Source: an uncultured Pseudomonas sp.
GTDB lineage: Bacteria > Pseudomonadota > Gammaproteobacteria > Pseudomonadales > Pseudomonadaceae
Direction: 5' to 3'
DNA length: 64,000 bases
Assembly: GCA_964518735.1 (NCBI GenBank)
Contig: CAZFKQ010000015.1
Span: 16,979-80,978 of the forward strand
In this document: one piece after another, positions 1 through 64,000 of the stretch
How the letters are laid out: the number at the start of each line of letters is the position of its first letter
Numbering within the stretch: position 1 is the stretch's first letter
Position numbers and translations under genes: made by a program
Notes under the pieces: generated by a model
Seen by the model: the letters and a program-made list of their open reading frames with translations, nothing else
What the model was told of the DNA's origin: nothing
Database searches by the model: none

Positions 1-815
1 TCGATGACCTGGCGCAGCTCGTCTTCCTTGAGCTTCATGCGGCGCATCAGCTGGCTGTAATCGCGACTACCGAGCAGATCAAGGTGGTCGCTGGCCAGGC
101 GCTGGGCCTCGCTCAGCCACGGGGTGCTGGGCGGCAGCTGGCGCAGTTGCAGCAGCAGGCATTCGCGCAGGTCGCGGGCGCCGACGCCGGCCGGGTCGAA
201 GTTCTGGATGCGGTGCAGCACGGCTTCGACTTCGTCCAGCTCAACGTCCATTTCCGGGTCGAAGGCGTCGACAATTTCCTCGAGCGTCTCCTCCAGATAA
301 CCCTGATTGTTGATGCAGTCGATCAGGGTTACGGCGATCAGGCGGTCGGTATCCGACATCGGTGCCAGGTTTAGCTGCCACAGCAAGTGGGTCTGCAGGC
401 TTTCGCCGGCCGAGGTGCGGGTGGTGAAGTCCCACTCGTCATCGTCGTTGCTTGGCAGGCTGCTGGCACTGGTCTGGTAGACGTCCTCCCAGGCCGTGTC
501 GACGGGCAGCTCGTTGGGAATGCGCTCATTCCACTCGCCGTCTTCGATGGAGTCGGCAGGCGTGCTGTTGGTTTCCTGGTAGGTGTCCTGCTGCTGTTTG
601 GACTGCGCGTTCTGCTCTTCGCCGTCGGCCAGCGGGTCGCTGTTATCGAAGTCTTCGCCTTCTTCCTGGCGTTCCAGCATGGGGTTGGATTCCAGCGCTT
701 CCTGGATTTCCTGTTGCAGGTCCAGGGTGGAAAGCTGGAGGAGGCGAATGGCTTGTTGCAGCTGCGGTGTCATCGTCAGCTGCTGGCCCATCTTGAGGAC
801 TAGCGAAGGTTTCAT
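1..815 (-). CDS. rpoN: RNA polymerase sigma-54 factor, 5' part (runs off the window's left edge)
   Basis: Minus strand from ATG at 815 reads [47 protein letters not shown], the Q/L-rich region I of sigma54; lies downstream of lptB. Confidence 0.97.
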
Positions 816-959
816 GGCAGGAAGCTTTGCACCTTATTTGCCGGCGCGGGTGCGCCATTCACTACAGGGCGCCGGGGCGCCGCCAATAAGCAAATTATAT
901 GCCCGAAACTTGAGGGCTTGCCTAGGCTTGACAACGTCCTTGTAGTGAAACGGCTCTTT

Positions 960-1685
960 TCAGAGGCGGAATTCGTGCCCGAGGTAGACCTCTTTCACCA
1001 ACTGGTTAGCCAGGATGCTTTCGGCATCACCTTCGGCAATCAGTTGACCATCATTAACAATGTAGGCGGTCTCACAGATGTCGAGGGTCTCGCGCACGTT
1101 GTGGTCGGTGATCAGTACGCCAATTCCTTTGGCTTTCAGATGGTGGATGATCTGCTTGATATCACCTACCGATATCGGATCCACGCCAGCGAAGGGCTCA
1201 TCGAGCAGAATGAACTTGGGCTCGGTGGCCAGGGCGCGAGCAATTTCCACGCGGCGGCGCTCACCGCCAGACAGGCTCATGCCGAGGTTGTCGCGGATAT
1301 GGCTGATGTGGAACTCCTGCAGCAGGGTTTCCAGCGCGGCGTGGCGGCCGGCGCGGTCCAGATCCTTGCGGGTTTCCAGGATGGCCATGATGTTGTCGGC
1401 TACTGACAGCTTACGGAAGATCGAGGCTTCCTGTGGCAGGTAGCCGATGCCGACGCGAGCGCGGCCATGCATGGGCTGGTGGCTGACGTCGAGATTGTCG
1501 ATCAGCACGCGACCCTGGTCGGCCTGGACCAGGCCGACGATCATGTAGAAGCAGGTGGTCTTGCCGGCGCCGTTGGGGCCAAGCAGGCCGACGATCTGAC
1601 CGCTGTCGATGGACAGGCTGACATCGCGTACGACCTGGCGGCCCTTGTAGCTCTTGGCCAAGTGCTGGGCTTTAAGGGTTGCCAT
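960..1685 (-). CDS. lptB: LPS export ABC transporter ATPase
   Basis: GPNGAGKT Walker A, LSGGERRR signature, [21 protein letters not shown]-terminus; lptCAB order. Confidence 0.97.
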
Positions 1686-2233
1686 TACTGCGCTTGCTCC
1701 GGTTGGCCGGTTTTCTTGCGCGGCTGAATGACCATGTCGATGCGTGGGCGTGGGGTGCTTAGGGCGGTGCCATTGGCGCGGCCGGCGTTGACGATCTGGC
1801 GCTGGGTGTCATAGACGATTTTCTCGCCTTCGAAGGTGTTGCCTTCCTGAATCACCTTGGCCTGATCGATCAGCACGATGCGCTCGTTGCTGGCGAAGTA
1901 CTGGATGGTCAGGCCGTAGGCCTTGACGATCTGCTTGTCTGCCGAGGGCTTCTGCTCGTAGTAGGCGGGTTTGCCCACCGAGGTGAAGACTTCGACTTCA
2001 CCATTGGCATCCTGGGTGATGGTGACCGTGTCACCGGTGATCTTCAGGGTGCCCTGGGTAATCACTACGCCGCCGCGGTATACGGCTACGCCTTGCTTGT
2101 CGTCCAGTTCAGCGCTGTCGGCTTGCACCCGGATTGGCTGCTCGCGGTCGCTGGGCAGGGCCCAGGCGCTTGCGCTTCCGAGCGCGGCACCGAGGCTGAT
2201 GAACAATAAGGGGAGTGTTTTAACGAGCCTCAT
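1685..2233 (-). CDS. lptA: LPS transport periplasmic protein
   Basis: Signal peptide then [20 protein letters not shown], OstA-like; between lptC and lptB. Confidence 0.95.
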
Positions 2234-2789
2234 GCTGGCCTCTTACGTTGGACAGCAGGAGGATCCGGCCGTCATTCATGTACGCTTTCATTCCTTGCGC
2301 CGTGGTCACCCCGTTCGCGGCCTCGATTCTAACGGCTTGCTGGGTTTGCGCATATTCCTTGTCAGGAAATACGGTCATCCGGCTGCTGGTGATCACGGTT
2401 GGGCGGCCTTTGGCGTCGGTACGCGCGACGCGCACGGCGTCGATCAGTTCGACTTCCTTGCCTTCCGGTGCAACTTCGCCGCGCTCGCTCTGCACGTGCC
2501 AGGGGTAGGCGCTGCCGCGGTACAGTTGCAGATCTGGCTTGTTCAGTAGGGTAATGTCGCTGGCCTGCATATGTTCCAGCTTGTCGGCGGTCATCTCATA
2601 ATGCAGTTGGCCGTCTTCCTGATATTGCAGGGTGCGGGCGTTGACTACATAAAAGTCGATGGCATTGTCCGTTGCGGCTGTCTGCGGCTTGTCCAGAAAG
2701 CTTTCCGGGCGAATGTTCCAATAGCCGACGGCTGCCAGGAGGGCGGCAATCAGGCTGAATATCAGGGGTTGTTTCAGTTTGCCGAGCAT
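2220..2789 (-). CDS. lptC: LPS export periplasmic protein
   Basis: N-terminal membrane anchor; position between kdsC and lptA. Confidence 0.93.
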   Translation of the reverse strand: MLGKLKQPLIFSLIAALLAAVGYWNIRPESFLDKPQTAATDNAIDFYVVNARTLQYQEDGQLHYEMTADKLEHMQASDITLLNKPDLQLYRGSAYPWHVQSERGEVAPEGKEVELIDAVRVARTDAKGRPTVITSSRMTVFPDKEYAQTQQAVRIEAANGVTTAQGMKAYMNDGRILLLSNVRGQHEAR

Positions 2790-2797
2790 GCTTGATC

Positions 2798-3322
2798 CTA
2801 GAGGTAGGCGGCTTGGGCGGCGTCGAGGCTGCCTTGGGCGCGCATGATCAGTTCGCAGAATTCGCGGGCGGCGCCTTCGCCACCGCGTGCTGCAGTGACG
2901 CCATGGGCGTGCTGGCGGACGAAGCCATCGGCGCTGGCCACGGCCATGCCCAGGCCAACCCGGCGGATCACCGGCAGATCAGGCAGGTCATCGCCGAGGT
3001 AGGCAACTTGCTCATAGCTTAGTCCGAGCTCGCCGAGTAGCTCATCCAGCACGACAAGCTTGTCTTCGCGGCCCTGGTACAGGTGCTGGATGCCCAGGTT
3101 CTGGGCGCGGCGTTCGACCACAGGGGTCTTGCGGCCGCTGATGATGGCAGTGCGGACTCCGGAGTTGATCAGCATCTTGATGCCGTGACCGTCCAGGGTG
3201 TTGAAGGTCTTGAACTCGCTGCCATCGACAAGAAAGTACAACTTGCCATCGGTCAGTACGCCGTCGACATCGAAGACGGCCAGTTTAATTGCCTTGGCGC
3301 GTTGCAGCAGTTCGCTGTTCAT
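2798..3322 (-). CDS. kdsC: KDO 8-phosphate phosphatase
   Basis: HAD motifs FDVDGVLTDG and GDDLPD; follows kdsD. Confidence 0.96.
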   Translation of the reverse strand: MNSELLQRAKAIKLAVFDVDGVLTDGKLYFLVDGSEFKTFNTLDGHGIKMLINSGVRTAIISGRKTPVVERRAQNLGIQHLYQGREDKLVVLDELLGELGLSYEQVAYLGDDLPDLPVIRRVGLGMAVASADGFVRQHAHGVTAARGGEGAAREFCELIMRAQGSLDAAQAAYL

Positions 3323-4297
3323 TTACATCACTCCGGCGCGCAGCAGATCGTGCATGTTGAGGGCGCCAACCGGCTGGTCCTCGTCATCGACCACCACCAG
3401 CGCGTTGATCTTGTGGTCTTCCATGATTTTCAGGGCTTCGGCGGCGAGCATTTCGGCGCGGGCGGTCTTGCCGTGTACGGTCATCACGCTGTCGATGCTG
3501 GCATCGCGCACGTCGATGCCCTTGTCCAGGGTGCGGCGTAGATCGCCGTCGGTGAAGATCCCGGCCAGTTTGCCGTCGGCCTCAACCACCACGGTCATAC
3601 CCAGGCCTTTGCGGGTCATCTCCAGCAGGGCGTCGCGCAGGCTGGTGCCGCGCTGCACCAGGGGCAGGCGGGCGCCGCTGTGCATGACGTTTTCCACCTT
3701 GAGCAGCAGGCGTCGGCCCAGTGCGCCGCCCGGGTGGGAGAAGGCGAAGTCTTCGGCGGTAAAGCCGCGGGCTTCCAGCAGGGCAATGGCCAGGGCATCG
3801 CCGAGCACCAGGGAAACGGTGGTGGATGACGTCGGCGCCAGATTCAGCGGGCAGGCCTCCTGGGCGACCTGGGCGTCCAGGTTGACTTCGGCGGCCTTGG
3901 CCAACGGCGATTCCGGGTTGCCGGTCATGCTGATCAGGGTGATGCCGAGGCGCTTGATCAGCGGCAGCAGGGTGACGATTTCCGCAGTGGAGCCGGAGTT
4001 GGACAAGGCAAGGACCACGTCGTCCTTGGTGATCATGCCCATGTCGCCGTGGCTGGCTTCGGCTGGGTGGACGAAGAAGGCCGGTGTGCCGGTACTGGCC
4101 AGGGTAGCGGCGATCTTGTTGCCGACATGCCCGGACTTGCCCATGCCGACCACTACGATACGGCCCTTGCAGGCCAGCATCAGCTCGCAGGCGCGGACGA
4201 AATCGCCGTTGACGCGGGCCAGCAGGGCCTCGATGGCCTCGAGTTCGAGGCGCATGGTGCGCTGGGCGGATTGGATCAGATCGCTGGACTGGCTCAT
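3323..4297 (-). CDS. kdsD: Arabinose 5-phosphate isomerase (SIS + CBS domains)
   Basis: GMGKSGH, HPAEASHGDMG, HPGGALG; start trimmed to ATG 4297 (MSQSSDL). Confidence 0.96.
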   Translation of the reverse strand: MSQSSDLIQSAQRTMRLELEAIEALLARVNGDFVRACELMLACKGRIVVVGMGKSGHVGNKIAATLASTGTPAFFVHPAEASHGDMGMITKDDVVLALSNSGSTAEIVTLLPLIKRLGITLISMTGNPESPLAKAAEVNLDAQVAQEACPLNLAPTSSTTVSLVLGDALAIALLEARGFTAEDFAFSHPGGALGRRLLLKVENVMHSGARLPLVQRGTSLRDALLEMTRKGLGMTVVVEADGKLAGIFTDGDLRRTLDKGIDVRDASIDSVMTVHGKTARAEMLAAEALKIMEDHKINALVVVDDEDQPVGALNMHDLLRAGVM

Positions 4298-4539
4298 GAC
4301 GATTTCACGACGGTCGGCAGAAAAGTCGGCGATTATAGCGGGAAAGCCGCTTCGCCTCACCTATGGTGGATGTGGCCCGGTGAAGCGGTGCCTAAATTGC
4401 TTGAAAACATTACCTGGCCTTGGGTGCCTAAGGCGTGGATGGTATATTGCGCGCCCTGTTCGGCCTGTCTGTGCTATGGCGTGTCCCCGTTCGGGGATGC
4501 CGCGTCAATCCAGGGAAGGCTGTTTCACAAGGAGTTTGG

Positions 4540-5349
4540 ATGAGCGCCGATAATGCCTACGCTGTCGAGTTGAAGGGTCTGACCTTCAAGCGCGGCGCAC
4601 GCACCATCTTTGACAATGTCGATATCCGTATTCCGCGTGGCAAGGTCACGGGCATCATGGGGCCTTCCGGTTGCGGCAAGACCACCCTGCTGCGTCTGAT
4701 TGCTGCCCAGCTCAAGCCGGACAACGGCGAGGTGTGGGTCAACGGCCAGAACCTGCCGACCCTGTCGCGCAGCGATCTGTTCGATATGCGCAAGCAGTTC
4801 GGTGTGCTGTTCCAGAGCGGTGCCTTGTTTACCGATCTCGACGTGTTCGAGAACGTCGCCTTTCCGTTGCGGGTGCATACCCAGCTGTCCGACGAGATGA
4901 TTCGCGACATTGTGCTGATGAAGCTGCAGGCCGTGGGGTTGCGTGGCGCCATCGAGCTGATGCCGGATGAGTTGTCTGGCGGCATGAAGCGTCGTGTGGC
5001 ACTGGCCCGGGCGATTGCACTGGATCCCCAGATTCTGATGTATGACGAACCGTTCGTCGGCCAGGACCCGATTGCCATGGGTGTGCTGGTGCGCTTGATC
5101 CGCTTGCTCAACGACGCCCTGGGTATCACCAGCATTGTGGTGTCCCATGACCTGGCCGAAACCGCCAGTATTGCCGACTACCTCTATGTGGTGGGCGATG
5201 GTCAGGTGTTGGGGCAGGGCACTCCGGATGAGCTGATGAACTCGGATAACCCGCGCATCCAGCAGTTCATGAAAGGGATTCCAGATGGACCGGTGCCGTT
5301 CCACTACCCAGCGCCAGATTATCTTGATGATTTGTTGGGGGCGCGTTGA
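4540..5349 (+). CDS. mlaF: Mla phospholipid ABC transporter ATPase
   Basis: [27 protein letters not shown]; RBS AAGGAG before ATG 4540. Confidence 0.95.
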
Positions 5350-6146
5350 TGCGTAAGTCTTCGCCAGTCGAGCGCATCCGTCTGCTCGGTCGTTCCGGGG
5401 TCGACGTGGTACAGGCCCTGGGGCGCTCGTCCCTGTTTTTGTTCAGCTCGCTGTTCGGTCGCAGTGGCTTGAGCAATGGCGGTCAGTTGCTGATCCGCCA
5501 GCTGTATTTTGTCGGCGTGCTGTCGCTGCCGATCATCGTGGTGGCCGGTCTGTTCATTGGCATGGTGCTGGCGTTGCAGGGCTTCAATATTCTCAGCAGC
5601 TACGGTTCCGAGCAGGCGGTCGGGCAAATGGTTGCCCTGACCTTGCTGCGTGAACTGGGGCCGGTGGTGACTGGTTTGCTGTTTGCCGGTCGTGCCGGAT
5701 CGGCGCTGACCGCCGAAATCGGCAACATGAAGTCCACTGAGCAATTGTCCAGCCTGGAAATGATTGGTGTCGATCCGCTCAAGTACATCATTGCCCCGCG
5801 CCTGTGGGCTGGCTTCATTTCCATGCCGCTGCTGGCCACCATCTTCAGTGTGGTTGGTATCTGGGGGGGGGCGATGGTTGCCGTCGACTGGCTGGGGGTC
5901 TACGAAGGCTCGTTCTGGTCGAACATGCAGAACAGCGTGCAGTTCACCGAAGATGTGCTCAATGGTGTGATCAAAAGCATCGTATTTGCATTCGTGGTGA
6001 CCTGGATTGCCGTGTTCCAAGGTTATGACTGCGAGCCGACCTCGGAAGGCATCAGCAGCGCTACCACCAAAACCGTGGTCTATGCCTCCCTGGCCGTGCT
6101 CGGCCTCGACTTTATTCTGACTGCCCTGATGTTTGGAGATCTCTGA
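5349..6146 (+). CDS. mlaE: Mla ABC transporter permease
   Basis: [34 protein letters not shown] motif; overlaps the mlaF stop. Confidence 0.96.
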
Positions 6147-6613
6147 TGCAAAGCCGCTCCCTGGAAATCGGCGTCGGCCTGTTCCTGCTGGCTGGATTGC
6201 TGGCCCTGCTGTTGCTGGCCCTGCGTGTCAGTGGCCTGTCGGCAGTAAGTTCGGGCGATACCTACAAGCTCTATGCGCACTTCGACAATATTGCCGGGCT
6301 GACCGTCCGGGCCAAGGTCACCCTGGCTGGCGTGACTATCGGTAAGGTCACTGCCATCGACCTGGATCGCGACAGCTACACCGGTCGAGTGACCATGGAG
6401 GTGGAAAAGCGCGTGAATAATCTGCCTACAGACTCTACTGCATCCATTCTTACCGCCGGCCTGCTGGGCGAAAAATACATCGGCATCAGTGTGGGCGGCG
6501 AAGAAGAGGTGCTTGAGGCCGACGGGGTGATCAATGACACGCAATCGGCGCTGGTGCTGGAAGACCTTATTGGTAAGTTCCTGATCAACTCGGTAAATAA
6601 AGAAAGCAAATGA
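6146..6613 (+). CDS. mlaD: MCE-domain lipid asymmetry protein
   Basis: N-terminal TM, FDNIAGLTVRAKVTLAGVTIGKV, ILTAGLLGEKYI. Confidence 0.96.
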   Translation: MQSRSLEIGVGLFLLAGLLALLLLALRVSGLSAVSSGDTYKLYAHFDNIAGLTVRAKVTLAGVTIGKVTAIDLDRDSYTGRVTMEVEKRVNNLPTDSTASILTAGLLGEKYIGISVGGEEEVLEADGVINDTQSALVLEDLIGKFLINSVNKESK

Positions 6614-7269
6614 GGATTCTGAGCATGCTGAAGACTCTGCGAGCCGGGCTGTTGGTGGCGTTGGCTGCCCTTCCTTTGCTGGCCCAGGCGGCGCCCACCG
6701 CCCATGACGTGGTGCAGCAGACCACCGACCAGCTGATTGGCGACCTGAAAGCCAACAAGGTGGCTTACAAGCAGGCCCCCCAGGATTTCTACGATGCGCT
6801 GAATCGCATTCTTGGTCCGGTGGTGGATAGCGAAGGTATTTCGCGCAGCATCATGACCGTCAAGTATTCGCGCAAGGCCAGTCCTGAGCAGCTCCAGCGC
6901 TTCGAGGACAACTTCAAGCGCAGCCTGATGCAGTTCTACGGCAATGCCCTGCTCGAATACGACAATCAGGATATTCGTGTACTGCCAGCCAAGGTCGAGG
7001 GCGCCGATCGCGCCAGCGTCGGCATGCAAGTCAGTGACAGCAAGGGCACTGTCTACCCGGTTTCCTACACCATGGTGCAGATCGACGGCCAGTGGATGCT
7101 GCGCAACGTGATCATCAATGGCATCAACATCGGCAAGCTGTTCCGTGACCAGTTTGCCGACAGCATGCAGCGCAATGGCAATGATCTGGACAAGACCATC
7201 GACGGTTGGGCCGATGTAGTGGCCAAGGCCAAGGACAGCGCCACCGGTCAGCAGGCAAACGGGCAATGA
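6610..7269 (+). CDS. mlaC: Periplasmic phospholipid shuttle
   Basis: Signal peptide, WMLRNVIINGINIGKLFRDQF; operon position; start may be 6625. Confidence 0.93.
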   Translation: MRILSMLKTLRAGLLVALAALPLLAQAAPTAHDVVQQTTDQLIGDLKANKVAYKQAPQDFYDALNRILGPVVDSEGISRSIMTVKYSRKASPEQLQRFEDNFKRSLMQFYGNALLEYDNQDIRVLPAKVEGADRASVGMQVSDSKGTVYPVSYTMVQIDGQWMLRNVIINGINIGKLFRDQFADSMQRNGNDLDKTIDGWADVVAKAKDSATGQQANGQ

Positions 7270-7574
7270 ACGACGGTGCGATTCGCCAGGCTGCCAATGG
7301 CGAGCTGCAGCTCGTCGGTGTGCTCGACTATCGCACCGGTCCGGCCCTGCGTGAGGCGGGACGGCAACTGATCCAGGCCAGCACAAAGGCGAGCCTTGTG
7401 CTGGATTGTGCGGCGGTGCAGAAGTCCAGTAGCGTAGGTTTGTCCCTGCTGCTGGCGTTTATGCGTGATGCCAAGGCGGCAGGTAAGCAGTTGAGCGTCC
7501 GCGGGCTGCCTGCGGATATGCAGGAGATCGCCAGGGTTTCCGGTTTGCTCGAGGTGCTCGCGCCGCAAGCTTGA
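7266..7574 (+). CDS. mlaB: STAS-domain Mla subunit
   Basis: LDCAAVQKSSSVGLSLLLAF STAS motif; ATGA overlap with mlaC. Confidence 0.9.
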   Translation: MNDGAIRQAANGELQLVGVLDYRTGPALREAGRQLIQASTKASLVLDCAAVQKSSSVGLSLLLAFMRDAKAAGKQLSVRGLPADMQEIARVSGLLEVLAPQA

Positions 7575-7585
7575 GCGGCTGCAGG

Positions 7586-7636
7586 GCCCTCCGTCAGTGA
7601 TCCGGTATCCGGGCTTCGCAGGCGGGGGGCTTTTTT
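7586..7636 (+). terminator. Candidate intrinsic terminator after the mla operon
   Basis: GCCCTCCGTC pairs with GGCGGGGGGC (G-U allowed) around an inner hairpin, followed by T6. Confidence 0.45.
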
Positions 7637-7700
7637 GTATCATGGCCGGCCCGCGAGCCTTGGCCCGCCAATGATTTCTATGCGCCGATCGAGGTTGAGC

Positions 7701-9228
<1,528 letters not shown>

Positions 9229-9313
9229 TCGCTGGTTGCTCCACCGCTGTGCTGACGGGCCCCGCTCGTCGGCGCCAGACGCTTCAACGCGCTTCTAAGG
9301 ATTAGGTTTAGCA

Positions 9314-9946
9314 ATGCTCACCATCGCGCTGTCCAAAGGCCGCATTCTCGATGACACCCTGCCGTTGCTGGCTGAAGCCGGCATCGTGCCCACCGAGAAT
9401 CCGGAAAAGAGCCGCAAGCTGATCATCCCGACTACTCAGGATGATGTGCAGCTGCTGATCGTGCGGGCCACCGACGTGCCGACCTATGTCGAGCATGGCG
9501 CGGCCGACATTGGCGTGGCCGGCAAGGACGTGCTGCTCGAGTACGGCGGCGAGCTCTACGAGCCGCTGGACCTGCAGATTGCCAAGTGCAAACTGATGAC
9601 CGCTGGCAAGGTTGGTGCACCGGAGCCGAAAGGCCGCCTGCGTGTGGCCACCAAGTTCGTCAACGTGGCCAAGCGTTACTACGCCGAGCAGGGTCGTCAG
9701 GTCGAAGTGATCAAGCTGTACGGCTCCATGGAGCTGGCGCCGCTGGTCGGTCTGGCTGACAAGATCATCGACGTGGTCGACACCGGCAACACTTTGCGTG
9801 CCAACGGCCTGGAAGCCCAGGAACTGATCGCTACCATCAGCTCGCGACTGATCGTCAACAAGGCCTCGATGAAGATGCAGCACAGCCGCATCCAGGCGCT
9901 GATCGATACCCTGCGCAGCGCCGTCGAGTCCCGACACCCCAGCTAA
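9314..9946 (+). CDS. hisG: ATP phosphoribosyltransferase, short form (HisZ-dependent)
   Basis: [38 protein letters not shown]; 210 aa, no C-terminal regulatory domain. Confidence 0.96.
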
Positions 9947-10069
9947 TACCTTCAACGCGGCAATCCGCCGCGTCTGCCTATCCGTGTCATAGCCACTTTT
10001 CTCGGGCGTCCATGCGGTGGGCTTGGTAGCCTAGCGACGCCCGAGCATTTGCCAATCAAGAGGCCCGCT

Positions 10070-11380
10070 ATGACCAGTCCCATCGCCATCCGCCGACTCA
10101 ACGCCGCTGACCAGGACTTCGCGCGCCATCTGGATCATCTGCTGAGCTGGGAAAGTGTGTCGGACGACGCGGTCAATCAGCGCGTGCTGGACATCATCAA
10201 GTCTGTGCGTGAGCGCGGCGATGCGGCCCTGGTCGAATTCACCAAACAGTTCGATGGCCTGGATGTGGCCAGCATGGCCGACCTGATCCTGCCGCGCGAG
10301 CGCCTGGAACTGGCCCTGACCCGCATCACCGCCGAGCAGCGCAGCGCCCTGGAAAAGGCTGCCGAGCGCGTGCGCCTGTACCACGAGCGGCAGAAGCAGG
10401 ATTCCTGGACCTACACCGAGGCTGACGGCACGGTGCTGGGCCAGAAAGTTACCCCGCTGGATCGCGCCGGCCTGTATGTGCCGGGTGGCAAGGCCTCGTA
10501 CCCGTCCTCGGTGCTGATGAACGCCATCCCGGCCAAGGTCGCCGGCGTACCGGAAGTGGTGATGGTGGTGCCGACCCCGCGTGGTGAGATCAATGAGATC
10601 GTCCTCGCCGCTGCCTGCATCGCCGGCGTCGACCGGGTGTTCACCATCGGTGGCGCCCAGGCCGTGGCCGCGTTGGCCTATGGCACCGAGAGCGTGCCGC
10701 CGGTCGATAAGATCGTCGGCCCCGGCAACATCTACGTGGCCACCGCCAAGCGCCACGTGTTCGGCAAGGTCGGCATCGACATGATCGCCGGGCCGTCGGA
10801 GATCCTGGTGGTGTGTGACGGCCAGACCGATCCCGACTGGATCGCTATGGACCTGTTTTCCCAGGCCGAGCACGACGAAGACGCCCAGTCGATTCTGGTC
10901 AGCCCGGATGCCGCCTTCCTCGACCGCGTGGCGGCGAGCATCGCCAAGCTGCTGCCGACCCTGGAGCGCGAAACCATTGCGCGCACCTCGCTGGAAGGTC
11001 GTGGCGCACTGATCCAGGTGGCCGACATGGCCCAGGCCATCGAGGTGGCCAACCGCATTGCGCCGGAGCACCTGGAGCTGTCGGTAGAAAATCCCGAGCA
11101 GTACCTGCCGCTGATCCGTCACGCTGGGGCGATCTTCATGGGCCGTTACACCGCCGAAGCTTTGGGCGATTACTGCGCTGGGCCGAACCACGTGCTGCCG
11201 ACCTCCGGCACTGCACGCTACTCCTCGCCGCTGGGCGTGTATGACTTCCAGAAGCGCTCGTCGATCATTCATTGTTCGGCCGAGGGCGCATCTGAGCTGG
11301 GCAAGGTGGCCAGTGTGCTGGCTCGCGGCGAGTCGCTGACTGCCCATGCGCGCAGCGCCGAGTACCGCATCAAGCCTTAA
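10070..11380 (+). CDS. hisD: Histidinol dehydrogenase
   Basis: [51 protein letters not shown]. Confidence 0.98.
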
Positions 11381-11390
11381 GCCGAACCCT

Positions 11391-11450
11391 GTAGGAGCCA
11401 GCTTGCTGGCGATGCTCTTGAGAGCGGATCCCCAGCAAGCTGGCTCCTAC
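11391..11450. repeat. REP-like doublet (GTAGGAGC family)
   Basis: GTAGGAGCCAGCTTGCTGG inverted against CCAGCAAGCTGGCTCCTAC in the hisD-hisC gap. Confidence 0.85.
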
Positions 11451-11493
11451 GAAAGCGAAAGCAAACCGAACGAATTCGAGGAGAGAAGGGCAG

Positions 11494-12549
11494 ATGAGCA
11501 AATTCTGGAGCCCCTTCGTCAAAAACCTGGTGCCCTATGTGCCGGGTGAGCAGCCGAAACTGGCCAAGCTGGTCAAGCTCAACACCAACGAGAACCCCTA
11601 TGGCCCGTCGCCCAAGGCGATTGCTGCCATGCAGGCCGAGCTGAATGACAGCCTGCGCCTTTACCCGGACCCCAACAGCGACCGTTTGAAGCAGGCGGTG
11701 GCCGACTATTACGGGGTGAACACCGCCCAGGTATTCGTCGGCAATGGCTCCGACGAAGTGCTGGCGCATGCCTTCCACGGCCTGTTCCAGAACGGCCGGC
11801 CGCTGCTGTTTCCGGACGTCACCTACAGCTTCTACCCGGTGTACTGCGGCCTGTACGGTATTCCTTTCGAGGCTTTGCCACTGGACGAGCAGTTCCAGAT
11901 CCGCGTGGAAGACTACGCGCGCCCCAATGGTGGCATCATCTTCCCCAACCCGAATGCGCCGACTGGTTGCGCCCTGGGCCTGGCGGCTATCGAGCGCCTG
12001 CTCTTGGCCAATCCGGATACCGTAGTGCTGGTCGATGAAGCCTATATCGACTTTGGCGGCGAGACGGCGATCAGCCTGGTGGGCAAATACCCCAACCTGC
12101 TGGTCAGCCAGACCCTGTCTAAGTCGCGCTCGCTGGCCGGTCTGCGGGTCGGTCTGGCCGTCGGCCACCCGGACCTGATCGAGGCGCTAGAGCGGATCAA
12201 GAACAGCTTCAACTCCTACCCGCTGGACCGTATGGCGATTGCCGGTGCGGCGGCGGCGTTCGAAGACCGGGCCTACTTCCAGCAGACCTGCCAGGCGGTG
12301 ATCGACAGTCGCGAACAACTGGTGGCAGCCATGACTGGCCTGGGTTTCGAGGTGTTGCCATCGGCGGCCAACTTCGTCTTTACCCGTCATCCTCAGCACG
12401 ATGCTGCGCAACTGGCGGCAGCCCTGCGTGAGCACGGGGTCATCGTGCGGCACTTCAAGCAGCAGCGTATTGCTCAGTTCCTGCGCATCACCATCGGTGC
12501 GCCGGAGCAGAATCAGGCGCTGCTGGATGCGCTACGGCAAATCCTCTGA
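11494..12549 (+). CDS. hisC: Histidinol-phosphate aminotransferase
   Basis: [40 protein letters not shown] (PLP lysine). Confidence 0.97.
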
Positions 12550-12550
12550 A

Positions 12551-12582
12551 TGAAAAACGGCGCCCATGGGCGCCGTTTTTCA
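12551..12582. terminator. Bidirectional intrinsic terminator
   Basis: Perfect palindrome TGAAAAACGGCGCCCATGGGCGCCGTTTTTCA between convergent genes. Confidence 0.85.
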
Positions 12583-12593
12583 TTGCCTTTGCT

Positions 12594-12794
12594 TCACGGT
12601 GTTTGTTGCTGCATGTCCTGCAGACGCTTTTCGCCTTGGGCATTGGCCTGTTCAACCTGCTGCTTGAGCTGTTCCATCTGCTGCTGCAGCTGCTTGGCCT
12701 GTTCGGCCTGCAGGCTGGTCTGGGTTGCCGTGGCAGCGCCGTCGCAGCCGCTCAGGGTGAGGATCAGCAGGGAGGAGGCAAAAGCTATGCGCAT
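12594..12794 (-). CDS. Small Gln-rich lipoprotein (66 aa)
   Basis: MRIAFASSLLILTLSG-C lipobox followed by a Q-rich coiled coil; ATG at 12794. Confidence 0.7.
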   Translation of the reverse strand: MRIAFASSLLILTLSGCDGAATATQTSLQAEQAKQLQQQMEQLKQQVEQANAQGEKRLQDMQQQTP

Positions 12795-12877
12795 GACGGG
12801 CTCCGGCAAGGGTGGGGCTCTACCATAGCTTGCCTCAGGCATCGCGGCCAGTCAGCGCTCCGGGCTGTCTGGCGCAG

Positions 12878-14143
12878 TCAGCCGTAGCGCTTCTTCGCCT
12901 CGATGGCCAGGCCGCTGCCGATACTGCCGAAGGTGTTACCTTCGGTGGCGTGGGCGTTCGGCAGCAGGGCGCAGATACTCTGGCGCAGGGCCGGGATGCC
13001 GCTGGAACCGCCGGTAAAGAACACCGTGTCTATCTCTCCGGCCTTCACGCCGGCCTGCTTGAGCAGTTCGGCGACGCTGGCGGTAACGCGCTCCAGCAGG
13101 CCGTCGATGGCCTGGTCGAACAGGGCGCGGTCGAGCACGGCCTCCAGGCCGCTTTCGATCCGTCGCAGGTCAATGCGGTGCTGGTCGTGCTCGGTCAGGG
13201 CGATCTTGCTTTCCTCCACCTGCATGGCCAGCCAATGCCCGGCACGTTGCTCGATCAGCTTGAACAGGCGGTCGATGCCGGTCGGATCGACGATGTCGTA
13301 GCGCATGTTCTGCAAGGCCAGTTGCGACTTCTGCGCGTACACCGCGTTGATCGTGTGCCAGGTGGCCAGGTTGAGGTGGTAGCTGGTTGGCATGAAGGCG
13401 GCGCTCTTCATCCGGCTGCCGTAGCCGAACAGCGGCATCACGCCTTCCAGGCTGAGTTGTTTATCGAAGTCGGTGCCGCCGATGTGCACGCCGCCGGTGG
13501 CGAGGATGTCGCTCTGCCGGTCGGCCTGGTTGCGGCGCTCGGGTGACAGCCGGATCAGCGAGAAGTCCGAGGTACCGCCGCCGATATCGACGATCAGCAC
13601 GCGCTCCTCGCGAGTGATAGTACGCTCGTAGTCGAAGGCGGCGGCGATCGGCTCGAACTGGAAGGACACGTCCTTGAAGCCGAGTTTGTTGGCTACCGCC
13701 ACCAGAGTATTGGCAGCTTCCTGGTCGGCGACGGGGTCGTCGTCGACGAAGAATACCGGGCGGCCCAGCACCACCTGTTCGAACTCGCGACCAGCAAAGG
13801 CTTCGGCGCGCTTCTTCAGCTCACCGATAAAAAAGCCCAGCAGGTCACGAAACGGCAGGGCGCTGCCCAGCACAGTGGTTTCGCTTTTCAGCAGCTTGGA
13901 GCCCAGCAGGCTTTTCAACGAACGCATCAGGCGGCCTTCGTAGCCATCCAGGTATTCGTGAAGAGCCAGGCGCCCATACACCGGGCGGCGCTCCTCGGTG
14001 TTGAAGAACACCACCGAGGGCAGGGTGATCTTGCCGTCTTCCAGTTCCAGCAGCGGCTCGACGCCATGGCGCCACCAGCCGACGGTGGAGTTGGAAGTGC
14101 CGAAGTCGATGCCCAGGGCGGAGGCGGGAAGATCAAGACTCAT
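12878..14143 (-). CDS. yegD: Hsp70-family protein (YegD type)
   Basis: GIDFGTSNS, VDIGGGTSDFS, IGGTDFD, FFTGGSS; about 421 aa, no substrate-binding domain. Confidence 0.88.
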   Translation of the reverse strand: MSLDLPASALGIDFGTSNSTVGWWRHGVEPLLELEDGKITLPSVVFFNTEERRPVYGRLALHEYLDGYEGRLMRSLKSLLGSKLLKSETTVLGSALPFRDLLGFFIGELKKRAEAFAGREFEQVVLGRPVFFVDDDPVADQEAANTLVAVANKLGFKDVSFQFEPIAAAFDYERTITREERVLIVDIGGGTSDFSLIRLSPERRNQADRQSDILATGGVHIGGTDFDKQLSLEGVMPLFGYGSRMKSAAFMPTSYHLNLATWHTINAVYAQKSQLALQNMRYDIVDPTGIDRLFKLIEQRAGHWLAMQVEESKIALTEHDQHRIDLRRIESGLEAVLDRALFDQAIDGLLERVTASVAELLKQAGVKAGEIDTVFFTGGSSGIPALRQSICALLPNAHATEGNTFGSIGSGLAIEAKKRYG

Positions 14144-14329
14144 GCTGCAACGGTTCCGGGAAAAAACGGCCGCGCAGTTTATGCGAGAGTGGCGCTTCAT
14201 GCGCGGGGAATCTGTGTCCGCGTGTCGGGCGGGAGGTAATGGCCAAGTGCTACAGTAAGGCTAGCCAGGGAGCTAGGCGCCGATCAGGGCAACAGACTTC
14301 GTCGCCATCCTTGCCGTATAGGACAACTC

Positions 14330-15262
14330 ATGGCCATCTCTCGTACCTCTGCCTTGCCGCTCCGTGGTTGTGTTGCCGCACTTGCCTTGTTGCCCTGCCT
14401 GCTGTGGGCTGAATGCATCAACATGGTTACTGGTGCGGGAGGTCATACGTTCTGGCGGCAGGTGCAGCTTGGAGCGCAAATGGCGGCGCAGCAGCACAAG
14501 CTAGAAGTGTATTTTCGCGGACCACAGAACGAGCGAGACTCACAGCAGCAACTGCAGATCATTGATAAGGTGCTCGCCAGGCCCTGTGCTGCGTTGATCG
14601 TGGCGCCCAGTGGCCGCGATTTGCTGCCGCGCCTGGCAGCCCTGAAGAAGCAGGGTATGACCTTAGTGTTTATTGATCGCGACCTCGGCAGTCCTGATGT
14701 GTCGGGGGTGGTGGCCACAGACAATTTCCAGGCCGGCCTGCTGGCGGGTCAGCAGATGGCCCGTCTACTCAAGGGGCAAGGACGTGTGGCCCTGCTGCGT
14801 CCCAGCTCCAGTGCCCAGTCGGTAACCGATCGGGCGCGTGGCTTTATCCAGGGGGCTGGCGCCGGAGGTTTGCAGGTGGTTCTCGAGCGTTATCTGGTCG
14901 CCAGCGAAAGTGCGGAGCAAGCCAGTCTGGCTCGTGATCTGCGCGATCTGGATGGCGTTTTCTCGACCAGTGAGGCGGTCAGTCTGATGGCTTTGGGGGT
15001 GCTGCGTCGGGCGAAACTGGCCGGCACGCAGGTGCATATCGGTTTTGATGCCAATCCACAGCTGGTCGATGCGCTGCGTAATGGGCACATGGCGGGGTTG
15101 CTGGTTCAGCAGCCGTATCAGATGGGCTTCCAGAGCGTGGAATTGGCGGTGCGCTATCTGGATGGTGAACTAACCGCCCCAAGCAATGTTGCGTTGGCCG
15201 CCATATTTGTTGAGCGCCACAATCTTGCGGAGGAGCGCATCCAGCATCTGCTGTCGCCCTGA
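14330..15262 (+). CDS. Sugar-type (class I) periplasmic binding protein
   Basis: Signal peptide; FWRQVQLGA, VFIDR, VATDNFQAGLLAG, IGFD, LVQQPYQMG motifs; no HTH. Confidence 0.8.
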   Translation: MAISRTSALPLRGCVAALALLPCLLWAECINMVTGAGGHTFWRQVQLGAQMAAQQHKLEVYFRGPQNERDSQQQLQIIDKVLARPCAALIVAPSGRDLLPRLAALKKQGMTLVFIDRDLGSPDVSGVVATDNFQAGLLAGQQMARLLKGQGRVALLRPSSSAQSVTDRARGFIQGAGAGGLQVVLERYLVASESAEQASLARDLRDLDGVFSTSEAVSLMALGVLRRAKLAGTQVHIGFDANPQLVDALRNGHMAGLLVQQPYQMGFQSVELAVRYLDGELTAPSNVALAAIFVERHNLAEERIQHLLSP

Positions 15263-15326
15263 GTGGGCTAAGCCTGCAAGCGCTGAGCCATCGACTAGGC
15301 TGAGCTGAACAAGAAGGAGGGCGTAG

Positions 15327-16067
15327 ATGCGCGCATGGCTGATGGCCTGCTTGCTGGCAGGCATATTGCTGCCGAGCCTCGGTTCGGCCGAATTACTGCT
15401 GCTGACCGAGGAGGCGCCGCCGACCAGTTTTCGTCGCGACGGCAAGCTCGATGGCTACTCGGTGGAAGTGGTGCGCATGCTGGTGCGGCGCACCGGGCAT
15501 GCCGTGCACATGGAGCTGCTGCCCTGGACTCGGGCCTACCATCTGGCCAAGACCGAACCTGATACTGCCTTGTTCTCCATGGTTCGTACCGAGGAACGAG
15601 AGCTACTGTTCCAGTGGGTAGGGCCGATTCTGCAGGGCTCCACGCGGTTCTATTCGTTGAAATCCAGCAACCTGCGCATCGATACCCTGGAGGATGCCGC
15701 CAATAGTGGCACCCTGGCGCTGCCCAAGCAGTGGTACACCTTCGAGACGCTGGAGCGCATGGGCTTCAGCAATCTTTATGCGGTGCCAAGCTCCAGGCAG
15801 ATGGTGACAATGCTCAAGCATGGCCGGGTCAAGCTGATTGCCACCGAGGATGTGACCTTGCGTGAGGAGCTGGCTGCTGCCGGCCTCACGCCGGATGATG
15901 TGCAAAGCCATCTGGCTTTTATGAAGTCGGATTATTACATCGCCTTCTCCCCGCGCACCGACGCTGCCGTGGTGGCCGAATGGCAGCGTCAGCTTGACGG
16001 TATGCGGCGCGACGGTAGTCTGGGGCAAATCCTCAAACGCTGGCTGCCCGCTGCTGTCCAGCCCTGA
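15327..16067 (+). CDS. Family 3 (amino-acid type) periplasmic binding protein
   Basis: Signal peptide; TEEAPP, LPWTRA, FSMVRTEER, FQWVGPI. Confidence 0.8.
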   Translation: MRAWLMACLLAGILLPSLGSAELLLLTEEAPPTSFRRDGKLDGYSVEVVRMLVRRTGHAVHMELLPWTRAYHLAKTEPDTALFSMVRTEERELLFQWVGPILQGSTRFYSLKSSNLRIDTLEDAANSGTLALPKQWYTFETLERMGFSNLYAVPSSRQMVTMLKHGRVKLIATEDVTLREELAAAGLTPDDVQSHLAFMKSDYYIAFSPRTDAAVVAEWQRQLDGMRRDGSLGQILKRWLPAAVQP

Positions 16068-16084
16068 TCGCGGAAACCCTGCCC

Positions 16085-17083
16085 ATGTCGTCATCCCCTC
16101 GCGGGGCCTTGCCTCTGGGCGAGCGCGCCTTGCTGTTCGCGCAACTGGCGGCCATGGAAAGGGCTGGTTTGCCGGCAGACAAGGCCCTGGCCACTCTGCA
16201 ACTGCAGCCCGATACGCAAAAGCGGGTCGCGGCCATGTCCCGGTTGCTGGCTCAAGGGCTGGACCTGGCCCGTTCCGGGCAAAAGTCCGGGGTGTTCACG
16301 CCCTTGGACGCCACTCTGCTGCAGGCTGCGCAGAGCGCTGGCAGCCCGGCGCGAGTGTATGAGCGTCTGGCTGAGCGCTGCGCAAACAAGGCCGCGCAAG
16401 CCAAGGCCCTGCAATCGCGTCTGTTGCTGCCCGCAGCTGTGCTGGTGCTGGCGCTGTTGATCCAGCCCTTGCCAAGCCTGGTAGCGGGCCACTTGAGTCT
16501 GTTTGGTTACCTGTGGGGCGTACTCAAGCCGTTGCTGATCCTGTCTGCCTTGCTCCTGATCGTGCGCCAGGGGTTGCAGCGCCTGGAACGCCCGGCCGCA
16601 TTGCGGGCCAGTGCCGCCGATGCCTGGCTGCTGCGTATACCGCTGCTTGGTCAGGCTCATGCGCGGCGCAACACGCGGGATTTCTTCGAGAGCCTGGGGT
16701 TGATGCTGGAGGCGGGGCTGCCGATGTTCGAGGCCCTGCCCAAGGCTGCTGCGACCCTGAGCAACAGCCAGTTGCGACAGGACTTTATCGGCCTGCAGCA
16801 ACGCGTGCAGGCGGGTGCGCCGCTGGCTCAGGCCATCCTGGCGCTGGAGTTCCCCGGCAAACCACAGCTGGCCAGTCTGATTCGCACGGGTGAGGCCAGT
16901 GGTACCTTGCCGGCGACCTTGCTGGCCTATGCCAGTCATGAGTCGCTGGCACTAGCTGAGTTCCAGGAGCAGCTGGCGACCTGGTTGCCACGCCTGGTGT
17001 ATGTCGCCGTGGCCTTGTGGATGGCATACGGCTTGCTGACGGGCGGCGGCATCGTTCCGCACTTGCCTGCGGAGCTGGGCTGA
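16085..17083 (+). CDS. Orphan GspF/PilC-family platform protein
   Basis: Two T2SSF repeats: FAQLAAMERAGLP and FFESLGLMLEAGLPMFEAL...GEASGTL, each followed by a TM helix. Confidence 0.82.
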   Translation: MSSSPRGALPLGERALLFAQLAAMERAGLPADKALATLQLQPDTQKRVAAMSRLLAQGLDLARSGQKSGVFTPLDATLLQAAQSAGSPARVYERLAERCANKAAQAKALQSRLLLPAAVLVLALLIQPLPSLVAGHLSLFGYLWGVLKPLLILSALLLIVRQGLQRLERPAALRASAADAWLLRIPLLGQAHARRNTRDFFESLGLMLEAGLPMFEALPKAAATLSNSQLRQDFIGLQQRVQAGAPLAQAILALEFPGKPQLASLIRTGEASGTLPATLLAYASHESLALAEFQEQLATWLPRLVYVAVALWMAYGLLTGGGIVPHLPAELG

Positions 17084-17166
17084 GTGGCGTGCAGGTGCGA
17101 GCAGATTGAGGTTGCAGCGGGGTGCCATCCGTCACTGAAAGCTGGGTGCAAGGTAGATCGGTGTAT

Positions 17167-17208
17167 ATGTAGTTTTACTACATGGCTGGTTTTGTAGTTT
17201 TGCTACAT
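17167..17208. promoter_or_regulatory. Tandem TGTA-N7-TACA palindromes (HexR/RccR-type operator candidate)
   Basis: ATGTAGT-TTT-ACTACAT (17167-17183, perfect) and TTGTAGT-TTT-GCTACAT (17192-17208). Confidence 0.65.
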
Positions 17209-17248
17209 AATTGGCCGCCCAGAGCAGACCATGACGACAGTGCATCCC

Positions 17249-18112
17249 ATGCAAAGAGCCTCGCACCATGACCTTCGCGCGCAGTTTCGTGCGCTTCTCG
17301 CCTCGAATGCCTGCTATCACACGGCATCCGTATTCGATCCCATGTCCGCACGGATCGCCGCCGATCTCGGTTTTGAGGTGGGTATCCTGGGTGGTTCTGT
17401 AGCGTCACTACAAGTTTTGGCGGCGCCGGACTTTGCCCTGATCAGTCTCAGCGAGTTCGTCGAGCAGGCCACCCGTATCGGCCGGGTCGCCCGCCTGCCG
17501 GTGATCGCCGATGCCGACCATGGTTACGGCAACGCGCTCAATGTGATGCGCACAGTGGTGGAGCTGGAGCGCGCCGGCATCGCTGCGCTGACCCTGGAAG
17601 ACACCCTGCTGCCGGCCCAGTTCGGGCGCAAATCCACCGACCTGATCGGTGTTGATGAGGGCGTCGGCAAGATTCGTGCGGCGCTGGAAGCGCGGGTTGA
17701 TCCCGATCTGGCCATCATCGCCCGCACCCATGCCGGTGTGCTTGATGCCGACGAGGTGATTCGTCGCACTCTGGCCTACCAGGCTGCAGGTGCCGATGCC
17801 ATCTGTATGGTCGGCATTCGCGATTTCAGCCATCTGGAGCAGATCGCGCAGAACCTTAGCGTGCCGCTGATGCTGGTCAGCTACGGCAACCCGCTGCTGC
17901 GCGACGATGCGCGCCTGGCCAGCCTCGGCGTGCGTGTCGTGGTTGACGGCCATGCGGCCTACTTCGCAGCGATCAAGGCCACCTACGACTGCTTGCGTGA
18001 GCAGCGCGGCATTGCCGCCAGCGACCTGAATGCCACCGAGCTGACGCACAAATACACTCAGCCCGAGGACTACTTTGTCTGGGCGCGCGAGTACATGGAC
18101 GTGCAGGAGTAG
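17249..18112 (+). CDS. Oxaloacetate decarboxylase (PEP mutase/isocitrate lyase superfamily)
   Basis: [33 protein letters not shown]; 287 aa from ATG 17249; resembles PAO1 PA4872 (recalled). Confidence 0.88.
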
Positions 18113-18185
18113 ACGAACAGCGCTGGTAAAAAGTCGTGCACGTGCCCATAACTGTGTCAGTGGCAACGTAACCTGGGAGGTAGCC

Positions 18186-18452
18186 ATGGCTGGTGGCTGG
18201 AGCACTGACGGTGCGGTGCAGGAACAAATCGACAGCAGTATCGAGGATGCCATCCAGCGGGCGCGCAGCCAGCTGCCACGTGGTGCCAGCCTGAGCCATT
18301 GTGAGGAATGCAACGCTTCCATTCCTGAAGCACGCCGCCAGGCTGTGCCCGGGGTTCGCCTGTGCGTGGCGTGCCAGGCGCTGCATGACCAGCAGCAGGC
18401 GCAGTTCAGTGGCTACAACCGCCGTGGCAGCAAGGACAGCCAGTTGCGCTGA
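18186..18452 (+). CDS. ybiI: DksA/TraR-family C4 zinc-finger protein
   Basis: MAGGWSTDGAVQEQID; CEEC and CVAC; YNRRGSKDSQLR C-terminus. Confidence 0.9.
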   Translation: MAGGWSTDGAVQEQIDSSIEDAIQRARSQLPRGASLSHCEECNASIPEARRQAVPGVRLCVACQALHDQQQAQFSGYNRRGSKDSQLR

Positions 18453-18475
18453 GAGCCTATGCAGATTCAGCGCAT

Positions 18476-18505
18476 AAAAAAGGGAGGCCCATGGCCTCCC
18501 TTTTC
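18476..18505. terminator. Bidirectional terminator
   Basis: AAAAGGGAGGCC-CAT-GGCCTCCCTTTT between convergent ybiI and bamD. Confidence 0.85.
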
Positions 18506-18520
18506 AGTTGCGCGCAACTA

Positions 18521-19546
18521 TCAGTCGAACATGCCAAAGGTCATGTAGCTGAACCAGGAGCGGTCGGTGCTGCTGTCTTGTGCTTCTTCCTGCTCGTCTT
18601 CAGCGTCGTCTTCGTCCTGATACTCCGGCTGCAGTTCGTCCGGGATCTGCTCTTCAGCATCTTCGTACTGGCGGATCACGTCCTGGCTGGCGCGGGTTTC
18701 GCCCGGCGGCAGCGGAGTGTCGGTCTCGATCAGGCCGAGCGTGGCCTTGGCCAGCCAGGAGCGGTTGTCGGCTTCCTCTTCGCGTGGCACGAACTTGCCA
18801 TCCACCAGGCTCGGGTGATCCGGGTAGTTCAGTTTCAGGGTTTCCAGGCTGGTGGCAGCCAGGTCGTCCATTTCCAGGCGCTGGTAGGCTTCGGTCATCA
18901 CCGCCAGGCCGTCACCGACCGCTGGGGTTTCCTGGAAGTTTTCCACCACGTAGCGGCCGCGGTTGGCCGCGGCGACATAGGCCTGGCGGGTCAGGTAGTA
19001 GTGGGCAGCGTGGATCTCGTAGGCGGCCAGCAGGTTGCGCAGGTAGATCATGCGCGCCTTGGCATCCGGGGCGTAGCGGCTATTGGGGTAGCGGCTGGTG
19101 AGCTGGGCAAACTCGTTGAACGAGTCGCGCGCGGCGCCCGGGTCACGCTTGGTCATGTCCAGTGGCAGGAAGCGCGCGAGCAGGCCGCGATCCTGGTCGA
19201 AGGAGGCCAGGCCTTTCAGGTAATAGGCGTAGTCGACGTTGGCATGCTGCGGGTGCAGGCGGATGAAGCGCTCGGCAGCCGACTTGGCGGCTTCCGGTTC
19301 GGCATTCTTGTAGTAGGCGTAGATCAGTTCGAGCTGCGCCTGCTCGGCGTAGCGGCCGAACGGGTAGCGCGACTCCAGCGCTTTCAGCTTGGCCACGGCA
19401 CGGGTATAGCTGTTGCTGCTCAGGTCATCCTGAGCCTGTTGGTACAGTTCGCTTTCGCTCAGGTTTTCATCCACTTCCGGTGTGTTGGAAGAGCACGCGG
19501 CGGTGATGGCGAGCATGGCGATCAGCAGCAGGTGTTTCACTTGCAT
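18521..19546 (-). CDS. bamD: Outer-membrane assembly lipoprotein BamD (ComL)
   Basis: TAAC lipobox, [21 protein letters not shown] motifs; divergent from rluD. Confidence 0.96.
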
Positions 19547-19693
19547 GGCGGCTTGCGTCCCTGTGACGGCCGGCTGTCTTGGCCTGGACCGTCCTGTTAT
19601 GATGAGCGCCCCGGTTCAGCCGGGACAAAGACGCCGTATTTAACCACAGCGTGCAGCCGAAACCAAAAGCTGCACCTCCCTCCGCAGTAGCCC

Positions 19694-20665
19694 ATGTCCG
19701 AAGACGCCGTTCAGCTCATCCAACTCACCGCCGAAGTGCCGTCCGCACTGGGTGGTCAACGCCTCGACCAGGTCGCCGCCCAGCTGTTCGACGAGTACTC
19801 GCGCTCGCGCCTGTCGACCTGGATCAAGGACGGCCGCCTGACCGTTGACGGTGCCGTCGTGCGTCCGCGCGATATCGTGCATGGCGGCGCCATACTGGCC
19901 CTGGATGCCGAGCAGGAGGCCCAGGGCGAGTGGGTCGCCCAGGACATCGCGCTGAATATCGTCTACGAGGACGAGCACCTGCTGGTGATCGATAAGCCGG
20001 CCGGCCTGGTGGTGCACCCGGCAGCGGGGCACGCCGATGGCACCCTGCTCAATGCGTTGCTGCACCATGTGCCGGACATCGTCAACGTGCCACGTGCCGG
20101 CATCGTCCACCGCCTGGACAAGGACACCACCGGCCTGATGGTGGTGGCCAAGACCCTGCAGGCGCAGACTCGATTGGTCGACCAGATGCAGAAGCGTACG
20201 ATCAGTCGCATCTATGAATGCATCTGCATTGGGGTGATCACCTCCGGCGGCAAGATCGACGCGCCGATCGGTCGCAGTTCGGCCAACCGCCAGCGCATGG
20301 CGGTGATCGATGGCGGCAAGCCTGCGGTTACCCACTATCGCGTACTCGAGCGTTTCCGTTCGCACACTCATGTGCGGGTCAAGCTGGAAACCGGACGTAC
20401 TCACCAGATTCGCGTGCACATGACCCATGTGGGCTACCCACTGGTCGGTGATCCGCTCTATGCCGGGCGCTTCCGTATTCCGCCGGCCGCCAGCCCGACC
20501 CTGGTGCAGACGCTCAAGGAGTTTCCGCGTCAGGCCCTGCATGCGCGTTTCCTCGAGCTGACCCATCCGATCACCGGGCAGCGCATGAAGTGGCAATCGG
20601 CACTGCCCGATGACCTGGTGTGGATGCTCAGTCTGCTGCGCCAGGACAATGAATCCTTCGTCTGA
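19694..20665 (+). CDS. rluD: 23S rRNA pseudouridine synthase
   Basis: S4 domain, GIVHRLDKDTTG, LETGRTHQIRVH, RQALHA. Confidence 0.97.
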   Translation: MSEDAVQLIQLTAEVPSALGGQRLDQVAAQLFDEYSRSRLSTWIKDGRLTVDGAVVRPRDIVHGGAILALDAEQEAQGEWVAQDIALNIVYEDEHLLVIDKPAGLVVHPAAGHADGTLLNALLHHVPDIVNVPRAGIVHRLDKDTTGLMVVAKTLQAQTRLVDQMQKRTISRIYECICIGVITSGGKIDAPIGRSSANRQRMAVIDGGKPAVTHYRVLERFRSHTHVRVKLETGRTHQIRVHMTHVGYPLVGDPLYAGRFRIPPAASPTLVQTLKEFPRQALHARFLELTHPITGQRMKWQSALPDDLVWMLSLLRQDNESFV

Positions 20666-21393
20666 TGAGCGCTGAGTGGCTGCTTCCCGACTGGCCAGCG
20701 CCGGCCCATGTGCGGGCCTGCGTCACCACTCGTGCGGGAGGTATCAGTCAGGCGCCGTTCGACAGCCTCAACCTCGGCGACCATGTCGAGGATGATCCGC
20801 AGGCCGTTGCCGGCAATCGCCAGATTCTGACCACCGCCTTGCACTGTCAGCCGGCCTGGCTGCGCCAGGTGCATGGCGTACAGGTGGTCGAGGCCGATCC
20901 GGCTCAGGTGGTCGAGGCGGATGCCAGCTGGAGTGCCACGCCCGGTATTGCCAGTGCCGTATTGACTGCCGACTGCTTGCCTGCGCTGTTCTGTGATCGT
21001 GCCGGTACCCGCGTGGCCGCTGCCCATGCCGGTTGGCGGGGGCTGGCTGGCGGGGTGCTCGAGGCCACCCTGGATGCCCTGGCTTTGCCGGCACAGGAGG
21101 TACTGGTCTGGCTCGGCCCGGCTATCGGTCCGCAGGCCTTCGAGGTCGGCGCGGAAGTGCGCGAGGCCTTCCTCGCTGGTCATGCCGAGGCTGCCCAGGC
21201 CTTTGTTCCCAGCGTCCACGCCGGCAAGTTCATGGCCGATATTTACCAGTTGGCGCGCATCCGCCTTGCGGCGCGCGGCGTCACGGCCGTTTACGGTGAT
21301 GGTTTCTGCACCGTCAGCGATACCCGCTTCTATTCCTACCGCCGCGCCGCCCGCACCGGGCGCTTCGCTTCGCTGATCTGGCTCACCCACTGA
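20665..21393 (+). CDS. pgeF: YfiH/PgeF peptidoglycan-editing factor
   Basis: SLNLGDHVED, QVHG, LTADCLP, AAAHAGWRGL, FYSYRR. Confidence 0.95.
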   Translation: MSAEWLLPDWPAPAHVRACVTTRAGGISQAPFDSLNLGDHVEDDPQAVAGNRQILTTALHCQPAWLRQVHGVQVVEADPAQVVEADASWSATPGIASAVLTADCLPALFCDRAGTRVAAAHAGWRGLAGGVLEATLDALALPAQEVLVWLGPAIGPQAFEVGAEVREAFLAGHAEAAQAFVPSVHAGKFMADIYQLARIRLAARGVTAVYGDGFCTVSDTRFYSYRRAARTGRFASLIWLTH

Positions 21394-21413
21394 CTTGCAT
21401 CAACGTCGCTCCG

Positions 21414-21441
21414 CTTGAATCGCGGAAAACTGTCCTCATCT
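21414..21441 (+). promoter_or_regulatory. Sigma32 (RpoH) promoter candidate for clpB
   Basis: CTTGAA-N14-CCTCATCT, close to the consensus CTTGAA-N13-17-CCCCATnT. Confidence 0.7.
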
Positions 21442-21519
21442 AGTCTTCATCTCGGCGGGTTTTCGTTTCAGGGGTTGTTCATCGCTCCGGCCCGCCTCAC
21501 AAAGGAAGGACCAATACCC

Positions 21520-24084
21520 ATGCGAATCGACCGTTTGACCAGCAAGCTGCAGCTTGCCCTCTCCGATGCCCAGTCCGTGGCGGTGGGCCTCGATCACCCG
21601 GCCATCGAGCCGCTGCACCTTATGCAGGCGCTGCTCGACCAGCAGGGCGGTTCGATCAAGCCGCTGCTGATGCAGGTCGGCTTCGATGTGAACAGCCTGC
21701 GTCAGGCGCTGAGCAAAGAGCTCGATCAGCTGCCGAAAATTCAGAACCCGACCGGCGACGTCAATCTGTCTCAGGATCTGGCGCGCCTGCTCAATCAGGC
21801 TGACCGTCTGTCGCAGCAGAAGGGCGACCAGTTCATTTCCAGTGAGGTGGTATTGCTCGCCGCCATGGACGAGAGCACCAAGCTGGGCAAGCTGCTCCTC
21901 GGCCAGGGCGTGAGCAAGAAGGCTCTGGAAAATGCGGTGAGCAACCTGCGCGGCGGCGATGCGGTAAATGACCCCAACGTCGAAGAGTCGCGCCAGGCTC
22001 TGGACAAGTACACCGTCGACCTGACCAAGCGTGCGGAAGAAGGCAAGCTCGACCCGGTGATCGGTCGTGATGACGAAATCCGTCGCACCATCCAGGTCCT
22101 GCAGCGCCGCACCAAGAACAACCCGGTGCTGATTGGCGAGCCCGGCGTGGGCAAGACCGCCATCGCCGAGGGCCTGGCCCAGCGCATCGTCAATGGCGAG
22201 GTGCCGGACGGGCTGAAGGATAAGCGTCTGCTGTCCCTAGACATGGGCGCGCTGATCGCTGGCGCCAAGTTCCGCGGCGAGTTCGAGGAGCGCCTGAAAG
22301 CAGTGCTCAACGAGCTGAGCAAGCAGGAAGGGCGGATCATTCTGTTCATTGATGAGCTGCACACCATGGTTGGCGCCGGCAAGGCTGAAGGCGCCATGGA
22401 TGCCGGCAACATGCTCAAGCCGTCGCTGGCCCGTGGCGAGCTGCACTGCGTCGGTGCCACCACGCTCAACGAGTACCGTCAGTACATCGAGAAGGATGCG
22501 GCCCTGGAACGGCGCTTCCAGAAGGTGCTGGTGGATGAGCCGAGCGAGGAAGACACCATCGCCATCCTCCGCGGCCTCAAGGAGCGCTACGAGGTGCACC
22601 ACAAGGTGGCCATCACCGACGGCGCGATCATCGCTGCGGCCAAACTGTCGCATCGCTACATCACCGATCGCCAGCTGCCGGACAAGGCCATCGATTTGAT
22701 CGACGAGGCGGCCAGCCGTATCCGCATGGAGATCGACTCCAAACCGGAAGTGCTCGATCGCCTGGAGCGGCGCCTGATTCAGCTCAAGGTCGAAGGACAG
22801 GCGCTGAAAAAGGAAGACGACGAGGCAGCGATCAAACGCCTGGAAAAACTCAACGAAGATATTGCTCGTCTGGAGCGTGAATACGCTGATCTGGAGGAAA
22901 TCTGGAAGTCGGAAAAGGCCGAGGTGCAAGGCTCGGCACAGATCCAGCAGAAGATCGAACAGTCGCGCCAAGAGCTGGAGGCGGCGCGGCGCAAAGGCGA
23001 CCTCAATCGCATGGCTGAGCTGCAGTACGGCATCATTCCGGATCTGGAGCGCAGCCTGCAGATGGTCGACCAGCACGGCAAGACCGAGAACCAGCTGCTG
23101 CGCAGCAAGGTCACCGAGGAAGAAATTGCCGAGGTGGTGTCCAAGTGGACCGGCATCCCGGTGAGCAAAATGCTCGAGGGTGAGCGAGACAAACTGCTGA
23201 AGATGGAAGGCCTGCTGCATCAGCGCGTGATCGGCCAGAACGAGGCAGTGGTGGCCGTGGCCAACGCCGTGCGCCGCTCGCGTGCTGGTCTGGCTGATCC
23301 GAACCGGCCGAGTGGCTCGTTCCTCTTTCTCGGTCCGACCGGTGTGGGTAAGACCGAGCTGTGCAAGGCGCTGGCCGAATTCCTCTTCGACACCGAGGAG
23401 GCGCTGGTGCGCATCGACATGTCCGAGTTCATGGAGAAGCACTCGGTGGCTCGCCTGATCGGTGCGCCACCCGGCTATGTCGGCTACGAAGAGGGCGGTT
23501 ACCTGACCGAGGCTGTGCGCCGCAAGCCTTACTCGGTGGTGCTGATGGATGAGGTGGAGAAGGCCCACCCGGATGTGTTCAACGTGCTGCTGCAGGTACT
23601 GGAGGATGGTCGCCTGACAGATAGCCACGGGCGCACCGTGGACTTCAAGAACACCGTGATCGTGATGACCTCTAACCTCGGTTCGGCGCAGATCCAGGAA
23701 CTGGTCGGCGACCGCGAGGCGCAGCGTGCGGCGGTGATGGATGCGGTGAGCAGCCACTTCCGCCCGGAGTTCATCAACCGTATCGACGAGGTGGTGGTAT
23801 TCGAGCCGCTGGGTCGCGAGCAGATCGCCGGCATTGCCGAGATTCAGCTGCAGCGCCTGCGCGGCCGTCTGGCCGAGCGCGAGTTGCGGCTGGAGCTGAC
23901 GACCGAGGCCCTGGATAAGCTGATTGCCATCGGCTATGACCCGGTCTACGGCGCGCGGCCGCTGAAACGGGCGATCCAGCGCTGGATCGAGAACCCGCTG
24001 GCGCAACTGATTCTGGCGGGTACTTTCAGTCCGGGCGCGGTGGTCAAGGCGCGTGTCGAGGGCGAGGAAATCGTCTTTACCTGA
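21520..24084 (+). CDS. clpB: ATP-dependent disaggregase
   Basis: Two AAA+ modules ([16 protein letters not shown]), middle coiled coil, 854 aa from MRIDRLTSK. Confidence 0.98.
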
Positions 24085-24099
24085 GTCATGTTCGCGTCA

Positions 24100-24130
24100 T
24101 GAAAAAGCCCCGCACTGCGGGGCTTTTTCA
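24100..24130. terminator. Bidirectional terminator
   Basis: GAAAAAGCCCCGCACTGCGGGGCTTTTTC. Confidence 0.85.
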
Positions 24131-24139
24131 TGGGCTTGT

Positions 24140-24472
24140 TCAGATGTGCTCTAGCACGACCGCCAGTGCTTCAGCCTGATCATCGGCCAGGTCGAAGATA
24201 TGGAAGCCACTCCAGCCGTGCTGGCCATTGGCACCTGGGCGACTCCACAGGCAGTCGGCGCCCAGGCGTATCTCATGGAGATTACCAAGAGGTTCACCGA
24301 GCACCAGGCGGCATTCCCACACGGAGTCAGCCTCCAGGGGCGTGTCGCTGACCAGCATGAAGCCGTCAGCGGAAAGATCGACGACGCGGCCCAGGCGCGT
24401 GCCTGAATGGAAGTCGAATACTTCCAGGCTCAGTTCGGTGGTGTGGCGGCTGTGCTGGCGACGATCGTCCAT
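24140..24472 (-). CDS. Stand-alone PilZ-domain protein
   Basis: RRQHSR (RxxxR) and DLSADG (DxSxxG) c-di-GMP motifs. Confidence 0.85.
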   Translation of the reverse strand: MDDRRQHSRHTTELSLEVFDFHSGTRLGRVVDLSADGFMLVSDTPLEADSVWECRLVLGEPLGNLHEIRLGADCLWSRPGANGQHGWSGFHIFDLADDQAEALAVVLEHI

Positions 24473-26890
24473 TCAGGCTCCTTGGCCGACTTCATTGGCG
24501 CGTCCGGTGAAGCGCTGTAGAACGCGATAGATGGCATGCAGGGCGCGATCGACCAGCGGTGAATCGCGCTCGGGCGGGACGATGCGTGCCTGCCCCAGTT
24601 CCATTTCGTTGGCCAGTTGCCGGATTGGCTTGATCGCCACACGCTGGCCGCTGTGATCGACAAACATGTAGTTGTGCGTGGTCGGACTGAACCAGGACAG
24701 TTTCAGCGTGCGGATTTCATCGCCCTGGACGAACTCGAACCAGGTGCCGAATTCCAGATTTTGCAGTTCCTTGATCAGTGCCTGGGCCCTGGCGGAAACT
24801 TTTTCGTTCTTTTGTATGGGGGCGGCCAGGGCGGCGTCTTCGCCCAGCATCGCGCCCAGCGGGCTTTCCTTGAGTGATGCCTTGAGCTTGGCGGCCAGTT
24901 GCGGCTGTTTGGCTTGCACGGCGTGCTGGCAGGCGACAATGTCCTGCAGCAGGCGGCGTATGCCGTCTTCGTGGTAACCACCGAGCAGTTCCAGGCCTTT
25001 GCGCAGTTCGTCGAGCAGGCTGACACGTATGGTTTGCAGGTGTGTGCGGCCGGCATCATCGAGAACGGTGCCACTCCAGGCCAGCTGCTCGGCAACTTCG
25101 CAGGCGCGTTGCCATTCGCTGCTGCGCTCATTGTGGCGCAGCAGGACAAAGACCAGTACGTCGGTCCAGGTCAGTTCGAGGAAGTTGCGAATGATGGACG
25201 GCAGCTCGCGTCCCTTGAGTGCCTGATTGATGGCGTCGACCGCCAGTTGGCGGGCGCCGAGCAATTTGTCGCGACCCTTGGCGGCCTCCACGGCGCGTCG
25301 CTCACGCAACTCGACCTTGTGCTGCAGGGTGATGACGAACTCGTTGAATTCCTCAAGCAGGCTGTCGAACAGCAGCAGGTCGCCGGCAAAGCCATGGATG
25401 ACCCGTTCCACGACCCAGTGCATCTTCGCCAGCAGGCCGCGTTCATCGCCTTCGCCGCCATACAGCACGCCGGCCTGGGCCATGCTGTTGAGCAGGCGTC
25501 GGGCCGGGTGGTGGTGCTGGGTGAACAGTGCCTTGTCCTGCAGCGCTACCTTGAGATAGGGCGTATGCAGGTGGGAGAGGGCAGTCTTGCAGGCGTCAGG
25601 CAGGTTGTCGTCGTCGAGGATGAAGTCGAACAGCATGCCGACCAGGTCGATAACGTCGGCTTCCTGATCCGAGAGCTTCTGCTGGCCCGGAAGGTTGCTG
25701 TAGGCCTCCAGCTGATCCTGCAGGTCGGCTTTGAGGCCTTCCACGGCTTGGGGGCGATGCAGGCGCTGGCTGATGTCATGGGCCGACTGCTGTTGCAGGC
25801 GATTAAGCGCATTCAGGAGCTCGCTGGCGCTGTAGGTGCTGGTTGCAGTACGCGGCGCAAAGCTGGCAATGCTGCGGGTGCCGCCAAGCAGGGGGGCATC
25901 TACATTGCGCTCCCGATGCTCGCTGAGCAGGGCGGCCAGGCCACCGAACAGCTGGCCTGGGTCCTGTGGCGGCGGACTGTTAAGGTCAGCAGGGGCTGCG
26001 ACATGCTGCCCGTCTGCAGCGGAGGGGGCTGCTTGGGGGGGCGTGGCCAGTTGTGGCGAGCTCGAATACTGCGTTCCATAGTGTGACGGTTGGGTACCAG
26101 CCGGGTTACCCGTGGTCTCGCGAGACGAAGTCGGTGTGGGTTGCTGTTGGCTGGCAGGGGTGGCCGTTGGGCTGGACGTGTTGCGTTGTGCGTTGTATTT
26201 CAGATTGGGCAGGATGCCGGCATCGATCAGGCGCTGGTTGAGGGCTTCGTAGAGCGGATCAAGGCTGTGCATCACATGCTGATCGAAGAGCGTATACAGG
26301 ATGATCTTGATCCGCAGCGGGAAGGGGTGCGCGGTGAGCGCTTCGTGAAAGGCTCGGGCAATGGCTGGCGGGCCAAATGGATTGCTGTCCTCACCGAGTT
26401 TCTGACCATTGTTGAGTAGGGCCAGTCGCTGCTCCAACGCGAACAGTGGACGGGCGCAACGTGCCTTGACCCGACTGACCATGTTGATGATCTGCAGGCT
26501 TTCTTCGTAGTCCTCGTTTTGCACCAGGGACAGTTGTTCGGCATCCAGTTCGCTGGGCGCTGCTACCGCTTTAAGCTTGCCGTCGAGGAAGTCGGAGAAG
26601 TTCTGCGCGATCTGCTGGTGGTAGCTGCGCTCGATCTGCGGCCGCAGTCTGCGGATTTCACGCATGTTGTCGAAGAACAGGGTTTGCAGGCGATTGTTCT
26701 CGGCTTTCTCGGCGCACTCGAAGAGGGTGTCGTCCACCTGGCCAAACACGCCAGCCAGGTGCTCGGCCAGGCGGTTCATCACCAGCTTGCGACAGTCCTG
26801 TACCAGTTCGCTGAAGCGAGGTTGAATCCCGCGGCTTGCCAGCCCTGAAATAGAGCGTGGTGGAGTTGGCGGGGTATCCGGGGTACTCAT
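24473..26890 (-). CDS. DUF1631-family protein, paralog 1
   Basis: VIDLVGMLFDFILDD...PYLKVAL...HPARRLLN; C-terminal LKLSWFSPTTHNYMFVD. Confidence 0.8.
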   Translation of the reverse strand: MSTPDTPPTPPRSISGLASRGIQPRFSELVQDCRKLVMNRLAEHLAGVFGQVDDTLFECAEKAENNRLQTLFFDNMREIRRLRPQIERSYHQQIAQNFSDFLDGKLKAVAAPSELDAEQLSLVQNEDYEESLQIINMVSRVKARCARPLFALEQRLALLNNGQKLGEDSNPFGPPAIARAFHEALTAHPFPLRIKIILYTLFDQHVMHSLDPLYEALNQRLIDAGILPNLKYNAQRNTSSPTATPASQQQPTPTSSRETTGNPAGTQPSHYGTQYSSSPQLATPPQAAPSAADGQHVAAPADLNSPPPQDPGQLFGGLAALLSEHRERNVDAPLLGGTRSIASFAPRTATSTYSASELLNALNRLQQQSAHDISQRLHRPQAVEGLKADLQDQLEAYSNLPGQQKLSDQEADVIDLVGMLFDFILDDDNLPDACKTALSHLHTPYLKVALQDKALFTQHHHPARRLLNSMAQAGVLYGGEGDERGLLAKMHWVVERVIHGFAGDLLLFDSLLEEFNEFVITLQHKVELRERRAVEAAKGRDKLLGARQLAVDAINQALKGRELPSIIRNFLELTWTDVLVFVLLRHNERSSEWQRACEVAEQLAWSGTVLDDAGRTHLQTIRVSLLDELRKGLELLGGYHEDGIRRLLQDIVACQHAVQAKQPQLAAKLKASLKESPLGAMLGEDAALAAPIQKNEKVSARAQALIKELQNLEFGTWFEFVQGDEIRTLKLSWFSPTTHNYMFVDHSGQRVAIKPIRQLANEMELGQARIVPPERDSPLVDRALHAIYRVLQRFTGRANEVGQGA

Positions 26891-27009
26891 GACATATCCT
26901 GTACGGGCCTTGCTGGCGCGCGCATCCTGCTGTGAAGTGCATCAAGCTATAGACATATAGTAGCTTGGAGTTCAATCGCAAGGCTTTGTAAAGAAAGTGA
27001 TTTCAAGGG

Positions 27010-27045
27010 TTGACAGGAGCGTACGGAAACGTAAAATGGCGCGCC
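27010..27045 (+). promoter_or_regulatory. Sigma70 stable-RNA promoter for the tRNA operon
   Basis: TTGACA-N16-TAAAAT followed by GC-rich discriminator GGCGCGCC. Confidence 0.75.
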
Positions 27046-27102
27046 TCAGCTACGGGAAGCGGCGCAAGCCAAAGCCAGTAGCTGAGCTAGAAGGTTACAA
27101 GT

Positions 27103-27178
<76 letters not shown>

Positions 27179-27188
27179 ACTTTCTTAT

Positions 27189-27265
27189 CGGGGTATAGCG
27201 CAGTCCGGTAGCGCGCTTGCTTTGGGAGCAAGATGTCGGGAGTTCGAATCCCCCTACCCCGACCA
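27189..27265 (+). tRNA. tRNA-Pro(TGG)
   Basis: 77 nt, CGGGGTA/TACCCCG acceptor stem, loop TTTGGGA, CCA end. Confidence 0.97.
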
Positions 27266-27270
27266 TTTTT

Positions 27271-27346
27271 GGGTCGTTAGCTCAGTTGGTAGAGCAGTTG
27301 GCTTTTAACCAATTGGTCGTAGGTTCGAATCCCACACGACCCACCA
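27271..27346 (+). tRNA. tRNA-Lys(TTT)
   Basis: 76 nt, GGGTCGT/ACGACCC acceptor stem, loop CTTTTAA, CCA end. Confidence 0.97.
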
Positions 27347-27372
27347 TATATTCTCGGGTTTGGTCCGAGAAA

Positions 27373-27404
27373 CAACAAACCCGCCTAGTGCGGGTTTTTT
27401 GTTG
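27373..27404. terminator. Terminator after the tRNA operon
   Basis: AAACCCGC-CTAGT-GCGGGTTTTTT. Confidence 0.8.
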
Positions 27405-27496
27405 CCTGAATCTTTATGCAGCTGCAGATTGCTGCGCTCTGGCGCAATGCCGTGCAGCACCGCGGCTGGCGGTGAGCACGGCTTTTCTGGTGGCGG

Positions 27497-28795
27497 TCAG
27501 TGCAGCTTGAGGCGTGGCTCGGTGCTGCGGCCAATGCGGCCGCTGAGCATCAACAGCAGGGTGCGGATGCTGCCGTAGAGTGCCATCTGGTGCATGCGGT
27601 AGAGCGAGATATAGAACATCCGCGCGAGCCAGCCTTCCAGTTTGACGCTGCCCATCAGGTTACCCATCAGATTGCCGACTGCAGAAAAGCGTGACAGCGA
27701 GATCAGTGAGCCGTAGTCCTGGTAGCGGAACGCGGGCAACGGCTTGCCTTCCAGGCGCAGTTTGAGTGACTTGGCCAGTAGCGAGGCCTGCTGGTGGGCG
27801 GCTTGGGCTCGTGGCGGAATGGTGCGCTCGCTGCCATCGCCAAGCGGGCAGGCGGCGCAATCGCCGAAGGCGAAGATATTGTCGTCCAGGCTGGTTTGCA
27901 GGCTCGGGCGTACCACCAACTGATTGATGCGATTGCTTTCCAGTCCATCCAGCTCCTTGAGAAAGCCCGGTGCACGAATACCGGCGGCCCATACCTTCAG
28001 GCTTGCCGGCACTTCCATACCGCTTGCGGTGAGCAGGGCCTGTTCGGTGACCTGGCTGACGGCAGTGCCGGTGAGGACGGTGACACCGAGTTTTTCCAGG
28101 GTCTGGTGCACGGGCTGGCTGATACGAACCGGCAGTGCCGGTAATACCCGAGGGCCCGCTTCGATCAGCGTGATGCGCATGTTCTGCGGCTGGATGTTAT
28201 TCAGACCGTAGGCTGCCAGCTCATGGGCTGCATGGTGCAGTTCGGCGGCCAGTTCGACCCCGGTGGCGCCAGCGCCGACTATCGCTACGCTGATCTGCCC
28301 GTCGTCGGTCTTGCCGGCATGGGCGCGCAGGTAATGATTGAGCAGCTTGCTGTGGAAGCGTTCGGCCTGTTCGCGTGTATCGAGGAAGATGCAATGCTCG
28401 GCTGCGCCTGGCGTGCCGAAGTCATTGGTGGTGCTGCCGACGGCGAGTACCAGGCTGTCATAACTCAGTTCACGGGCCGGCAGTAGCTCGTCGCCGTTCT
28501 CGTCGAGGGTGGCGGCCAGGCAGATGCACTGGCGCACACGATCCAGTCCGCTCATGCGCCCGAGCTGAAATTGGAAGTGGTTCCATTTGGCCTGTGCCAC
28601 ATAGTTCAGCTCGTCCTCGGAAGAGTTCAACGAGCCGGATGCAACTTCGTGCAGCAGCGGTTTCCAGATGTGGGTGAGATTGGCGTCGACCAGGGTAATG
28701 CTGGCTTGGCCGCGCTTGCCCAGGCTTCTACCCAGGCGGGTAGCAAGCTCCAGGCCGCCGGCGCCGCCGCCGACGATCACGATGCGATGTGTCAT
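27497..28795 (-). CDS. ndh: Type II NADH dehydrogenase
   Basis: IVIVGGGAGG and AIVGAGATGVELAAE Rossmann motifs, WAAG, FGDCA, PPRAQAAHQ. Confidence 0.9.
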   Translation of the reverse strand: MTHRIVIVGGGAGGLELATRLGRSLGKRGQASITLVDANLTHIWKPLLHEVASGSLNSSEDELNYVAQAKWNHFQFQLGRMSGLDRVRQCICLAATLDENGDELLPARELSYDSLVLAVGSTTNDFGTPGAAEHCIFLDTREQAERFHSKLLNHYLRAHAGKTDDGQISVAIVGAGATGVELAAELHHAAHELAAYGLNNIQPQNMRITLIEAGPRVLPALPVRISQPVHQTLEKLGVTVLTGTAVSQVTEQALLTASGMEVPASLKVWAAGIRAPGFLKELDGLESNRINQLVVRPSLQTSLDDNIFAFGDCAACPLGDGSERTIPPRAQAAHQQASLLAKSLKLRLEGKPLPAFRYQDYGSLISLSRFSAVGNLMGNLMGSVKLEGWLARMFYISLYRMHQMALYGSIRTLLLMLSGRIGRSTEPRLKLH

Positions 28796-28858
28796 GGGGA
28801 TAACTCATAAGGTTTGCGGAATCCGTAGAGGAGTCCGACCGGGCGAGCGCCAAGCAGC

Positions 28859-29032
28859 TCATAGCACCAGTCGACTCAGAAGGCGGCTCAGTACACCCAG
28901 AACAATGACCGCGAGCAGAATAACCAGTAGCAGGCGCCAGACCCGGAAGGGTTGGCGTTCGACCTGATGTTGCGGCGCGTTCAGGTATTGATCGACACGC
29001 TGCTGGTCTTCGGGGCTCAAGCGGCTGGACAT
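28859..29032 (-). CDS. Small membrane protein, DUF3094-like (57 aa, below the ORF-track cutoff)
   Basis: Read by hand: MSSRLSPEDQQRVDQYLNAPQHQVERQPFRVWRLLLVILLAVIVLGVLSRLLSRLVL. Confidence 0.75.
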   Translation of the reverse strand: MSSRLSPEDQQRVDQYLNAPQHQVERQPFRVWRLLLVILLAVIVLGVLSRLLSRLVL

Positions 29033-29056
29033 GGTGTGCCTCGCAAGAAAGTTGAC

Positions 29057-29569
29057 TCATTCTAGCCCTGTGCTCGCCAGGGGCTCAACGCGCAGCACGT
29101 CATCCAGGCGAATAATGCCGCTTTGCAACACGCGCGCAGTGATCCCGCCGTGGCCACGCATGGCCTGGAAGGTGCCGGGGCCAAGGCGCTCCTCCAGTTT
29201 GGCGCAGGGTTGGCACCAGCCTGTGGTCTGCAAGATCGCCTGGCCGATACGGAAGCAGCGATTCTTCAGGCTGAACAGATTGATGCCGCTGATGGCGATA
29301 TTGCGTCTTAGGTCCGCAGGCAGGATCAGCCGGTCTTCGGTGCGTGCCAGCAAAGCGTTGATCACGGCCAGGTGCTCCCACTGGATCAGAGTGACCTGGC
29401 GCTGATTACGTGGCCCGGGGCGGGCATGGTCACCGGTCAGGCCGGCCTCGCGACGTGCTTCCACGGCCTGCAGTTCGAGCATTTCAGCGCGAGATTCCGG
29501 GCGTACGCCAATCCAGCGTACCCGGCCCTGCTGCGGCACTGCGGCCAGCAGTTCGTGTAACGGGCTCAC
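29057..29569 (-). CDS. MOSC-domain protein
   Basis: GLTGDH, RQVTL, LRRNIAISGINL, WCQPC, GHGGITARV. Confidence 0.88.
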   Translation of the reverse strand: MSPLHELLAAVPQQGRVRWIGVRPESRAEMLELQAVEARREAGLTGDHARPGPRNQRQVTLIQWEHLAVINALLARTEDRLILPADLRRNIAISGINLFSLKNRCFRIGQAILQTTGWCQPCAKLEERLGPGTFQAMRGHGGITARVLQSGIIRLDDVLRVEPLASTGLE

Positions 29570-30195
29570 AGGCTGATACCCACGTCGAACAGCACGGTAC
29601 GGCCAAGGTTATTGCGCAGAAATTCCGGTGCATCGGCATGGGCGAACAGCACGCGGGTATAGGTCGGGCCGACCAGGGCGAGGGAGCGCCAGCCCTGGCG
29701 CAGGTACTCGCCGGGCGGTGGGAAGTGGCTGTTGAAGTCCGGCAGGTCGCGTTTCAGGTTGATGTAGGCGAGCAGGTCCAGCTCGCCCAAGTCGATACCG
29801 CGCTCAAGATAGTTATGCGCTTTCTTGCGCAGCGTCGGTGCCAGGCGTGTCTGCAGTTCGCTGGCGGCGATACGTCGGGGGCGCGGCTCGCGGCGCAGCA
29901 GTTGGCTGAGCGAGAGCGCGCTGCGGCGACGCTCCAGTTCGGCGCGCCACTCATCGTTGAGGCGTCGGCCATGGTCGAGAACGAAGAACACCTCGAAGTT
30001 GGCGTCACGGAACTGCACGTCCGGCGGCTCCTGCGGCGCGCTGCTGAATTCGTCCTGGCGAAAGGGTACGTTAAGGCCCAGCAGCAGGCGCTGGCAGACC
30101 CAGCGCTCGCGTTCCCACTTGCGTGCATTGGATAGGAAGTCGTTGGCCTGTTCGGCCTGCCGGGTGAGCAGGCGCAGGTAGTCGGAGTCGTCCAT
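29566..30195 (-). CDS. DUF1780-family putative nuclease-fold protein
   Basis: NARKWERERWVC, EPPDV, FEVFFVLD; overlaps the MOSC gene start. Confidence 0.75.
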   Translation of the reverse strand: MDDSDYLRLLTRQAEQANDFLSNARKWERERWVCQRLLLGLNVPFRQDEFSSAPQEPPDVQFRDANFEVFFVLDHGRRLNDEWRAELERRRSALSLSQLLRREPRPRRIAASELQTRLAPTLRKKAHNYLERGIDLGELDLLAYINLKRDLPDFNSHFPPPGEYLRQGWRSLALVGPTYTRVLFAHADAPEFLRNNLGRTVLFDVGISL

Positions 30196-30293
30196 GGCCG
30201 CAGCATAACCGCAAAATCGGCTTGCGACAGCTGGCCGCGCTGATGGGGTGCAGGTGCCGGTGTAGACTCGTCAGATGTCAGTGAGGTGCTTTT

Positions 30294-30716
30294 ATGTCGA
30301 TTCGCTCCATCACTCCGGCCGACCATGCTGATCTTGTGGCGCTATGGCAGCGCACGCCGGGCATCTGCCTGCGTCCCGAGGATGCCTTGCAACCGTTTTC
30401 GACCTATCTGGAACGCAATCCTGGGTTGAGCTTGCTCGCCGAGAGAGATGGCCAGTTGGCGGCCTGCCTGTTGGTGGGACATGACGGGCGTCGTGGCTAT
30501 CTGCATCATCTGGTGGTCGATCTGCCCTGGCGTGGTTGTGGTCTGGCGCAGGCGCTGCTGGATGAGGCGCTGCGTCGCCTGAGTGGGCAGGGGATCAGCA
30601 AGACCCATGTGTTTGTTCTGCGTGATGCGCCGCAGGCCCTGTCGTTCTGGTTGGCGCAGGAAGGGTGGTCGCTGCGCGAAGATATCGAAGTTTTTTCCCT
30701 AAGCACTACGGCATAA
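30294..30716 (+). CDS. GNAT acetyltransferase
   Basis: [16 protein letters not shown]...RGCGLA motif A. Confidence 0.88.
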
Positions 30717-30812
30717 AGGGCGCAACGCTCCAATCGCCTACTGTCTAAGTTCTCAGCTTTTGTTGGCGCCCAGTGCGGCAGCCACCGGCATTAATCACCC
30801 TAGGTACGTACT

Positions 30813-31280
30813 ATGAAAAACAGCTGGTTAATCTTGTTGGGCTTGTTCTCTTCGCTGGCTATGGCTGTCGAGCCTGGTGAGCGTTTGGCGCCCTGGACGC
30901 TGCTAGATCAGTACGAGCAGCCTTACAGTCTGGATGATCGCTTGCAGGTCTTGCTGGTCGCGCGCGACATGGAAGGTGCCGAGCTGGTGAAGGCGGCGCT
31001 GCAGGGAAAGCCTAAGGGCTATCTGGAACAGCGGCATGCGTTGTTCCTGGCCGACATCAGTGGTATGCCGGGGCCGATTGCCAGTCTGTTTGCCGTGCCG
31101 GCAATGCGTGATTACAGCTACCGGGTGCTGCTGGATCGTCAGGCGCGGGTGGCGCCGCGTTATCCGGCGGCACCGGCGACGGTGCTCTGGCTCGATCTGC
31201 GTGAAGGACGTTTGCTGGCGCAGCGCAGCTTTACTGATGCATCGGCTCTGGCTGCAGCGCTGGAGCAGTCCGGACTGTGA
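30813..31280 (+). CDS. Secreted protein of unknown function (thioredoxin-like scaffold without CxxC, inferred)
   Basis: Signal peptide ending AMA; WTLLDQYEQP and ADISGMP; overlaps the next gene by 4 nt. Confidence 0.65.
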   Translation: MKNSWLILLGLFSSLAMAVEPGERLAPWTLLDQYEQPYSLDDRLQVLLVARDMEGAELVKAALQGKPKGYLEQRHALFLADISGMPGPIASLFAVPAMRDYSYRVLLDRQARVAPRYPAAPATVLWLDLREGRLLAQRSFTDASALAAALEQSGL

Positions 31281-31966
31281 TCGGTGCCGAGCTGCTATCG
31301 GCGACCAGCCTGTGGCTGGGCTGGTTGTGTTATTTGCCAGCCTTGCTCTGGGCGATCTGGCGCGCACCCTGGGTTGAGCTATTCAGCGATCAGCGTCGTC
31401 AGCATTTACTGTTTGGCACGGTACTGGCGCTGTTTCTGCTCTGGCTGGTGCGGCGGGACTTTGCCTCCGGCCTGTCCTACCACTTTATCGGGATGACGGT
31501 GGTGACCCTGTTGCTGGGCTGGCCCCTCGCAGTACTGGGCGGCTTGGTAGCGCAGCTAGGCCTGCTGGCGGTGGGGCGCCAGGATCTGCAGGCGTTGGGG
31601 TTCAATGCCGTGTTGCTGGTGCTGATCCCGGTGCTAGTAAGCGAACAATGCGCCCAGCTGGTGGAGCGCCGGCAGCCGCGCAACCTGTTTGTCTACATCT
31701 TCTTCTGTGGTTTCTTCCCGGCCGCCCTGGCGGTTTTGCTCTCGCTGCTGGCAGGCCTGGGCGTGTTGTGGCTCGATGGACTGTATGTCATGCCGCCCTG
31801 GCTGGAGGACTTTCTCGGCTATCTGTGGCTGATCATGTTTCCCGAGGCGTTTATCAACGGCATGCTGGTCACCGGGTTGGTGGTGTTCTATCCGGACTGG
31901 CTGGAGACCTTCAATCGCACGCGCTATCTGTCGGCGCCGTGGAAGGATGATCCTCCGTCCCGTTGA
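31277..31966 (+). CDS. CbiM-like ECF S-component membrane protein
   Basis: Polytopic; GLSYHFIGMT, FPEAFINGMLVTGLVVFYPDW. Confidence 0.75.
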   Translation: MIGAELLSATSLWLGWLCYLPALLWAIWRAPWVELFSDQRRQHLLFGTVLALFLLWLVRRDFASGLSYHFIGMTVVTLLLGWPLAVLGGLVAQLGLLAVGRQDLQALGFNAVLLVLIPVLVSEQCAQLVERRQPRNLFVYIFFCGFFPAALAVLLSLLAGLGVLWLDGLYVMPPWLEDFLGYLWLIMFPEAFINGMLVTGLVVFYPDWLETFNRTRYLSAPWKDDPPSR

Positions 31967-32069
31967 TGCCGTGATGTTCAGCGGGTTGATGCGCGTTAGG
32001 TGACTGATCCAGATCAACTGGGCCTCAGGCTGTGGCTGCACACTGGGCAAAAGCACAGGAGCAAAGCAC

Positions 32070-32285
32070 ATGGGCGCGCATGAGTGGGCACGGGTAGAGG
32101 TTGAACGCAGTTTGCAGCAGGCGCATGCGCTGGGTATCGACCCCGTATTGGCATTGCGCGCATTGCTGAGCGCGGTGGTGCAGAGCAATCAGCAGCTTCG
32201 CGCACCTAGTGATCTGGCCGCCGAGTTGCTGTTTCTGGCTGACAACCTTGATGACCAGCGCGACTACGCCTTCATGCGTCCCTGA
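32070..32285 (+). CDS. Small hypothetical protein
   Basis: 71-aa ORF filling the gap before the convergent yacG; C-terminal YAFMRP. Confidence 0.65.
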   Translation: MGAHEWARVEVERSLQQAHALGIDPVLALRALLSAVVQSNQQLRAPSDLAAELLFLADNLDDQRDYAFMRP

Positions 32286-32360
32286 GGGGGGGTAGTCGCG
32301 CTGCCGTTTTTCTTGGGGGCTCGCTGCCGAAGTGGTTATCCCAGGCAACCCAAATTGGGC

Positions 32361-32555
32361 TTAGTGCTCGCGCGGCGGAAGCTCGCCGGAAAACAACTCG
32401 TCTTCGATGGTATCGCCAGGGATCACATGGCTTTCCGAGGCCCAGGCGCCCAGATCGATCAGCTTGCAGCGCTCGCTGCAGAAAGGCCGGCTCGGGCTTT
32501 GCGGGCCCCATTCGACGGGGGCGCCGCAGGTTGGGCATTCAACAGTACTGCTCAA
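32361..32555 (-). CDS. yacG: DNA gyrase inhibitor
   Basis: CPTC...[17 protein letters not shown] zinc motif. Confidence 0.95.
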
Positions 32556-33163
32556 GGTTTTCCTCCACGCAGGGTCAGGTAAAAGTGGTGCAGACGCTCG
32601 ACCTCGTTGCGCAGCCAGGCCTGGTCGCGGTCGTTGTGCAGCACATCGTGAGCATGCCGCAAGCGTTCATCACGCTTGGCCTGTACATTGAGGATGGCTT
32701 GTATCTGCTCTGCTGAGGCCTGGTCGCGGGCCATGGTGCGCTGCAGTTGCAGTTGTTCGGGCACATCCACTACCAGTACGCGCTGGGTCATACGGTACTG
32801 GCCGGACTCGACCAGTAGCGGTGAAACCAGAATGGCATAGGGGGATTCTGCGCGCGCCAGGTAGCTGCGGATCTCCTCGCCGATCAACGGATGCAGCAGG
32901 CTTTCCAGCCAGCGCCGTTGTTGTTCGTCCTGGAAAATCAGCTGACGCAGTGCGCCACGATCAAGCTGACCGTCAGGCTGCAGGACGTGCGGGCCAAAAT
33001 GCTCAGCTATGCGAGCCAGCGCCGGACGGCCTGGCTCGACCACCCAGCGTGCGGCATGGTCGGCATCGACCAGATGCACGCCGAGTCGGGTGAAATGCTC
33101 GGCGGCGGCACTCTTGCCGCTACCGATGCCGCCTGTGAGTCCAAGAATCCAGGGTGTGCTCAT
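32552..33163 (-). CDS. coaE: Dephospho-CoA kinase
   Basis: [27 protein letters not shown]. Confidence 0.96.
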
Positions 33164-34030
33164 TTAAAACCGGGCAAATTGCAAATAGGCTCCAGTTATT
33201 TGATCACCCCAGAGCAGCGCAATCCAGCCGGCAATCGCCAGATAGGGGCCAAAGGGGATGGGCGTGCTGGTTTCTTGATTGCGCAAGCGCAGCATGATCA
33301 CACCCAGCACGGCGCCCACCAGCGATGACAGCAGAATGGTCAGCGGCAGGATTTGCCAGCCGCCCCAGGCGCCAAGCATGGCCAGCAGCTTGAAGTCGCC
33401 ATAGCCCATGCCTTCCTTGCCGGTCACCAGCTTGAACAGCCAGTACACCGACCACAGGCTCAGGTAGCCGGCAATCGCGCCCCACAGGGCATCGCCGAGG
33501 CTGGCGAACAAGCCGTGATAGTTGAGGATCAGCCCCAGCCAGAGCAGCGGCAGCACCAGCGTATCGGGCAGCAGTTGGTGGTCCGTATCGATCAGGCTCA
33601 TGGCCAGCAGGCCCCAGCTCAATACCAGCATGGCGCCGGCCTGCCAGCCGAAGCCGAAGTGCCAGGCTACATAGGCAGAGAGCAGGCCGCAGGTGAGCTC
33701 CACCAGCGGGTAGCGCTTACTGATAGGCGCCTTGCAGCTGGAGCATTTGCCGCGTAGCGCCAGCCAGCTCAGAACCGGGATGTTTTCCCAAGGCTTGATC
33801 TGGTGTCCGCAATGCGGGCAGCTGGAGTGCGGGAGGACCAGATTGAAGGTCTCGCCAGCGGGCTCTTCGGGCAGTTCGAGGATTTCCCGTGCCTGCATGC
33901 GCCATTCGCGCTGCATCATTTTTGGCAGGCGGTAGACCACCACATTGAGAAAGCTGCCGATCAGCAGGCCGAGCAGCAGTGCGGGTAAAACAAAGGCCGG
34001 CAAATTGCCGGCCAGGAGTTCAGCTGGCAT
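33164..34030 (-). CDS. pilD: Prepilin peptidase/N-methyltransferase
   Basis: GSFLNVVVYRLP, CPHC and CSSC, GMGYGDFKL, PFGPYLA. Confidence 0.97.
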   Translation of the reverse strand: MPAELLAGNLPAFVLPALLLGLLIGSFLNVVVYRLPKMMQREWRMQAREILELPEEPAGETFNLVLPHSSCPHCGHQIKPWENIPVLSWLALRGKCSSCKAPISKRYPLVELTCGLLSAYVAWHFGFGWQAGAMLVLSWGLLAMSLIDTDHQLLPDTLVLPLLWLGLILNYHGLFASLGDALWGAIAGYLSLWSVYWLFKLVTGKEGMGYGDFKLLAMLGAWGGWQILPLTILLSSLVGAVLGVIMLRLRNQETSTPIPFGPYLAIAGWIALLWGDQITGAYLQFARF

Positions 34031-34033
34031 TAA

Positions 34034-35254
34034 TCAACCTACAACAGAGCCGAGGGTGAATATGGGTAGGTACATGGCGATGATCAGGCCACCTACCAAT
34101 ACACCTAAAACCGCCATGATCATGGGCTCCATTAGTGTGGTTAGGTTGTCTACAGCGTTGTCGACCTCTGCCTCGTAAAACGAAGCAACCTTGTCGAGCA
34201 TTTCATCCAGTGCTCCTGACTCTTCGCCGATTGCGGTCATTTGAATCGCCATGCTTGGAAAGACGTCAACTGTACGCATAGCAAAGTTTAGTTGTATCCC
34301 AGAAGAGACATCCTGTTTTATCTTTTGCACTGCGTTACGGAAAACTACGTTGCCAGTGGCGCCGGCAACGGAGTCTAGCGCTTCAACTAGAGGCACCCCT
34401 GCTGAAAATGTAGTTGCCAGTGTGCGTGCATAACGTGCAACCACTGCCTTGTACATGATGTCGCCGACGATTGGCATTTTGAGCAGTGTGCGGTCCAGTG
34501 TGTCGCGAAACTTTTCTGAGCGTTTGTAGGTGTTTTGAAATAAAAATACGGCAGCGAACAGAAACCCTAGCACTGCGAACCACCACACCTGAATCCAGCG
34601 TGAAAGGTCTACAACCATTTGTGTGAAGCCGGGTAGTTCTGCTCCAAAGCCAGAAAATACATCTTCAAATTGCGGAACCACTTTGATCAACAGAATGGCT
34701 GTGACAATAACCGCAACGATGACAACTGCGATCGGATAGGTCATTGCTTTTTTAATTTTGGCTTTGAGTGCTTCGGTCTTTTCTTTGTAGGTTGCTACTC
34801 GGTCTAGCAGTGATTCCAAGGAGCCTGACTGTTCGCCAGCATCTACTAAATTGCAATACAGGTCGTCAAAGTACAGTGGCCTCTTGCGCAATGAAGAGGC
34901 AAAGCTATTGCCTGCGGCTACATCCTGCTTCACTTCGTCAACTAGCTTGCGCATGTTGGGGTTGTCGAAGCCTTCGCCGATTATATCGAACGATTGTAAC
35001 AGCGGTACGCCAGCTTTCATCATCGTCGCCATTTGTCGTGTGAACAGGGCGATATCCATCGGCTTAATTTTTTTGCCGGCGCTGAGAAATGACAAGCCTT
35101 CCTTGCGTACTTTGATCGGATTGATGCCCTGCTTGCGTAACTGGGCCTTTATCAATGCAGGGGATTGACCGTTGAGCTTGCCTTTAATTTTTGCGCCTTT
35201 TTTATCTGTACCTTCCCAGACATAGGAGCTGGTTTTGAGCGCTTTCTCAGCCAT
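34034..35254 (-). CDS. pilC: Type IV pilus platform protein
   Basis: FTRQMATMMKAGVPL, GEQSGSL, GEESGALD, EPMIMAVLG. Confidence 0.96.
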   Translation of the reverse strand: MAEKALKTSSYVWEGTDKKGAKIKGKLNGQSPALIKAQLRKQGINPIKVRKEGLSFLSAGKKIKPMDIALFTRQMATMMKAGVPLLQSFDIIGEGFDNPNMRKLVDEVKQDVAAGNSFASSLRKRPLYFDDLYCNLVDAGEQSGSLESLLDRVATYKEKTEALKAKIKKAMTYPIAVVIVAVIVTAILLIKVVPQFEDVFSGFGAELPGFTQMVVDLSRWIQVWWFAVLGFLFAAVFLFQNTYKRSEKFRDTLDRTLLKMPIVGDIMYKAVVARYARTLATTFSAGVPLVEALDSVAGATGNVVFRNAVQKIKQDVSSGIQLNFAMRTVDVFPSMAIQMTAIGEESGALDEMLDKVASFYEAEVDNAVDNLTTLMEPMIMAVLGVLVGGLIIAMYLPIFTLGSVVG

Positions 35255-35256
35255 GG

Positions 35257-36960
35257 TTAGTCCTTGGTCACGCGGTTGACTTCCTCAAGGCTGGTCACGC
35301 CCTGAATAGCTTTCAGTAAGCCGGAAGTTCGTAAGTCGTTGAAGCCGTCTTTTCGCATCTGCACGGCAATATCGATGGAGTTGCCTTCTTCCATGATAAT
35401 CCGTTGCAGGTTGGGCGTGTTTTTAACTACTTCATAAATACCAACACGTCCCTTGTAACCCCCTTTGCAGTTTTCACAGCCTATAGGGCCATAAAGCTTG
35501 AAGGTGCCAATCTTGTTTTCTGGGAAGCCTTCCTTGAGAAGTGCTTCGCGGGGTATGTCAACTTCTTTCTTGCAGCTATTGCAAAGCTTGCGGGCTAGGC
35601 GCTGGGCAATGATCAGGTTAACTGAGGTTGCAATGTTGAAAGAGGGGACGCCCATGTTGCGCAGGCGGGTCAGAGTTTCTGCCGCGCTGTTGGTATGCAG
35701 TGTAGACATAACCATGTGCCCAGTTTGGGCGGCTTTGATAGCAATTGAGGCTGTATCGAGGTCGCGAATCTCTCCGACCATTATGATGTCTGGGTCCTGC
35801 CGCAGAAAAGCGCGTAAGGCCTGGGTGAAGTCCATACCCTGTTTCGGGTTTACGTTGACTTGGTTGATGCCTTCCAAGTTAATTTCCACTGGGTCTTCGG
35901 CGGTGGAAATGTTCACGTCTACTGTGTTGAGTATGTTCAGGCCGGTATACAGTGAAACAGTCTTGCCTGATCCGGTTGGGCCAGTCACTAGAATCATGCC
36001 CTGTGGTTGCTTCAGAGCGCTCATGTAGAGGTCTTTCTGCTCTTCCTCGTAGCCAAGTGCATCAATACCCATTTGAGCGCTGCTGGGGTCGAGAATCCGC
36101 ATTACAATTTTCTCTCCCCACAAGGTGGGGAGGGTGTTGACCCGAAAGTCGATGGCCTTGGTTTTGGATATTTTCATCTTGATCCGGCCATCCTGAGGCT
36201 TGCGCCTTTCGGAAATATCTAAACCGGCCATGACCTTCAGGCGCGCGGATAGTCGGGGGGCTAGTTGAATAGGGGGGCGTGCCACTTCGTGTAGGATGCC
36301 GTCGGTACGGAAGCGTACTCTGTACGCTTTTTCATAGGGTTCAAAGTGCAGATCTGACGATCCTCCTTTGATTGCATCCAGCAGCATTTTGTTGACAAAG
36401 CGTACAACAGGAGCATCGTCAGCGTCGCCACCTGTGCTGTTATCATCGGCATCCTCATCAACTGCCTGGACGTCAAGTCCATCTAGATCTACGTCGCCCA
36501 AGTCCTCCATGCCGCTATTGCCGGAGTCAAAGAGTTTTTCGATGGCTTCGCCGAGCTTGTCATCATCGACAAGCAAGGATTCAGTGCTTAGTCCTGTACT
36601 GAACTGTACATCGGTTACGGCTTGGTGGTTGGTTGGATCTGATATCGCTATAAACAGCTTGTTGCCGCGCTTATGCAGCGGAAGGACTCGATGCTGACGG
36701 CAGAGTTTCTCGCTGACTAAGTCGCGTGGCTGGTTTTCTTTATCCAGGCAGCTGAGGTCAAAATAAGGTAGGCCGAACTGATCCGCCGCTACCTCGGTAA
36801 TGCTACGGCTACTGGCAATTTTATGTTGGACCAGATAGGTGACAAGCGGTATTTGGTTACGCTGTGCTTGTGCTTGTGCCTGGCTAGCAGTCTTGCTATC
36901 GAGCAACTCTGCTGCTACCAGTTGGCGGGCTAGACCTGTGAGGGGGGGGGTTTCACTCAT
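35257..36960 (-). CDS. pilB: Type IV pilus extension ATPase
   Basis: GPTGSGKT, LRQDPDIIMVGEIRD, STLHTN, CNSC/CENC zinc motif. Confidence 0.97.
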   Translation of the reverse strand: MSETPPLTGLARQLVAAELLDSKTASQAQAQAQRNQIPLVTYLVQHKIASSRSITEVAADQFGLPYFDLSCLDKENQPRDLVSEKLCRQHRVLPLHKRGNKLFIAISDPTNHQAVTDVQFSTGLSTESLLVDDDKLGEAIEKLFDSGNSGMEDLGDVDLDGLDVQAVDEDADDNSTGGDADDAPVVRFVNKMLLDAIKGGSSDLHFEPYEKAYRVRFRTDGILHEVARPPIQLAPRLSARLKVMAGLDISERRKPQDGRIKMKISKTKAIDFRVNTLPTLWGEKIVMRILDPSSAQMGIDALGYEEEQKDLYMSALKQPQGMILVTGPTGSGKTVSLYTGLNILNTVDVNISTAEDPVEINLEGINQVNVNPKQGMDFTQALRAFLRQDPDIIMVGEIRDLDTASIAIKAAQTGHMVMSTLHTNSAAETLTRLRNMGVPSFNIATSVNLIIAQRLARKLCNSCKKEVDIPREALLKEGFPENKIGTFKLYGPIGCENCKGGYKGRVGIYEVVKNTPNLQRIIMEEGNSIDIAVQMRKDGFNDLRTSGLLKAIQGVTSLEEVNRVTKD

Positions 36961-37038
36961 AAAATGTGTGCTGCGCAGTAGGGGGGCTCTCGCACTTATA
37001 GCCCAAATTCAAGAAAGGCCCAAGCAGCAGCTTCGCGG

Positions 37039-37063
37039 GTGACGAAATGTGTCACATCTTGTC
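37039..37063 (+). promoter_or_regulatory. Candidate PilR upstream activator sites
   Basis: GTGAC-N7-GTCAC inverted repeat plus a further TGTC, about 65-90 bp upstream of the sigma54 site. Confidence 0.5.
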
Positions 37064-37126
37064 AAAGATGCGGTCTTCTTCGGTGGCTGCTGGGGATGTA
37101 ATGGCTTCTAGGTGTTGTTTCTCGTA

Positions 37127-37143
37127 TTGGCATGCAATGTGCA
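37127..37143 (+). promoter_or_regulatory. Sigma54 -24/-12 promoter of the pilin genes
   Basis: TTGGCATGCAATGTGCA: GG 37129-37130, 10-nt spacer, GC 37141-37142. Confidence 0.8.
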
Positions 37144-37188
37144 TTTTCAAGCGCAGGTCGTTGACCTTAACCACACAGGAGCATTTCC

Positions 37189-37374
37189 ATGAAGTCCCTC
37201 AAGAAGCAAAAAGGCTTTACCCTGATCGAGCTGATGATCGTGGTTGCAATCATTGGTATTCTGGCTGCCATCGCCATTCCGCAGTTCAATGAGTATCGTG
37301 CCAAGGCGAACGACTCGTCTGCCAAGGCGGACACCAAGAACATGATCACCGTCATCTCTGCAGCAATGATCTGA
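37189..37374 (+). CDS. pilA: Truncated type IVa pilin, helix only (PilA-N-like)
   Basis: Class III leader [31 protein letters not shown]; 52-aa mature chain; RBS AGGAG. Confidence 0.92.
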
Positions 37375-37392
37375 TTTTCCAGGAGAATTTTT

Positions 37393-37839
37393 ATGAATAA
37401 GCAACTTATTGCCGCTTTGATGGCTGCTGGGCTGGGTGTTGCATCGAGCATGGCTTTCGCTGCTCCTGCTGCATTTCAGAACAACCAAGAAGTAACCGGC
37501 GGTGTCGGTAATGATTGTGCTCTTCTTGCTGAAGACGTGACCCTTGGCGTTTCCAAGAACGTGCATGGTGCTTATAACTGCGACGAAACAGAGAACCTTG
37601 TTCAGGTTGCTGCCTGTCATGAAGGTGGCAGCCGTCAGGTTGGTGTTGCCTGTGTTGACCTAGATCCGCTCGTTGTAGGTGATCAGCTGCCACCGGGTTG
37701 CGCTCAAGCAGGTGGTAACTCTACTATTCCGGATTACAAGGCTTTCTTCACCTCTAGTGAAGGTGGCGTGATGCAGGAATACCAGTTGGGTGCTCGTTGT
37801 GATGCGGGTACTATTGTTGGTATTGACGGTTTTGACTGA
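37393..37839 (+). CDS. Sec-exported Cys-rich protein, putative PilA-C-like pilin head
   Basis: Own RBS AGGAG; signal peptide MNKQLIAALMAAGLGVASSMAFA/A; 6 Cys; Gly-rich; directly after the truncated pilin. Confidence 0.8.
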   Translation: MNKQLIAALMAAGLGVASSMAFAAPAAFQNNQEVTGGVGNDCALLAEDVTLGVSKNVHGAYNCDETENLVQVAACHEGGSRQVGVACVDLDPLVVGDQLPPGCAQAGGNSTIPDYKAFFTSSEGGVMQEYQLGARCDAGTIVGIDGFD

Positions 37840-37870
37840 TCGGTTTGCGCTGATTTGATTGATACTGCTG

Positions 37871-37907
37871 AAGAAATCGCTTGGCTTAGCCAAGCGATTT
37901 CTTTTTG
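37871..37907 (+). terminator. Intrinsic terminator closing the two-gene pilin unit
   Basis: AAGAAATCGCTTGGC-TTA-GCCAAGCGATTTCTT (15-bp stem) then T-run. Confidence 0.88.
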
Positions 37908-38029
37908 TTTGTGCTGTATGCCTTTGAAATTCGTTATATCGAGTGCAGTGAGCGGATTTTAGTAAGTTTAATGAGTGTGTGGTGGATGAGGATGTTTAGC
38001 ACAGCAAATTATCACTGGGTTTCTCGCGC

Positions 38030-38839
38030 ATGACATTCTTCTCTGGTTGCTTCTTCGGGCTGCGTCTAGCGCTGAGGGCCCGTTTTTTACCTGTTTCGTT
38101 GTGGCTGCTTGGCCTGATTTTATTAGCGGCAGCGTTGGCCGCCCAGTTTAGTGGACGCCAGCCCGCCAGTGTTGCTTTGGATGTGGGTATTTCTACGATC
38201 CGTCTTGTTTTGCCTTTCGTTGTTGTTTTACTTGTTCAGGAAATCATTTCCCGCGAATTCGAGCGGCGTTATTTTTTGAATACCTTGAGTTTTCCGTTCA
38301 CGCGTGCACAGTTCCTATTGCAGCGTTTCTGTGCAGTTACCCTTCTTAGTCAAATGCTTTTGTTGGTGTCGGCTGCTGCTTTGGCGCTATCCGTTTGGCT
38401 GATTTCTGCAGGCTACGAGCAAGGCACTGCTGTAGCGTTGGGTAAGCATTATTGGCTAACCATCCTGTTCATCGCTGTAGAGCTCTGTGTTCTAGCGGCT
38501 TTAGCTACGCTTCTGGCAGTCACAGCCTCGACACCAAGCTTTGTGCTCATAGGTACCTTCGGTTTTCTACTGGTCGCTCGTTCTTTTGCTTCTATTATCG
38601 AGTTATTGGCTCGTAATCAATATGTGGTTCACGATGCGGAGCGCTATAGTGCAGGGATTGGCATGCTCGGTTACCTGTTGCCTGATCTGGGGGCTTTGGA
38701 TGTGCGGATGATCGCGCTTTATGGGCGCATGGAGTTTCTTCCGTCGGACTGGCTCTGGTTGGTGCTTTCTAGTGCATGCTACGCAGCAGGTCTGCTGGCA
38801 TTGGCAGTATGGGCGCTCAATCGAAAGCGTTTTGCCTGA
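38030..38839 (+). CDS. ABC-2 type permease (PilI/Xap-like)
   Basis: About 6 hydrophobic segments; ISREFERR...FPFTRAQFLLQRF; YLLPDL; C-terminal RKRFA. Confidence 0.8.
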   Translation: MTFFSGCFFGLRLALRARFLPVSLWLLGLILLAAALAAQFSGRQPASVALDVGISTIRLVLPFVVVLLVQEIISREFERRYFLNTLSFPFTRAQFLLQRFCAVTLLSQMLLLVSAAALALSVWLISAGYEQGTAVALGKHYWLTILFIAVELCVLAALATLLAVTASTPSFVLIGTFGFLLVARSFASIIELLARNQYVVHDAERYSAGIGMLGYLLPDLGALDVRMIALYGRMEFLPSDWLWLVLSSACYAAGLLALAVWALNRKRFA

Positions 38840-38841
38840 AT

Positions 38842-39675
38842 ATGTCACGTCGTCATATCCCCCTATTGTTAGCCTTGCTGGGTTTCACTCTATTTGCAGG
38901 TGTTGCTTTCTGGCGTGCCCAATTACCAATCAAGCCAAGCCTTGAGGCGGGTTTGGATCGGGTTGTAATAAGTGCTCCCATCTTGGTTGTGCTCTACGGC
39001 GGTGATCGCTTCCTTGCTGCAGATTTGGAAGTTGTGCGCCTAGCTGCTACCGGTCTCGATGATAGGGGGGTAGACACGGGATACTTGGTTCGCGCTCAGC
39101 AAGAGGTTGCCCGGCTCAATCCCTGTCATGAAGACAATTACTATCTGGCTAATGGTCTGCTTACCTGGGGTGGGGCAGTTGCGGAGGGTAATCGGGTGCT
39201 TGAGGCGGCGGTGGAGTGTCGTTTTTGGGACTATGTCCCCCCGTTTTTTTATGGCGTCAATTTGAGCTTTTTTCAGCGTGATAACGCGAAGGCCGCTCGC
39301 GTGCTGGAGTTTGGCGCTGAGCGCTCCCCAGAGAATGCCGCCGCTTTGCGTAAGCTCGCGATTATGCTGCAGGCTGAGCAGTTTTCCGACGAGCGTCTGG
39401 TGTTGGGGTATTTGACTCAGCAGCGCGATTCGACCAGTGATCCAAAGCTCAGAGGGATGCTTAATAAGCGAGTGATCCGTATTCAGGGGCTTTTAGATTT
39501 GCGTTTGGCGCAGCGGCGGTATGAAAAAGTACGCGGCCCTTTGCAAAGCCTTCAACAGTTGCTCGATAGTGGTGAGTTGGCGAAAATTCCCGATGATCCG
39601 CTGCGTATTGGCTATGAAATCAAAAACGGCCGTATCGAATTGAAGAAACTTAAAATCGCTGGGATGGAGGGCTAG
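38842..39675 (+). CDS. Membrane-anchored TPR-like protein (PilG/XapA-like)
   Basis: N-terminal TM; LNPCHEDNYYLA...RFWDYVPPFFYGVNLSFFQRD helical repeats; ATG 38842 just after the permease stop. Confidence 0.7.
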   Translation: MSRRHIPLLLALLGFTLFAGVAFWRAQLPIKPSLEAGLDRVVISAPILVVLYGGDRFLAADLEVVRLAATGLDDRGVDTGYLVRAQQEVARLNPCHEDNYYLANGLLTWGGAVAEGNRVLEAAVECRFWDYVPPFFYGVNLSFFQRDNAKAARVLEFGAERSPENAAALRKLAIMLQAEQFSDERLVLGYLTQQRDSTSDPKLRGMLNKRVIRIQGLLDLRLAQRRYEKVRGPLQSLQQLLDSGELAKIPDDPLRIGYEIKNGRIELKKLKIAGMEG

Positions 39676-39677
39676 CC

Positions 39678-40595
39678 TTGGGCGTGGCGCTGGAGTTTTT
39701 GCAAGTCAGCCAGACCTTTCGCGCCAAGGGCAAGGAAGTCCGTGCTCTGCGGGATGTGAGCTTTGCCTTGGATGAGGGTGAGGTTTTTGGTTTTGTTGGG
39801 CCGAATGGTGCGGGCAAGTCCACAACCATAAAGGTGATGCTGGACATCATTAATGACTATCAGGGGCGAGTGCTTATTTACGGAGTTGATGCCTGTCGCG
39901 CCGAATCCCGCACAGATATTGCCTACGTACCGGAGTCTCCAGCGCTATATGAGCAGTTCACTCCGCTGGAGATCCTGCGAATGGGTCTTTCCATGCACGG
40001 TATCAAGCGCAAGGATGCTGATGCTTGGTGTATGCAATGGTTGGAGCGCTTTTCTGTTGCTGCGGCCGCCAAGCGCCGCATTCGTGAGTTGTCCAAGGGT
40101 ACGGTGCAGCGTGTGGCGCTTGCTCATGCCATGGTCGTTCAGCCCAAGTTGCTGATTCTCGATGAGCCGCTTTCTGGTCTCGATCCGGTGGGGCGCAAGG
40201 ATGTGGTGGATATCCTCAATGAGTACAAGAGCCAAGGCGGTGCGATCTTTTTCACTTCCCATGTGCTGCACGATGTCGAGCGTATTGCCGACCGTTTTGG
40301 CTTTATCAACAAGGGGGAGTTGTTGACGGTGCGCTCCCCGCGTGAATTGGCGGCTGAGCGTGCAGATACCTTGCTGGTGCGTTTCAACGCTGCGGAAGGC
40401 TTTGCGCCGGAAGCCAAACGTCTGCGTGAGGGGGAGTTCGAGTGTGAGCTGATGCAGGCGGAACTGCCTGCTTTTGTCACACGGCTCAATCAGGCTGCTG
40501 GGCATATCCTCACGATCAAGCCGGCTGTCTCGCTGGAAACCGTATTCTTCAAGATTCTCGGTGATGCCGCGCGCAAGGATGCGCCGGTAGTCTGA
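39678..40595 (+). CDS. ABC transporter ATPase (PilH/XapD-like)
   Basis: GPNGAGKST, variant signature LSKGT, LILDEPLSGLDP, FFTSH; TTG start. Confidence 0.88.
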   Translation: MGVALEFLQVSQTFRAKGKEVRALRDVSFALDEGEVFGFVGPNGAGKSTTIKVMLDIINDYQGRVLIYGVDACRAESRTDIAYVPESPALYEQFTPLEILRMGLSMHGIKRKDADAWCMQWLERFSVAAAAKRRIRELSKGTVQRVALAHAMVVQPKLLILDEPLSGLDPVGRKDVVDILNEYKSQGGAIFFTSHVLHDVERIADRFGFINKGELLTVRSPRELAAERADTLLVRFNAAEGFAPEAKRLREGEFECELMQAELPAFVTRLNQAAGHILTIKPAVSLETVFFKILGDAARKDAPVV

Positions 40596-40647
40596 ATCAG
40601 TTGTATGTCGCTTTGCCGGATGTTTTTCGGCAAAATGGCGCCCGCAA

Positions 40648-40723
40648 GCCGGTGTAGCTCAGTCGGTAGAGCAGCGCACTCGTAACGCGAAGGTCGCAGG
40701 TTCGATTCCTGTCTCCGGCACCA
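40648..40723 (+). tRNA. tRNA-Thr(CGT)
   Basis: 76 nt, loop CTCGTAA, TTCGA T-loop, CCA end; has stem mismatches. Confidence 0.92.
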
Positions 40724-40728
40724 GATGC

Positions 40729-40758
40729 AAAAAAGCCCGCCTATTGGCGGGCTTTTTC
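40729..40758. terminator. Bidirectional terminator
   Basis: AAAAAAGCCCGCC-TATT-GGCGGGCTTTTT. Confidence 0.85.
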
Positions 40759-40771
40759 ATGGCTGGAGTTT

Positions 40772-41620
40772 TTACAGGCTCAAGCGCATCGACAGGTCGA
40801 TGGCTTTGATGTCCTTGGTCAGGCTGCCGATGGAGATGTAGTCCACGCCGGTTTCGGCGATGGTGCGCAGGGTGCTTTCGTTGATACCGCCGGAGGCTTC
40901 CAGCTTGGCGCGGCCAGCAGTGATGTTCACGGCGGTGCGCATATCGGCCAGGCTGAGCTCGTCGAGCATGATGATGTCGGCACCGGCATCCAGAGCCTGC
41001 TGCAGTTCGGTCAGGCTCTCCACTTCAACTTCCACCGGTTTGCCGGGTGCAATCTGGTGGGCAGCGGCAATGGCCTGAGCGATGCCGCCACAGGCGGCAA
41101 TATGGTTTTCCTTGATCAGGAAGGCGTCATAGAGGCCGATGCGGTGGTTATGGCAGCCGCCGCAAGTGACGGCATATTTTTGCGCCAGGCGCAGGCCGGG
41201 TAGGGTCTTGCGGGTGTCGAGCAATTTGACCTGGGTGTCTTTGATCAGGTCGGCAAAATGTTGGCAGCGTGTGGCGACAGCGGACAGGCTTTGCAGAAAG
41301 TTCAGTGCACTGCGCTCGCCGCTGAGCAGGGCGCGGGCCGGGCCTTCCAGATGAAAGAGTGGCTGGTTGGCGTCTGCTCGCTGGCCATCTGTTACTTGCC
41401 AGTGCACGGCGACCCGCGGGTCGAGTTGGCGGAACACTTCGTCAACCCAGGCCGTTCCAGCAATAACTGCGCGCTCGCGGGTGATAATAGTGGCGTGGGC
41501 CAGGCGCTCCGCTGGGATCAGCTGGGCGGTGATGTCGCCACTGCCGATATCTTCACGCAGTGCTGCGCGGACATTGGCTTGGATTTCGGCGCCGAGGTCG
41601 GCAAGGATGAGGTTGGGCAT
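40772..41620 (-). CDS. nadC: Quinolinate phosphoribosyltransferase
   Basis: [39 protein letters not shown]. Confidence 0.97.
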
Positions 41621-41932
41621 GGCGGCCTCCGCAGTCTGGTGGCGCGATTATAGGGATAGCCGACAGCTGGTGCAGGAGGTATGCAGGAGAAACCTGCTCT
41701 TTCTGCTAGATAGATAGGGTGCGTTGGTCGCTCGTGGATGACCGTCCGTTGGTTCATCTTGCTGGCGCTGTGATGCAGGTCATGTCTGCGCTAAAGGGTA
41801 TTTGGTCATCCTGTATGTGTCCCTATAATAAGGTTGGCCATAAACTTTGGCGCCAAGTATTTGACGTCATGGATGGCGCCCTGTTGATCGTTGGCAGATT
41901 GCTCTGAATCGGCAACCTGCGGGAGACATGCA

Positions 41933-44263
41933 ATGCAGACCGACGCGAAAGTGGTGCACCTGAACAAGGCTGCCCCTGAGCACTCGCCAACTTCGCAGGC
42001 AGGAAGGCTTCCCGTGGCCCTAACTCAGGTACGCGACAAGGCAGCACAGCAACTCAAGCTGGCGCTGCAGGCACTGTTCGATAATGCCGATGATACGTTG
42101 TTCGAGATGGCTGACCGCGCCGCCAGCAACGCCGAACAGAACGCTTTCTTCGAGGCTATGCGCGATTTACGTCTGAAGCGTAAATCTATCGAGCGTGGCT
42201 TCCTGCAGAAGGTCTTTGAAAGCTTTGCCACCCTCAATCAATACGAGATCGGCAAGGCGCCGCAGTTGGGTGCGGTGTCTTTCGAGAGCCTTTCTCTGGT
42301 CCAGGATGATGTGCTGGAAGAGTCGGTGGCGCTGGATGCCATGGTCGCGCGCGTCATCAGTCGTGATGGCACAGCCCTGACGCACCTGACCACGCGGCTG
42401 AATACGTTGATCAGCCAAAAATTGGAAGACAAGAGCAACCCTCTCGGGCCGCGCGCGCTGTGCGAGCAATTCATGGCGCTCTGTGCGGGGCTGGGTGTGG
42501 AAATTCGCATCAAGCTGATCGTGCTCAAGCTCTTCGAAAAATACGTACTGGCCGATCTTGACCAACTGTATGCCGCTGCCAACCAGCAATTGGTCGAGCA
42601 GGGTGTATTGCCCGAGCTCAAGTCGGCGCCACCGGTCCGCCGTTCGACGCCCGGACGAACTGCGCCTGGCAATCGTGCGGCCCGCGAAGCTTCGGCAGCT
42701 GGTGAAGGCGGTGCTGCCGCCTTTGCTGATGAAAGCGTGCAGGAGGTATTTGGTGCCCTGCAGGAGTTGCTCGCTGAGGTGCGTGGCAGTGCTGCTCTGC
42801 CGCGGCGTGAGGCACCGGCTGATGCAGTGCCGATCTCCAGTAATGATCTGATGCGTTTGCTGTCGCACATGCAGCAGCGCTTGCCGGCTGGCAGTGGTGG
42901 CGGGCAGGACACCGATGACTTCGATCTGCGTAACCAGCTCGAGCAATTGCTGACACGTGCCAGTGCCAAAAGTGGCAAGGCGCGCGTGGTCGGCGAGATT
43001 GATGAGGATGTGATCAACCTGGTCTCGATGCTGTTCGAGTTCATTCTTGATGATCGCACCCTGCCAGACTCGTTGAAGGCGCTGATTGGGCGTCTGCAGA
43101 TTCCCATGCTCAAGGTTGCTGTACTGGATAAAACCTTCTTCAGTCGTGGCAGCCATCCGGCGCGTCGTCTGCTCAATGAGATCGCTTCCGCAGCTCTGGG
43201 TTGGAGCACGCAGGATGATGCGCAGCGGGATACCTTGTTCCAGCGCATCGAGCAGGTGGTTCAGCGGTTGCTCAATGACTTCACCGACGATCCGAGCATT
43301 TTTTCCGATCTGCTCGCCGAGTTCCTGGCTTTTACCGGTGATGAGCGCCGGCGTAGTGATCTGCTGGAGCAGCGTACGCGGGATGCCGAGGAAGGCCGCG
43401 CCCGGGCCGAACTTGCTCGCCAGCAGGTTGAGCAGGCGCTGAACGAGCGGCTGCTGGGCAAGACTCTGCCGGAAGTCGTGGTGCGTCTGCTGCAAGAGGG
43501 CTGGAGCAAGGTGCTGCAGCTGACGTGTCTGAAGCATGGTAGCGAGTCGGCCGAATGGCAGGCAGCGCTGGTGGTCATGGATGATCTGGTCTGGAGTGTC
43601 GAGCCGCATGAGGAACAGGAAGATCGGTTGCGTCTGCTGGAGCTGGTGCCGAACCTGTTGAAAGCGCTGCGCGAGGGGCTGGCTGGGGCGGCTATCGATC
43701 CGTTTGTTACCAGCGAGTTCTTCAGCCAGCTGGAGTCCGTGCATGTGCAGGCGTTTCAGCGCTTCAAGCGTGTCGCGCCTGAGCCGGAGCCGGCGCAGTT
43801 GCTTGCGCCAGCAGATGATTTGTCGGCCGAGCCTGGCGTAGAAGTGGTACCTGTACTTGAACTGCCGGCTGTCGAGCCCGAATTGCCAGCGCCGGCCATG
43901 GTCGAGGTGGTCGAGGAAATCGTGCTGCTGGCGCCAGGTGAGGTGCGTGAACGCGAGCCTGAATCCAGTTTGCCGGATGATGACGAGGCTTTGCTGCAGG
44001 TTGATGGGTTGCGCGTGGGTAGCTGGGTGGAAATCCAGGAAGATGAGGAGCACAAGCTGCGCTGCAAGCTGGCAGCGATCATCAAGCCGACGGGCAAGTA
44101 CATCTTCGTTAACCGCACCGGCATGAAGGTGCTGGAGAAAACCCGCATGGGCTTGGCGGTTGAATTTCGTCGTGCGGCGATTCGCATGCTTGACGATGCC
44201 TTGCTGTTCGACCGGGCGCTGGAATCGGTGATCGGTAATCTGCGCAAGCTCAAGAGCACCTGA
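41933..44263 (+). CDS. DUF1631-family protein, paralog 2
   Basis: DVINLVSMLFEFILDD...PMLKVAV...HPARRLLN; CKLAAIIKPTGKYIFVN; between nadC and ampD. Confidence 0.85.
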   Translation: MQTDAKVVHLNKAAPEHSPTSQAGRLPVALTQVRDKAAQQLKLALQALFDNADDTLFEMADRAASNAEQNAFFEAMRDLRLKRKSIERGFLQKVFESFATLNQYEIGKAPQLGAVSFESLSLVQDDVLEESVALDAMVARVISRDGTALTHLTTRLNTLISQKLEDKSNPLGPRALCEQFMALCAGLGVEIRIKLIVLKLFEKYVLADLDQLYAAANQQLVEQGVLPELKSAPPVRRSTPGRTAPGNRAAREASAAGEGGAAAFADESVQEVFGALQELLAEVRGSAALPRREAPADAVPISSNDLMRLLSHMQQRLPAGSGGGQDTDDFDLRNQLEQLLTRASAKSGKARVVGEIDEDVINLVSMLFEFILDDRTLPDSLKALIGRLQIPMLKVAVLDKTFFSRGSHPARRLLNEIASAALGWSTQDDAQRDTLFQRIEQVVQRLLNDFTDDPSIFSDLLAEFLAFTGDERRRSDLLEQRTRDAEEGRARAELARQQVEQALNERLLGKTLPEVVVRLLQEGWSKVLQLTCLKHGSESAEWQAALVVMDDLVWSVEPHEEQEDRLRLLELVPNLLKALREGLAGAAIDPFVTSEFFSQLESVHVQAFQRFKRVAPEPEPAQLLAPADDLSAEPGVEVVPVLELPAVEPELPAPAMVEVVEEIVLLAPGEVREREPESSLPDDDEALLQVDGLRVGSWVEIQEDEEHKLRCKLAAIIKPTGKYIFVNRTGMKVLEKTRMGLAVEFRRAAIRMLDDALLFDRALESVIGNLRKLKST

Positions 44264-44361
44264 GTTCTGTGGTGCTCCCGCAGCGCCCGGCCTTTGCCGG
44301 GCGTTGTCGTTTTCAGGGCACGGCTATCTGCTACAGTGGCCAAACTGTTCAAGGAGCCCTT

Positions 44362-44922
44362 ATGCAGTTGGACCCTATCAGCGGTTGGTATGCCGATGCG
44401 CAGCGCTGCCCTTCGCCGAATTGCAATGCGCGCCCGCAGGGCGAGATTTCTCTGCTGGTGATCCACAACATCAGCCTGCCACCCGGCCAGTTTGGTACCG
44501 GTAAGGTGCAGCAGTTCTTTCAGAATCAGCTGCCGGTGGACGAACATCCGTATTTCGCTGGGATAGCGCACCTTCAGGTTTCGGCGCATTTCCTCATCGA
44601 GCGTGACGGTGCGGTTACCCAGTTTGTCTCCTGTAATGAGCGCGCCTGGCATGCGGGTGTTTCCAGCTTCGCTGGGCGTGAAAACTGTAACGATTATTCC
44701 CTGGGTATCGAACTGGAAGGCACCGATGATCAGCCATTCAGTGATGCCCAGTACGTGGCGTTGGCTACTTTGTCCCGTCAGTTACTGCAGGCTTATCCCG
44801 CGCTCACTATCGAGCGTATTTGCGGGCACAGCGACATCGCCCCAGGGCGCAAGACCGATCCCGGTCCTAATTTTGATTGGCCTCGCCTGCGCGCGGCCCT
44901 GCTCAATCAAGGAGAGCGCTAG
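44362..44922 (+). CDS. ampD: 1,6-anhydro-MurNAc-L-alanine amidase
   Basis: SPNCNARP, VIHNISLPPG, VSAHFLI, AWHAG, GHSDIAPGRKTDPG. Confidence 0.96.
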   Translation: MQLDPISGWYADAQRCPSPNCNARPQGEISLLVIHNISLPPGQFGTGKVQQFFQNQLPVDEHPYFAGIAHLQVSAHFLIERDGAVTQFVSCNERAWHAGVSSFAGRENCNDYSLGIELEGTDDQPFSDAQYVALATLSRQLLQAYPALTIERICGHSDIAPGRKTDPGPNFDWPRLRAALLNQGER

Positions 44923-45753
44923 ATGAACTTTCTGGTACTGCTGCTGATGCTCTGGGTGGAGAAGTTCTCTGCCGGGCGTCGGCGTATCCAGCAGGATGGC
45001 TTGTGGCTGCAGCAGTTGGCCAAGGTCGAACTCAGTCATCAAGGGGCTCCCTGGATTGCTCTGGCTCTGCTGGTGGTGCTGCCGCTGCTGGTGCTCGGTG
45101 GCTTGCTGCTGATTCTTGAGTCCGTAGCCTATGGCTGGCTGGCGCTGCCCGTGCATCTGCTGGTGTTGGTCTACAGCCTGGGGCGTGGCGATGTGCTGGC
45201 TGCTCTGGGGCCGTTCCGAGATGCCTGGCGACGGGGTGATGATCAAGCGGCGCTGCATGTGGCCGAACGCGATCTGGGTCTGGAAGCCGATAGCGAAGCC
45301 GAACTGCTGGTGCGTGTTCAGGGCTATGAGCTGTGGCAGGCCTATCAGGGGTTCTTTGCGGTGATCTTCTGGTATGCGTTGCTTGGTCCGTTGGTGCCGC
45401 TTGTTTATCGGCTACTGGCGTTGACGACCGAGCACGCGACCCAGGCTGATCTGGCTGAGCGGGCCGGGCAACTGCGACATGCTCTGGATTGGTTGCCGGT
45501 GCGGGTGCTGGCCGCCAGTTTTGCTCTGGTTGGCAACTTTGCCGCCGTCAGTCGTGCGGTCTTGCATGACCTGCTGAGCTGGGAACTGGCTGCGCAGCAA
45601 CTCCTGGTCAATGCCGGGCGTGCCGCCGGCGAGTTGCCGGAACCTCAGGCGGGTGAGCCAGGCGTCAACAGCCTGGATGAGCTATGGCAGCTGCTGGTGC
45701 GTGCCGCGATGCTCTGGTACGCCGCGTTTGCTGTATGGATTCTGCTGCTCTAG
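44923..45753 (+). CDS. ampE: AmpE membrane protein
   Basis: Abuts ampD; FFAVIFWY, LDWLPVR. Confidence 0.88.
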   Translation: MNFLVLLLMLWVEKFSAGRRRIQQDGLWLQQLAKVELSHQGAPWIALALLVVLPLLVLGGLLLILESVAYGWLALPVHLLVLVYSLGRGDVLAALGPFRDAWRRGDDQAALHVAERDLGLEADSEAELLVRVQGYELWQAYQGFFAVIFWYALLGPLVPLVYRLLALTTEHATQADLAERAGQLRHALDWLPVRVLAASFALVGNFAAVSRAVLHDLLSWELAAQQLLVNAGRAAGELPEPQAGEPGVNSLDELWQLLVRAAMLWYAAFAVWILLL

Positions 45754-45757
45754 TGCC

Positions 45758-46648
45758 CTAAGGCCAAAGCCAGGCGGCGCCGCGCACCCCGCTGGAGTCG
45801 CCGTGGCGAGCTGGCAGCAGGCGGGTGTTGACCTGGTCGGAGAACACATGGCGTACCAGCAATGGCGGCACCTGCTGATATAGCGCCGGAATGTTCGACA
45901 GGCCACCGCCAAGCACGATCACCTGTGGGTCGAGGATGTTGATCACCGAGGCCAGACTGCGTGCCAGCTGCTCGCAATAGTGCTGCAGCGCTTGTTGAGC
46001 GGCGGGCTCGCCCGCCTGTGCAGCCCTGGCCAGTTGCTCGGTCGTCAGGCCCAGTGCGCTGCGAGCAGCCCAGCCCGGGCCACTGAGAAAGGTTTCGATG
46101 CAGTCATCCAGGCCGCAATAGCAGCGTCTTGCCGGGCCATCAGCTGGGCAACGCCAGGGCAGCGCGTTATGCCCCCATTCACCCGCAATGGCGTTTGGTC
46201 CGCCGAGCAGGCGACCATGAATGACGATGCCGCCGCCAACACCGGTGCCAAGAATCACGCCGAATACACTGTCGGCTCCTGCCCCGGCCCCATCGCTGGC
46301 TTCCGACAGGGCAAAGCAGTCGGCATCGTTGGCCAGGCGTATTGGTCGCTGTAGCAGTTGCTCCAGATCGCCTTGCAGGTCCTGACCAATCAGGCACACC
46401 GAGTTGGCATTCTTGATACGTCCGTGGTCCGGGGAGCGTGTGCCGGGTATGCCGATGCCGACGCTGCCGCTGCTGCCCAGTTCATGCTCGGCTTGGCGGA
46501 CCAGCTGCGCGATGGTTTGCAGGGTGGCGACATAGTCACCTTGAGGGGTTGGCAGGCGGCGGCGTAACCGCTCGTCGGAGCCTTGCAGGGCGATGATTTC
46601 AGTCTTGGTGCCACCCAGATCAATGCCGAAGCGAAACTGTGCGCGCAT
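45758..46648 (-). CDS. ROK-family sugar kinase (Mak/fructokinase-like)
   Basis: IDLGGTK, NDADC, GTGVGGG, GEWGH, CYCGLDDCIETF zinc motif. Confidence 0.88.
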   Translation of the reverse strand: MRAQFRFGIDLGGTKTEIIALQGSDERLRRRLPTPQGDYVATLQTIAQLVRQAEHELGSSGSVGIGIPGTRSPDHGRIKNANSVCLIGQDLQGDLEQLLQRPIRLANDADCFALSEASDGAGAGADSVFGVILGTGVGGGIVIHGRLLGGPNAIAGEWGHNALPWRCPADGPARRCYCGLDDCIETFLSGPGWAARSALGLTTEQLARAAQAGEPAAQQALQHYCEQLARSLASVINILDPQVIVLGGGLSNIPALYQQVPPLLVRHVFSDQVNTRLLPARHGDSSGVRGAAWLWP

Positions 46649-46656
46649 TCTTAACC

Positions 46657-46682
46657 TTAAGTTACAGAGGTTGAGGTCGATA
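46657..46682 (+). promoter_or_regulatory. Possible sigma28 (FliA) promoter for the MCP gene
   Basis: TTAAG-N14-GTCGATA versus consensus TCAAG-N14-GCCGATA; about 220 nt upstream of the start. Confidence 0.4.
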
Positions 46683-46900
46683 TCCGGTATACAGCATGCC
46701 TAGGGGCGTGCGCTTGCTTGAGTGCTACCCCCGGCTAGAACTGTTCCCGATCCTTTGTGTGCTGACTGCCACGCATGCAAGCGATTCTTTCCATGAACCA
46801 TGAACAGCTTCTACGATTCAGTAGTATCAGTACCTTGCCGTTTCATCTGCCGGTCTGCTCCCGTCTGGCACACAACAATAATGGCAACAGGAGACATTGA

Positions 46901-48931
46901 GTGAATAGCGTGTTGTATCCCGCCATTGCGCTGATGAACCGTATGAGCTTCGGCATGAAGTTCAGCCTGATCAGTGTGCTTTTTTTCCTGCCGATGTCGG
47001 TGACCAACTTCTATCTGGTGCGCGACTCCTACCACGAGTTCGTCGATACCCGGTCGGAATTGCAGAGCCTCGAATTGCTCAAGCAGAGCCTGAAGATGCG
47101 CCAGGAACTGGAGCGTCTGAACGATCTGCTGGAGATCAATGCGGTGCTCGGTCAGTCCGGTGAATCGGAAAAACTGGTCGCGCAGATTCGTCAGCTGGAA
47201 ACCAGCATCAACAGCACCCTGGAAGCCCTGCAGCCGAGCAGCAGTGATGCGCAGAAGGTCGAGGAGTTCAACGCTCAGCGCGACAGCATCAAAGCTGCAC
47301 TCGACGCGGTTAAGCAAGAGTCCTCACAGCGCAGCAAGGCCGGCCTGGTAGTCAAGGCGCTGGATAATGCCGAGGTATTCATCAAGTTCGTCGCCAGCCA
47401 GTCCGGGCTCAGCCAGGATAGCGAGCTGACCGTCAGGCAGATGGCTGAGCTGCTGACCAGTGTCACTCCACCGGTGACCAAAGCCCTGAGTAAGGGGCGT
47501 GCACTGGGTTCCTATTCTCTCGGTCAGGGCATTCTCGGTTCTTCTGACAGCACCAAGCTCGACGAGCTGTTGCTGGAGCTGGAAAAACTGCATGCCGAAT
47601 ATGGTTTCAAGATCCAGAACGCCCTGCAGGGTAATGCCCAGGCGCAGAAGAACCTGTCCAGCCTGGCCGAAGCCAGTCGCAATGCCTTGACGGAGGCGGG
47701 CACCCAGTTGGAAGACAGCATCCTCATGGCGGATACCCTGGATGCGCCGTGGCAAGGCTTCTTCGACCAGATGAGTGCCGGCATCGACAAGACCTATGTG
47801 CTCAACGATGCGGTGCTGGCTTTCCTCGATCAGGATCTGAGCCAGCGCCTGGAAGCCAAGCGCGTACAGATGGTGCTGCTAGTGGCTGCCCTGGTACTGG
47901 TGTTCCTGCTGATCGGCTACCTGTATGGCGGCTTCTACGTGTCGACCCGGACCACGCTCAAGGGCTTCGGTAAAACCCTGGGCCAGGTCGCTGCCGGCGA
48001 CATGACGGTCAAGGTCAACGTCAAAAGCCAGGACGAGTTGGGCGAGCTGGGCCAGGTATTCAATGGCACCGTGGCGAAGATTCGCGACCTGATTGAGTTG
48101 GTTGGCCAGACTGTTACCGAAGTCGAGCGTCAGGCCGATCGTGTCGAGCTGGTCTCAGGTGAGAGCAGCCAGGCGGTAAACGCCCAGCGCGGACAGATCG
48201 AGCAGGTGGCCACGGCGATGAACCAGATGTCTGCCACCGCCCAAGAGGTGGCGCGCAGCGCTGCCGCCGCGGTGGACAGCGCGCAGAGTGTGAATAATGA
48301 AACCGTCAGCGGCCGCGCCATGGTCGAGTCGCAGGTGGGCAGCATCCAGCGCCTAGCCAGCGAGATTGATCAGTCGGTCAGTGTGATCAACCAGCTGGCG
48401 GCTGACAGCGCGTCGATCAGCCGAGTGCTGGAAGTGATCAAGGGCATCGCTGGGCAGACCAACTTGCTCGCGCTCAACGCCGCCATCGAGGCAGCGCGTG
48501 CCGGTGAGCAAGGCCGTGGTTTTGCCGTGGTGGCGGACGAGGTGCGCAACCTGGCCAAGCGCACCCACCAGTCCACTGAAGAAATCGAGCAGATGATCGG
48601 CCGCCTGCAAAATGGTGTGGGTGCCACGGTCACGGCAATGAACGGCAGCCATCAGATGGTGGAAAACACCGTCAGCCAGTCGGCCAGTGTGCAGCAGGCG
48701 CTGGAGAACATCCTTGGCGCGGTGGGCATGATCGTTGATCAAAACCAGCAGATTGCTGCCGCTGCCGAACAGCAGACTGCAGTGGCCCACGATATCGACA
48801 TGAACATCGTCGAGATTAACCAGGCTGGCGAGCGCACGGCTGAAGGCGCAGTGCAGACCGAGCAGGCCAGTCGTCAGTTGTCCGACCAGGTCAGTCGTCT
48901 GAAGGAGCTGATCAGCGCGTTCCGCGTCTGA
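46901..48931 (+). CDS. Methyl-accepting chemotaxis protein
   Basis: Two TMs, large periplasmic domain, [38 protein letters not shown]; GTG start. Confidence 0.95.
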
Positions 48932-48945
48932 TCCGCGGCGTTAAT

Positions 48946-48977
48946 CGACAAGGCCCGCCTATTGGCGGGCCTTGTCG
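48946..48977. terminator. 14-bp perfect hairpin between convergent genes
   Basis: CGACAAGGCCCGCC-TATT-GGCGGGCCTTGTCG. Confidence 0.7.
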
Positions 48978-49007
48978 CATCTGGAGGGCCCTGTTTGGGG
49001 AGCGTTG

Positions 49008-49076
49008 CGTAGCCCGGGAGCAATCCGGGGTGGTGGCTCGGTGTGAGTAACCCTCCCGGATTGCTCCCGGGCTACG
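49008..49076. repeat. REP-like doublet (GTAGCCCGG family)
   Basis: CGTAGCCCGGGAGCAATCCGGG inverted against CCCGGATTGCTCCCGGGCTACG. Confidence 0.85.
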
Positions 49077-49860
49077 AAGCTGATGCCCAGCCGAATAGCT
49101 CGGCGGCGTTGCGGCTACTGGCCGTGGCCAGTTCTTCCGCGCTGATGCCCCGCAGCTCGGCCAGGGCACTGCAGATATCCGGGAGGAACTCCGGGCTGTT
49201 GCGCTGGTTGGGGTGCATGGCCGGCGCCATATCGGGTGAGTCGGTTTCCAGCACGATGGCGTCCAACGGCAGGCGCGCCACGACCTGGCGCAGACGTAGC
49301 GCCTGTGGCCAGGTTGGCGCGCCGCCAAGGCCGAGCTTGAAACCCAGTTTGAGGTATTCGCGGGCCTCCTCGTAACTGCCGGCGAACGCATGGATGATGC
49401 CGCCACGCTTGAGGCGGTAGCGCTTGAGTGTGGCAATGGTCTGCGCGTGGGCGCGGCGCACGTGCAGGAGGGCCGGCAGTGCGAATTCGGCGGCCAGCTT
49501 CAGCTGTTCTTCGAACAGCACTTGCTGGTGCTGGCGGTCGAGTTGCTCCAGGAAGTAGTCCAGGCCGAACTCGCCGACAGCACAGAGCTGCGGATGGCCG
49601 GCCAGGCGCTCGAGCCAGTCGCGCAGCTCGCCCAAGTGTTCAGGCGCATGCTGCTGCAGATAAACCGGGTGTAGGCCGAAGGCGGCGTACAGGCCTCGGT
49701 CGCCTTGCACCAGCTGCCACAGGCGCTGCCAGTTGGCTTGGTGCACGCCGAGTATCACCATTTGCTCCACGCCCAGGGCGCGACTGCGCGCCAGTAGCTC
49801 GTTGCGGTCGGCATCGAAGTCGGGAAAGTCGAGGTGGGTGTGGGTGTCGATCAGGTGCAT
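49072..49860 (-). CDS. TatD-family hydrolase
   Basis: IDTHTHL, AVGEFGLD, LHVRRAH, IHAFAGS, LETDSPD. Confidence 0.92.
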   Translation of the reverse strand: MHLIDTHTHLDFPDFDADRNELLARSRALGVEQMVILGVHQANWQRLWQLVQGDRGLYAAFGLHPVYLQQHAPEHLGELRDWLERLAGHPQLCAVGEFGLDYFLEQLDRQHQQVLFEEQLKLAAEFALPALLHVRRAHAQTIATLKRYRLKRGGIIHAFAGSYEEAREYLKLGFKLGLGGAPTWPQALRLRQVVARLPLDAIVLETDSPDMAPAMHPNQRNSPEFLPDICSALAELRGISAEELATASSRNAAELFGWASAS

Positions 49861-49974
49861 GGGGCGTCGCCGGAACCAGTGCCGTCAGCATAGCGCCGGG
49901 AAGTGTGGATGCCCACGGCGACAGCCTGGGCGAGTTTGTTTATCCGCGATCTGCGCGTAAGCCTTGAGACATAT

Positions 49975-50010
49975 CCCTCTCCCCAACCCTCTCCCGTAAA
50001 CGGGAGAGGG
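49975..50010. repeat. CCCTCTCCC palindromic repeat
   Basis: CCCTCTCCCCAACCCTCTCCCGTAAACGGGAGAGGG; related copies at 58431-58570. Confidence 0.8.
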
Positions 50011-50078
50011 GGAAAAAGCGCTTCCCACCTGTCTCTACAAGTCGCTATAGCGCTGCACAAAAAGTCGCAAACAGGCTC

Positions 50079-51782
50079 TTAGAACAGGAAATAACGCTGC
50101 GCCAGCGGCAACACTTCGGCCGGTTCGCACCAGAGCAGCTGGCCGTCGGCCTTGACCTGGTAGTTCTGCGGATCGACTTCGATGCTGGGCAGGTAGTCGT
50201 TGTGGATTAGGTCGCTCTTTTGCACGGTGCGGCAGCCTTTGACCACGCCGATTTGCTTCTGCAAACCCAGTTGCTCTGGAACTCCCGCGTCGAAGGCGGC
50301 CTGGCTGATAAAGGTCAGGCTGGTGGCGTGCAGCATGCCGGCGTAGCTGCCGAACATCGGCCGGTAGTGCACCGGCTGCGGGGTCGGGATCGAGGCGTTG
50401 GCGTCGCCCATCAGGCTGGCGGCGATGGCGCCGCCCTTGAGGATCAGTGTCGGCTTCACGCCGAAGAACGCCGGGCGCCACAGCACCAGATCGGCGAACT
50501 TGCCCACTTCAATGGAGCCGACTTCGTGGCTGATGCCGTGGGTGATCGCCGGGTTGATGGTGTACTTGGCGATGTAGCGCTTGACCCGGAAGTTGTCATT
50601 ACCTGCCCCGTCTTCGGCCAGCGGCCCGCGCTGCTGCTTCATCTTGTCGGCAGTCTGCCAGGTACGGGTGATCACCTCGCCGACGCGGCCCATGGCCTGG
50701 CTGTCGGAGCTGATCATGGAGAACGCGCCGAGATCATGCAGGATGTCTTCGGCGGCGATGGTTTCGCGGCGGATGCGGCTCTCGGCGAAGGCCACATCCT
50801 CGGCAATGCTCGGGTCGAGGTGGTGGCAGACCATCAGCATGTCCAGGTGTTCGTCGATGGTGTTCTTGGTGAATGGCCGGGTCGGGTTGGTCGAGCTGGG
50901 CAGCACATTCGGGAACCCACACGCCTTGATGATGTCCGGCGCATGGCCGCCGCCAGCGCCCTCGGTGTGGTAGGTGTGGATGGTGCGGCCCTTGAAGGCG
51001 CCCAGCGTGGTTTCGACGAAGCCGGATTCGTTAAGCGTGTCGGTGTGGATCGCTACCTGCACATCGTACTGGTCGGCCACGCTCAGGCAGTTGTCGATGG
51101 CGGCCGGGGTGGTGCCCCAGTCCTCGTGCAGTTTCAGTCCGATGGCACCGGCCTTGACCTGTTCGATCAGCGGTTCCGGCAGCGATACGTTGCCCTTGCC
51201 GGTGAAACCGATGTTCATCGGGAAGGCGTCGGCGGCCTTGAGCAGCATCGCCATGTGCCACGGCCCCGGGGTCACGGTGGTGGCGTAGGTGCCGGTGGCC
51301 GGCCCGGTGCCGCCGCCGATCATGGTGGTGGTGCCGCTCATCAGGGCTTCTTCGATCTGCTGCGGGCAGATGAAGTGGATATGGGTATCGACGCCGCCGG
51401 CGGTGAGGATCATGCCTTCGCCGGCAATCACTTCGGTGGCGCCGCCAATGGCGATAGTTACACCCGGCTGGATGTCGGGGTTGCCGGCTTTGCCAATGGC
51501 GGCGATGCGCCCGCCCTTGAGGCCGACGTCGGCCTTGACGATGCCCCAGTGGTCGATGATCAGCGCGTTGGTGATCACCGTGTCGACCACGTCGGCGGCG
51601 CACAACTGGCTCTGGCCCATGCCGTCGCGGATGACCTTGCCGCCGCCGAATTTCACTTCGTCGCCGTATACGGTGAAGTCTTTCTCCACCTCGATCCACA
51701 GGTTGGTGTCGGCCAGGCGCACCTTGTCGCCGACGGTGGGGCCGAACATGTCGGCGTAGGCTTGGCGGGAAATCTTCATCAC
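50079..51782 (-). CDS. ureC: Urease alpha subunit
   Basis: [48 protein letters not shown]. Confidence 0.99.
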
Positions 51783-52084
51783 AGCGCTCCCATGATGCGA
51801 CCGGCAAAACCGAAGACGCGGCGCTCGCCCGCCAGTTCGACCAGCTCGACCTCGCGTGACTGACCCGGCTCGAAGCGCACCGCGGTGCCAGCGGCGATAT
51901 TCAGGCGCATGCCTCGGGTGGCGGCACGGTCAAATGCCAGTGCGTCGTTGGTTTCGAAGAAGTGGAAGTGCGAACCAACCTGGATCGGTCGGTCGCCGCT
52001 ATTGGCCACAGTCACGCGCAGGGTGCGGCGGCCGGCGTTGAGTTCGATCTCGCCAGGTTGGATCTGGTATTCGCCGGGGATCAT
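51779..52084 (-). CDS. ureB: Urease beta subunit
   Basis: [28 protein letters not shown]. Confidence 0.98.
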
Positions 52085-52599
52085 GGCGCGCTCCTTTCGG
52101 GGGTAAGGATCAGTTGCATAAAGGTCAGATCCAGCCAGCGACCGAACTTGCGGCCCACTTGCGGCATCTGCCCGGTGATGGCGAAGCCGAAACGCTGGTG
52201 CAGGCGAATCGAGGCCGCGTTGCCGCTCTCGATGGCGGCGACCATCACATGTTTGCCGCCGGCCCGGGCGCGTTCGATCAGGGCGCCGAGCAGCAGTACG
52301 CCGAGGCCGCGGCCGCGCTGTTCGGCGCTCACGTACAGCGAGTTCTCCACGGTGTTGCAGAAACCGTCGAAGGGCCGCCAGTCGCCATAGGCGGCATAGC
52401 CGAGCACGTTGTCGTCGGCATCCACCGCGACCAGCACCGGGTAGCCCTGCTGGCGGCGTGCGGCCAGCCAGGCCTGGCGGTTGGCCAGGTCGACGGTGGC
52501 GTCCATCCAGATCGCCGTGGTGTTGAGCACCGCGTCATTGAAGATGGCACGGATGGCTTCCAGGTCGCTGTCGCGGGCATCGCGAATCGAAATACTCAT
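52081..52599 (-). CDS. GNAT acetyltransferase (YncA/methionine-sulfoximine acetyltransferase type)
   Basis: [44 protein letters not shown]. Confidence 0.88.
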
Positions 52600-52898
52600 G
52601 GGATCGGCTGGTGCACGGTGACCAGCTTGGTGCCATCCGGGAAGGTGGCCTCGACCTGGATTTCCGGGATCATTTCCGGGATGCCTTCCATCACCTGCTC
52701 GCGGTTGAGCAGGGTGGTGCCGTAGTGCATCAGCTCGGCCACGGTCTGGCCGTCGCGGGCGCCTTCGAGCAGGGCGGCGCTGATATAGGCCATGGCTTCC
52801 GGGTAGTTGAGCTTGACCCCACGGGCCAGCCTGCGCTCGGCCACCAGGCCTGCGGTGAAGATCAGCAGTTTGTCTTTCTCGCGTGGACTCAGATCCAT
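52596..52898 (-). CDS. ureA: Urease gamma subunit
   Basis: [31 protein letters not shown]. Confidence 0.98.
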
Positions 52899-52957
52899 CG
52901 TGTTGCTCCAGTCATGCGGGCAGATGCGTGGCATCGCCGGAATTCGTATTAATGTTC

Positions 52958-53105
52958 GTAGGGTGGATGTCGCTTTTTACCTCCACCGTTCGCGGGTGGA
53001 AACCGCTGCGCGGCTTACCATCCTCCGTATCAAGATCCATCAACCCGTAGCCCGGATGTGATCCGGGATGCCGGGATGCTGCTCCCGGATTGCCTCCGGG
53101 TTACG
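52958..53105. repeat. Two adjacent degenerate REP-like doublets (GTAGGGTGG and GTAGCCCGG families)
   Basis: 52958-53027 GTAGGGTGGA...CCATCCTCCG; 53046-53105 CGTAGCCCGGAT...CCGGGTTACG. Confidence 0.75.
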
Positions 53106-53940
53106 TACTCCAGATTCGTGGCGGCACGGCGGCGCGCCCGAGCAAGGCAGGGCGCAGCAGGCGCCAGAGTTCGATCAGCCAGGCGCGCGCATGCAGCGCT
53201 TCGCTGGCCAGGCAGCGAGCAACGAGCAGGCCCGGCAGCTGACTGAGGTCGCCGCGCACCGGGCCGGGGATAGTGCGGCAGCGCTCCAGTAGATCGGCGT
53301 CGATTTCACCAGTGATCAACAGAGTGGCAAACACCGGTTGCCCGGCCAAGCCGATCGGCGAGTCGAGCAGGCCGTCGTCACCTACGATGCGCTGGCGCTC
53401 GTGCCAAAGCAGTTGGCCGTCGCGGCGGATATCCAGATGCGCCTGGAAATGGCCGGCATCGAAGCGCTCGCCGGCGGCCGGGCGGCCGAGGGCAACCATG
53501 TCCCAGTAGCACAGGTGCGCATCGCCTTCGAGGTTGATACGGGTAGTCAGCTCGGCCTGGGCACCGGCGTAGACGATGGTTTCCTGCGGCAGCCATTCCA
53601 GGGTGGCGCCGGCGGCAACCTGCAGTTCCAGCTGTTGGTAGGCCGGCCCGCTGGCGCGGTACCACTTGGCGGCGCCGGGGCTGGTCAGTTGCGCCCAGGC
53701 GTGTTCGCCGAGGCTGGCGCTGATGTGCAGGCGATCGCCACCGGCAATCCCGCCCGGCGGGTGGACGATAATGTGCTGGCAGACTTCGGGGCCTTCGGCG
53801 TACAGGTGCTTCTGCACCCGCAGCGGGCCGAGGTGACGGCGCTGTACGGGCCGCGTTGCGTCGCCTTGGCGCGCATAGCCTAGTTCCAGCTCGGCATGCC
53901 AGCTGGGGGTGAACAGGGCGTTAGGGGCAGGTGCATTCAT
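53101..53940 (-). CDS. ureD: Urease accessory protein
   Basis: [47 protein letters not shown]; ATG 53940. Confidence 0.95.
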
Positions 53941-53950
53941 AGGAGCTTTT

Positions 53951-54026
53951 CGTAGGGTGGATGGCGCCTTATCCATCCACCTGTGGTCAGCGCAATGCTG
54001 GATGGATATGGCGCCATCCACCCTAC
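53951..54026. repeat. REP-like doublet (GTAGGGTGG family)
   Basis: CGTAGGGTGGATGGCGCC inverted against GGCGCCATCCACCCTAC. Confidence 0.85.
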
Positions 54027-54034
54027 AGTGAGTC

Positions 54035-54733
54035 TCAAATCGCCACCAGTCCGCGCACGCCATCGGCTTCCATGGTCTCGCCACGGCCCTGCTGGACGAT
54101 CTCGCCGCGGCTCATCACCAGGTACTGGTCGGCCAGCTCGGCGGCGAAATCATAGAACTGCTCGACCAGCAGGATGGCCATATCGCCCCGTTCGGCGAGC
54201 TTCTTGATCACCGCGCCGATCTCCTTGATCACCGAGGGCTGGATGCCTTCGGTGGGCTCGTCGAGGATCAGCAGGCGTGGCTTGCTCGCCAGTGCGCGGC
54301 CGATGGCCAGCTGTTGCTGCTGGCCGCCGGAGAGGTCGCCGCCGCGGCGCTGCTTCATCTCGCGCAGCACCGGGAACAGCTCGTAGATGAACTCGGGTAC
54401 GGTCTTGGCTTCGCTGGCGCCGAAGCGGGACAGGCCCATCAGCAGGTTCTCCTCGACCGTGAGCCTCGGAAAGATTTCTCGGCCCTGCGGCACGTAGGCG
54501 ATGCCGGCGTGCACGCGCTGGTGCGGTTTGAACGCGGTGATCGGCTGGCCTTCCCATTGCACGGCGCCTTCTTTGGCCGGAATCAGGCCCATCAGGCATT
54601 TCAGCAGGGTGGTTTTACCCACACCGTTGCGCCCGAGCAGGCAGGTGACTTCGCCGACCTTCACGTCGAACGACAGGCCCCGCAGGATATGGCTACCGCC
54701 GTAATACTGATGAAGTTGTTGGACTTGCAGCAT
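54035..54733 (-). CDS. urtE: Urea ABC transporter ATPase
   Basis: [41 protein letters not shown]. Confidence 0.95.
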
Positions 54734-54745
54734 GCTTGTGTCCTT

Positions 54746-54818
54746 GTAGGGTGGATCACGTTGTATCGATCCACCGTGCGATGCCTGTGGTGGATGAGAA
54801 AAGCGTCATCCACCCTAC
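54746..54818. repeat. REP-like doublet (GTAGGGTGG family)
   Basis: GTAGGGTGGAT inverted against ATCCACCCTAC, with internal hairpins. Confidence 0.85.
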
Positions 54819-54825
54819 GAATGCC

Positions 54826-55689
54826 TTATCGACCGAGATAAACCTCGATTACCCGCTCATCGTTCTGCACTTGCTCCAGCGAACCTTCGGCCAGCACGCT
54901 GCCCTGGTGCAGCACGGTGACGTGGTCGGCGATGGAGCCGACGAAGCCCATGTCGTGCTCGACCACCATCAGCGAGTGCTTGCGTGCCAGGGACTTGAAC
55001 AGCTCGGCGGTGAACTCGGTTTCGGCGTCGGTCATGCCGGCTACCGGCTCATCGAGCAGCAGCAGTTGCGGGTCCTGGACCAGCAGCATGCCGATTTCGA
55101 GGAACTGCTTCTGGCCATGCGAGAGCAACCCGGCCGGGCGCTGCCGGGAGCTGTCCAGACGGATGGTGGCAAGCACTTCGTCGATGCGCTCTTTCTGGGC
55201 GCCAGTGAGTTTTGCGCGCAGGCTGGCCCATACCGACTTGTTGGTTTTCAGCGCCAGTTCGAGGTTCTCGAACACGCTGAGGGCCTCGAACACCGTGGGC
55301 TTCTGGAACTTGCGGCCGATGCCGGACTGGGCGATCTCGACTTCGCTCATCTGGGTCAGATCGAGGGTTTCGCCAAAGTAGGCGTTACCGTTGTCCGGGC
55401 GGGTCTTGCCGGTAATCACGTCCATCATGGTGGTCTTGCCGGCGCCGTTAGGGCCGATGATGCAGCGCAGTTCGCCGACGCCGATGTACAGGTTGAGGTC
55501 GGTCAGCGCCTTGAATCCATCGAAGCTGACGTTGATGCCTTCCAGGGTGAGGATGGTGCCGTGGCGCACATCCAGGCCCTTGGCCGCGGCACTGCCGAGA
55601 CCGACGGCCTCGCGGCTGGTGCCGGCATCCTGGTTAGGGTTGAACGCGGGTTCGAGCATGAATTCGGGTACTGGAGTGGCGCGCATCAT
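54826..55689 (-). CDS. urtD: Urea ABC transporter ATPase
   Basis: [31 protein letters not shown]; start overlaps the urtC stop. Confidence 0.94.
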   Translation of the reverse strand: MMRATPVPEFMLEPAFNPNQDAGTSREAVGLGSAAAKGLDVRHGTILTLEGINVSFDGFKALTDLNLYIGVGELRCIIGPNGAGKTTMMDVITGKTRPDNGNAYFGETLDLTQMSEVEIAQSGIGRKFQKPTVFEALSVFENLELALKTNKSVWASLRAKLTGAQKERIDEVLATIRLDSSRQRPAGLLSHGQKQFLEIGMLLVQDPQLLLLDEPVAGMTDAETEFTAELFKSLARKHSLMVVEHDMGFVGSIADHVTVLHQGSVLAEGSLEQVQNDERVIEVYLGR

Positions 55690-56777
55690 TGCTCTCCCTT
55701 CTTGCGGAGCAAGCCGATCACGCCTTTCGGCAGGAACAGCGTGACGACGATGAACAGGAAGCCCAGGGCGAACAGCCAGTACTCGGGGAAGGCCACGGTG
55801 AACCAGCTCTTCATACCGTTGACCAGGCCGGCACCGAGCAGCGGACCGATCAGCGTGCCGCGCCCGCCTAGGGCGACCCACACGGCGGCCTCGATGGAGT
55901 TGGTCGGCGACATCTCGCTGGGGTTGATGATGCCTACCTGTGGCACGTACAGCGCGCCAGCCAAGCCGCACAGCACGGCGGAGAGCACCCAGATGAACAG
56001 CTTGTAGCCACGCGGGTCGTAGCCGCAGAACATCAGGCGGTTCTCCGCATCACGCAGGGCGGTGAGCACCCGGCCGAACTTGCTGCGCGCCAGCTTGAAG
56101 CCCAGCAGCAGGCTACCGACCAGCAGCGCCACGGTGCAGAGGAACAGCACGGCGCGGGTACTCGGTGCGGTGATATCGAAGCCGAGCATGCTGCGAAAGT
56201 TGGTGAAGCCGTTGTTGCCGCCGAAACCGGTTTCGTTGCGGAAGAACAGCAGCATGCCGGCGAAGGTCAGGGCCTGGGTCATGATCGAGAAATACACGCC
56301 CTTGATCCGCGAGCGGAAGGCGAAGAAGCCGAACACCAGGGCCAGCAGACCCGGCGCCAGCACCACCAGGCACAGCGCCCAGAGGAAGCTGGAAGTGCCG
56401 TACCAGTACCACGGCAGCTCGGTCCAGGAGAGGAACACCATGAACGCGGGCAGGCCGTCACCGGCGCTTTCACGCATCAGGTACATACCCATGGCGTAGC
56501 CGCCGAGGGCGAAGAACAGGCCGTGACCGAGCGAGAGCAGGCCGGCATAGCCCCAGACCAGGTCCAGGGCCAGGGCGACCACGCAGTAGCAGAGGATCTT
56601 GCCGACCAGGGTCAGGGTGTAGGCCGAGACGTGCAGGGCGTGCTCGGCCGGCAGCAGGTGCAGCAGTGGCATGGCTAGCAGCAAGAGCAGGATCAGGCCG
56701 CCAATGATCAGCGAGGTCTTAGGCCCGAGGGCGGTGCTGGCGCGGGCCAGCAGCGTTTGGTTGATTGGCATAGTCAT
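55686..56777 (-). CDS. urtC: Urea ABC transporter permease
   Basis: LDLVWGYAGLLSLGHG, FFRNETGFGGNNG, RDAENRLMFCGY; ATG 56777. Confidence 0.94.
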   Translation of the reverse strand: MTMPINQTLLARASTALGPKTSLIIGGLILLLLLAMPLLHLLPAEHALHVSAYTLTLVGKILCYCVVALALDLVWGYAGLLSLGHGLFFALGGYAMGMYLMRESAGDGLPAFMVFLSWTELPWYWYGTSSFLWALCLVVLAPGLLALVFGFFAFRSRIKGVYFSIMTQALTFAGMLLFFRNETGFGGNNGFTNFRSMLGFDITAPSTRAVLFLCTVALLVGSLLLGFKLARSKFGRVLTALRDAENRLMFCGYDPRGYKLFIWVLSAVLCGLAGALYVPQVGIINPSEMSPTNSIEAAVWVALGGRGTLIGPLLGAGLVNGMKSWFTVAFPEYWLFALGFLFIVVTLFLPKGVIGLLRKKGEQ

Positions 56778-58348
56778 CAGTCGATCACCCGTCCTTTCAG
56801 TGCAAAAAGACCTTGGGGTCGTTTCTGGATAAACAGAATGATCAGCGCGAGAATGAGGATTTTGCCGAGCACGGCACCGATCTGCGGTTCGAGGATCTTG
56901 TTCGCCACGCCCAGGCCGAAGGCGGCCAGCACGCTGCCGGCCAGCTGGCCGACGCCGCCGAGTACCACCACCAGGAACGAGTCGATGATGTAGCTCTGGC
57001 CCAGATCCGGGCCGACGTTGCCGATCTGTGACAAGGCCACGCCACCGAGGCCGGCGATGCCCGAGCCGAGGCCGAAGGCGAGCATGTCTACCCGGCCGGT
57101 GGGCACGCCGCAGCAGGCGGCCATGTTGCGGTTCTGCGTGACGGCACGCACGTTGAGGCCGAGGCGGGTCTTGTTCAGCAGCAGCCAGGTCAGCAGCACG
57201 ACGAACAGGGCGAAGCCGATGATGACGATACGACTGTAGGGTAGTACCAGGTTGGGCAGCACCTGGATGCCGCCGGACAGCCACTCGGGGTTGGCCACCT
57301 CGACGTTCTGCGCACCGAAGATCACCCGCACCAGCTGGATCAGGATCAGGCTGATGCCCCAGGTGGCCAGCAGGGTTTCCAGTGGGCGACCGTAGAGGTG
57401 ACGGATTACCGTGCGCTCCAGGGCCATGCCGATAGCGGCGGTGACGAAGAAGGCGATCGGCAGGGCGGCCAGCGGGTAGAGGGCCAGGTAGCCGGGGGCG
57501 AGTTTCTGGAAGGCGATCTGCACCATGTAGGTGGTGTAGGCACCGAGCATCAGCATCTCGCCGTGGGCCATGTTGATCACACCCAGCAGGCCGAAGGTGA
57601 TGGCCAGGCCGAGGGCGGCGAGCAGCAGGATCGAACCGAGGCTCAGGCCGCTGAAAGCCTGGCCGAGCAGTTCGCCACCGAGCAGGCGGCGCTTGACCTG
57701 AGCCAGGCTGGTTTCGGCGGCGGTGCGCACGCCAGCGTCGCTCTCCACACCTTCGGCCAGTAGCGCTTCCAGGCGGGTGCGGGCCAGTGGCTCGCCGGTT
57801 TCACCGAGCAGACGTACGGCGCTCAGGCGGATGGCCGGGTCCGGGTCGACCAGTTGCAGATTGGCCAGCGCCAGGGCCAGGGCATCGCGCACGCTGGCGT
57901 CTTGCTCGCTGGCAACGCGGGCATTGAGTAACTCAAGCTGTGCCGGTTTGGCGTTCTTCTGCAGTTGCTGGGCGGCGGCCAGGCGCACGGCCGGCTCGCT
58001 GGCGAGCAACTGATGGCTGGCCTGGGCGGTGGCCAGCAGGCCACGCAGGCGGTTGTTCAGGCGCAGCTTCTTCGGCGTACCGTCGGGGCGGGCAGGCCCT
58101 TCGAGGGTTTGCCAGCTGCCATTCTGTTCTAGGTAGGGGGTCTTGCTGCTGTCGCTGCCGACGCGGCCCTGTTGCAGGGCGTCGAGCAGGGGCAGGCGGG
58201 CAGGGTCAGGCTGGGCGGACCAGCTTTCCAGCAGCTTGGCTTGCAGCGCGGGATTGGCCGCGACGAAGTCGCTGGCGTCACCGGCATGGGCTGTCAGTGG
58301 CAAGAGCAGAGCCAGTGACAGGAGGATTCGGTAAAGGGCAGTGGGCAT
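56777..58348 (-). CDS. urtB: Urea ABC transporter permease with HEAT-like periplasmic N-terminus
   Basis: GLAITFGLLGVINMAHGE, LYGRPLETLLATWG, DSFLVVVLGG. Confidence 0.95.
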   Translation of the reverse strand: MPTALYRILLSLALLLPLTAHAGDASDFVAANPALQAKLLESWSAQPDPARLPLLDALQQGRVGSDSSKTPYLEQNGSWQTLEGPARPDGTPKKLRLNNRLRGLLATAQASHQLLASEPAVRLAAAQQLQKNAKPAQLELLNARVASEQDASVRDALALALANLQLVDPDPAIRLSAVRLLGETGEPLARTRLEALLAEGVESDAGVRTAAETSLAQVKRRLLGGELLGQAFSGLSLGSILLLAALGLAITFGLLGVINMAHGEMLMLGAYTTYMVQIAFQKLAPGYLALYPLAALPIAFFVTAAIGMALERTVIRHLYGRPLETLLATWGISLILIQLVRVIFGAQNVEVANPEWLSGGIQVLPNLVLPYSRIVIIGFALFVVLLTWLLLNKTRLGLNVRAVTQNRNMAACCGVPTGRVDMLAFGLGSGIAGLGGVALSQIGNVGPDLGQSYIIDSFLVVVLGGVGQLAGSVLAAFGLGVANKILEPQIGAVLGKILILALIILFIQKRPQGLFALKGRVID

Positions 58349-58373
58349 GTTGTAACAGTCCTTCGAATGGAGC

Positions 58374-58570
58374 CGTAGCCCGGATGCAATCCGGGACGGC
58401 CTTCCCCGGATTGCATCCGGGCTACGAGCGCCCTCTCCCCCGGCCCCTCTCCCGTGAACGGGAGCGGGGAGGCAAGCGGCTCCGCACGGCTGAAGAGTTT
58501 CAGCCCGCGCTAAACAGTCCCCCTTCCCACTTTCTTTATACGGAGTGGGGGAGAGGGCTAGGGAGAGGGG
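58374..58570. repeat. Composite repeat cluster (GTAGCCCGG doublet plus two CCCTCTCCC copies)
   Basis: 58374-58426 CGTAGCCCGGATGCAATCCGGG and its inverse; 58431-58471 forward copy and 58519-58570 reverse copy. Confidence 0.85.
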
Positions 58571-58576
58571 CTTTGC

Positions 58577-59845
58577 TTAGTTGGACTTCACCGCGTAGTC
58601 CGGCTTCTTGTCGTTGCCGGGGATGTACGGGCTCCACGGCTGGGCGCGCAGCGGGCCTTCGGTTTGCCAGACGATGGAGAACTGCCCGTCTTCCTGGACT
58701 TCGCCGATCATCACCGGCTTGTGCAGGTGGTGGTTGGTCTTGTCCATGGTCAGGGTGTAGCCGCTCGGCGCGGCGAAGGTCTGACCGGCCAGTGCCTCAC
58801 GCACCTTGTCGACGTCGGTGGTGCCGGCTTTCTCGACCGCCTGGGCCCACATGTTGATGCCGACGTAGGTGGCTTCCATTGGGTCGTTGGTCACGGCCTT
58901 GTCGGCGCCCGGCAGGTTCTTGGCCTTGGCGTAGGCCTTCCACTTGTTGACGAACTCGGTGTTGACCGGGTTCTCCACCGACTGGAAGTAGTTCCAGGCA
59001 GCCAGCTGGCCTACCAGCGGCTTGGTGTCGATGCCGCGCAGTTCTTCTTCGCCGACCGAGAAGGCGACTACCGGGATGTCGGTAGCTTCGATGCCCTGGT
59101 TGGCCAGTTCCTTGTAGAACGGCACGTTGGAGTCGCCGTTGACGGTGGAGATCACCGCAGTCTTGCCGCCGGCGGAGAACTTCTTGATGTTGGCGACGAT
59201 GGTTTGATAGTCGCTATGACCGAAGGGGGTGTAGACCTCTTCGATGTCCTTGTCGGCCACACCTTTGCTGTGCAGGAAGCTGCGCAGGATCTTGTTGGTG
59301 GTGCGCGGGTAGACGTAGTCGGTGCCGAGCAGGAAGTAGCGCTTGGCCGCGCCACCGTCTTCGCTCATCAGGTATTCGACGGCCGGGATGGCCTGCTGGT
59401 TTGGCGCGGCGCCGGTGTAGAAGACGTTCGGCGACATTTCTTCGCCTTCGTATTGCACCGGGTAGAAGAGCAGGCCATTGAGTTCTTCGAACACCGGCAG
59501 CACGGATTTGCGCGACACCGAGGTCCAGCAGCCGAAGACCACGTCGACCTTGTCCTGGGTCAGCAGCTGACGGCCTTTCTCGGCGAACAGCGGCCAGTTG
59601 GAGGCCGGGTCGACCACCACGGCTTCCAGTTGTTTGCCATTGACCCCGCCTTTGGCGTTGATCTCGTCAATGGTCATCAGTGCCATGTCTTTCAGCGAGG
59701 TTTCCGAGATGGCCATGGTGCCGGACAACGAGTGGAGGATGCCGACCTTGATGGTCTCGGCAGCCTGCAGGCTGTAAGGGAAAAGACCGCTGAGCAGCAA
59801 GGCACTGGCGGCGAGGGTGGATTTCAACAGAGGACGGCGTTTCAT
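58577..59845 (-). CDS. urtA: Urea ABC transporter substrate-binding protein
   Basis: KVGILHSLSGTMAISE, FGCWTSVSRK, YPVQYEG, GTDYVYPR. Confidence 0.96.
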   Translation of the reverse strand: MKRRPLLKSTLAASALLLSGLFPYSLQAAETIKVGILHSLSGTMAISETSLKDMALMTIDEINAKGGVNGKQLEAVVVDPASNWPLFAEKGRQLLTQDKVDVVFGCWTSVSRKSVLPVFEELNGLLFYPVQYEGEEMSPNVFYTGAAPNQQAIPAVEYLMSEDGGAAKRYFLLGTDYVYPRTTNKILRSFLHSKGVADKDIEEVYTPFGHSDYQTIVANIKKFSAGGKTAVISTVNGDSNVPFYKELANQGIEATDIPVVAFSVGEEELRGIDTKPLVGQLAAWNYFQSVENPVNTEFVNKWKAYAKAKNLPGADKAVTNDPMEATYVGINMWAQAVEKAGTTDVDKVREALAGQTFAAPSGYTLTMDKTNHHLHKPVMIGEVQEDGQFSIVWQTEGPLRAQPWSPYIPGNDKKPDYAVKSN

Positions 59846-59899
59846 CTTGTTAGGGCTCCATGCGCAACTGTGGGGACCGAAAGGGTCGCCAGTTCTTTG

Positions 59900-59915
59900 G
59901 CAGCATCCGTGCCAA
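59900..59915 (-). promoter_or_regulatory. Sigma54 promoter of the urt/ure operon
   Basis: Minus strand TTGGCACGGATGCTGC (GG-N10-GC), 55 nt upstream of the urtA ATG. Confidence 0.75.
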
Positions 59916-59979
59916 ACTGCGCAAAGCCTTGTCCCGTATGGGTTTTGGCAAATACGGGGTGGTCTCTGTAATCGCTGTG

Positions 59980-60047
59980 TGCGCGAAGTCGGTGCGCTAA
60001 TGTGTGTGCCGACGCATGTTTATCGCCAAGTGCACTGATTTAGAGCA
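59980..60047. promoter_or_regulatory. Two NtrC-like boxes
   Basis: TGCGCGAAGTCGGTGCG (59980-59996) and TGCACTGATTTAGAGCA (60031-60047), each 10/14 to TGCACCA-N3-TGGTGCA. Confidence 0.5.
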
Positions 60048-60147
60048 AAGGCTCGTTGGCGCGGCCTGCACTGTCCACGCAGGTGCGCCATATGGCACCG
60101 CTGAAGCATGCAAGTTACTCGGTGGCAGAAGCCGGAGTGGCGTGATT

Positions 60148-60744
60148 TCAGGGCAGTAAGTAGCCCCGTACACCCGTGAAAATGATCTGTGCCGCCAGGG
60201 CGCAGACGAACAGCCCCATCAGGCGGCTGAGGATCTGCAGGCCCTTCTCGCCGAGAACGCGTTCGAAACCATGCGAGAGGAACAGCACGAAGCCGACGGT
60301 GATGCTGGCCAGGGCGATGCTGAGCACGGCCAGTAGCTTGTCGTCCCAGTGTGGTTGGCTGACGCCCATCACCAGCAGTGCACCGATAGTGCCCGGGCCG
60401 ACCGTGAGTGGAATGGTCAGCGGGACGATGGTGACGTCCTGGTTGAGGTTGTCGGTCTGCACTGCCGACTTGCCCTGAGCCATACCCAGGGCCGAGATGA
60501 ACAGCACGGAGCCGGCGCCGATGCGGAAGGCGTCGGCGGTGATGCCGAACAGATCGAAGATGGTCTGGCCGAACAGGTACAGCAATACGCTGGCGACCAA
60601 GGTGCCGAAGGCCACTTTCCAGGCCAGTTTCTTGCGTTCTTTAACCGTGTAGCCGGGTGTCAGACCGATAAAGCAGGAGAGCACGAAGAATGGGCTGTAG
60701 AGCACCAGCATCTTCAAATACAGACTGAACAGCTCGGGCAGCAT
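60148..60744 (-). CDS. MarC-family membrane protein
   Basis: FRIGAGSVLF, VPLTIPLTVGPG, LSRLMGL. Confidence 0.9.
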   Translation of the reverse strand: MLPELFSLYLKMLVLYSPFFVLSCFIGLTPGYTVKERKKLAWKVAFGTLVASVLLYLFGQTIFDLFGITADAFRIGAGSVLFISALGMAQGKSAVQTDNLNQDVTIVPLTIPLTVGPGTIGALLVMGVSQPHWDDKLLAVLSIALASITVGFVLFLSHGFERVLGEKGLQILSRLMGLFVCALAAQIIFTGVRGYLLP

Positions 60745-60817
60745 GGGGCGGGCTCATCGGCAAAGGAGAAATATTGCGCAAGCATAGCGGTCGAAGTCTG
60801 GCCGCGTCAGCCTGTAC

Positions 60818-63622
60818 TCAGGACGGCAGGACTGCGGCCTGATGGCGGCGCTGTTTTTCCTGCACCCAGTGGGTGATCAGTTCGCGTAGTTGCGACATCT
60901 CCACCGGCTTGGCCATGTGCCCATCCATGCCGACCTGACGTGCGCGCTCCTTGTGTTCGGCAAGGATGTGCGCAGTGAGTGCGACCACAGGGGTGTGCTC
61001 GCGTTGTTCGCGGGCCTCCCAGGCGCGCAGCTGTTCGGTGGCGGAGAAACCATCGAGTACCGGCATTTCGCAGTCCATCAGCACCAGGTCGTATTGCTGC
61101 GCCTGCATGGCGCGCAGGGCCTCTTCGCCATTGCTGGCGGTATCCGGCTGCAGGTTGAGCTTGTTCAGCATGCCGCGGATGACCTTGGTCGAAATGCTGT
61201 TGTCCTCGGCCACCAGAATGCGGAAGTCGCTCGGTGCCAGCAGATTGCTGGCTTCGCTGCTCGATAACGGTGGCAGTGCCTGGCTCTTGTTGCTGCGCTG
61301 GGATAGCTCGTCAGCGAGGGTGGTCTTCAGGGTGTAGCCGGCTACCGGCTTGGCCAGGATGCGTTTGATTCCGGCGTTGCGCGCGATGATCTTGCTTGGC
61401 GCGTTGCTGATCCCGGTGAGCATGATCAGCAGAATGTCGTGGTTTAGGTTGGGGTCTTCCTTGATCTTGGCTGCCAGTTGCATGCCGCTCATGCCGGGCA
61501 TTTCCTGGTCGAGCAGGACCACGTCGAAGTACTCGTGCAGATGTGCCTTGGTGCGCAACAGGGCCAGTGCTTCCTTGCCGGAAGCAACCGCGCTGACCTG
61601 CAGGCCCCAGGCACTGCATTGCTGCTGGAGTACCTTGCGACAGGTTTCGTTGTCGTCCACCACCAGCAGGCGTGCACCTTGCAGTGGGCCATCGAGATCG
61701 GCGGTGGGCTGCTCGAGGCGCTCGGCATCCAGTGGCAGGGTCAGCCACAGGGTGCTGCCCTGAGTGTCGCCGCTCTGAATACCAAACTCGCCATCCATCA
61801 GGCGCACCAGCTGGCGCGCAATGATCAGACCCAGGCGCCCGCCCAGTTTGCTGGCACTGAGGAAGTCGGTGCTATGCAGTTGGGTGTTGAGCAGGGCATC
61901 ACGTTCGCTGGCTTCCAGCGGACGACCGCTGTCCTGCACGGCGATGCGTAGGCGCGGGGCCTTGCCTTCGTTGTCGAGGGCCACCACCAGCAGGATTTCG
62001 CCTTCGTCGGTCTGGCGGAAGGCGTTATCCAGCAGGCTCAGCAGGGTCTGGCGCAGGCGTGTCGGGTCGCCGCTGATCACGCGCGGCACCTGCGGCTGCA
62101 TAAAGCTGATCAGCTCGACGCGCTGCTGCTCGGCCTTGGCGCGGAAGATATCCAGGCAGTCATCGATCAGGGCGTTGAGGTCGAACTGCACGTCGTCCAG
62201 CTCGATCTGCCCGGACTCCAGCTTGGAGATGTCGAGAATCTCGTTGATCAGCGTCAGCAGTTCGTTGCCGGCGCTGTGGATGGTCTGCACATAGTCGCGT
62301 TGCTTGGCCGAGAGCGGGGTGCCGAGCAGCAGTTCGGTCATGCCCAGCACGCCATTCATCGGCGTGCGGATTTCATGGCTGATCTTGGCCAGGAATTCGG
62401 CTTTGGCCTTCAGTTCGGCACTCAGTGCTGCCTCGCTGGTCCGGCGTTTCAGGGTGTCATTCTGGATCTGCCGCTGGCGCTCGGACAGAGCGATGCTAAG
62501 GATCAGACCGCAGAGCATGGCAACGCTAAAGAGGCTGAGCACCAGCCAGCCCGGATTGAGCTGGTCGAAGCCGAACAGCACCGGAATCAGTACGGCGAAG
62601 CCCAGGTTGAAGACCAGCAGTCCCGCTACGATCAGGCGTGCCGGTTGGTAGCCGGCGCGCCAATGCATGAAGGCGATCAGTGGGATGGTTACCGCCGTCA
62701 TGATCACCAAACCATAGACCAGCCAGCTGTGCCAGAACAGGCCGGTGAAGGCGATCATGGCCGCCGCCAGGCTGATCAACAGGAACTCGGCGCGCAATAC
62801 ATGCCGCAAGGCACTGTGCTCGGCCAGGGTGCCGTGGAAGAAGCGCAGGGTGAAGCCGAGGGCGCAGAGGCCGGCGGCCAGCGCTGAAAGGTCGGCGATC
62901 AGCGACTGGTTATAGCTTTGATCGGGTAGCCAAACGGCCAGCAAGCCGATATTGCAGGTGGCGCACAGGGCCAGAGCGATATGCATGCCGGCCAGCCACA
63001 GGTTGCTGGCGGTGGGCGAGTAGGCCATGCGCAGCAGGTTGAACAGGGCCAGCAGGAACAGGCCACCCAGCAGGGCGCCGAACAGATAGGCAGGTTTTTC
63101 CTGGGTTACCAGTTCAGCCTCGTTGATCACCTTGAACCACATCATCAGGGCGTGGTTGGAGGTCATGCGGATATAGGCTTCGCGCGGTTGGCCATCGTTG
63201 GGCTGGCTGAACAGGTAGGCGCGCGAGGGCAGCGGACGGCTGTTCTGCGACAGCGCCTCGCCGGTTTGCAGGTGCTGCTCCAGCTGGCCGTTATTGAGCA
63301 GGTAGTAGTCCAGATTCTGTACGCGCGGGGCGAACAGCCAGAGCCAGTGCGGTGCTTGGTAGGCTGGGGTCTTGATATGCAGCCAGATGGCGTGGCGGGA
63401 GGCCGGGAAGGTGATCGCGCGTTTATCGAGGGGTTGGAAGCGGGCGGATTGGGTGCGAATGTCGTCGAAGCTGAGGGCGGCGCTCTTGTCGAGCAGGATG
63501 GACCAGTTTTCCGGGCTTGCCGTTTGGGCGGAGGCTTCGCCTTCCGCTTGTGCCGTGGGCAGGCAGAGCAGAGTCAGCAGCAGGCTGACGATAAATCCGG
63601 TGGCGATCCTGAGCCGTCGCAC
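60818..63622 (-). CDS. retS: Hybrid sensor kinase (7TMR-DISM, HisKA, two receivers)
   Basis: GTG start (M)RRLRIATG; [11 protein letters not shown]; two REC domains; lies between purD and marC/urt as in P. aeruginosa. Confidence 0.9.
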
Positions 63623-63672
63623 GGGCGAAATCCCTTCGATGGAGAATCGCCAGATTATAGCCATGGCAAATA

Positions 63673-63704
63673 CACAAAAGGCAGCTGTTAGGCTGCCTTT
63701 TGTG
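63673..63704. terminator. Hairpin after purD
   Basis: CACAAAAGGCAGC-TGTTAG-GCTGCCTTTTGTG. Confidence 0.75.
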
Positions 63705-63735
63705 CGGGCTTTACCGGATATTTACCCGGTTTTGC

Positions 63736-64000
63736 TCAAACTTCGCCGCGTTCGCGGGCGATGGCACGGTAGCCAATGTCTTTACGGTAGAAGCAGCCGT
63801 TCCAGCTGATCTTCTCGGCCAGGCGATAGGCCTGCTGCTGGGCTTCAGAAACCGTACGACCGATGGCGGTGGCGCAGAGTACGCGACCGCCAGCGGTGAT
63901 CACCTGGCCAGCTGCGTTCAGCGCGGTGCCGGCATGGAACACCTTGCCATCCAGTTGCGCGGCCTCGCTCAGGCCTTCGATCACGTCGCCCTTGGCGTAG
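63736..64000 (-). CDS. purD: Phosphoribosylamine-glycine ligase, 3' part (runs off the window's right edge)
   Basis: VFHAGT, TAGGRVLCATA, FYRKDIGYRA. Confidence 0.95.
   Translation of the reverse strand, partial: YAKGDVIEGLSEAAQLDGKVFHAGTALNAAGQVITAGGRVLCATAIGRTVSEAQQQAYRLAEKISWNGCFYRKDIGYRAIARERGEV

Follow-up and report, generated by a model that had tools for sequence, protein, structure and literature searches.

We find that the pilB-divergent slot of the Pseudomonas pilin island is occupied, in the pseudomonad studied here and in many of its relatives, by an undescribed and conserved cassette which opens with a truncated type IVa pilin and a separately secreted partner protein, and which probably specifies a pilus subunit of two chains, an arrangement known until now from Geobacter alone. 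Weighing position, linkage, rates of divergence and precedent together, we consider it reasonably probable that this is the locus of a major type IVa pilin made of two chains, in which a short helical chain would supply the filament core and the secreted protein its surface.

In the window, by which we mean the whole 64-kb stretch of DNA analysed, the ORF map places a coaE-pilD-pilC-pilB block on the reverse strand (32552-36960). Pfam labels taken from syntenic loci identify, all on that strand, the prepilin peptidase pilD (33164-34030), the platform protein pilC (34034-35254) and the assembly ATPase pilB (35257-36960). Divergent from pilB, on the forward strand, lies a gene for a type IVa prepilin of 61 residues that comprises alpha1 only (37189-37374, ending in a TGA at 37372-37374). 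A sigma54 (-24/-12) promoter-like site, TGGCATGCAATGTGCA, is present on the same strand at 37128-37143, 61 nt 5' of the pilin ATG. This motif has 2 matches in the 64-kb window against 0.66 expected by chance. Eleven of 18 related loci share it at -61/-62 relative to the pilin start codon, and in three divergent loci it stands at -95; pilA of Pseudomonas is under RpoN/PilR control.

The pilin stop is followed, after an intergenic gap of 18 nt, by the gene for the secreted partner (37393-37839, forward strand; 148 aa), for which we propose the role of pilin head chain. It has an AGGAG ribosome-binding site of its own within the gap (37381-37385, forward strand, 8 nt before the partner ATG), and the ORF layout in this respect bears out what the earlier note on this DNA had read from the letters: a second gene 18 nt on, with that ribosome-binding site, a Sec signal and a mature product of about 125 aa. 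Beyond the partner gene there is an intrinsic terminator (37870-37904, forward strand; 3-nt loop and T-run; -28.6 kcal/mol, z = -5.2). The same note was right that a real terminator closes the pair and that the two genes look co-transcribed, but the stem is of 16 bp, not 15. No terminator-like element was found between the pilin and partner genes of the window, and with one sigma54-type promoter site and one terminator the two have the appearance of a single co-transcribed unit.

Three more genes follow on the forward strand. They encode an ABC-2 type permease of 269 aa (38030-38839; PF12730, E 1e-5), a protein of 277 aa (38842-39675) that belongs to no known family and has a hydrophobic stretch at its N terminus, and a DrrA/GldA-like ABC transporter ATPase of 305 aa (39678-40595; PF00005, E 9e-29). 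A tRNA-Thr(CGU) gene (40648-40723, forward strand) then marks the right-hand edge of the pilin island. The five genes - pilin, partner, ABC-2 permease, bitopic protein and ABC ATPase - form a conserved unit, and in the window they exactly fill the space between pilB and tRNA-Thr(CGU). The stretch between pilB and a tRNA-Thr gene is reportedly the pilin island of Pseudomonas, as Kus in 2004 and Giltner in 2011 are said to have described it. Position and signals are those of a major pilin in this genus: divergence from pilB, a sigma54-type site, and an island bounded by tRNA-Thr. As to base composition, the block from pilC to the ABC ATPase has a G+C content of ~50%, and the window overall one of 61%.

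The prepilin carries a class III signal peptide, that is, a short basic leader of nine residues (MKSLKKQKG) running to Gly at -1, followed by F+1, E+5, a hydrophobic alpha1-N and P22. The mature chain of 52 residues has a hydrophobic C-terminal end, SAAMI. Matches are to PF07963 N_methyl (E 7e-12) and to TIGR02532 (E 7e-11, above cutoff). When the pilin is aligned with HMMER to solved pilins in the PDB, only their residues 1-50 are reached, which indicates that it ends with alpha1; by these alignments the 52-residue mature chain contains no globular alpha/beta head with D-region. The 61-aa pilin is also the sole prepilin motif of the 64-kb window. The description of a lone, helix-only pilin (61 aa, 52 mature) at the pilB-divergent position, with which the earlier note began, is thus upheld by the ORF layout, the PF07963 match and the alignments alike.

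The closest solved relatives of the pilin are the Geobacter 'geopilin domain 1' chains 7tgg, 9egp and 2m7g/6vk9. HMMER scores against Geobacter PilA-N are 58-67 bits (E 3e-15 to 3e-18), as compared with 45 bits for PAK (1oqw, E 5.6e-11), which is matched over the first 23 mature residues. The earlier note's proposal that the helix resembles Geobacter PilA-N more than PAK accordingly holds, but modestly. Past residue 24, a hand count on the HMMER alignment gives 9 identities in 26 positions to Geobacter and 7 in 26 to what we take to be the PAK sequence. Aromatic residues (F1, F24 and Y27) account for 3 of the 52 mature residues, or 5.8%; an 'e-pilus' nanowire pilin was rejected on this ground, the criterion for e-pilins in the Geobacter literature being ~9% or more.

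Short length is a property of the pilin's relatives also. The best 120 in the database all measure 58-104 aa, 116 of them 58-64 aa, and are annotated as PilA, 'Tfp structural protein' or 'type IV pilin protein'; those with names belong to Stutzerimonas, Ectopseudomonas (mendocina, alcaliphila, composti) and other Pseudomonas. Carriers of the cassette include E. mendocina NK-01 (pilin AEB56919.1) and Stutzerimonas frequens (genome CP071899.1).

The partner starts with a Sec-type signal peptide (cleavage SSMAFA|AP, leaving ~125 aa) and has no match in Pfam or NCBIfam. It was rejected as a lipoprotein, there being no Cys at +1. A word-indexed search yielded 52 relatives. With family alignment A1, the genome scan, the word patterns of which were too narrow, returned 4 species representatives only, and the metagenome scan 4 loci only; an exhaustive profile search put the family at 205 clusters at 50% identity. 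The 150 relatives listed range from 62 to 174 aa, most being 125-174 aa, and none of these 150 is fused to a pilin N-terminus, so that an origin by fission is not supported. All of the 15 sequences retrieved begin with a Sec signal peptide. Across 76 diverse members six Cys are invariant, at a mean column identity of 29%. AlphaFold models of the partner, one with a pLDDT of 77 and one, from a deep alignment, with a pLDDT of 86.5 (pTM 0.73), consist mostly of a beta domain.

Is this protein a PilA-C? The earlier note had called it 'PilA-C-like', a term that is justified with regard to its Geobacter-like architecture but not with regard to homology. Searches of all PDB chains by phmmer with the single sequence and by two family profiles retrieved neither PilA-C, at E <= 10, nor a pilin head, and the chains searched include, according to PMC10710030, the Geobacter pilus structure with PilA-C. 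A weak hint from the single sequence, an E of 0.45 to the C-terminal chain of an Acinetobacter pilin (8tob_GB), was dropped since it was gone with both family profiles. Foldseek comparison of both models with the PDB gave best E-values of 0.45-1.3 at TM <0.3 and listed no pilin, small beta domains being hard for this program. The partner is an analogue of PilA-C by position and type, with homology not demonstrated, and we speak of a head domain because of genomic context, not because of fold.

The linkage of the two genes is strict. In all 18 complete loci the partner gene begins 11-27 nt after the pilin stop, in varying frames, and in the other loci purine-rich (GGAG/GAGA/AGGG) RBS-like sites precede the partner ATG. 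Eight of the 18 (L008-L015) were recruited via the pilin alone and have the partner too; they represent an independent test of the linkage. The arrangement is found in L020-L027 as well, and in L020-L023 it is retained with partners that are ~33% identical to that of the window or undetected by tblastn. Mapping of neighbourhoods, which the earlier note had recommended, has in this way kept the pair together at 18 of 18 complete loci and enlarged the two genes of that note to a cassette of five. Like the window, 17 related loci (15 of them with a whole pilB) have the pair in the pilB-divergent major-pilin slot, and no other pilin gene occupies the slot in the window or in these loci. Many related loci (L004, L008-L015) contain a second short pilin gene, and given these the make-up of the subunit could be more complex.

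Genes of the locus differ markedly in their divergence from the window. Identity across loci is 67-97% for the pilin, 79-90% for pilB where the gene is complete (64-66% over partial contig-end matches in L018 and L019) and 64-82% for the ABC ATPase, while the partner, at 33-69%, is the most divergent gene in every locus. A conserved helix gene next to a hypervariable partner gene reproduces the pattern seen within one-chain pilins, here divided over two genes. Furthermore, the C-terminal tail of the pilin covaries with the class of partner: window-type tails accompany window-type partners, and tails in QADVKNSISVMTAAQR/L accompany mendocina-type partners. This covariation could be simple co-inheritance of linked genes. 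The two-gene pilin is no one-strain curiosity: among the stutzeri and mendocina groups it is the common allele.

If pilin and partner make up one subunit, the pilin would be inserted in the inner membrane, where PilD would cleave and methylate it at G9|F10 to leave the 52-aa helix. The partner would be exported by Sec, cut after AFA and oxidised to three disulfides in the periplasm, and could then dock on the periplasmic half of alpha1 (residues ~25-52, with the hydrophobic end). PilB and PilC would polymerise the resulting non-covalent heterodimer, such that conserved helices form the filament core and variable partners the filament surface. The whole would function as a one-chain pilin does, with an exposed part that might be exchanged or diversified and an assembly-competent helix left untouched. 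Several observations argue for such a subunit: the position and expression signals of a major pilA; a pilin that is the only prepilin of the 64-kb window and is strictly linked to the partner; an invariant helix gene beside a hypervariable partner gene; a pilin tail that covaries with partner class; a confidently predicted, beta-rich secreted domain of head-like size (pLDDT 86.5); chain lengths of 52 and 125 aa that together lie within the range of full-length pilins; and the precedent of Geobacter PilA-N/PilA-C. The absence of similarity to PilA-C or a pilin head, of a Foldseek match and of fusions counts against it.

Alternatively, the partner may be a pilin-specific accessory - a chaperone, stabiliser or modifier - that stays outside the filament, like the products of the P. 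aeruginosa tfp accessory genes, with the pilus itself a helix-only structure of the Tad/Flp type. We think this unlikely, though it is the competitor that fares best. Pseudomonas pilin islands as a rule carry accessory genes 3' of pilA, and strict adjacency and operon structure are expected of an accessory no less than of a second chain. The partner has no pilin-head-like sequence or fold match, and helix-only pili do exist, as the Caulobacter Tad pilus demonstrates (PMC10710030). However, if a chaperone had a nearly invariant helix as its ligand, conservation would be expected of the chaperone too, whereas no gene of the locus evolves faster than that of the partner. Likewise, if the pilus were helix-only, variation would be expected in the C-terminal half of the pilin, which would then be exposed, yet this half is 84-97% conserved in the Pseudomonadaceae loci (67-72% in L020-L023), and the pilin ends in a hydrophobic stretch where Tad pilins have a polar C-terminal patch (PMC10710030).

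A further alternative is that the short pilin is a minor or regulatory pilin, or belongs to an export pseudopilus, and that a full-length pilin elsewhere builds the pilus, partner and ABC transporter being cargo or partners of the system. P. stutzeri PilAII, an antagonistic pilin, offers a comparison, and several points are compatible with such a role: our view is confined to 64 kb of the genome, second short pilin genes are present in many loci, the cassette is not beside pilBCD in Thauera and L020-L023, and a secretory role, not that of an external pilus, has been argued for the Geobacter PilA-N/C filament (Gu et al. 2021, as cited in PMC9207759). Nevertheless, we regard this as rather improbable, for it must account for a short pilin in the major-pilin slot, divergent from pilB, in the window and 17 related loci with no other pilin gene there, for a conserved sigma54-type promoter site typical of highly expressed pilA, and for the wide occurrence of the short pilin in named Stutzerimonas and Ectopseudomonas genomes.

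Finally, the partner ATG of the window is in frame with the pilin across the 18-nt gap, so that read-through would fuse both, but a decayed pilA - a once full-length gene broken by nonsense mutation or sequencing error, followed by a fortuitous or unrelated ORF - has a negligible chance of being correct, because well over 100 independent clusters at 90% identity share the position of the stop, the gap (11-27 nt) and frame vary among loci, the partner's own ribosome-binding site and conserved Sec signal peptide would be meaningless inside a pilin, and a partner family of 205 clusters at 50% identity with six invariant Cys indicates purifying selection. With relatives equally short, a partner family of this size and a gap and frame that vary, sequencing error and pseudogene are both refuted, and the TGA is not an artefact.

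Returning to the two-chain pilin, what can be said of the ABC transporter genes that accompany it? Wherever a locus extends far enough, the trio comes after the pair; the one exception is L003, a Thiohalomonadaceae contig in which the partner lies near pilR/pilS and the trio is missing. In L020-L023 the trio is present and the cassette is not beside pilBCD. A Thauera sp. (L027) has the whole cassette, trio included, away from pilBCD, and its pilin, as read from the sequence, is nearly identical to Pseudomonas pilins, which suggests horizontal transfer; the cassette has apparently been exchanged with Thauera. Conservation of pair plus trio extends over many Pseudomonadaceae and to at least one Thauera. 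An ABC_tran ATPase adjoins an ABC2_membrane permease, as in ABC-2 exporters, the permease assignment being marginal at 26.1 bits for PF12730 against a curated cutoff of 27. The 277-aa protein has two invariant Cys and, judged by eye from its sequence, one transmembrane segment with the remainder placed in the periplasm. A profile search found 952 relatives of it; the best 120 come only from Stutzerimonas and Pseudomonas, and the named entries among those 120 are all 'hypothetical'.

In Geobacter, the cluster GSU1498-1508 that follows GSU1496/1497 includes an ABC ATPase, xapD (GSU1501; PMC3495685, PMC5585712), and a xapD mutant has no detectable PilA (bioRxiv 10.1101/114900). By analogy, the ABC-2 trio may be a functionally linked accessory, with pilin stability or assembly as its candidate role. 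We treat the Geobacter parallel as a lead, not as a result. A bolder reading, which we put forward only tentatively, is that the mobile five-gene cassette represents a class of two-chain type IVa pili which is widespread in Gamma- and Betaproteobacteria and has so far gone unrecognised, with a structurally new, secreted Cys-rich head chain and an ABC transporter integral to the biogenesis of split pilins. If correct, the same logic would apply to Geobacter, where xapD is located four genes after pilA-C and PilA is no longer detected once xapD is lost, and pilins made from two genes would be no oddity of that genus but a general and perhaps ancient solution.

The two-gene pilin has so far been seen as a peculiarity of Geobacter and its relatives, and has become entangled in the dispute over whether the filament is a conductive wire or a secretion pseudopilus. 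Structural papers treat the split pilin as Geobacter-specific, and there is speculation that ancestral pilins were two-gene proteins (PMC10710030). Shu et al. 2016 (PMC5174107) include Pseudomonas in a passing list of taxa with truncated pilins and analyse partners only in Geobacter, and a P. stutzeri genome paper states that no truncated pilin was found (PMC9118636). Full-text literature searches brought up no published two-gene pilin in Pseudomonas or Stutzerimonas, in agreement with the earlier note, the writer of which knew of no such description in Pseudomonas.

Should the two-chain reading prove true, the two-gene solution would be general, extending to a partner without detectable sequence or fold relation to PilA-C that is the most variable gene of its locus, and the question would move into aerobic, genetically tractable and naturally transformable bacteria. 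The pilus surface, with its bearing on phage receptors and adhesion, would be swappable or diversifiable without touching the assembly helix. An uncharacterised ABC transporter would also be flagged as likely to be linked to the pilus, giving a new reading of the Geobacter xapD phenotype.

Among known systems, the P. aeruginosa PilA groups I-V (PAK, 1OQW) share with the window the pilB-divergent, tRNA-Thr-bounded slot, the sigma54 type of promoter and the pilBCD-coaE block. Canonical Pseudomonas pilins are, however, single chains of ~140-170 aa with a covalent alpha/beta head and a D-region disulfide, whereas the pilin gene of the window includes no head. The P. aeruginosa island, which we take to be represented by PAO1 PA4524-PA4526, presumably lacks the ABC trio.

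Tad/Flp pilins, such as the helix-only Caulobacter PilA with 45 mature residues (PMC10710030), resemble the window pilin in being very short and restricted to alpha1. They have long leaders, lack F1 and P22, depend on Tad machinery and expose a polar patch as the filament surface. The window pilin, in contrast, has type IVa hallmarks - a 9-aa leader, F1 and P22, and pilBCD neighbours - as well as a hydrophobic end and a partner gene.

The Acinetobacter gp16 pilin (8TOB; PMC10980823) is like the subunit proposed here in consisting of two polypeptides, a helix part of ~70 aa and a C-terminal head. It derives from one gene, the precursor being cut after folding, whereas in the window each chain has a gene and an export signal of its own, the two signals being of different kinds. 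P. stutzeri pilAI/pilAII concerns the same species group and the same locus, and a second downstream pilin gene is likewise present in many cassette loci. Graupner and Wackernagel reportedly found in 2001 that pilAI and pilAII are two similar full-size pilins with no gene for a secreted protein between them.

The nearest parallel remains the heterodimeric type IVa pilin of Geobacter, PilA-N (GSU1496) with PilA-C (GSU1497) (PDB 6VK9; PMC10710030, PMC5174107). [quoted passage not shown] The window has the Geobacter type of layout, in which, directly after the gene of a truncated type IVa pilin and read in the same direction, comes that of a non-pilin protein which is exported separately. PilA-N is like the window pilin in its short leader, F1, E5 and P22 and in ending after alpha1, and is its best PDB match (E 3e-18). 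In both systems the next gene on the same strand encodes a separately exported, beta-rich protein of ~100-125 aa, the machine is of the PilB/C/D type, and ABC-transporter genes come after the pair. The systems differ in several ways. The window pilin stops right at the helix and lacks the aromatic, polar tail of PilA-N; the window partner has six invariant Cys, is hypervariable and is without detectable sequence or fold similarity to PilA-C; and the hosts here are Gamma- and Betaproteobacteria, with the cassette lodged in the pilin island of Pseudomonas.

The five-gene cassette (pilin, Sec-signal partner and ABC trio) lies within a stretch of lowered G+C. Across window positions 34000-40600, which take in pilC and pilB together with the whole cassette, G+C content is about 44-57% as against 61% for the whole window, and this low-G+C block ends near tRNA-Thr (40648-40723). 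The region is island-like in composition, and the two assembly genes, pilB and pilC, share this character.

All five cassette genes are also present in a betaproteobacterium, Thauera sp. CAU (JACTAH010000002.1; L027:7001-10496), where they are not beside pilBCD but have hypothetical genes on one side and a gene for an rpoH-like sigma factor on the other. The Thauera pilin differs very little from those of Pseudomonas, and it is likely that the cassette has recently been transferred horizontally.

Among the loci examined, the five-gene pattern is broken only in a Thiohalomonadaceae MAG, where a partner homologue (L003:7-513; 40% identity) sits close to pilR/pilS and is not followed by an ABC trio; this contig begins within or just before the partner gene, so the upstream pilin position falls outside it. 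In CP123623.1, labelled Rhodoferax sp. (L024:7841-10397), the ABC permease is called as two ORFs (172 and 110 aa), as is the ATPase (212 and 104 aa), and these splits could reflect frameshifts or assembly errors. The surroundings of this locus (coaE-pilDCB, nadC, DUF1631) are Pseudomonas-like, and the Rhodoferax label may therefore be wrong. A 2955-bp contig labelled Candidimonas sp. is Pseudomonas-like in sequence and may have been mis-binned; here the partner is separated from the ABC permease by a small called ORF of 51 aa (L006:768-923).

In the window (37372-37395), the pilin and the partner ATG share one reading frame across the 18-nt gap, such that readthrough of the pilin TGA would yield a fused protein in which the signal peptide is internal. 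Since the gaps at other loci are 11-27 nt and in other frames, the shared frame in this strain is coincidental. Away from the pilin promoter-like site, the sigma54 -24/-12 pattern is matched exactly a second time at 17022-17037 (TGGCATACGGCTTGCT).

Many related loci carry a further short prepilin gene (59-65 aa) directly 3' of the partner (L004:6392-6574, with Ala rather than Gly at -1; L008-L011, about 6736-6934; L012-L015, 6701-6917), giving the order pilin, partner, second pilin, ABC trio. No such gene is present in the window, where 37840-38029 holds the terminator only. The arrangement with a second short prepilin gene is reminiscent of the pilAI/pilAII pair of P. stutzeri.

Follow-up and report, generated by a model that had tools for sequence, protein, structure and literature searches.

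PilG, PilH and PilI have reportedly been known since 1998 to be required for Myxococcus pili, and the importance of xapD for the surface biology of Geobacter is said to have been recognised since 2011. Mutants of M. xanthus in pilG, pilH and pilI are T4P-negative, and the role of the three proteins has been termed "essential for the translocation of pilin across the IM" (PMC3724824; PMC5544727); their requirement for T4P biogenesis was reported by Wu et al. 1998, as cited in PMC3724824. The EPS defect of these mutants is suppressed by pilB(WA), as for a pilA mutant (PMC3724824; PMC5544727). In G. sulfurreducens strain PCA, the genes that follow pilA-C include GSU1499 (xapB), GSU1500 and GSU1501 (xapD; supplementary table, PMC5585712). 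Tn-seq revealed defects for GSU1499-1501 as large as those for pilA-N and pilA-C (PMC5585712), and PilA is undetectable on western blots of an xapD mutant (bioRxiv 10.1101/114900). The xapD mutant had first been described as an exopolysaccharide-export mutant, with about 50% less exopolysaccharide according to the citation in bioRxiv 10.1101/114900. The transporter is treated as a pilus factor in the Myxococcus literature and as a polysaccharide exporter in that on Geobacter. In P. aeruginosa, the slot from pilA to tRNA-Thr is the site of the accessory genes tfpO, tfpW, tfpX, tfpY and tfpZ (PMC11841053).

Here we analysed a 64-kb stretch of DNA from an uncultured Pseudomonas sp., referred to as the window. 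According to the ORF calls, it contains a three-gene ABC cassette on the plus strand (38030-40595), with 2 nt between adjacent genes. The cassette is placed between a pilin pair, i.e. a short prepilin of 61 aa (52 aa in its mature form) and a secreted protein of 148 aa, and tRNA-Thr/nadC (Table 1). The short pilin carries the only prepilin motif in the whole window, and its top PDB matches are entries of the Geobacter geopilin domain 1 (7tgg, 3e-18; 9egp; 2m7g). Similarity of the 148-aa protein to Geobacter PilA-C is marginal (E 1e-3), and we consider the two to be positional counterparts. In most related loci, too, a signal-peptide protein of about 110-165 aa comes right after the short pilin. 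The GG (37129-30) and GC (37141-42) of the candidate sigma-54 element are ten bases apart. The pilin pair and the cassette are not contiguous: a 190-nt spacer with a terminator-like hairpin intervenes, which suggests that the cassette might be transcribed apart from the pilin pair. A search of positions 36900-40800 against Rfam yielded nothing besides the tRNA.

Table 1. Features of the pilin locus and its flanks in the window.
Feature	Position	Strand	Evidence	Remark
pilD prepilin peptidase	33164..34030	-	ORF; same gene in related loci has PF06750/PF01478	context
pilC platform protein	34034..35254	-	1.3e-105 to M. xanthus PilC (PDB 3jc8)	context
pilB assembly ATPase	35257..36960	-	2.4e-157 to M. 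xanthus PilB (PDB 3jc8)	context
Candidate sigma-54-type -24/-12 element TGGCATGCAATGTGCA	37128..37143	+	read from sequence	upstream of short pilin
Short prepilin, PilA-N type	37189..37374	+	PF07963 (N_methyl) 6.9e-12	
Secreted 148-aa protein, six cysteines	37393..37839	+	signal-peptide-like N-terminus	
Terminator-like hairpin	37870..37904	+	16-bp stem and T run	interval between pilin pair and cassette
ABC-2 permease, PilI / XapB (GSU1499) homologue	38030..38839	+	PF12730, PF12679	269 aa
PilG / GSU1500-family protein	38842..39675	+	Geobacter BLASTP and PilG hhalign	277 aa
ABC ATPase, PilH / XapD (GSU1501) homologue	39678..40595	+	PF00005 8.8e-29	305 aa
tRNA-Thr(CGT)	40648..40723	+		boundary of pilin slot
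nadC	40772..41620	-	ORF	conserved flank; context

An earlier note, made from the DNA letters, had described the cassette as a tightly packed trio of an ABC-2 permease, a TM-anchored helical-repeat protein and an ATPase with the signature LSKGT, and this description is borne out by the ORFs, domains and motifs. For none of the three proteins was a family-level assignment obtained with NCBIfam. As Myxococcus-group reference we used Corallococcus (Myxococcus) macrosporus CP022203 in place of M. xanthus DK1622; the PilC of CP022203 shares 97% identity with the M. xanthus sequence in the PDB. GSU numbers were assigned by gene lengths and order in the supplement of PMC5585712. The permease has about six hydrophobic segments and matches PF12730 (ABC2_membrane_4) with 26.1 bits, under the cutoff of 27, as well as PF12679. 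With its Geobacter counterpart it shares 27% identity (BLASTP E 7e-10). The match to the Myxococcus-group PilI (E 2e-8) spans 67 residues only, around a conserved ISRE-ERR motif; PilI itself likewise matches PF12679/PF12730.

The ATPase is predicted to start with a TTG at 39678, 2 nt past the stop codon of the middle gene and preceded by GGAGGG. It contains a Walker A motif (GPNGAGKS), the signature LSKGT at residue 138, a Walker B motif (LLILDE) and an H-loop (SH). Throughout the family the catalytic motifs are intact, and the signature xSKGx is family-wide as well. Identity to the Geobacter counterpart amounts to 38% (BLASTP E 7e-57) and to PilH to 32% over 300 residues (E 4e-52), the xSKGx signature being present in both PilH and the window protein. 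ABC ATPases generally resemble one another, so that the likeness to PilH by itself is a weak marker. With the ATPase of the Geobacter trio, the window protein aligns at 173 bits, as against 71 bits with the Wzt-like ATPase encoded in the same locus.

For the middle protein we assigned the ATG at 38842, 2 nt past the permease stop, which fits homologues that are 277-279 aa long and align with 100% coverage; a longer ORF from 38776 was rejected, as it conflicts with the homologue lengths. The protein has a single N-terminal transmembrane segment (residues 6-24), and the remainder is nearly all helical. AF2 models predict three parts: a membrane anchor at the N-terminus, a stretch of TPR-like helical repeats and, at the C-terminus, a module of a helix and a beta-hairpin. 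Neither Pfam nor NCBIfam matched the middle protein, and a PDB sequence search with this protein alone gave one chance match only (E 0.056). Clustered at 50% identity, the family defined by this protein comprises 343 clusters. Similarity to the Geobacter counterpart is evident from BLASTP (28% identity, E 7e-18). The relation to PilG gave 2e-5 in pairwise BLASTP and, with a profile of 53 family members, 98.4% probability in hhalign (E 6.9e-15, 182 columns). With PilG-family proteins it has in common the N-terminal hydrophobic segment, the helical repeats, a C-terminal P-x-DP-x-G motif and the lack of a Pfam domain. Among the 53 family members, Pfam recognised TPR_14 in four and T2SSG in four. 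Searching the PDB with the profile gave weak TPR-type matches only, plus marginal ones of the C-terminal motif, repeatedly to GspG pseudopilins (eight entries, E 0.018-1.8). With the AF2 model of the whole protein (pLDDT 73.8), the fold search returned only generic TPR/helical-repeat matches, all with E > 0.4. The C-terminal 82 residues were modelled with higher pLDDT (90.5), and the type IV pilin PilJ of C. difficile came out as their top fold match (TM 0.52), though with an E of 3.6. We take a possible pilin- or pseudopilin-like C-terminal module as a lead, not as a finding.

All three proteins are thus homologous to the G. sulfurreducens genes after pilA-C, with identical gene order, and to PilI, PilG and PilH, in agreement with the kinship proposed in the earlier note. 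Its likening of the cassette to xapA-D needs to be narrowed to xapB, GSU1500 and xapD (GSU1499-1501); the window encodes no protein of the xapA type. At the level of protein sequence, the comparisons show that the three-protein systems of Myxococcus, Geobacter and the Gamma- and Betaproteobacteria belong to one family.

The distribution of the cassette was examined in a genome scan of one-genome-per-species contigs, using a motif pattern specific to this middle-protein subfamily. The scan identified 233 relatives of the middle protein, and the best 80 loci, from Gamma- and Betaproteobacteria, were inspected; in these the trio is intact. It lies immediately downstream of a pilin in about 77 of the 80, and wherever the upstream pilin was readable (76 of 76 loci) its mature form has 52-54 aa, a figure that describes this subfamily. 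This rules out the outcome that would have spoken against the earlier proposal, namely generic ABC-2 exporters with no pilin linkage in other genomes. Hosts include Stutzerimonas, Ectopseudomonas, Aquipseudomonas, Thauera, Thiohalomonas, Saccharospirillum, Deefgea and Lampropedia. Short pilin, PilA-C-like protein and trio constitute a conserved five-gene module in the slot from pilB to tRNA-Thr.

The pilin island of the window is part of a lower-GC, highly divergent recombination block that starts at pilC (GC 0.46-0.50) and has a breakpoint inside the ATPase gene; downstream, nadC shows 83-95% amino-acid identity among related Pseudomonadaceae loci. The divergence forms a gradient across the island, a pattern that could also arise if the ABC genes merely hitch-hiked with a pilin locus undergoing diversification. 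The cassette had been thought to be imported together with the pilin. A recombination block of this kind fits import, but sister species have the identical five-gene architecture in the same slot, which points to allele exchange and not to a new insertion. A similar qualification applies to the idea of a new accessory class for Pseudomonas. In the searchable literature we found no description of the cassette in Pseudomonas or Stutzerimonas, nor of "PilGHI" outside Myxococcus; subscription papers (e.g. Giltner et al. 2011 on the pilin island) lie outside this body of text. Pseudomonas figures among the taxa with truncated pilins in Shu et al. 2016 (PMC5174107), where the ABC genes go unmentioned. 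Public genomes of Stutzerimonas and other Pseudomonadaceae, on the other hand, commonly carry the cassette, which is not unique to the window.

We propose that the trio is probably a pilin-associated ABC-2 transporter of the PilGHI/Xap type, serving as an accessory of pilin biogenesis rather than as a generic exporter. Homology, architecture and the strict synteny with short pilins were computed here, and loss of pilin or pili in mutants is known from the literature on the homologues. On the basis of this synteny and these phenotypes, a transporter or chaperone for the split pilin is the best reading of the cassette, and we infer substrate and direction of transport as follows. The PilG-like protein would be anchored in the inner membrane through its one N-terminal helix, with the TPR-like domain and the helix/beta-hairpin module most likely in the periplasm. 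The ATPase-driven permease would have the pilin subunit as its target and work at the inner membrane, where it could either move the hydrophilic C-terminal part of the pilin across the membrane or hold the hydrophobic helix in an assembly-competent state. The periplasmic domain of the PilG-like protein might then take over the pilin, or pair it with the PilA-C-like partner. In the absence of the system, cells would fail to accumulate pilin and would form no pili.

An alternative that we consider unlikely is a surface-polysaccharide or other glycan exporter, in keeping with the original meaning of "xap" (extracellular anchoring polysaccharide), which would affect pili indirectly, e.g. via an anchoring or modifying glycan. 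ABC-2 permeases typically export glycans, xapD is annotated as a sugar ABC transporter (PMC5585712), and the lowered exopolysaccharide of the xapD mutant would find a direct explanation. The Geobacter trio also stands beside a GT-C/TPR protein, a UbiA-type phosphoribosyltransferase and glycosyltransferases, and in one betaproteobacterial locus a 1229-aa TPR and GT9-like protein is inserted within the cassette. However, neither the window nor most of the 80 loci have glycan-synthesis genes beside the trio. In the window, tRNA-Thr and nadC follow directly downstream, and the xapA, xapE, glycosyltransferase and UbiA-type genes in which the Geobacter trio is embedded are missing near the cassette. 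In a second Desulfuromonadales-type locus (L089), the pilin pair, a TPR protein and the trio stand in front of unrelated genes of housekeeping function; at this locus the trio keeps company with the pilin and not with genes for polysaccharides. Moreover, the Geobacter locus already holds a separate Wzm/Wzt-type pair (PF01061 and Wzt_C), whereas the window permease matches PF12730/PF12679 instead of PF01061 and the window ATPase is devoid of Wzt_C. Finally, suppression of the M. xanthus EPS defect by a pilB allele (PMC3724824) argues that this defect is regulatory and downstream of the missing pili, and not a block in export.

Quite improbable, in our view, is a protection or clearance pump of the LanFEG/Pmt type, which would expel the hydrophobic 52-aa pilin or fragments left after retraction, and so protect the cell rather than build the pilus. 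The strict linkage to ultra-short, helix-only pilins fits such peptide handling, the permease matches PF12730, and lantibiotic protection (TIGR03740, 145 bits) and phenol-soluble-modulin export (PmtA, 112 bits) are among the best NCBIfam matches of the ATPase. These scores are far under the cut-offs of 309.75 and 350, though, so that the cassette falls outside both families as delimited by NCBIfam. In addition, M. xanthus pairs the system with a large globular pilin, the published mutants lose pilin without toxic accumulation (bioRxiv 10.1101/114900; PMC3724824), and a pump would leave the conserved PilG-like periplasmic protein unexplained. Very improbable is a chance resident of a recombination-prone pilin island, whether a generic exporter of the ABC-2 type with an unrelated role or a defence gene. 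The lower-GC, divergent block, its breakpoint in the ATPase gene and the hairpin between pilin genes and cassette would agree with an independent passenger, and PADLOC gave partial matches of the ATPase to ABC-like ATPases of defence systems. But synteny with short pilins across two proteobacterial classes and Geobacter goes far beyond hitch-hiking, and the homologues have pilus phenotypes (bioRxiv 10.1101/114900; PMC3724824). As the permease and the middle protein had no PADLOC match and the ATPase matches are generic, the defence reading was dropped.

A more specific version of the preferred pilin-biogenesis reading, which we put forward as a tentative and rather doubtful extension, is that the five-gene module is an obligate unit for ATP-driven insertion, translocation or extraction of ultra-short pilins, in which the PilG-like domain would join the helix-only pilin to its secreted head. 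Its premise is that the usual co-translational pathway cannot accommodate pilins as small as these. If true, it would add to type IV pilus biogenesis a step that has so far gone unrecognised, and the exopolysaccharide phenotype of the Geobacter "xap" mutant would be a secondary effect of a pilin defect. Since the systems appear to be one family that is tied to helix-only short pilins and a secreted partner in dozens of Gamma- and Betaproteobacteria, pilin handling is likely to be their common function. Geobacter-type split pilins and their accessory machinery reach well beyond the metal reducers, which bears on the debate over the purpose of such pili, and fast-growing, genetically tractable hosts, such as naturally transformable relatives of Stutzerimonas stutzeri, are now on offer.

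Among the described systems, the Geobacter trio resembles that of the window in nearly identical protein sizes (267/285/300 aa vs 269/277/305 aa for permease, middle protein and ATPase), in the ATPase signature xSKGx and in its location downstream of a short pilin and a small secreted partner. The two differ in that protein identity is low (27-38%), the PilA-C counterparts are barely alike and the mature pilin has 52 aa in the window vs 61 aa in Geobacter (PDB chain 2m7g). Furthermore, the xapA-type GT-C/TPR protein of Geobacter and all the glycan genes downstream are missing from the window, whose setting is a gammaproteobacterial pilBCD / tRNA-Thr / nadC neighbourhood in place of pilB-pilT-pilC-pilS-pilR. 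In the pil cluster of the Myxococcus group, the trio is likewise found immediately downstream of the major pilin gene, with the order G-H-I vs I-G-H in the window, a descriptive rather than functional feature; the PilI match is short, and Myxococcus has a full-length, unsplit pilin with a precursor of 217 aa, whereas that of the window is split. The system is hence not intrinsically specific for split pilins. The cassette resembles GldAFG, NosDFY, LanFEG and DrrAB, which are ABC-2 systems whose accessory protein is bitopic or periplasmic, in combining a DrrA-like ATPase (184 bits for TIGR01188 with a cut-off of 312; GldA, 143 vs 403) with a six-helix ABC-2 permease and an extra non-transporter subunit, but all NCBIfam scores are sub-cut-off and the accessory protein of the window has no GldG, NosD or LanI-type match. 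The P. aeruginosa slot is equivalent to that of the window, extending from the major pilin gene to tRNA-Thr/nadC with island-like allelic diversity in both; compared at the level of Pfam and NCBIfam domains, the cassette has no glycosyltransferase, O-antigen-ligase or other accessory-type domain. The Tfp accessories are single proteins that accompany a full-length pilin, whereas the window cassette encodes a three-protein, ATP-driven transporter next to a split one.

The interval between pilB and tRNA-Thr, the classical Pseudomonas pilin slot, carries five genes on the + strand, according to the ORFs read in the window. On sequence homology, we assign the last three of them to the PilGHI / XapB-GSU1500-XapD family, with the Geobacter gene order, in the Pseudomonas pilin accessory slot. 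Three packed ABC genes with an LSKGT ATPase between the pilin pair and tRNA-Thr had been described in the earlier note, an observation confirmed in every detail; the gaps inside the cassette are 2 nt each, and a 190-nt spacer separates it from the gene of the 148-aa protein. Given the strong hairpin in this spacer, transcription of the cassette may depend on read-through or start at a promoter of its own. The sigma-54-type element would fit PilR/RpoN-type control of the pilin.

Features of the pilin locus and its surroundings in the window
Feature	Position	Strand	Remarks
tRNA-Asn, tRNA-Pro, tRNA-Lys cluster	27103-27346		~10 kb upstream of pil locus; unrelated to cassette
pilB, pilC, pilD, coaE	upstream of pilin	-	
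sigma-54-type -24/-12 element, TGGCATGCAATGTGCA	37128-37143		GG-N10-GC; ~47 nt upstream of short pilin start codon
prepilin, 61 aa	37189-37374	+	prepilin N-methylation motif
PilA-C-like protein, 148 aa	37393-37839	+	signal peptide, six cysteines
terminator-like hairpin	37870-37904	+	16-bp stem and T run; inside 190-nt spacer
ABC-2 permease, 269 aa	38030-38839	+	PF12730 / PF12679 matches
middle PilG-like protein, 277 aa	38842-39675	+	family homology
C-terminal module of PilG-like protein	39427-39672	+	residues 196-277
ABC ATPase, 305 aa	39678-40595	+	PF00005; TTG start with GGAGGG ahead
tRNA-Thr(CGT)	40648-40723	+	3' of cassette; then nadC on opposite strand

The 61-aa gene is the sole prepilin-type gene within the 64-kb window. 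Among solved structures in the PDB, its product is closest to 7tgg (3e-18), 9egp and 2m7g, all Geobacter "geopilin domain 1" entries, and since leader cleavage would leave 52 aa, we predict a helix-only pilin. The 148-aa protein is regarded as a positional counterpart and putative homologue of Geobacter PilA-C, because the resemblance is only marginal (E 1e-3).

The permease has about six hydrophobic segments and scores 26.1 bits against PF12730, just below the cut-off of 27, with PF12679 also matched. The ATPase matches PF00005 (8.8e-29) and contains Walker A (GPNGAGKS), signature (LSKGT), Walker B (LLILDE) and H-loop (SH) motifs. The unusual xSKGx signature can be regarded as a family trait: it reads LSKGN/T/M or FSKGM in proteobacterial loci and YSKGM in Geobacter and Myxococcus, with the Walker motifs intact in every xSKGx ATPase compared. 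For the middle protein, Pfam, NCBIfam and PDB sequence searches gave no match. It has a single N-terminal hydrophobic helix (residues 6-24) with basic residues ahead, the remainder being helical; the basic N-terminus before this anchor, together with two cysteines invariant within the close subfamily, suggests a periplasmic location.

The AF2 model of the PilG-like protein, built from a shallow alignment, has a mean pLDDT of 73.8, is confident (85-97) after about residue 150, and is all-helical except for a terminal beta-hairpin. A fold search with the whole model yielded generic TPR or helical-repeat matches, none of them significant. Modelled alone, the C-terminal 82 residues (pLDDT 90.5) fold into a helix of 30 residues, a second, short helix and the beta-hairpin; in the fold search, a type IV pilin ranks first for them, at a weak E of 3.6. 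The P-x-DP-x-G motif of this module is like the "DPWG" motif of GspG pseudopilins, at which the family profile weakly matched eight GspG entries (E 0.018-1.8), and Pfam T2SSG was found in 4 of 53 family members. These are weak hints, consistent with a module akin to a pilin/pseudopilin head, and may serve as a lead.

The G. sulfurreducens chromosome region, retrieved with the PilA sequence of this species as query, has the order pilB-pilT-pilC-pilS-pilR-pilA-N-pilA-C, followed by three genes whose products (267, 285 and 300 aa) match the window trio in order and nearly in size. Identities are 27% for the permease (E 7e-10), 28% for the middle protein (E 7e-18) and 38% for the ATPase (E 7e-57), the latter scoring 173 bits against the Geobacter trio ATPase versus 71 bits against a Wzt-type ATPase farther along that locus. 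In the supplementary gene table of PMC5585712, the strain PCA trio is listed as GSU1499 (xapB, 792 bp), GSU1500 (855 bp) and GSU1501 (xapD, 912 bp), and GSU1498 (xapA, 1749 bp) as a different, larger protein. Counterparts of GSU1498-1501 had been proposed; this holds for GSU1499-1501, but not for GSU1498, as the window contains no xapA-type gene. The position of xapA also varies, before the trio in strain PCA and after it in strain AP017912. The xapA-type proteins (582-634 aa) of two Geobacter-type loci (L086, 13266-15850; L089, 6661-8565) show weak GT-C (PMT_2) and TPR signals. In L086 a UbiA-family gene follows (GSU1502, xapE in strain PCA, a decaprenyl-phosphate phosphoribosyltransferase), a pair reminiscent of how group IV strains of P. 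aeruginosa glycosylate their pilin with D-arabinofuranose.

For Myxococcus, the alignment to PDB entry 3jc8 allowed most of M. xanthus PilC to be rebuilt. With this query we located the pil cluster of Corallococcus (Myxococcus) macrosporus (PilC identity 97%), on which all our Myxococcus comparisons are based. The order is pilA (217 aa), pilG (303 aa, without Pfam domain), pilH (326 aa, ABC ATPase), pilI (255 aa, ABC-2 permease) and pilD. The middle-protein family profile aligns with PilG over 182 columns (hhalign 98.4%, E 6.9e-15; pairwise BLASTP 2e-5), the window ATPase with PilH (32% identity, E 4e-52) and the permease with PilI (E 2e-8 over 67 residues). The trio order is I-G-H in the window and Geobacter, whereas it is G-H-I in Myxococcus. 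This direct homology to both trios, plus the co-occurrence with short pilins, upholds the suggested PilG/H/I- or Xap-like identity.

A search of 5.8 billion proteins returned 938 relatives of the middle protein, the best 120 of which are 70-100% identical to it; those named by organism belong to Stutzerimonas or Pseudomonas and are annotated as "hypothetical protein". When representatives at 50% identity were searched exhaustively, the family comprised 343 clusters, nearly all of 265-295 aa, and the alignment of 53 diverse members shows the conserved motifs GGDR(Y/F)LAAN, LNPxHEDNYY, RxWD..P.F and C-terminal P-x-DP-x-G-x-(Y/F)...G. Applied to one genome per species, the alignment retrieved 233 relatives, of which the best 80 were analysed; the motif pattern is specific to the middle protein's subfamily, to which the linkage counts apply. 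Among these 80, permease, middle protein and ATPase occur together in essentially all complete loci, and about 77 have a pilin N-terminus immediately ahead of them, which excludes generic exporters without pilin linkage. The mature pilin measures 52-54 aa in all 76 loci with a followable pilin reading frame, and in most loci a signal-peptide protein of ~110-165 aa follows directly.

Hosts in the Pseudomonadaceae are Stutzerimonas, Ectopseudomonas, Aquipseudomonas, Geopseudomonas and relatives of P. anguilliseptica and P. peli; others are Thauera and other Rhodocyclaceae, Thiohalomonas, Saccharospirillum, Deefgea, Chitiniphilus and Lampropedia. The cassette is clearly not peculiar to the window genome. 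It is a new accessory class for Pseudomonas only in that we found no description of it in Pseudomonadaceae in the literature open to search; in public genomes it is widespread.

Some loci are elaborated. About 15 related ones (for example L001, 6604-6792; also L009, L018, L027, L045-L051, L055 and L064), though not the window, encode an additional short pilin, 52-54 aa when mature, after the PilA-C-like gene and ahead of the permease. In Thauera sp. L037 (8827-9674), a Phd/YefM-ParE toxin-antitoxin pair appears to split the cassette between the PilG-like and ATPase genes, where Thauera loci L039, L042, L052 and L054 have a like gap. In Parachitinimonas caeni (L073, 4199-7888), permease and PilG-like gene are separated by an inserted gene, whose 1229-aa product is rich in TPR repeats and GT9-like at its C-terminus; L068, L078, L082, L084 and L085 have a similarly large gap there.

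As to function, PMC3724824, in its summary of Wu et al. 1998, calls PilG, PilH and PilI "essential for the translocation of pilin across the IM" and likens pilG/H/I mutants to a pilA mutant; it also states that their EPS defect is suppressed by pilB(WA), as for pilA deletion. Deletion of pilGHI abolishes S motility and EPS and is complementable (PMC5544727). Glycan export would agree with the original description of Geobacter xapD as an exopolysaccharide exporter; PilA was, however, undetectable in the xapD mutant according to a subsequent preprint (10.1101/114900), and electrode Tn-seq data in the PMC5585712 supplement give GSU1499-1501 fitness defects equal in size to those of pilA-N and pilA-C. 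In the second Desulfuromonadales-type locus (L089), unrelated housekeeping genes follow the trio, which is accompanied by the pilin pair and a TPR protein; this ties the trio to the pilin, not to polysaccharide genes. Since homologue phenotypes and synteny agree, pilin handling is the simplest common function, and EPS effects of trio mutants would be secondary to it. We consider a role in pilin biogenesis probable, and glycan export, peptide clearance or a mere hitch-hiker unlikely; by analogy, it is well supported that the cassette would aid pilin translocation, stability or assembly.

GC content drops from ~0.61 to 0.46-0.55 between ~34000 and ~40250. Against Aquipseudomonas guryensis (L031), the flanks are 84-96% identical in DNA, and identity drops from the pilC start to 36-80% within a low-GC block (~33900-40070), being lowest (36-43%) over the PilA-C-like gene. 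The block ends in the 5' part of the ATPase gene, where identity returns to 87-96% at ~40070, which implies a recombination breakpoint within this gene. At least two deeply divergent module variants exist in Pseudomonadaceae, with middle proteins 59-73% or 34-41% identical to that of the window. The trio had been thought imported with the pilin; the region is indeed a divergent, lower-GC recombination block, but the sister species A. guryensis shares the five-gene architecture, so that the block reflects allelic replacement rather than a new insertion, in a pilin island prone to recombination much as with the pilin groups of P. aeruginosa.
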